Source: Eledone cirrhosa (lineage: Eukaryota). Taken from it: 64,000 nucleotides of DNA. The position numbers and the translations under genes are program-made. Of this stretch, positions 1-64,000 are shown in pieces; position 1 is the stretch's first letter; each line of letters begins with the position of its first letter. Under the pieces are notes generated by a model that did not search any database, had not been told where the DNA came from, and saw only the letters and a list, made by a program, of their open reading frames with translations. The stretch is from assembly GCA_964016885.1 (NCBI GenBank), contig OZ024747.1, positions 56,916,001 to 56,980,000 of the forward strand. Reading direction: 5' to 3'.

Positions 1-40365: not shown

Positions 40366-40962
40366 ATATAGACCAGTTCAGGAGGATGTGAATCTAAGAT
40401 ATATATAGTGAGAGAGAGCAGGAAGATGTAAATCATAGATATATGTAGATATAGACCAATTCAGGAGAACATAAACCAAGTAGATTTGCAGAATTATTCA
40501 AATGATGGGTGAATTGTCTTGTGGTATTTGTTTTTGCTCTTTAGGTCATTATAATATGTTGTAACATGAAGAAATATTTGTTTAGTTGCAGAAAGTTCTG
40601 AGTGAAAGTTTTTAAATATATAGTTGGTATAAATGAATAATATTTGCGTTTGAAAAGAGGGTATAACCCTGAAATATTATGTTGTAATATATTGGTTAAA
40701 AACATTATTTATTTTGTTAAATTCCTCATTTATTATATCTGTTACAATGCTTCATATTAACAATAATACTTAGTATAGTTAGTGATTATTTTTTTAGGGC
40801 AGTTGATTGATTGGTAATATATATTACTGAGTGTTTAGTTTAGTAGATATTTAACCCTGTGAGCATGCAAAGAATCTGAAGAACTATTTGTGGTTTACCT
40901 TGTACATTGAATAGACATTAGCCATATCTATGTATATATCTTTCTCTATCTCTATCAAATGC

Positions 40963-41150
40963 TGGATTGGCAGTATCGGTAGAGGATCGGACACCATGCT
41001 TTGAAGCATAGAGTTACGTCCCTTTATGATCTGAGTTCAAATCCCGCCGAGGTTAACTTTGCCTTTCATCCTTATGGGGTCGATAAAATAAAGTAGCAGT
41101 AATGCACTTGATAATTGTTGGCTTTGTGCAAAAAGTAGAAACAATTATTT
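40963..41150 (+). mobile_element. tRNA-derived SINE
   Basis: Full copy of the main SINE family. Confidence 0.9.
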
Positions 41151-41274
41151 AAATAAAGAAAGATATCTTTCTCTATCTCACCCCTTCTTTTACTCTCTCT
41201 AAGGGCCTTCACTCTATTTTATTTTATAAACTATTTTATAGCATGTCCACACATGAAGACATTAATCTTTATAT

Positions 41275-41330
<56 letters not shown>

Positions 41331-42001
41331 TGTATATATATAACCAATTTTTTATCCACATGACCTCTACCGACCAATCAAAATTGTTTTGACCACAAGC
41401 ATTTTTGCAACACAAAAATAACGCTGGAGCCACTTTTTTAACATAAAAACAGGTAGAATTCCCAAAACTAATCAGATCAGAGCAAACAGCACGGACACTC
41501 TATCTCAAAATTATTTTTGAAAAGCATTTAGAAATGCGCAACCGGTAAAAACTTAAAAACTTAAAACCACAACTGAATACTAACCCCTACAATCACTAAT
41601 ACTCTTTTATTCCTAATTAAACCATTTTTCAACTGTGAACAATTTGTCAGCATTTTCTATTCCGTTTACCAATATATAATAACTTGTGTGTTACACCTCT
41701 ATTCTTTTAACTATATATATATATATATATATATAATTCAAGGTCTGCTGATGAAGCTAATGCAGAATACAGCATGTACCAAGCAGCCACAGTACTCAGC
41801 AAGTGGCAATTTGCACTTATCGGAGCTTACTTCTTTAGCAGAAACCCTGAGACAAGATGTACAAGTGCAAATGACACATTATGAATATATACTTTGTCAG
41901 CATTCTGAGACAAGTTTTGCTCGATACATGTTCAAACCATATCTCATTGAGTGAGAAAAAGTGAGAAAACTGGTTTATGGCTAATAGTTTCCTCGTCAAT
42001 T

Positions 42002-42045
<44 letters not shown>

Positions 42046-42184
42046 TCATCATCATCATCATCATCATTTTACGTCCGCTTTTCCCTGCTTGCAAGGGTTG
42101 GATGGGTCCTATTCAGCACAGCATCTCTCCACTTGTCACAGTCCTATGTCATCTCCTCGGTGAGTTAGCGATCTGAGGTAGATC

Positions 42185-42290
42185 TGAGTCCCGGGTTCAA
42201 TCCGGGGTAACCACAGTAAGTAAGGTACTCAATATAGTAGTAGAGTGTAAACATCATATTTAATATAGTCCTGTAGAAGCCATATCTATA
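42185..42290. mobile_element. Internally deleted family A element
   Basis: Family A tail joined to the distal right arm (gtcctgtagaagcc). Confidence 0.8.
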
Positions 42291-43144
42291 ATAAATATTA
42301 TATATATATTTATATATATAAAATCATATATACATACTACTTAGTAACTAATATTTGCGAAAATTGAGGTGTCTCCCCTTCCATTTTACATGTCAATGAA
42401 ACTTGTTTTCTTTCTGAAGCTAACCAGACTACAAAAGTATCCATTGAGACACACCTAATCTATAATCCATCCTCCACATAACACATACCATTACAACATT
42501 ACCTCACACCATTACTACATTACTACATTATTATAACAAACTACTAGTTTAGGAAGAAGTTGCTAACAATATATAACTTACTCTTATATTCTGTGGTAAA
42601 GCCAAAAAAATATCAAACAAAAGAAAACAAAAATAGGCAAACAAACATACATGAAAAACATTAACACAGACAGAAAGGAAAAAAAAAAATTAGATAATAA
42701 TAATAATAATAACAACAAAAATAATATTAAAATAATAATAACAATAATAATAACAATGATAACAACAACAACAATAAGAATAAGAATCTAAAAATAATTG
42801 AAAGTAAATTGAAAGAAAACCAAATAGAAGTCTATTGAATGAAAGAAAGAAAGAAAGATCATCTTTGCCGAATATTCCATTTATATACTAATATTCATAG
42901 CTTTGATTTCTTACAACTTCATACATTATTTGTTTTAATGGAGACATTGAATTACTTGTGAACAATCTCTCTTTCTCATTATCTCATACTCCCCCCCCCC
43001 CCTCTCTCTCTCTCTCATTATCTCATACTTTCTCTCTCTCTCTTAGACAGAAGAATATTTATATTGAATTCATTGCATTATACATAGATGTATATATGAA
43101 TATATTAATAAAGGTATGTAAGTGTAGTGTATGAGTAAATGTGA

Positions 43145-43186
43145 GAGTATACATACATGCTTACAAACATACATATATATATATAC

Positions 43187-43275
<89 letters not shown>

Positions 43276-43286
43276 CATATATATAT

Positions 43287-43368
<82 letters not shown>

Positions 43369-43379
43369 CATATATATAT

Positions 43380-43436
<57 letters not shown>

Positions 43437-43450
43437 TATGTATATGTATG

Positions 43451-43485
<35 letters not shown>

Positions 43486-43486
43486 G

Positions 43487-43522
<36 letters not shown>

Positions 43523-43612
43523 TATATATATATTTGTATGTATATATATATATTTGTATGTATATATATATATATATATATTTGTATATATACATATATA
43601 TATATATATATT

Positions 43613-43664
<52 letters not shown>

Positions 43665-43678
43665 TATATATATATTTG

Positions 43679-43728
<50 letters not shown>

Positions 43729-43742
43729 TATATATATATTTG

Positions 43743-43799
<57 letters not shown>

Positions 43800-43820
43800 A
43801 AATATATGTATGTACACACA
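43145..43820. repeat. Compound (TA)n microsatellite (similar fields at 8.5-11.9, 33.5-33.9, 35.9 and 60.5-61.0 kb)
   Basis: Direct reading. Confidence 0.95.
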
Positions 43821-44050
43821 TATAAGGAGAGATAGACAGGTAGGTGAGTTTATCTGTCTGTCTGTATGTACTTATGTGTATCTGTGTGTTAACTATATTT
43901 GTTTGTTTGTTTGGCCTCTGTCCATTTATATAATTATGAAATTCATGAGAATGTCTCTCATTTCAGACAAAAACCCGTAAAAATATATTAAAAAATGTGG
44001 AAAACTAAAAAGTTACAGTACAATGGGAATAAATTAAAGAATATATATAC

Positions 44051-44082
<32 letters not shown>

Positions 44083-44104
44083 GTGTGTATATATATGCAT
44101 TGTA

Positions 44105-44292
44105 TCCTTGGTTCAGTCGGGGGTAACAAGGTACTCAATACATAGTAGAGTATCAATTTTTAATATAGAAATGGCTTCTACAGGACTAGAACTGTTTCAT
44201 TCGAAGGACGTCGTTAAGAAAGGGCTTTCCTGGTGATTTCCTTCCTATGAAACAGTTCTAGGCCTTTAGAAGCCATTTATATATTAAAAATT
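44105..44292. mobile_element. Family A foldback element, decayed ribozyme core
   Basis: Tail plus inverted arms; core reads CTGGTGA and helix III is broken. Confidence 0.85.
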
Positions 44293-44304
44293 TATATATA
44301 TATA

Positions 44305-44730
44305 TGAACAAGACAAGGTCAGCCGACCAGACACAACCAGTCTAACCCATGCTATCGTGGAAGAACGGACATAAAACGGTGATGATGATAATGATATATA
44401 TATATATATATATCATCATCATCATCATCATTATCATCATCGTTTAACTTGCATGGGTTTGGACGGGAATTTTCCCACTTGAGGCAAGATTGGTTGTCTT
44501 GCTCGTATAGGACTGTCTGGCAGGTTTTCTACGGCTGGATGCCCTTCCTAACACCAACCACGTTCACAGTGTAGACTGGGAGGTTTTTACCGTATTACCT
44601 ACACGGCCATATTACAGCATGGACTGTGAGGTTTTTTGTCGTGACACCTACACGACCTCATTTATTTCGGACTGGATGTTGTGAGGGAGATGGGGTTATG
44701 TTAGCCATCCACGGCCGAAATAAAGAAGAG
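44305..44730. mobile_element. Two RTE 3' fragments tail-to-tail across a TA tract (+ 44305-44395, - 44412-44730)
   Basis: Match to RTE 3' UTRs at 39.0 and 57.8 kb. Confidence 0.85.
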
Positions 44731-44740
44731 GAGGCAATAT

Positions 44741-44980
44741 ATATTTATTAAAATAACAGATTAAAGTTTAAGCAAAGAATCGCTGTTTTCACCCTTAACG
44801 GGATCTTCTGAAACTCCCATTTCAGAAGATCCCGTTAAGGGTGAAAGCAGCGATTCTTTGCTTAAACTTTAATCTGTTATTTTAATAAATATTTGCTCTA
44901 CGGTTCTTATATATCTGATATATATTTATCCTTATCGAGCCCTCTTTGGATTTTAGTCTTCAAATTTATTATTATTACTA
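44741..44980. mobile_element. Foldback element family B (arms 44741-44813 / 44820-44892, tail to 44980)
   Basis: Near-perfect inverted repeat; second copy at 59094-59320; each arm has a CAGAAGA...GAAA hammerhead-like fold. Confidence 0.85.
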
Positions 44981-45651
44981 TATATATATATATATATAAC
45001 AAATTATAAAGTAAGAAGAAATAATAGACACAGATATATACCTATTTTTTCTTCAATGTCCCGACAGTATAGTTTTGCTGGTCAGTATGCAACAATCTTA
45101 TATCATAGAGATGCAACATTGTTGTGAGGTAAGCCAGCTTTTCAAGGGAACACCTCAGGGAAAGAGCGCTTCCAGACACATCCGTAGCAAGCGAGAAAAT
45201 CTCAAAAAGGCAGAGGCAGATATTATCACATGATACACCGGTCAAGAAAGGGGACTAAATCCCTTGTAGCAGTGAAAAATATCTCAGAAGGCAGAGGGAG
45301 ATATTGATATGATACTGAGGTTACAGAGGGGTGGTAAGGTTGACTGAAAGTGGTTATAGTGTTTGGTTAAACACACACACACACACATATTAATATTTAA
45401 CAGTGCTGTGATCGAATGTAGCTTAGATAAAAACATTCACTGGCAATAACCAGCTGTGGTTGGTCATCATGTACTTTTGCATGCCATTTGAATCCTCCTA
45501 CCGAGCTACACTCTTTACTACATGTTTGACAGGTATGATGAGTAGCATATCTGACAGCAGCCTGGTAGGTAGTCAATCACATACATACATATCATGCATT
45601 GAGATTGAAGCTAGGACCCAATAATTGTAAAATGAACTTCTTAACCATGCA

Positions 45652-45692
<41 letters not shown>

Positions 45693-45895
45693 CGTTTCTG
45701 AATTTGTTTAGCAAGATTCTTTATCTGAAAACGTGTGTTGAAACCAATATTGTTATACTTTGGGAGGGTCATGTTGCCAATAGGAAACACACGCACCACT
45801 AGCTTTCACTCCAAATTTATTATAAATTAAATTTATAAATTTCCGGTTGGTTGGTTGGTTGGTTGGTTCCACAACTGGACTGTTGTTCATATATT

Positions 45896-45936
45896 GTCAA
45901 AGTTCTTTCGTCACACATTGTGACCTCTTCAGTGAC
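45896..45936 (-). ncRNA. Minimal type I hammerhead fold (family C, left arm)
   Basis: gtca-CTGAAGA-g-GTCAC-aatgt-GTGAC-GAAA-gaac-TT-tgac. Confidence 0.7.
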
Positions 45937-46006
45937 TGGGGATTCTTTTCTTGATGGCGTAGGACAGAACAAAGGAGAGGCACAAAAACAAAGAAAAGAA
46001 TCCCCA

Positions 46007-46049
46007 GTCACTGAAGAGGTCACAGAATGTGTGACGAAACAACTTTGAC
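46007..46049 (+). ncRNA. Minimal type I hammerhead fold (family C, right arm)
   Basis: gtca-CTGAAGA-g-GTCAC-agaatgt-GTGAC-GAAA-caac-TT-tgac; helix III vestigial. Confidence 0.65.
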
Positions 46050-46197
46050 AATATATGAACAACCGTCCGGTTGTGGAACCAACCAACCAACCGGAAATTT
46101 ATAAATTCTTAAATTTATAAATTTAATTTATAATAAATTGGAGTGAAAGCAACTGGTGCGTGTGTTTCTTATTGGCAACATGACCCTCCCAAAGCAT

Positions 46198-46229
<32 letters not shown>

Positions 46230-47479
46230 CATTTATTTTGTTTTGACCTGTTTAGCTTGATTTGGTTTTTGGCTTGGGTGGTTACTGCCTTCTTGACCAC
46301 CTTATGGCTTCTTAACACATTGTTTAGCTCTGGTTTTTAACTATTGAGCACTTTGCCAGTATCATTTCTGATTTTTGCGTTTCGCTTCGCTTTTCCTGCT
46401 CGCCGAAATGCGATTCTCGCTGAATCTTTATTTATATATATATATATATCAATAGTCTTTTTGTCATAAGAAACTATAATCAATAAATTTAACTGTACTA
46501 CTGTCTTTTCTATTTAATCTTTACACACACTTTATATCTAATCTTCACTGTATGAATGACAATTCTTTTATAATCTATGACTATATTATATATAACCTTT
46601 AACATAAGTGTACTGTATACTTTAATGAATACTTGAAACATTTAAGATGAGTGTATTCAAGATAATTATATTCTTATATTGCTATTTACTATTTTCTTGA
46701 AGTGAAATTATATTTATATTTAGCTTTCTTTAAATTTACTCTATGATATATATAAAATTTAGAACATTTTAGAACATTCTAGATTGCAGGTTTTACATGA
46801 TGCCTAGTTTAACATTACTTCAAAGCTCTTGGTACTCTGTGGTCAATCGTTTTGCCAGAAATGGCAAGCAACTTTCCTTCAAATTACACTTTAAAAAGGA
46901 AGGACTACTGCCCTGAAATAAAAAGATTGTTATGGCTGGAATAACTTTAATCTTAGAACCATTTGTGGAGAAGTTACTTCCTCGTCTTTTCTTTCTCTCT
47001 CTCTCTCTCCCTCTCTCTGATTGTTTTATGCTGTGCTACAGGGCTATAACTAGATGGTTCCAGTAACATATGAGTTTTTCTCCAAGAAGAGGTAGCTATC
47101 TCCTCAGTAAATCCTTTTCTACTTCTTGAGAAAGAGATGTTGTGTGTGATCCTCCATGCCATTTCTCACAGTGAGATGTATCTGATTCAGAGAGAGGGAA
47201 ATAGGGATTGAAAGGCAAGAACAGAAGGATAGTGACATAGCTGAAGTTTGTGCCCCTAGGGCAGCTTGAGTTCCACCACAACCCCAACTCCACATACTCA
47301 ACTATATACAACATACCCCAAAGGTACTGCCTTCATAATTGTGTCATCTAGGGAAGACTGCCCCATCACATCACCCACTTATTTAGGCTACTGCAGAAAG
47401 AGAAGAATGAAGCCTGAATAAGAAGGGAAGACAACTTTGATGTCAGCAGCTCACTGGGTCTAAAGAGTGACATATCACA

Positions 47480-50250
47480 TGGTGGTTGCGATGATGGTTG
47501 TCTTGATAGTTATTGTGGTTGTGTTAGTAGTTGTGTTGATGGTTTCTAGTAATGGTTGTGGTGATGGTTGTGTTGGTAGTTGCGTTGTTGGTTTCTAGTA
47601 ATGGTTGTGTTCATTGTTGTGGGAATGATTGTTAGTGATGACTGTAATGATGGTTAAGATGATGGTTTTAAGTGATGGTTGTGGTGTGGTTGTAGTGATG
47701 GTTGTAGTGATGGTTGTGGTGTTGGTTGTAGTGATGGTTGTGGTGTTGGTTCCTATCAATATTTGTGGTGATGGTTGTGATAATAGTTTCTAGCAATGGT
47801 TGCAGTGATGGTTTTAGTGATGGTTGTGGTGTTGGTTGTGGTGTTGGTTGTAGTGATGATTGTAGTGATGGTTGTGGTGATGGTTGTAGTGTTGGTTGTG
47901 GTGTTGGTTGTGGTGATGGTTGTAGTGATGGTTGTAGTGATGGTTGTAGTGATGGTTGTGGTGATGGTTGTGGTGATGGTTGTGATTGGTTGTAGTGATG
48001 GTTGTGGTGTTCATTGTAGTGATGGTTTTAAGTGATGGTTGTAGTGTTGGTTGTAGTGATGGTTGTGGTGATGGTTGTGATTGGTTGCGGTGATGGTTGT
48101 GATTGGTTGCGGTGATGGTTGTAGTGATGGTTGTGGTGATGGTTGTGGTGTTGGTTGTGATTGGTTGCGGTGATGGTTGTAGTGATGGTTTTAAGTGATG
48201 GTTGTAGTGATGGTTGTGGTGATGGTTTTAAGTGATGGTTGTGGTGATGGTTTTAAGTGATGGTTGTGGTGATGGTTGTAGTGATGGTTGTGGTGATGGT
48301 TTTAAGTGATGGTTGTGGTGATGGTTGTAGTGATGGTTTTAAATGATGGTTGTGGTGATGGTTGTAGTGATGGTTGTGGTGTTCGTTGTAGTGATGGTTG
48401 TGGTGTTGGTTCCTATCAATATTTGTGGTGATGGTTGTGATAATAGTTTCTAGCAATGGTTGCGGTGATGGTTTTAGTGATGGTTGTGGTGTTGGTTGTG
48501 GTGTTGGTTGTGGTGATGGTTGTAGTGATGATTGTAGTGATGGTTGTAGTGTTGGTTGTGGTGATGGTTGTAGTGATGGTTGTAGTGATGGTTGTAGTGA
48601 TGGTTGTGATTGGTTGCAGTGATGGTTGTGATTGGTTGCGGTGATGGTTGTAGTGATGGTTGTGGTGATGGTTGTGGTGTTGGTTGTGATTGGTTGCGGT
48701 GATGGTTGTAGTGATGGTTGTAGTGATGGTTGTGGTGATGGTTTTAAGTGATGGTTGTAGTGATGGTTGTGGTGATGGTTTTAAGTGATGGTTGTGGTGA
48801 TGGTTGTAGTGATGGTTTTAAATGATGGTTGTGGTGATGGTTGTAGTGATGGTTGTGGTGATGGTTGTAGTGATGGTTTTAAGTGATGGTTGTGGTGATG
48901 GTTGTGGTGTTCGTTGTAGTGATGGTTTTAAGTGATGGTTGTAGTGATGGTTGTGGTGATGGTTGTAGTGATGGTTGTGGTGTTGGTTGTGGTGATGGTT
49001 GTGGTGTTGGTTGTGGTGTTGGTTGTGGTGATGGTTGTGGTGTTGGTTGTGGTGTTGGTTGTGGTGATGGTTGTAGTGATGGTTGTAGTGATGGTTGTGG
49101 TGTTCGTTGTAGTGATAGTTTTAAGTGATGGTTGTGGTGATGGTTGTAGTGATGGTTTTAAGTGATGGTTGTGGTGATGGTTGTGGTGTTCGTTGTAGTG
49201 ATGGTTTTAAGTGATGGTTGTAGTGATGGTTGTGGTGATGGTTGTAGTGATGGTTTTAAGTGATGGTTGTAGTGTTGGTTGTAGTGATGGTTGTGGTGTT
49301 GGTTGTGATTGGTTGCGGTGATGGTTGTGATTGGTTGCGGTGATGGTTTTAGTGATGGTTGTGGTGTTGGTTGTGGTGATGGTTGTGATTGGTTGCGGTG
49401 ATGGTTGTGATTGGTTGCGGTGATGGTTGTAGTGATGGTTGTGGTGTTCATTGTAGTGATGGTTTTAAGTGATGGTTGTGGTGATGGTTGTGGTGATGGT
49501 TGTGGTGATGGTTGTGGTGATGGTTGTGGTCTTGGTTATGGTGATGGTTGTAGTGATGGTTGTAGTGATGGTTGTGGTGTTGGTTGTGGTGATGGTTGTA
49601 GTGATGGTTGTAGTGATGGTTGTGGTGATGGTTGTGGTGATGGTTGTGGTCTTGGTTATGGTGATGGTTGTAGTGATGGTTGTAGTGATGGTTGTGGTGT
49701 TCGTTGTAGTGATGGTTTAAGTGATGGTTGTGGTGATGGTTTTAAGTGATGGTTGTGGTGATGGTTGTGGTGTTCGTTGTAGTGATGGTTTTAAGTAATG
49801 GTTGTAGTGATGGTTGTAGTGATGTTTGTAGTGATGGTTGTGGTGTTTGTTGTAGTGATGGTTTTAAGTAATGGTTGTAGTGATGTTTGTAGTGTTGGTT
49901 GTAGTGATGGTTTTAAGTGATGGTTGTGGTGTTGGTTCCTATCAATATTTGTGGTGGTGGTTGTGATAATAGTTTCTAGCAATGGTTGCGATGATGGTTT
50001 TAGTGATGGTTGTGGTGACGATTGTGATGACAGTTGTGGTGATGGTTGTGGTAATTGTAGTATAGGTTGTGTTGGTGGTTGTAGTATAGGTTGTGTTAGT
50101 AGTTGTAGTATAAGTTGTGTTGCTAGTTAGAGTATAGGTTGTGTTGGTAGTTGTAGTATAGATTGTATTGTTAGTTGTAGTATAGGTTGTAATGGTTGTT
50201 TATGATGATAGTAGTGTTGATGTTTATGATAATGTTTATGATATGGTTAT
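47480..50250. repeat. 12-bp-unit satellite (ggttgtRgtgat) with higher-order duplications
   Basis: Marker gttggttcctatcaatatttg recurs at ~47745, 48405, 49931. Confidence 0.92.
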
Positions 50251-51269
50251 AATGGTAGTGTGATGTTGGTATTTCTAAATGAAACTACCATTACCAGTTC
50301 TAAGAACATTTCCATGGACCAACACCACTGCTGCTGCTGTTACTCTACCATTCCGTGTCCTTCATATTCCTGGAAATAATATTCCATACTACCTTGTCGC
50401 TTTTCATTTGCAAAACTTTCGCTTAATTGAATTTTCTAATCTCTTCTTCGAAAATTTCTTCTCTGACCCCTTCTCCCCCCTCTCTCGTCCCCCTTGGACC
50501 CCTGCCCTCCCCACACATTTTCTCTCTCTCTCTCTCTCTCTCTCTCTTCCTTTCATCTTCTCTCTTCATTTTTCTCTTCTTACCACTACTCTATGCAATT
50601 TCCATATAATTCATTTCTCTCACTTCTTACTTCCCCTCTCCTATCCCCTCCACCCACCACCCACCACATTTCATCTTTCTTTTTCCCTCTCCTCCAACCA
50701 CTTTGACCACCTCCATACTACCTACTGCCTACCTTTCATTAATTTAACATACCACCAGAATCACCACCAACGACACTAACATCACCACCAATATGAACAC
50801 TTACATCATCATAACCATCGCTACAACCATCCCCACTAACATCACCACCAATATAAACATTGCCAGGAGTACTGCCAACACCAACACCACCCCCACCACC
50901 ATCATCACATCCACCACTATCATCATCACAAATATCAACACAAATCACCATCACCAGAACCAGCACCACCACCACCAGCAACACAATTTGTAACAACCTA
51001 CACAATTAACATCTGTACGAACACCACCACCATTACTACCACTTCAAACACCACCCCCATCACCACCATTACAAGCACCACTAACAATAATACTAAGACC
51101 ATCACCAACAATAGCACAACTACCACCAACATCACCTCAAACTAGACCACCGATATCAGAACCAGCTCAGCTATAGCCACAGAAGTACCAGCTTCAATCA
51201 GCACCCTCAACACTGCTACCACTAATACCACTTCCACTGACCAGCAACCTTACTAACACCATCAACAGC

Positions 51270-53750
51270 AACACCATAACCCCAAACTAACACCAATTCC
51301 ACCACTACCAACAACAACACTATAACCACAAACTAACATCACAAACACTACCCCCACTAACACAACCACCATCACCACCAACAACAACACTATTACCCCA
51401 AACTAACAACAAACCCACCACTACCATCACAAACACTACCCCCACTAACACAACCACCATCACCACCAACAACAACACTATTACCCCAAACTAACAACAA
51501 ACCCACCACTACCATCACAAACACTACCCCCACTAACACAACACCATCACCAACAACAACACTATAACCACAAACTAACAACAAACCCACCACTACCATC
51601 ACAAACACTACCCCCACTAACACAACCACCATCACCAACAACAACAACACTATAACCACAAACTAACACCAATTCCACGACTACCATCACAAACACTACC
51701 CCCACTAACACAACACCATCATCAACAACAACACTATAACCACAAACTAACAACAAACCCACCACTACCATCACAAACACTACCCCCACTAACACAACAC
51801 CATCATCAACAACAACACTATAACCACAAACTAACAACAAACCCACCACTACCATCACAAACACTACCCCCACTAACACAACCACCATCACCACCAACAA
51901 CAACACTATTACCCCAAACTAACAACAAACCCACCACTACCATCACAAACACTACCCCCACTAACACAACACCATCACCAACAACAACACTATAACCACA
52001 AACTAACAACAAACCCACCACTACCATCACAAACACTACCCCCACTAACACAACCACCATCACCAACAACAACAACACTATAACCACAAACTAACACCAA
52101 TTCCACGACTACCATCACAAACACTACCCCCACTAACACAACACCATCATCAACAACAACACTATAACCACAAACTAACAACAAACCCACCACTACCATC
52201 ACAAACACTACCCCCACTAACACAACACCATCAACAACAACAACACTATAACCACAAACTAACAACAAACCCACCACTACCATCACAAACACTACCCCCA
52301 CTAACACAACCACCATCACCAACAACAACACTATAACCACAAACTAACACCAATTCCACCACTACCATCACAAACACTACCCCCTCTAACACAACCACCA
52401 TCACCACCAACAACAACACTATAACCACAAACTAACACCAATTCCACCACTACCATCACAAACACTACCCCCACTAACACAACCACCATCACCACCAACA
52501 ACAACACTATAACCACAAACTAACACCAATTCCACCACTACCATCACAAACACTACCACCACTATGTCTTGCCAGATCCATTAACTGCAACTACCAGTAC
52601 CACATTCATCAACCATCTACACAACCACCATCACCAACAACACTATAACCACAAACTAACACCAATTCCACCACTACCATCACAAACACTACCCCCTCTA
52701 ACACAACCACCATCACCAACAACAACACTATAACCACAAACTAACACCAATTCCACCACTACCATCACAAACACTACTCCCTCTAACACAACCACCATCA
52801 CCAACAACAACACTATAACCACAAACTAACACCAATTCCACCACTACCATCACAAACACTACCCCCACTAACACAACCACCATCACCAACAACAACACTA
52901 TAACCACAAACTAACACCAATTCCACCACTACCATCACAAACACTACCCCCACTAACACAACCACCATCACCACCAACAACAACACTATAACCACAAACT
53001 AACACCAATTCCACCACTACCATCACAAACACTACCCCCTCTAACACAACCACCATCACCAACAACAACACTATAACCACAAACTAACACCAATTCCACC
53101 ACTACCATCACAAACACTACCCCCACTAACACAACCACCATCACCACCAACAACAACACTATAACCACAAACTAACACCAATTCCACCACTACCATCACA
53201 AACACTACCCCCTCTAACACAACCACCATCACCAACAACAACACTATAACCACAAACTAACACCAATTCCACCACTACCATCACAAACACTACCCCCTCT
53301 AACACAACCACCATCACCAACAACAACACTATAACCACAAACTAACACCAATTCCACCACTACCATCACAAACACTACCCCCTCTAACACAACCACCATC
53401 ACCACCAACAACAACACTATAACCACAAACTAACACCAATTCCACCACTACCATCACAAACACTACCCCCACTAACACAACCACCATCACCACCAACAAC
53501 AACACTATAACCACAAACTAACACCAATTCCACCACTACCATCACAAACACTACCACCACTATGTCTTGCCAGATCCATTAACTGCAACTACCAGTACCA
53601 CATTCATCAACCATCTACACAACCACCATCACCAACAACACTATAACCACAAACTAACACCAATTCCACCACTACCATCACAAACACTACCCCCTCTAAC
53701 ACAACCACCATCACCAACAACAACAACACTATAACCACAAACTAACATTA
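51270..53750. repeat. 85-88-bp C/A-rich minisatellite with a ~1-kb higher-order repeat
   Basis: Unit ctataaccacaaactaacaccaattccaccactaccatcacaaacactaccccc...; interruption actatgtcttgccagatcc at 52561 and 53559. Confidence 0.95.
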
Positions 53751-53819
53751 ACAGCACCACTACCACCAAACCAGCGCCATCAATATTTACACAACACCGC
53801 AACTACAACCTTCATCTAT

Positions 53820-54385
53820 GTTGGACAACATGCTTTATGACATAGAGTAATGGCCCTTTATGATCAGAGTTCAAATCCTACTGAGGCTAAATTTGCCTTT
53901 CATCCTTACGGGGGTTGATAAAATAAAGTACTAGTAATGCACTGGGGTAATTACTGGCCTTGTGCCAAAAGTAGAAACAATTATTATTAATATTATTATT
54001 ATTAGAGGGTTGGACGCCATGCTTTCTAGCATAGTTACGTCCCTTTACGGTCTGAGTTCAAATCCCACCGAGGTTAACTTTGTCTTTCATCCTTACGGGG
54101 TCGATAAAATAAAGCACCAGTAATGTACTGGGTAATTGCTGGCCTTGTGCCAAAAGTAGAAACAATTATTATTATTTTGGCAGTATCGGTAGAGCGTCAG
54201 ACGCCATGCTTTGAAGCATAGAGTTAAGGCCTTTTAAGTTCTGTGTTCAAATCCAGCCGAGGTTAGCTTAGCCTTTCATATTTACGGAGTCAATAAAATA
54301 TAGTACCAGTAATGCACTGGGGTCAATTTAATCGACATTCCCCTTCCCAAAAATTGTTGGCCATGTGCCTAAATCAAATACCAAT
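53820..54385 (+). mobile_element. Three diverged SINE copies in tandem
   Basis: Each has gttcaaatcc...gcctttcat...aaataaagtac; joined by (ATT)n tails. Confidence 0.9.
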
Positions 54386-54904
54386 ATCATTATCATCAAC
54401 ACTAATAAGAAGATAGTCCATTGACTTCTCATGTAAAATCTGTCCCCTTTCTCCTGTCACTTTATTGTCCCTTGCCCCCTATCTGTTTACCAAATCCCTT
54501 CTATTTTCTATAACATACATACCCTCACATATTTAATTCTATATTCTTACCCCTTCTCATCATGCTTCACATATCCCCCACCCCACCCCACTCATTTCTT
54601 TATATTTTATCTTACATCTCCTTCGCAACAATATTAACAATCTGTATCTCCAACACGTGTGCACACACACACATAGACATACACACATACACACAGCCTC
54701 AATCTAGCTATCCATCTATATTTCTATCTATTCATCTCCACATATTTCACACACACAGACTTACACACTCTCTCTCTCTATCTATCTATCTAGCTAGCTA
54801 TCTCTATTCATCTATCTCTCTATCTCTATCAATCTATCTAGCTAGTAAAGTCTTCTAGCTGACCATCTGCTAACGTTGTACCCTTCCATGTCTGCAATAA
54901 TCTG

Positions 54905-55088
54905 GGGTTCTTCTCTCAGAAGAGAGGTGCATCCTTGTGAGGTGGAGAGAATACTTTTCTGATCTCTTAAATCTGGTCACAACATCTGATGTACATGAGG
55001 AGCATCTAGGGGTGAAGAGTACCCTCTTTAACTGAGGTCACCAGTGCAATAAAGTGCTCAAATGTACTATGGCCTCTAGGGAGGATGA
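54905..55088 (+). pseudogene. RTE endonuclease-RT linker fragment
   Basis: Manual translation GVLLSEERCILVRWREYFSDLLN...TEVTSAIK. Confidence 0.7.
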
Positions 55089-55420
55089 CAAAGAGACAAT
55101 CCATGAAGTGGAAACACCCCTCCTCACCTGCTTCAAAAAAGGCCAAGGTCATTTCATCTACAGGGAAGTTGATGGCCTCAATTTTTGGGGATTCAAAAGG
55201 TATTGTGTTTATTGAATATCTTCAAAAGAGCAACACTATCAATGAAGAGTACTATGCCAACTTGCTGAGGCAATTATGAAAGGTTATCAAGACCAATGTC
55301 CAGGAAAACTGATGAAAGGGGTCTCGTTTTATCAGGGCAATGCTCCAACACTTGGTTTCAACAGCAGCTGTACATAATGAGTTGATCACCTCCCTATTCT
55401 CCTGATTTGGTCCCATCTTA
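55085..55420 (+). pseudogene. Mariner transposase fragment
   Basis: TKRQSMKWKHPSSPASKKAK...GKLMASIFGDSKGIVFIEYL...TINEEYYANLL, then YQGNAP and PYSPDLVPS remnants. Confidence 0.9.
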
Positions 55421-55638
55421 TTTTTTTCTCTATGTATCCTTTTTTTTTTTTACTTTTGTTTCTTAATCTAAGGATTATTAGATACCTCTCCTACTCTGCC
55501 ACATAGTGGTTCCTCTGTTGGCCCCTGTCTGCTATATCAGGGTTGATCATACTATTTCCAGTTTCTATCAAATTTCACTCACCAGGCATTACACAACTCA
55601 TGGCTATAGTAAAGAAATCTTTAACTGTATCATACAAT

Positions 55639-55707
55639 AGATTTGGATTTGAAGTTCCATGATTATGAAGCTTCGCTTCATAACCATGGAACTTCAGATC
55701 CAAATCT
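55639..55707. repeat. 33-bp-arm hairpin
   Basis: agatttggatttgaagttccatgattatgaagc-ttc-gcttcataaccatggaacttcagatccaaatct, two mismatches. Confidence 0.9.
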
Positions 55708-56358
55708 TACTTACACAATGATGTCTATGATTTGTCACACACACAAATATGCATGCTCACATATACACACACTCACATGCATGCACACATACACACACAT
55801 ACGCACATGCACACACACACATATATCATCTTAGATCATTGAGTATCTAACAAATTAGAACCGATCTCGAACACTGCTCACCAAATTACTAACATATAAC
55901 AGAAGGTAATCTATCCACTGTACAGTCATACCACCTATCAGCCAGACATCACCATAGAGTTTTAGATTAATGCCATTCCAATTTCAGAGTAATGTGTATT
56001 GGGAATTGGTGTGGGTGTTTGCAGGCCACTCAAAGAGCAGTTAACTTGTCATTGAAACCATAATTTCTAATTCCACTTCAATTAGAATCTTTTCGTAATT
56101 TCATTTCCTGCAATTTTTTTTATTAGATTTTGCTTTTGTTGTGTTTGTTATATTTGTGTTATGTTTGTGTTTTATCAGAATTGAAAGAAACACAACTCCA
56201 TTGGCCCTATTCCTTCATTATTCCCCCCACATCATCAGCAGCTCTGTTCTATCATATCCCTCGCATCCCCTCATGGGAGGCCAATGGTCTATATTACACT
56301 TGTTAGTCATTGTCAAACACTGTTGTCAACTGAAATTTGAGTTGAGACTGTATGAGTG

Positions 56359-56398
<40 letters not shown>

Positions 56399-56477
56399 TA
56401 AAATATATATATATATATATATATATATGCATAAAATATATATATATATATCTACATGTGTGTGTGTGTATATATAT

Positions 56478-56585
56478 AACGAAAGGAGCTGTGTGGTTAC
56501 TAAAAACAAGGTTTAGGATGGTGGTTAGGACGGAACAAGAGGAGAAAGATTCTCCTTTCTTCTTTTCTTTCTTCTCTTGTTCCGT

Positions 56586-56589
<4 letters not shown>
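56478..56589. mobile_element. Short foldback with tail in (TA)n, no ribozyme core
   Basis: taggacggaacaagaggagaaag / ctttcttctcttgttccgtccta (56526-56589), tail 56478-56525. Confidence 0.6.
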
Positions 56590-56637
<48 letters not shown>

Positions 56638-56749
56638 TATATGTGTGTGTGTGTGTGTGTGCATGTGTGTGTATGTATAGACACAAGTTATTGAGAAGAA
56701 CACTTGATGTCAGTTGATGTTTTACAAGAAAGGCATAGAGAGAAAGAGA

Positions 56750-57170
56750 GACAATAAGAGATGGTAAGAGTGGGAGTAATGTGATGGAGATAGAGAGCGT
56801 AAGAGGAGGAGGAGTGTGAGGGAGATAGAGATGGCAAGACAGGGAGTAATGTGAGGTAGTTAGAGAGGGCAAATCGAGAGTGATGTGAGGTAGAAAGAGA
56901 GAGTAATGTAAGGTAGATAGAGAGGGTAAAAGGGGGAGTAGTGTGAGGGAGATAGAGAGAGTAAAAAGGGGAGTAGTGTGAGGGAGATAGAGAGGATAAA
57001 AAGGGGAGTAGTGTGAGGTAGAAAGAGAGGGTAAAAGGGAGAGTAATGTGAGGTAGAGAGGGTAAAAGGAGGAGTAGTGTGAGGGAGATAGAGAGGGTAA
57101 ATCGAGGGTGATGTGAGGTAGAAAGAGAGGGTAAAAGGGGAGTGGTTCGAGGGAGATAGAGTAGGTAAAA
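56750..57170. repeat. Degenerate ~33-35-bp purine-rich minisatellite
   Basis: gagagggtaaaaggggagtagtgtgagggagata variants. Confidence 0.8.
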
Positions 57171-57189
57171 GAGAATCACATGCCATTAT

Positions 57190-57380
57190 TTGTGGATCGG
57201 CAGTATCGGTAGAGGGTCGGACGCCATGCTTTGACGCAAAGAGTTACGGCCCTTTATGGTCTGAGTTCAAATCCTGCCGAGGTTAACTTTGCCTTTCATC
57301 CTTACGGGGTCGATGAAATAAAGTACCAGTAATGCACTGGGATAATTGCTGGCCTTGTGCCAAAAGTAGAAATAATTATT
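57190..57380 (+). mobile_element. tRNA-derived SINE
   Basis: Full copy of the main family. Confidence 0.9.
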
Positions 57381-57510
57381 TAAAACATCAACAAAAATTA
57401 AAATAAACAAAAGTATAAAAAACAACAAGAAATGTTTCCTTTATCAACATTAGCCTCATATATAATCTATTTAAATATTACAGACACAAGCACACATGTA
57501 TATACACACT

Positions 57511-57545
<35 letters not shown>

Positions 57546-57757
57546 CTTCCCATATAAGGAAGTACCCCCTTGAAAAGTTCGGCTATTTATTCACCAGGCT
57601 AAAAATTCTAATTTAGTCCAGAAATAGCCGTCGAAACGGCTTGAGCTCTGCCGTCGGGGTCATACTTTTTCTTATTTCCCACTCTACTACCCTAAGTATT
57701 GAGTACTCTGGTGCGTTATGGTCCATCTGGTTCCTTACCACAATTCCTTTGTTATAC
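57546..57757 (+). mobile_element. Hammerhead-bearing element family D in (TA)n
   Basis: Second partial copy at 9997-10086. Confidence 0.8.
57561..57665 (+). ncRNA. Type I hammerhead fold with variant core (family D)
   Basis: Helix I cccc/gggg; core TTGAAAA 57570-76; helix II cggctattt/aaatagccg; GAAA 57633-36; helix III ACGGC/GCCGT; predicted cut after GUC at 57655. Confidence 0.75.
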
Positions 57758-57771
57758 ATATATATATATAT

Positions 57772-57808
<37 letters not shown>

Positions 57809-59091
57809 ACGTTTAACGTCCGTGTTCCACGCTTGCATGGGTTTGGACGGGGGTAGTCCCACTTGAGGCAAGAGTGATTGTCTTGCTCGCGTAGGACTGT
57901 CTGGCAGGTTTTCTACAGTTGGATGCCCTTCCTAACACCAACCACATTTACAGTGTGGGTCTGGGAGGTTTTTACCGTGTTGCCTACACGGCCACATTAC
58001 AGCGTGGACTGTGTGTTTTTTTGTCTTGACACCTACACGATCTCATTTGTTTCGGCCTGGATGGTGTGGCACCAACACAACTTTACATAGAACTGGGTGG
58101 CGTGGATGGGTTGGGGGTGGTGGGACGGGGGGGGGGGGGTATTTTGTTAGCGATGCCTACTGGCTGTAGTAGGTTTTACTATGTATTTAGGTAAGGCGGG
58201 TCTTCTCTGTTACTGAGTACCGCCAAAGGTCTCGGTCCAGTGACATTGTCTTGGAGAGGTGTAAGTGTGTGAGGTCGGAGTTTATCAGCTCGTCCCAGGT
58301 TTTTCTAGGTCTGCCTATTCCGTGGCTACCGTCTATCTTTATTGCCCTGCACTTTGTTATACAGCTATCGACTTTCATGCGTGTCACGTGTCCATACCAA
58401 CGTAGCCTTCTCTCGAGTAAACAACATCTGATCCCTCTTATCTCTAATTTTTTCCTTAGTTCGTTTATGCTTTGCCGTTCACGTATATTACTGTTACACA
58501 TCCAGCGGAGCATGCAAGCTTCGTTCCTCTCTAGTCTGCGTATATCCTCTGCACACAATGCCCAGGTCTCACTGCCATGCAACATTGCTGTTCGTATGCA
58601 GGCATCGTACAACCTGCCTTTCATTTTTAGGGAGAACCCTTTAGCAGCTAATAGTGGTATAAGCTCTCTGAACTTTTTCCAACCAGTTCTGACTCTAGCT
58701 ACTGTACTTTCAGAGCACCCTCCCCCACTGCTGATTTTATCACCCAGGTAACGGAAACTGTCCACTATTTCTATAGAACCCTCTGCGCAATTGAAAGAGC
58801 TAGTATTTTGTGGGCACTTGCTGCTACTTATTGCACCAGAGCACCGGCCACATGTAAAATCTATGTTCTTAGTTAGCTTACCTGTGATCCCACTACATCT
58901 TTTATGCACCCATACTTTGCATTTAGGACATAAAATGGAGTTTCTACCTACGCCTTTCCTACACACCGAGCACGACCATTTCCCAGAAGGGACCGCCGCC
59001 TTATTTTCTTTCCTACAAACTAGAACTAGAACTTTAGTCTTAGCCAGGTTAATTTTAAGGCCTTTTGATTCTAGGCCGTGCTTCCATGTTT
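57772..59091 (-). mobile_element. Young 5'-truncated RTE LINE; open frame to 58187 with the C4HC3 finger
   Basis: WSCSVC...CPKCKVWVHKRC...CGRC, FRYLG, MLHGSETW, RLRWYGHV; (GAT)n tail. Confidence 0.95.
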
Positions 59092-59093
59092 GG

Positions 59094-59320
59094 ATAGTAA
59101 TAATAATAAATTTGAAGACTAAAATCCAAAGAGGGCTCGATAAGGATAAATATATATCAAATATATAAGAACCGTAAAGCAAATATTTATTAATATAACA
59201 GATTAAAGTTTAAGCACCCTTAATGGGATCTTCTAAAACTAACAAATGTTAGTTTCAGAAGATCCCATTAAGGGTGAAAGCAGCAATTCGTTGCTTAAAC
59301 TTTAATCTGTTATTTTAATT
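59094..59320. mobile_element. Family B foldback element, second copy (tail on left)
   Basis: 59094-59182 is the reverse complement of the 44893-44980 tail; left arm has an internal deletion. Confidence 0.85.
59251..59301 (+). ncRNA. Type I hammerhead-like fold, U4A core (family B)
   Basis: agttt-CAGAAGA-t-CCC-attaa-GGG-t-GAA-AGCAGC-aattc-GTTGCT-T-aaact. Confidence 0.7.
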
Positions 59321-59537
59321 AATACATATATATAAATATGTATATATATATATATATATACCCTGATACTAGACAAGGGAGTAAACAATTAAAACAGGAG
59401 AGTTAAAACAAAGTAAACAAAAAAAATATACTCATACACAAATATATACATACATATAAACATATATGCATGCATATTTACATATGCGCATCCATACATA
59501 TTATTGAGAGAAATCAATGTATATATATATATCAATG

Positions 59538-59573
<36 letters not shown>

Positions 59574-59614
59574 CGATAGTAAACAGATGGAAACTATATT
59601 TATAAAACCATATT

Positions 59615-59680
59615 TATTTCATTATACATATTTCAGGGATACCATATTAAAAATATGGCTTGCCTTCGTCAGATAAAATA
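59615..59680 (-). ncRNA. Type I hammerhead (family E, copy 1, left arm)
   Basis: Reverse complement of 59865-59930 with one helix II change. Confidence 0.78.
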
Positions 59681-59864
59681 CAATATATAAACTGTTTTAT
59701 AAATAATTTTGACGTACCATAAATATAAGCCACCATTAAGGTAGGAAGCTGGCTTGGTAGTGAGGTGTTTATAATTATTTAGTTATAGTGTTAAGCATAG
59801 TTAGAAAGAAAGACAGAGAGAAAGAAGAAATGTATGTAAAGAAAAACAGAGAGAAATAGACATG

Positions 59865-59930
59865 TATTTTATCTGACGAAGGCATGCCATATTTTTAATA
59901 TGGTATCCCTGAAATATGTATAATGAAATA
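59865..59930 (+). ncRNA. Type I hammerhead (family E, copy 1, right arm)
   Basis: tattttat-CTGACGA-AGGcATGCCATATT-ttt-AATATGGTATcCCT-GAA-ATATGTAT-A-atgaaata; predicted cut after 59922. Confidence 0.82.
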
Positions 59931-60058
59931 AATATGGTTTTATAAATATAGTTTCCATTTGTTTACTATCGTATATCTACTCCACAAACTTGTCGAGTGC
60001 TTTATATCGGTTATAAAATATTTACTTGTTGTAACCCAACAATTTTAAATAAAACTTT

Positions 60059-60098
<40 letters not shown>

Positions 60099-60138
60099 CG
60101 ATATTAACAAATGGAAACTATATTTATAAAACCATATT

Positions 60139-60203
60139 TATTTCATTATACATATTTCAAGGACACCAAGTTAAATTAGGGTGTGCTTTCATCAGATAAA
60201 ATA
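60139..60203 (-). ncRNA. Type I hammerhead (family E, copy 2, left arm)
   Basis: Reverse complement of 60408-60472 with one change. Confidence 0.78.
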
Positions 60204-60407
60204 TAATATAGATCAGTTTTATAAATAAATATTGACATAGGTAAAGGTATGTTCTTTAGAGAAGAGATCTTAAAGAATTCCATTTTCCAGTTAGAATATA
60301 AAGCGCTCAACAATACAGGAGCAGAATATATGTAAAAGTTCTATTTAAATTGTTGGGATACAAGAAGTAATATTTTTATAACTTATTTATAAAACTGATC
60401 TATATTA

Positions 60408-60472
60408 TATTTTATCTGATGAAAGCACACCATAATTTAACTTGGTGTCCTTGAAATATGTATAATGAAATA
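60408..60472 (+). ncRNA. Type I hammerhead (family E, copy 2, right arm)
   Basis: tattttat-CTGATGA-AAGcACACCA-taatttaact-TGGTGTcCTT-GAA-ATATGTAT-A-atgaaata; predicted cut after 60464. Confidence 0.82.
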
Positions 60473-60626
60473 AATATGGTTTTATAAATATAGTTTCCAT
60501 TTGTTAACAATTTAAATAGAACTTTTACATATATATATACATATACATATATATATATACATATATATATACATATACATATATATATATATACATACAT
60601 ATATATATACATACATATATATATAC

Positions 60627-60671
<45 letters not shown>

Positions 60672-60775
60672 CATATATATATATACATATATATACATAC
60701 ATACACATACATACATACACATACATACATACACATACATATATATACATATACATACATACATATATATACATA

Positions 60776-60813
<38 letters not shown>

Positions 60814-60974
60814 CATACACATACATATATATACATATATATACATATACATACATATATATACATATACATACATATATATACATATACATACATATAT
60901 ATACATATATATATATACATATATATACATACATATATATACATATATATATATACATATATATACATACATAC

Positions 60975-61007
<33 letters not shown>

Positions 61008-61622
61008 CATCATATATATATATACAGAGAGAGAGTGTGTGTGTGTGTGTGCTGTGAGAGTGTGTGATGTGATGTGTGTGTTTATATTTCTCTAATCCTT
61101 CATTCCTTACTCTCGATCTACTAAACTCTTCCACTACACTACTCCTAGTTTATAGTGGAGCCATTCTGCTATTCCTTAATTCTGTCATTCCTTAATTCTC
61201 AATGATCACTTGAACAGTTACAAAATAACAAACATTAAACAAGAATTCAAATCACCTTAAGCAATTTTACAATTCATTTCAATGATTTATGTCAAGAAAA
61301 GAAAATGGAGGACTTTTTATTTTTAAATTGTATTTTATATATATTTCATATTTTATATTTATATATTTCAGTTCTTTCTTTAGTTTATTTTATATTTTAC
61401 TCATTTATTTTATATTTTCTTTTCTGTCATTTTATTTTTCATTCTATTTCATCTATTATATTATATATTTTATTTTATCTATTATATTATATATTTTATC
61501 ATATATAATTGTTATATAATTATTTGTTATATATTTTCTGTTTTACAAAGCCTTTATTTTTGTTATTGTATATCATATTTTTTCATTATAATTTTTCCTT
61601 TTTATATATATATATACACACA

Positions 61623-62547
61623 CATCATCATCATCATCATCATCAACGTTTAACGTCCGTGTTCCACGCTTGCATGGGTTTGGACGGGGGTAGTCCCACT
61701 TGAGGCAAGAGTGATTGTCTTGCTCGCATAGGACTGTCTGGCAGGTTTTCTACAGTTGGATGCCCTTCCTAACACCAACCACATTTACAGTGTGGGTCTG
61801 GGAGGTTTTTACCGTGTTGCCTACACGGCCACATTACAGCGTGGACTGTGTGTTTTTTTGTCGTGACACCTACACGATCTCATTTGTTTCGGCCTCGATG
61901 GCGCGGCACCAACATAACTTTACATAGAACGGGGTGGTGTGGATCGGGTGGGGGTGGTGGTGGTGGGACGGGGTGTATTTTGTTAGAGATGCCTACTGGC
62001 TGGAGTAGGTTTTACTATATATTTAGGTAAGGCGGGTCTTCTCTGTTACTGAGTACCGCCAAAGGTCTCGGTCCAGTGACATTGTCTTGGAGAGGTGTAA
62101 GTGTGTGATGTCGGAGTTTATCAGCTCATCCCAGGTTTTTCTAGGTCTGCCTATTCCGTGACTACCGTCTATCTTTATTGCCCTGCACTTTGTTATACAG
62201 CTATCGACTTTCATGCGCATCACGTGTCCATACCAACGTAGCCTTCTCTCGAGTAAACAACATCTGATCCCTCTTATCTCTAATTTTTTCCTTAGTTCGT
62301 TTATGCTTTGCCGTTCACGTATATTACTGTTACACATCCAGCGGAGCATGCAAGCTTCGTTCCTCTCTAGTCTGCGTATATCCTCTGCACACAATGCCCA
62401 GGTCTCACTGCCATGCAGCATTGCTGTTCGTATGCAGGCATCGTACAACCTGCCTTTCATTTTTAGTGAGAACCCTTTAGCAGCTAATAGTGGTATAAGC
62501 TCTCTGAACTTTTTCCAACCAGTTCTGACTCTAGCTACAGTACTTTC

Positions 62548-62549
<2 letters not shown>
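61623..62549 (-). mobile_element. 5'-truncated RTE LINE, near-identical to 57772-58713
   Basis: ORF 62023-62460 differs from the 58-kb copy at about two residues. Confidence 0.95.
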
Positions 62550-62591
<42 letters not shown>

Positions 62592-62729
62592 TATTTTTTT
62601 ATATTATTATTCATTACATTTTTATTATATTGCATCATTCAGAATATTTTATTATATAATATATAAAAATATATTGTCTAACCCATTCTAGCGTGGAAGA
62701 TAGGCGTTAAACGATGATGGTGATGATAA

Positions 62730-62850
62730 GTTACAGCCCTTTACGTTATGAGTTCAAATCCTGCTGAGGTTAGCTTTGTCTTTCACCCTTACAGGGTCAA
62801 TAAAATAAAGTACCAGTAATGCACTGGAGTCAGTTTAATCGACTTGCTAT
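62730..62850 (+). mobile_element. SINE fragment
   Basis: gagttcaaatcc...ctttcaccctt...aaagtaccagtaatgcactgg. Confidence 0.85.
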
Positions 62851-63138
62851 TTTTTTCTCTTTCTAGTTTTACTTTAAACAAATATTTTAATTTTTTTATT
62901 TTTCATTCTGTTTGCGATTTTCTTTTTGTGTTTTTCCTGATGAAATGTAAATGCTTGATATGTTGACTATGTATCTCACTCCTCTTCCTCCAAGCATGAA
63001 ACTAATACAACTTTGTTATTGCATCCTCTTGTTTGTTTGTTTTTGTCTCTTTGATTTATATATATATATTATTCTATGTATCATACATGAACCTTTGATG
63101 AGTTGTAGTGCAACTGAGCACTGTACACAATAATTTTC

Positions 63139-63170
<32 letters not shown>

Positions 63171-63686
63171 GTTGTCTTTATTTAAGTGTTTATTTTGTGA
63201 GTGTTGCATTATATGTATCCCACTGTGATAGGGGATTGCATGATGGAGTATTGTTATACAAATAATGTTAAGACAGGTTTGTGCAATTACATAATCATAT
63301 TTTTTATGTTATACACATTTCCACAAACCCACCATGCTGTAGTTATTTAATTGTAACATTCTGCTGGCATGGCTTCATTGCTTGGCAAGCACATACCACA
63401 ATGGCTGTGAGTCTCTTGTTGAACCATATCAACATCTTTATACTTTCCTTGTAAAACCTCTGCATAAATGGGGAATAATATCTGATGTAAGAACCTTTGT
63501 TAAGTTATGCTCCAAACATCAGCTTAGTAAGAAGAAATTTAGTTATATTATTAAATCCTTCCAAATTCTTGAGGCATTCCCTTTCATTAGATATATGTAG
63601 CGAAAGTGTTAAAATGAGTTTACATAATAAATACAAATTAAAGCAACTCTCGTACACAGGAGTGAGAAACTGCCACCAATGATATA

Positions 63687-63875
63687 TAATTGTTTCTACT
63701 TTAGGCACAAGGCCAGCAATTACCCAGTACATTACTGGTACTTTATTTTATCGACCCCGTAAGGATGAAAGGCAAAGTTAACCTCAGCGGGATTTGAACT
63801 CAAACCGTAAAGGGACGTAACTATGCTAGAAAGCATGGCGTCCAACCCACTACCGATACTGCCAATTCACCGCCC
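63687..63875 (-). mobile_element. tRNA-derived SINE
   Basis: Reverse complement of the main family. Confidence 0.9.
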
Positions 63876-64000
63876 TCTGATATATAATAGCATCTCTACA
63901 TACTCATGACTACATCCTATTCCCATCCTTTTCTTGGAACTAGGTCATCAAAATTTCTGTAATTTTATCCATCCTTAGCTAAGCCATAAAGCCCCTTACA

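Follow-up and report, generated by a model that had tools for sequence, protein, structure and literature searches.

The repeat unit and its surroundings

The window analysed here, a stretch of 64,000 nucleotides of Eledone cirrhosa DNA, contains at 57546-57752 (+) a repeat unit of ~205 bp that lies between two (TA)n tracts, the upstream of which (57520-57545) is the likely insertion target. Solo terminal repeats are common among Penelope-like elements, and the whole unit, judged by the (TA)n on both sides and its abundance in reads and contigs, is likely such a solo (pLTR-like) repeat of a Penelope-like retroelement. Its 3' part (57670-57752, +) ends in (TA)n and likely includes a Penelope-type tail, a concept taken from PMC8557442 and PMC11167929 (here and below, comparisons with the literature draw on parts of the cited sources); loose ends on this side enter (TA)n in two groups, at 57661-75 and 57742-49. 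The compared stretch began at 57546, and the family's 5' limit lies beyond view.

The sole other copy of the unit in the window, and the only one supported by nhmmer, lies at 9998-10086, again between (TA)n tracts. It consists of an inverted 3' end (~9998-10034, minus strand) that overlaps by 6 nt, at the joint, with a half-ribozyme in forward orientation (10029-10086). The half-ribozyme is identical to the unit at 50 of 58 positions, begins where the unit has 57618 and is without the UUGA box. Weak local alignments at 2582, 12417, 19781, 36824 and 45118-45281 found no support from nhmmer and were dismissed as chance.

To characterize the family, we compared 57546-57752 with four of 16 listed public runs at a likeness of at least 80%, copies below which fall outside the comparison, and recorded variants at a share of at least 4%; the copy tables are unphased, and statements on variants refer to the 40 of 62 variant rows listed. 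X1 comprises contigs of organism A (23,940 records) and is possibly the window's own source, X14 comprises RAD reads of organism A from a separate study (22,718 reads), and X4 and X7 represent organism B (47 records) and organism D (6 records); X7 has no depth at 57570 and was thus left out of the core comparison. Depth over helix III of the hammerhead motif described below exceeds that over its core box 60-fold in X1, 23-fold in X14 and X4, and 6.5-fold in X7, ratios that are of depth and not of copy number. Near 57610-57625 the X14 depth is distorted by AATT cuts, and the X14 read ends at 57610 and 57745, both AATT sites, were set aside as library artefacts.

All 15 joints listed (of 28) connect opposite strands, and for 12 of these 15, from contigs as well as from reads, one end falls at 57614-57621. 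This breakpoint (57614-57621, +), at which truncated and inverted copies repeatedly have their 5' limit and which the 10-kb copy shares, lies inside the helix II insert; under a uniform null, the clustering has a probability of about 1e-7 after correction. Most copies appear to begin near 57614-57621, without the 5' half. The breakpoint overlaps the initiator-like hexamer TTAGTC at 57613-18; such hexamers occupy 0.39% of window positions, three of them within the unit. As for a head-to-tail tandem arrangement, the window holds a single unit, and no same-strand back-joint is present among the 15 of 28 joints listed. A 17-base pattern gave 109 matches in metagenome contigs, all attributable to chance (longest alignment, 30 bases), and an 18-base pattern gave 0 matches in viral contigs.

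The window is rich in repeats and contains several others. A second hammerhead family is represented by two inverted copies adjoining (TA)n, at 2244-2304 (+) and 2170-2230 (-). Its core is the canonical CUGAUGA, A9 is followed by an extra base, helices I and II measure 7 and 11 bp, and helix III is short and near-palindromic; this pair looks like another Penelope-like end. Fragments of another repeat (~18910-19140, 20270-20400, 42170-42300 and 44100-44310), two of which occur as inverted pairs, have a short 3' motif in common with 57680-57707, and the 18.9-kb fragment holds CUGAUGA and GAAA boxes between which the descriptor detected no helix II. A large inverted repeat at ~45690-46200, flanked on each side by (TA)n, includes a near-perfect hairpin (45922-46021) and holds the word CUGAAGA in its arms; considered as a hammerhead, it was not matched by the descriptor. 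LINE-like pieces, among them the RVT_1 and PHD-finger matches, lie at 37578-38774 (+), 15763-16182 (+), 58190-59209 (-), 62026-62598 (-) and 1357-1575 (-); the 58-kb and 62-kb frames have a near-identical C-terminal part in common, and the 62-kb frame itself is without a Pfam match. A Transposase_1 fragment (partial DDE domain, E 4.6e-16) is found at 55016-55276 (+). Matches to the tRNA model above the Rfam gathering score at 2466-2536 (+; 37.2 bits) and 13759-13822 (-; 29.9 bits) are possibly the heads of tRNA-derived SINEs, and an abundant SINE-like repeat occurs at 3250-3888, 27206-28524, 53829-54321 and ~57200-57365, both singly and in tandem arrays of 129-249-bp units.

Anatomy and predicted fold of the hammerhead motif

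The core box at 57570-57576 (+) reads UUGAAAA (U3 U4 G5 A6 N7 A8 A9) and the second core box, at 57633-57636 (+), reads GAAA (G12 A13 A14 A15.1), the latter free of variants in the 40 of 62 variant rows listed. Helix I is formed by a 5' strand at 57558-57569 (+) and a 3' strand at 57656-57669 (+), which pair distally (57558-64 with 57663-69) and proximally (CCCC at 57566-69 with 57656-59) around an internal-loop C at 57565 and a 3-nt bulge at 57660-62. Helix II (57577-57632, +) consists of the lone pair G57577-C57632 (G10.1-C11.1), a 2x1 U loop, a 9-bp stem (57580-88 with 57622-30; pair probabilities 0.65-0.99) and a 33-nt insert, within which 57597-603 and 57612-618 form a weak inner hairpin of 7 bp (-4.0 kcal/mol). 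The base of this helix is weak: the G10.1-C11.1 pair that would close a continuous helix II can form but is isolated, with a probability of 0.08-0.10, and is followed directly by the 2x1 loop. Helix III (57636-57654, +) pairs 57636-40 with 57650-54 (probabilities 0.83-0.98) and has 5 bp, or 6 bp where 57649 is A, under a 9-nt loop that contains GAGCUC. The GUC triplet occupies 57653-57655 (+), and standard hammerhead numbering puts the predicted cut between C57655 and G57656. Both sequence and fold bear out the UUGAAAA core, 9-bp helix II stem, inner hairpin, 5-bp helix III, GUC and GAGCUC loop of the preliminary description, each at the place that it had given.

The minimum-energy fold of 57555-57675 is a hammerhead three-way junction (z-score -2.43), and 2 of 200 shuffles were equally stable. 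In both the folds and the descriptor match, three helices surround the core in the arrangement of type I, and the motif has core boxes 3-9 and 12-15.1, a Watson-Crick 3-8 pair, A15.1-U16.1 and H17, as in the published U3-A8 variant. By established hammerhead structure, U3 would pair with A8 here in place of C3-G8, with the active-site geometry kept. A descriptor that specified the core as observed, with helix II of at least 9, helix III of at least 5 and helix I of at least 4, had no match in any of 30 block-shuffled versions of the window, and a loose hammerhead descriptor matched 2 loci in the real window vs 0.1 per shuffle. Rfam returned no hammerhead match at E<=10 on 57546-57760, which may be explained by the long helix II insert together with the core swap; the 150 of 243 window-wide matches listed, mostly microRNA models on (TA)n tracts, also contain no Rfam hammerhead.

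Pair probabilities indicate that U3-A6 are paired elsewhere in ~40% of the ensemble, and we identified no helix I-II tertiary contact in the motif. Helix III is near-palindromic and so could also form a two-molecule duplex, predicted at -26.9 kcal/mol vs -13.0 kcal/mol for two hairpins. The metazoan consensus, a minimal helix III that needs a dimer and an extra base between 9 and 10.1, does not describe this motif, which is predicted to fold as a monomer with a helix III of 5-6 bp. Based on the folding and descriptor results, the motif at 57546-57757 is, as modelled, a genuine type I hammerhead fold, for which cleavage is a prediction.

The core in other copies and the register of helix I

The variable site of the core box is 57574, where C and G account for 41% and 10% of depth in X1 and for 288 and 109 of 619 reads in X14, and where both X4 contigs differ from A. 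In the U3 register (see below), 57574 is the hammerhead's free position 7. G at position 8 (57575) stays below 4% in X1, X14 and X4, because all of the places with an A>G change (one in X1, three in X14, two in X4) are accounted for by 57574, 57610 and 57611. No variant row is listed for U4, G5, A6, A8, G12-A15.1, U16.1 or C17 (23 of 28 X1 places listed). C at position 3 makes up 5.5% of X1 depth and 80 of 450 X14 reads (18%), and a change of A9 to T is seen in 106 of 621 X14 reads that derive from just 5 starts and in 0.1% of X1. At helix III, T57649A, which adds a pair, reaches 30% of X1 depth and 7226 of 13407 X14 reads. These data reveal that U3-A8 is the family state among the compared copies that carry the core, and not decay. 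That the box has one variable site is modest evidence of selection, modest because, among the listed rows, variants with a share of at least 4% in X1 affect 6 of the first 67 positions. The core of the commonest subfamily lies outside view, depth over the core being 6.5 to 60 times below that over helix III.

The preliminary description had proposed a compensated U3-A8 core, and its family-wide occurrence is borne out by the rarity of G8 and the variability of position 7 in these runs. For the same reason, the reading that it had named as its own refutation, a CUGAAGA family consensus from which this copy departed by private decay, fails when checked against reads and contigs. Covariation of positions 3 and 8 within the family, which it had suggested looking for, is not seen in the unphased tables, in which C3 copies are mostly without G8.

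The five-C run lets helix I slip by one base, so two registers are available to this copy, and both are populated: the U3 register at 0.57 and the slipped register at 0.39. When 500 nt of context are included, the preference reverses, to 0.23 for U3 and 0.49 for the slipped register. In X1, however, the fifth C is absent from 10514 of 48876 depth (21.5%, 28 contigs), as it is from 73 of 349 X14 reads, and in such four-C copies the U3 register is therefore forced. The partial copy at 10 kb, which had raised the question of register through its 'ggggtact' partner sequence, is indeed present (10029-10086, +), but that form requires C57661A, which stays below 4% in X1, X14 and X4; X1 and X4 contain no place with a C>A change, and the single one in X14 is 57608. 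At 57662, X14 varies between C (32%) and T (30%). The doubt over register is mostly removed, the reads and contigs settling it as U3.

Two further variants stand beside this comparison. In organism D (X7, one contig; loose end before 57603), G10.1 is followed by an A that would lengthen the base of helix II by one pair. A subfamily of organism A keeps GAGCUC in an altered helix III loop (1,719 reads and 120 contig records; loose ends before 57667, X1 and X14).

Element affiliation, alternative readings and significance

We propose, with a probability of about 0.68, that the unit belongs to an abundant repeat family whose type I hammerhead fold normally has U3-A8 in those compared copies that bear the core, that it probably represents the solo terminal repeat of a Penelope-like retroelement, and that its RNA is predicted to be cut after C57655. 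Two traits of such elements are found here: copies that are 5'-truncated and inverted, as seen in the joints and in the 10-kb copy, and insertion into a microsatellite with a variable 3' tail, both window copies lying in (TA)n and the 3' ends falling into two groups. Inverted 5'-truncated copies, together with a (TA)n bias of some clades, have been described for Penelope-like elements (PMC8557442), as have optional tails and microsatellite targets (PMC8557442, PMC11167929). The second hammerhead of the window, with a canonical core and an inverted arrangement at 2170-2304, also speaks for this assignment. A Pfam scan of the 124 window frames of at least 55 aa gave two RVT_1 matches, PHD fingers and a transposase piece, and no GIY-YIG or Penelope-specific match, so that membership is argued from structure. 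The two RVT_1 matches, considered as a Penelope reverse transcriptase, lie far from the motif and are read as LINE fragments.

In the RNA of the parent element, cleavage would follow C57655, with U3-A8 in place of C3-G8, and the motif might there trim precursor or tandem transcripts. Cutting could proceed either in the molecule alone, given a stable helix III, or in a dimer that pairs by way of the palindrome. Given the weak helix II base, cleavage would probably be slow or protein-assisted, and slow or protein-assisted cleavage has been reported for other Penelope hammerheads (PMC4209133, PMC11167929). This copy has no linked gene, and its run of five Cs allows helix I to slip; we regard it as probably a passive remnant.

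The U3-A8 core could also be family-wide merely by descent from a master copy whose ribozyme was dead or nearly so, the repeat having spread without cleavage. The weak helix II base, the alternative pairing of the core, the minority that tolerates C3 without G8 and the apparent loss of the 5' half from most copies are all compatible with such a history, as are published accounts that an anole element's insertion in vitro survived hammerhead mutants (PMC11167929) and that Naiads spread without canonical hammerheads (PMC8557442). We nevertheless consider it unlikely, in view of the three alleles at position 7, the sole free position of the core, the absence of variant rows at the remaining core positions named above (23 of 28 X1 places listed), and the intactness of helices I-III, to the third of which T57649A even adds a pair. 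Extremely little credence goes to the notion that the family core is a canonical CUGANGA and that this copy decayed at two positions or gained a base before the core. A C3 minority does exist, the slipped register makes up 0.39 of the ensemble and the 10-kb copy favours that register; insertions next to position 3, which bear on the slipped register, are reported to impair cleavage (PMC3088659). Yet G8 stays below 4% in three runs, the four-C copies force U3 and the 10-kb form is likewise below 4%, which largely refutes this notion for copies at 80% likeness or more.

The shared breakpoint invites a reading of another kind, in which the hammerhead is split: transcription would start near A57615, inside helix II, so that only the substrate half would lie at the RNA's 5' end, with the enzyme half, which carries U3-A8, at the 3' end, kilobases off, supplied by the downstream repeat. 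Long helices I and II and a stable helix III would then join both ends, cut both and allow circularisation, and the half-ribozyme copies would record the 5' end. Such a split accommodates the 12 of 15 listed joints that end at 57614-57621, the start of the 10-kb copy, the initiator-like TTAGTC at the breakpoint and the predicted co-folding of the two halves (-30.6 kcal/mol, vs -3.6 and -13.3 kcal/mol apart). The Penelope terminal repeat is, moreover, described as having an internal promoter (PMC2377424). On the other hand, the hexamer was spotted post hoc, its like occurs at 0.39% of window positions, a match to a downstream promoter element was not seen by eye, and the co-fold merely repeats intramolecular pairs. 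Stalling or fold-back during reverse transcription at the inner hairpin would account for the boundary just as well, X14 read ends at AATT sites distort depth near 57610-57625, and the joints may stem from few ancestral events; taken together, we regard the split hammerhead as decidedly improbable. A reading of the unit as a non-autonomous retrozyme or SINE-like repeat, and not as the end of a coding Penelope-like element, is very improbable indeed. Although the unit is short and abundant, with no Penelope-type frame found in the window, and although type I hammerheads also occur in animal retrozymes (PMC7229834), the latter are described as tandem repeats (PMC7229834; bioRxiv 10.64898/2026.07.22.740005), whereas the present copy stands singly and the other copies are inverted and truncated; according to the 2026 preprint, furthermore, animal retrozymes derive from Penelope-like repeats (bioRxiv 10.64898/2026.07.22.740005).

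The preferred assignment, a U3-A8 hammerhead in a Penelope-like terminal repeat, has close published relatives. The swap itself is already published and not new (PMC3088659, PMC4209133): Perreault et al. (2011) reported C3-G8 to U3-A8 covariation in several natural hammerheads and stated that these are active in vitro (PMC3088659), and Cervera and De la Pena (2014) found ~1,300 U3-A8 hammerhead motifs in Penelope-like elements of Schistosoma (PMC4209133). The Cercyon hammerheads of S. mansoni are likewise type I, one of them (the row S. mansoni 4) having the same seven core letters, and resemble the present motif in their palindromic helix III region, longish helix II and mostly solo or inverted dispersed copies. 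In contrast to the 5-6 bp found here, the Cercyon and metazoan rows have 0-3 extra helix III pairs; their helix II has at most ~8 bp and a short loop, in place of a 2x1 loop near the base and a 33-nt insert, and most rows have an extra base between 9 and 10.1 that is absent here. The part of that alignment compared has no cephalopod row (PMC4209133). The variants of Perreault et al. tolerate weak or mismatched helix II bases, like the weak base seen here, but come from other sources and include pseudoknot-stabilised forms, whereas no tertiary contact was identified in this motif (PMC3088659).

Fungal and protist Penelope-like hammerheads are similar to ours in a stable helix III that allows a monomer fold and in having no recognisable helix I-II tertiary motif; in the part of PMC4209133 used for comparison, no U3-A8 is described for them, and they belong to endonuclease-less telomeric elements, unlike the (TA)n-dispersed animal repeat here. 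Animal non-LTR retrozymes are also short non-coding repeats with a type I hammerhead but form tandem arrays that make circular RNAs, and the window holds no such array of this unit (PMC7229834; bioRxiv 10.64898/2026.07.22.740005). As far as sequence and predicted structure go, the motif is distinguished from the published rows compared by its 5-6-bp helix III, long interrupted helix II, lack of an extra base after A9 and shared breakpoint. A search of titles and abstracts returned no publication that describes this motif or a split hammerhead in Penelope, which does not establish absence from print.

The locus extends the known U3-A8 hammerheads of Penelope-like elements by one animal lineage and one architecture, and it is useful for the design of search descriptors, since Rfam misses the motif. 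The role of the hammerhead in Penelope-like elements has been called unclear (PMC8557442). If the breakpoint in helix II were a transcription start, the finding would matter more, as a two-part, end-joining ribozyme would give the hammerhead a testable role.

Follow-up and report, generated by a model that had tools for sequence, protein, structure and literature searches.

The four type-I hammerhead motifs found within about 1 kb of the Eledone cirrhosa genome are best explained by two likely independent head-to-head insertions of a Penelope-like element (PLE) of the Hydra clade, whose hammerheads likely cleave only as dimers in the RNA of the element and for which no activity is predicted at this locus. 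We assign this reading a probability of about 0.85. Rather than a device, the cluster is two stacked insertions, left as a by-product by an element whose kind is known. The stretch of DNA analysed, subsequently called the window, comprises 64 000 nt of contig OZ024747.1; it is AT-rich and microsatellite-rich and belongs to a genome of 3.0 Gb. Positions refer to the window unless a locus is named.

Four hammerheads in two inverted pairs

A descriptor-based motif scan of both strands yielded five type-I hammerhead candidates in the window, four of which make up the cluster under study:

59680–59615, minus strand: copy 1, core at 59672, cut after 59623, one helix II pair broken
59865–59930, plus strand: copy 2, core at 59873, cut after 59922
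60203–60139, minus strand: copy 3, core at 60195, cut after 60147, one helix II pair broken
60408–60472, plus strand: copy 4, core at 60416, cut after 60464

The original prediction had placed four hammerheads here, and its cuts after 59922 and 60464 match those of the scan. The fifth candidate (17295–17385, minus strand, core at 17373) folds no better than shuffled sequences (z 0.49) and was taken as a chance match. All four copies share an 8-bp helix I (UAUUUUAU/AUGAAAUA), the length that had been claimed, the core CUGANGA and GAA, helix III AUAUGUAU with the A15.1-U16.1 pair, and an AUA cut site with A17 at the H17 position; hammerhead numbering, like the G5A and G8C core-mutant controls, is established, and G8C also figures in PMC11167929. 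The 10.1-11.1 pair is A-U in each copy, with no unpaired base after A9. No Rfam hammerhead model matched, at the gathering score or at E ≤ 10, and the search returned only microsatellite-driven miRNA noise.

Helix II comprises 13 pairs and a 3-nt loop in copy 2, and nine pairs and a 10-nt loop in copy 4. The compensatory changes predicted between the two are present: G-C to A-U at pair 2, U-A to C-G at pair 6 and G-U to A-U at pair 7, with a C.C mismatch at pair 4 in both copies and C versus U at N7. Copies 1 and 3 each carry one helix II change that breaks a pair. Copies 1 and 2 differ at 3 positions in 117 nt and copies 3 and 4 at 1 in 125 nt, whereas copies 2 and 4 are 88.6% alike; the pairs are therefore 1+2 and 3+4, each arranged head to head. 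A same-strand spacing of about 540 nt had been proposed for both strands, which holds for the plus strand (543 nt) but not for the minus strand, where we measured 523 nt. The locus is composed as follows:

59518–59573, no strand: left (TA)n microsatellite, likely target site, judged by its sequence and by the (TA)n ends of the family's arms
59572–59860, minus strand: insertion 1, left arm, a pseudo-LTR piece of ~290 nt, subfamily A, short 3′ end, holding copy 1; 97.6% identical to the natural copy L085 over 295 nt
59863–60062, plus strand: insertion 1, right arm, subfamily A, holding copy 2; 99.5% identical to L085 over 217 nt
60062–60097, no strand: (TA)n tract separating insertions 1 and 2, from the sequence
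60096–60239, minus strand: insertion 2, left arm, subfamily B, short 3′ end, holding copy 3; 97.3% identical to L091 over 146 nt
60238–60389, minus strand: rearranged piece in the middle of insertion 2, made up of tail and the first 15 PLE codons and joined to the left arm; 88.5% identical to L091
60383–60507, plus strand: insertion 2, right arm, subfamily B, holding copy 4; 99.2% identical to both L091 pseudo-LTRs over 125 nt
60506–60530, plus strand: terminal part of the long tail of insertion 2, which has lost ~75 nt internally; 96.6% identical to the L091 tail end
60530–61025, no strand: right (TA)/(TACA)n microsatellite, from the sequence

Copies 1 and 2 match subfamily A (L085), and copies 3 and 4 match subfamily B (L091). 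With the pairs assigned in this way, the helix II differences between copies 2 and 4 are fixed subfamily differences. The four-motif cluster very probably arose through two separate insertions, one by each subfamily and both head to head, into the same (TA)n tract, and the spacing of same-strand copies, which belong to different insertions, is then accidental. Among 158 motif matches in the loci collected, with overlapping loci counted repeatedly, 41 were identical to copy 2 and 25 to copy 4.

The right arm of insertion 1 is truncated 2 nt before helix I and has a long 3′ end with a tail of ~90 nt (59974–60062). At the junction of its two arms (59860–59865) lies the 6-nt palindrome ACATGT, two letters of which match neither arm. 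In insertion 2 the middle piece holds the frame ATG at 60283 (MEFFKISSLKNIPLP), and 14 of 18 residues are identical to the start of the PLE protein P0002 described below (tblastn). This piece is only 88.5% like subfamily B, compared with 97–99% for the arms, and other loci reach at best 95% over 93 nt; it may stem from the RNA of another subfamily through template switching.

Short inverted repeats near microsatellites pose difficulties for assembly. Pieces of the stretch occur in independent DNA contigs, none of which spans it or bridges a junction, so that the junctions rest on the assembly alone. Nevertheless, we regard an assembly artefact as extremely unlikely: the arms are not identical (3 differences in 117 and 1 in 125 nt), they have two different fixed end sites and come from two subfamilies, and this geometry is normal in the family and has been described for PLEs. 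A DNA element with terminal inverted repeats was ruled out, as the inverted pieces derive from the pseudo-LTR and the tail of the PLE.

The spacing of the same-strand copies had led to the proposal that one transcript could form a hammerhead dimer in cis. In its full form the locus would be a functional unit, a read-through transcript of either strand pairing its two same-strand hammerheads and releasing an RNA of ~540 nt in a retrozyme-like manner. Spacings of 543 and 523 nt would suit such a unit, and the identical helices III and I permit a mixed dimer of copies 2 and 4 (−27.9 kcal/mol as isolated strands). However, either strand of 59560–60530 folds all four motifs into hairpins of 117–125 bp with their antisense twins, leaving helix II a probability of 0.0. 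Ahead of each sense copy, on the same strand, lies a 97–99% identical antisense copy, so the twin is always made first and cotranscriptional folding should favour the hairpins too; in the stretch 59865–60472, the included antisense copy 3 sequesters copy 4 on folding, as well as the 3′ half of copy 2. Moreover, copies 1 and 3 have a broken helix II pair each, and the block is not a head-to-tail tandem. A repeated retrozyme-type mini-element of 330 nt running through the 60238/60239 junction was ruled out as well, as only the copy in the window spans this inner junction among the best 40 of 807 candidates. Non-LTR retrozymes (PMC7229834; bioRxiv 10.64898/2026.07.22.740005) are also short, low in GC, non-coding and PLE-related and carry type-I hammerheads, but as described there they are head-to-tail tandems of 150–450 nt units with a hammerhead in each, whereas the present locus consists of two head-to-head pairs, one from each of two subfamilies, with (TA)n between them. 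The functional unit is highly improbable on these grounds; the two separate insertions, the hairpin folds and the helix II probability do not support a cis dimer from one transcript, and the folding makes cis-dimer cleavage from this locus very unlikely. The four motifs are predicted to be inactive here, and read-through transcripts would yield double-stranded RNA of 117–125 bp.

The window contains further repeats. A dispersed, RT-bearing LINE with a (CAT)n tail has left two 3′ fragments on the minus strand, at 57786–59090 and 61623–62530, which are 96% alike over 665 nt; more copies occur across the window, and a 399-codon open frame of the same kind is found at 37578–38774. The 630-nt repeats at 57786 and 61623 were also considered as LTRs, which was ruled out because they are the 3′ ends of this LINE with its further copies in the window. 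A tRNA-like match at the Rfam threshold lies at 13759–13822 (minus strand), and several repeats of 94–157 nt with a tRNA-like T-arm (53820–54321, 57185–57380, 62672–62828) are probably a tRNA-derived SINE. A tandem array of 85–88 nt units with strong GC and AT skew occupies 52000–53835.

A Hydra-type family and its genomic footprint

A genome search with 60326–60530 returned 654 candidates; the 40 that were scored were mostly 95–100% identical over ~127 nt. A GIY-YIG-type frame was found in the flanks of two loci, and 20 stretches then tied the hammerhead to that frame. In L091, whose hammerhead matches copy 4 at 99.2%, the motif flanks a degenerate frame, its two occurrences lying 3691 nt apart, and the element ends in (TA)n. 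L088 likewise has a hammerhead on both sides of the frame, 3951 nt apart, and in L081 an intact 742-aa RT/GIY-YIG frame (P0002) starts 235 nt after the hammerhead core. The motif thus lies upstream of the RT/GIY-YIG frame, and L091, L088 (both sides of the frame) and L081 place it in the pseudo-LTR of a PLE. The frame of L081 (3175–5403 of that locus) is uninterrupted; it retains YRDD, and an Asn-rich stretch separates its RT from its endonuclease.

P0002 contains RWR (position 37), DKT (118), YRDD, CxCX5C (CNCRNKSNC, 601), VY..YVG (621), CxxC (CDLC, 699) and CxH (CRH, 726); it lacks GxKF/Y and CCHH, as members of the Hydra clade do, and has a single Cys inside the GIY-YIG core. Pfam and PDB sequence searches of P0002 gave nothing significant, whereas a protein search with the PLE protein found 323 relatives among 7999 scored, the best at 39% identity and the nearest named one from Argonauta hians. 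Our literature search on cephalopod or octopus Penelope and PLE hammerheads brought up a single relevant paper (Craig et al. 2021, PMC8557442). According to its section 11 and Files S1 and S2, PLEs of the Hydra clade insert in (TA)n and carry hammerheads, their hallmarks include DKT, CxCX5C, a C-terminal GIY-YIG and CxxC/CxH, and the function of the hammerheads is called still unclear. Hydra elements such as Hydra-1_Obim and Penelope-13_HM share with the present family a single frame of RT and C-terminal GIY-YIG with these motifs, the (TA)n target, a pseudo-LTR hammerhead and the inverted 5′-truncated copy; Penelope-13_HM has one sense and one antisense hammerhead in File S2. (TA)n insertion and a canonical hammerhead core, which mark the clade, are both found here. 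The family differs from the clade as described there in several respects. The unit measures 3.7 kb between hammerheads (3691–3951 nt) instead of the typical, not defining, <3 kb; RWR replaces RWK, a conservative change; helix II has 9–13 pairs with an inner C.C mismatch and helix III is an AU-only 8-mer; the tail is ~90 nt, compared with 30–40 bp published; ~47 000 motif copies are present; and the Hydra motifs given in File S2 do not include this hammerhead sequence.

With P0002 placed in the Hydra clade by shared motifs, noted by eye, the hammerhead motifs are almost certainly type-I hammerheads in the pseudo-LTR of a high-copy PLE of that clade. We describe a new and very abundant family of Hydra-type PLEs with dimer-type hammerheads, of a kind that is already known, and with its uninterrupted natural frame in L081 the family looks recently active.

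A broad motif pattern matched the genome 47 094 times and a reversed control 0 times in 3.0 Gb, so that the motif is not a chance occurrence; a strict pattern gave 15 160 matches. About one motif per 64 kb is expected in the genome at this density. Within 5 kb of the first 100 strict matches we counted 23 neighbours in −/+ orientation, six on the same strand (1.0–4.9 kb apart) and none in +/− orientation; the first 100 broad matches gave 21, 5 and 3, respectively, and two −+−+ clusters. The head-to-head pair is the usual footprint of the family. The same −+−+ layout recurs within 800 nt in L150, with two other subfamilies and (TA)n between them. In the fetched loci 38 of the 41 −/+ neighbours share a helix II type. 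Thirty of these 38 same-family pairs combine one short end with one that is ~90 nt longer (for example L150 400–1480 and L152 360–860), in loci that were drawn by similarity search and not at random and of which L054 and L057 look duplicated: 25 are short plus long, one (insertion 2 of the window) is short plus long with an inner loss, and in four a short arm faces one that runs into the frame. The other eight comprise one long/long pair, one scored as short/short whose plus arm runs into the tail, and six unclassed pairs.

Inverted 5′-truncated copies, tails at one end and palindromic junctions are known for PLEs (PMC8557442; PMC3846280), and opposite-strand dual hammerheads 100–700 bp apart have been reported (PMC4209133). 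Eight of the 41 inverted pairs are near-perfect palindromes with 0–10 nt at the centre, which suggests fold-back priming. Poseidon, a PLE of Anolis (Frangieh et al. 2024, PMC11167929), also has its hammerhead at the start of the pseudo-LTR and ORF, an AT-rich target and two fixed 3′ ends that match two reverse-transcription starts in the account given there; by analogy we infer that the two fixed ends of the present family would fit two such starts. Poseidon belongs to another PLE clade and its ORF starts inside the hammerhead, whereas the frame begins ~235 nt after the core here and the tail is longer.

In the mechanism that we propose, the endonuclease of the element would nick (TA)n, and reverse transcription would start at one of two fixed sites, ~50 and ~140 nt past the cut site. 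Fold-back of the cDNA or a second priming event would then copy the opposite strand, giving one short-ended and one long-ended arm, and the (TA)n flank would have served again when another subfamily inserted later. In full-length tandem transcripts, two motifs would pair via the 8-nt self-complementary helix III, probably with help from the protein of the element, and the paired motifs would cut after AUA and thereby trim the tandem precursor RNA.

Covariation and the pairing of helix III

We aligned 28 copies that were found with a pattern requiring the core and chosen to cover different helix II types. Overall, 94.4% of the cells pair, and all nine helix II pairs show changes on both sides. 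The covariation value of 0.367 compares with 0.236 in shuffled alignments (reached in 0 of 500) and with at most 0.142 in slid controls. Although relatedness can lift sequences above shuffles in the absence of any structure, the pair-count measure likewise lies beyond 499 of 500 shuffles. Helix I is 97.3% paired, with one-sided G-U changes only, and the catalytic core is invariant in these copies, which were selected for it. The 10.1-11.1 pair is A-U in 16 copies, G-U in six, G-C in four and unpaired in two. The four copies of the cluster do not follow the consensus of G10.1-C11.1 with an unpaired base after A9 (PMC4209133); published Hydra motifs depart from it too, and Hydra-1_oBim also has A-U at 10.1-11.1 (PMC8557442, supplement).

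The two central letters of helix III, which would form a free loop in a monomer, are UG in 24 945, UA in 21 043, CG in 556 and CA in 68 of the 47 094 copies, with 482 others; a centre capable of self-pairing (UG, UA or CG) is therefore present in 46 544 copies (98.8%). Most of the listed CG-centre copies have helix II types of their own, whereas the 68 CA-centre copies are scattered over many types. A tree of 27 copies, with the two centre letters masked and the CG rows picked from the CG search, requires at least eight changes among UG, UA and CG, of which the well-supported branches force only three each for UA and UG and one for CG. A mutation bias towards A-to-G could favour the step from UA to UG, and the count of switches could be raised by exchange between subfamilies. 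The centre pattern gives moderate support to pairing between two molecules.

Palindromic-helix-III PLE hammerheads of the same type were reportedly described by Lunse et al. in 2017. The minimal and palindromic PLE hammerheads of Cervera and de la Pena (2014, PMC4209133) are, in the features given there, also of type I, located in pseudo-LTRs and equipped with a long helix II and a small palindromic helix III for which dimer cleavage was proposed, and many covarying families occur per genome. Helix I is 8 bp in our family and 4–5 bp in theirs; A10.1-U11.1 without a bulged base before helix II in the four copies, and a helix III centre that switches among three self-pairing states across subfamilies, set the present motifs further apart.

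Helix III had been described as very weak as a hairpin and fully self-complementary. Indeed, the A15.1-U16.1 pair has a probability of ~0.0005 in monomers, as expected for the dimer type, and the helix can pair with itself over 8 bp, with U-G at the two central pairs. The claim of PLE-type hammerheads with real helix II covariation and a dimer-type helix III is borne out by the loci that tie the motif to a PLE frame, the 28 aligned copies and the 47 094 matches. Cleavage as a monomer, with long helices I and II holding the core, a 2-bp helix III sufficing and the self-complementarity incidental to AT-rich sequence, could draw on the length of helix I (8 bp) and helix II (9–13 bp), which exceeds that of minimal PLE motifs, on a helix II probability of ~0.93 in isolated motifs and on the ease with which AU-rich 8-mers become palindromic. 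We nevertheless consider it quite unlikely, given the negligible A15.1-U16.1 probability and central bases that self-pair in 98.8% of all copies, with CA confined to 68 scattered ones.

Predicted energies favour the dimer by a thin margin. The double hammerhead is calculated at −32.2, −23.6 and −27.9 kcal/mol for copies 2+2, 4+4 and 2+4, respectively, compared with −20.6, −12.0 and −16.3 kcal/mol for two active monomers and −28.6, −21.0 and −24.8 kcal/mol for two inactive best folds. It is thus ~11.6 kcal/mol better than two active monomers but beats the inactive folds by only 2.6–3.6 kcal/mol; the UG-centre helix III duplex alone contributes −2.2 kcal/mol. In natural flanks the outer helix II pairs have probabilities of 0.83–0.97 in L085, of 0.01–0.98 in L091 depending on the stretch folded, and of 0.01 in L081 at all four folding sizes. 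These predictions would fit the low in vitro activity (PMC4209133) and the protein-assisted cutting (PMC11167929) stated for other PLE hammerheads. Real dimer cleavage by members of the family is somewhat more probable than not.

A further reading would connect helix III to insertion itself: the self-pairing helix would join two template RNAs of one integration event, and the resulting protein-RNA dimer would prime both (TA)n strands from two fixed starts ~90 nt apart. Template-dimer priming of this kind would produce one short and one long end and would account for centre swaps among UG, UA and CG. We regard it as speculative and rather unlikely.

A sister family with A at core position 4

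Next to the cluster, another PLE family of the Hydra type has inserted:

59176–59330, plus strand: palindromic insertion of the second Hydra-type PLE family, with a hammerhead-like right arm (59250–59305) and the core CAGAAGA, which has A at position 4

It also occurs at 44737–44905 of the window and in loci L153–L174. The pattern for this A4 core matched the genome 24 302 times; 284 matches have C, G or U at position 4, which leaves A in ~24 018. The motif lies ~197 nt before a frame that is 42% identical to P0002 over 672 columns, and the sister family has the same −/+ pairs and (TA)n ends. Helices can be drawn for it (5-bp helix I, 3-bp helix II with U.U, helix III of 4–5 bp), although the hammerhead fold reaches −6.0 kcal/mol and the best fold −8.8 kcal/mol. 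No natural A4 core variant is given in the literature searched or in the text of section 8 of PMC3088659. Either the A4 motif would be a core variant that occurs in nature, or a highly successful element would carry a ribozyme that no longer works.

The sister family bears on the possibility that the motifs of the whole PLE family have little or no catalytic activity, their fold being retained because the PLE protein binds to it or because it signals dimerisation between RNAs. Its ~24 000 copies with A at core position 4 argue for this, as do the active fold not being the predicted ground state, the slowness of PLE hammerheads in vitro (PMC4209133) and the anole PLE, whose motif, in the experiments reported, cut only with protein, was dispensable for in vitro insertion and had no RNA reads ending at its site (PMC11167929). 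On the other hand, N7 and helix II vary freely among the 28 aligned copies but the catalytic core is retained in every one, within a set for which the pattern required the core, and core mutation abolished cutting in the anole element (PMC11167929). A silent motif is therefore possible but doubtful, and we prefer hammerheads that likely act as dimers in the RNA of the element.

The locus itself is ordinary transposon debris, and each of the features first noticed in it, from the PLE hammerhead and its palindromic helix III to the pairs on opposite strands and the covarying families, is already in print. The value lies in the family, which is young and large and includes a natural copy with an intact frame. 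It offers natural evidence on a genome scale for dimer pairing through helix III, and shows a clean rule of one short and one long end with an unusually long tail; together with its A4 neighbour, in which a non-consensus core base is fixed, it forms a matched pair for testing the function of PLE hammerheads. If the two template RNAs are indeed joined through helix III, the A4 family would be either a new active core variant or a natural proof that cutting is dispensable, and the question of what PLE hammerheads do would become directly testable within one genome.
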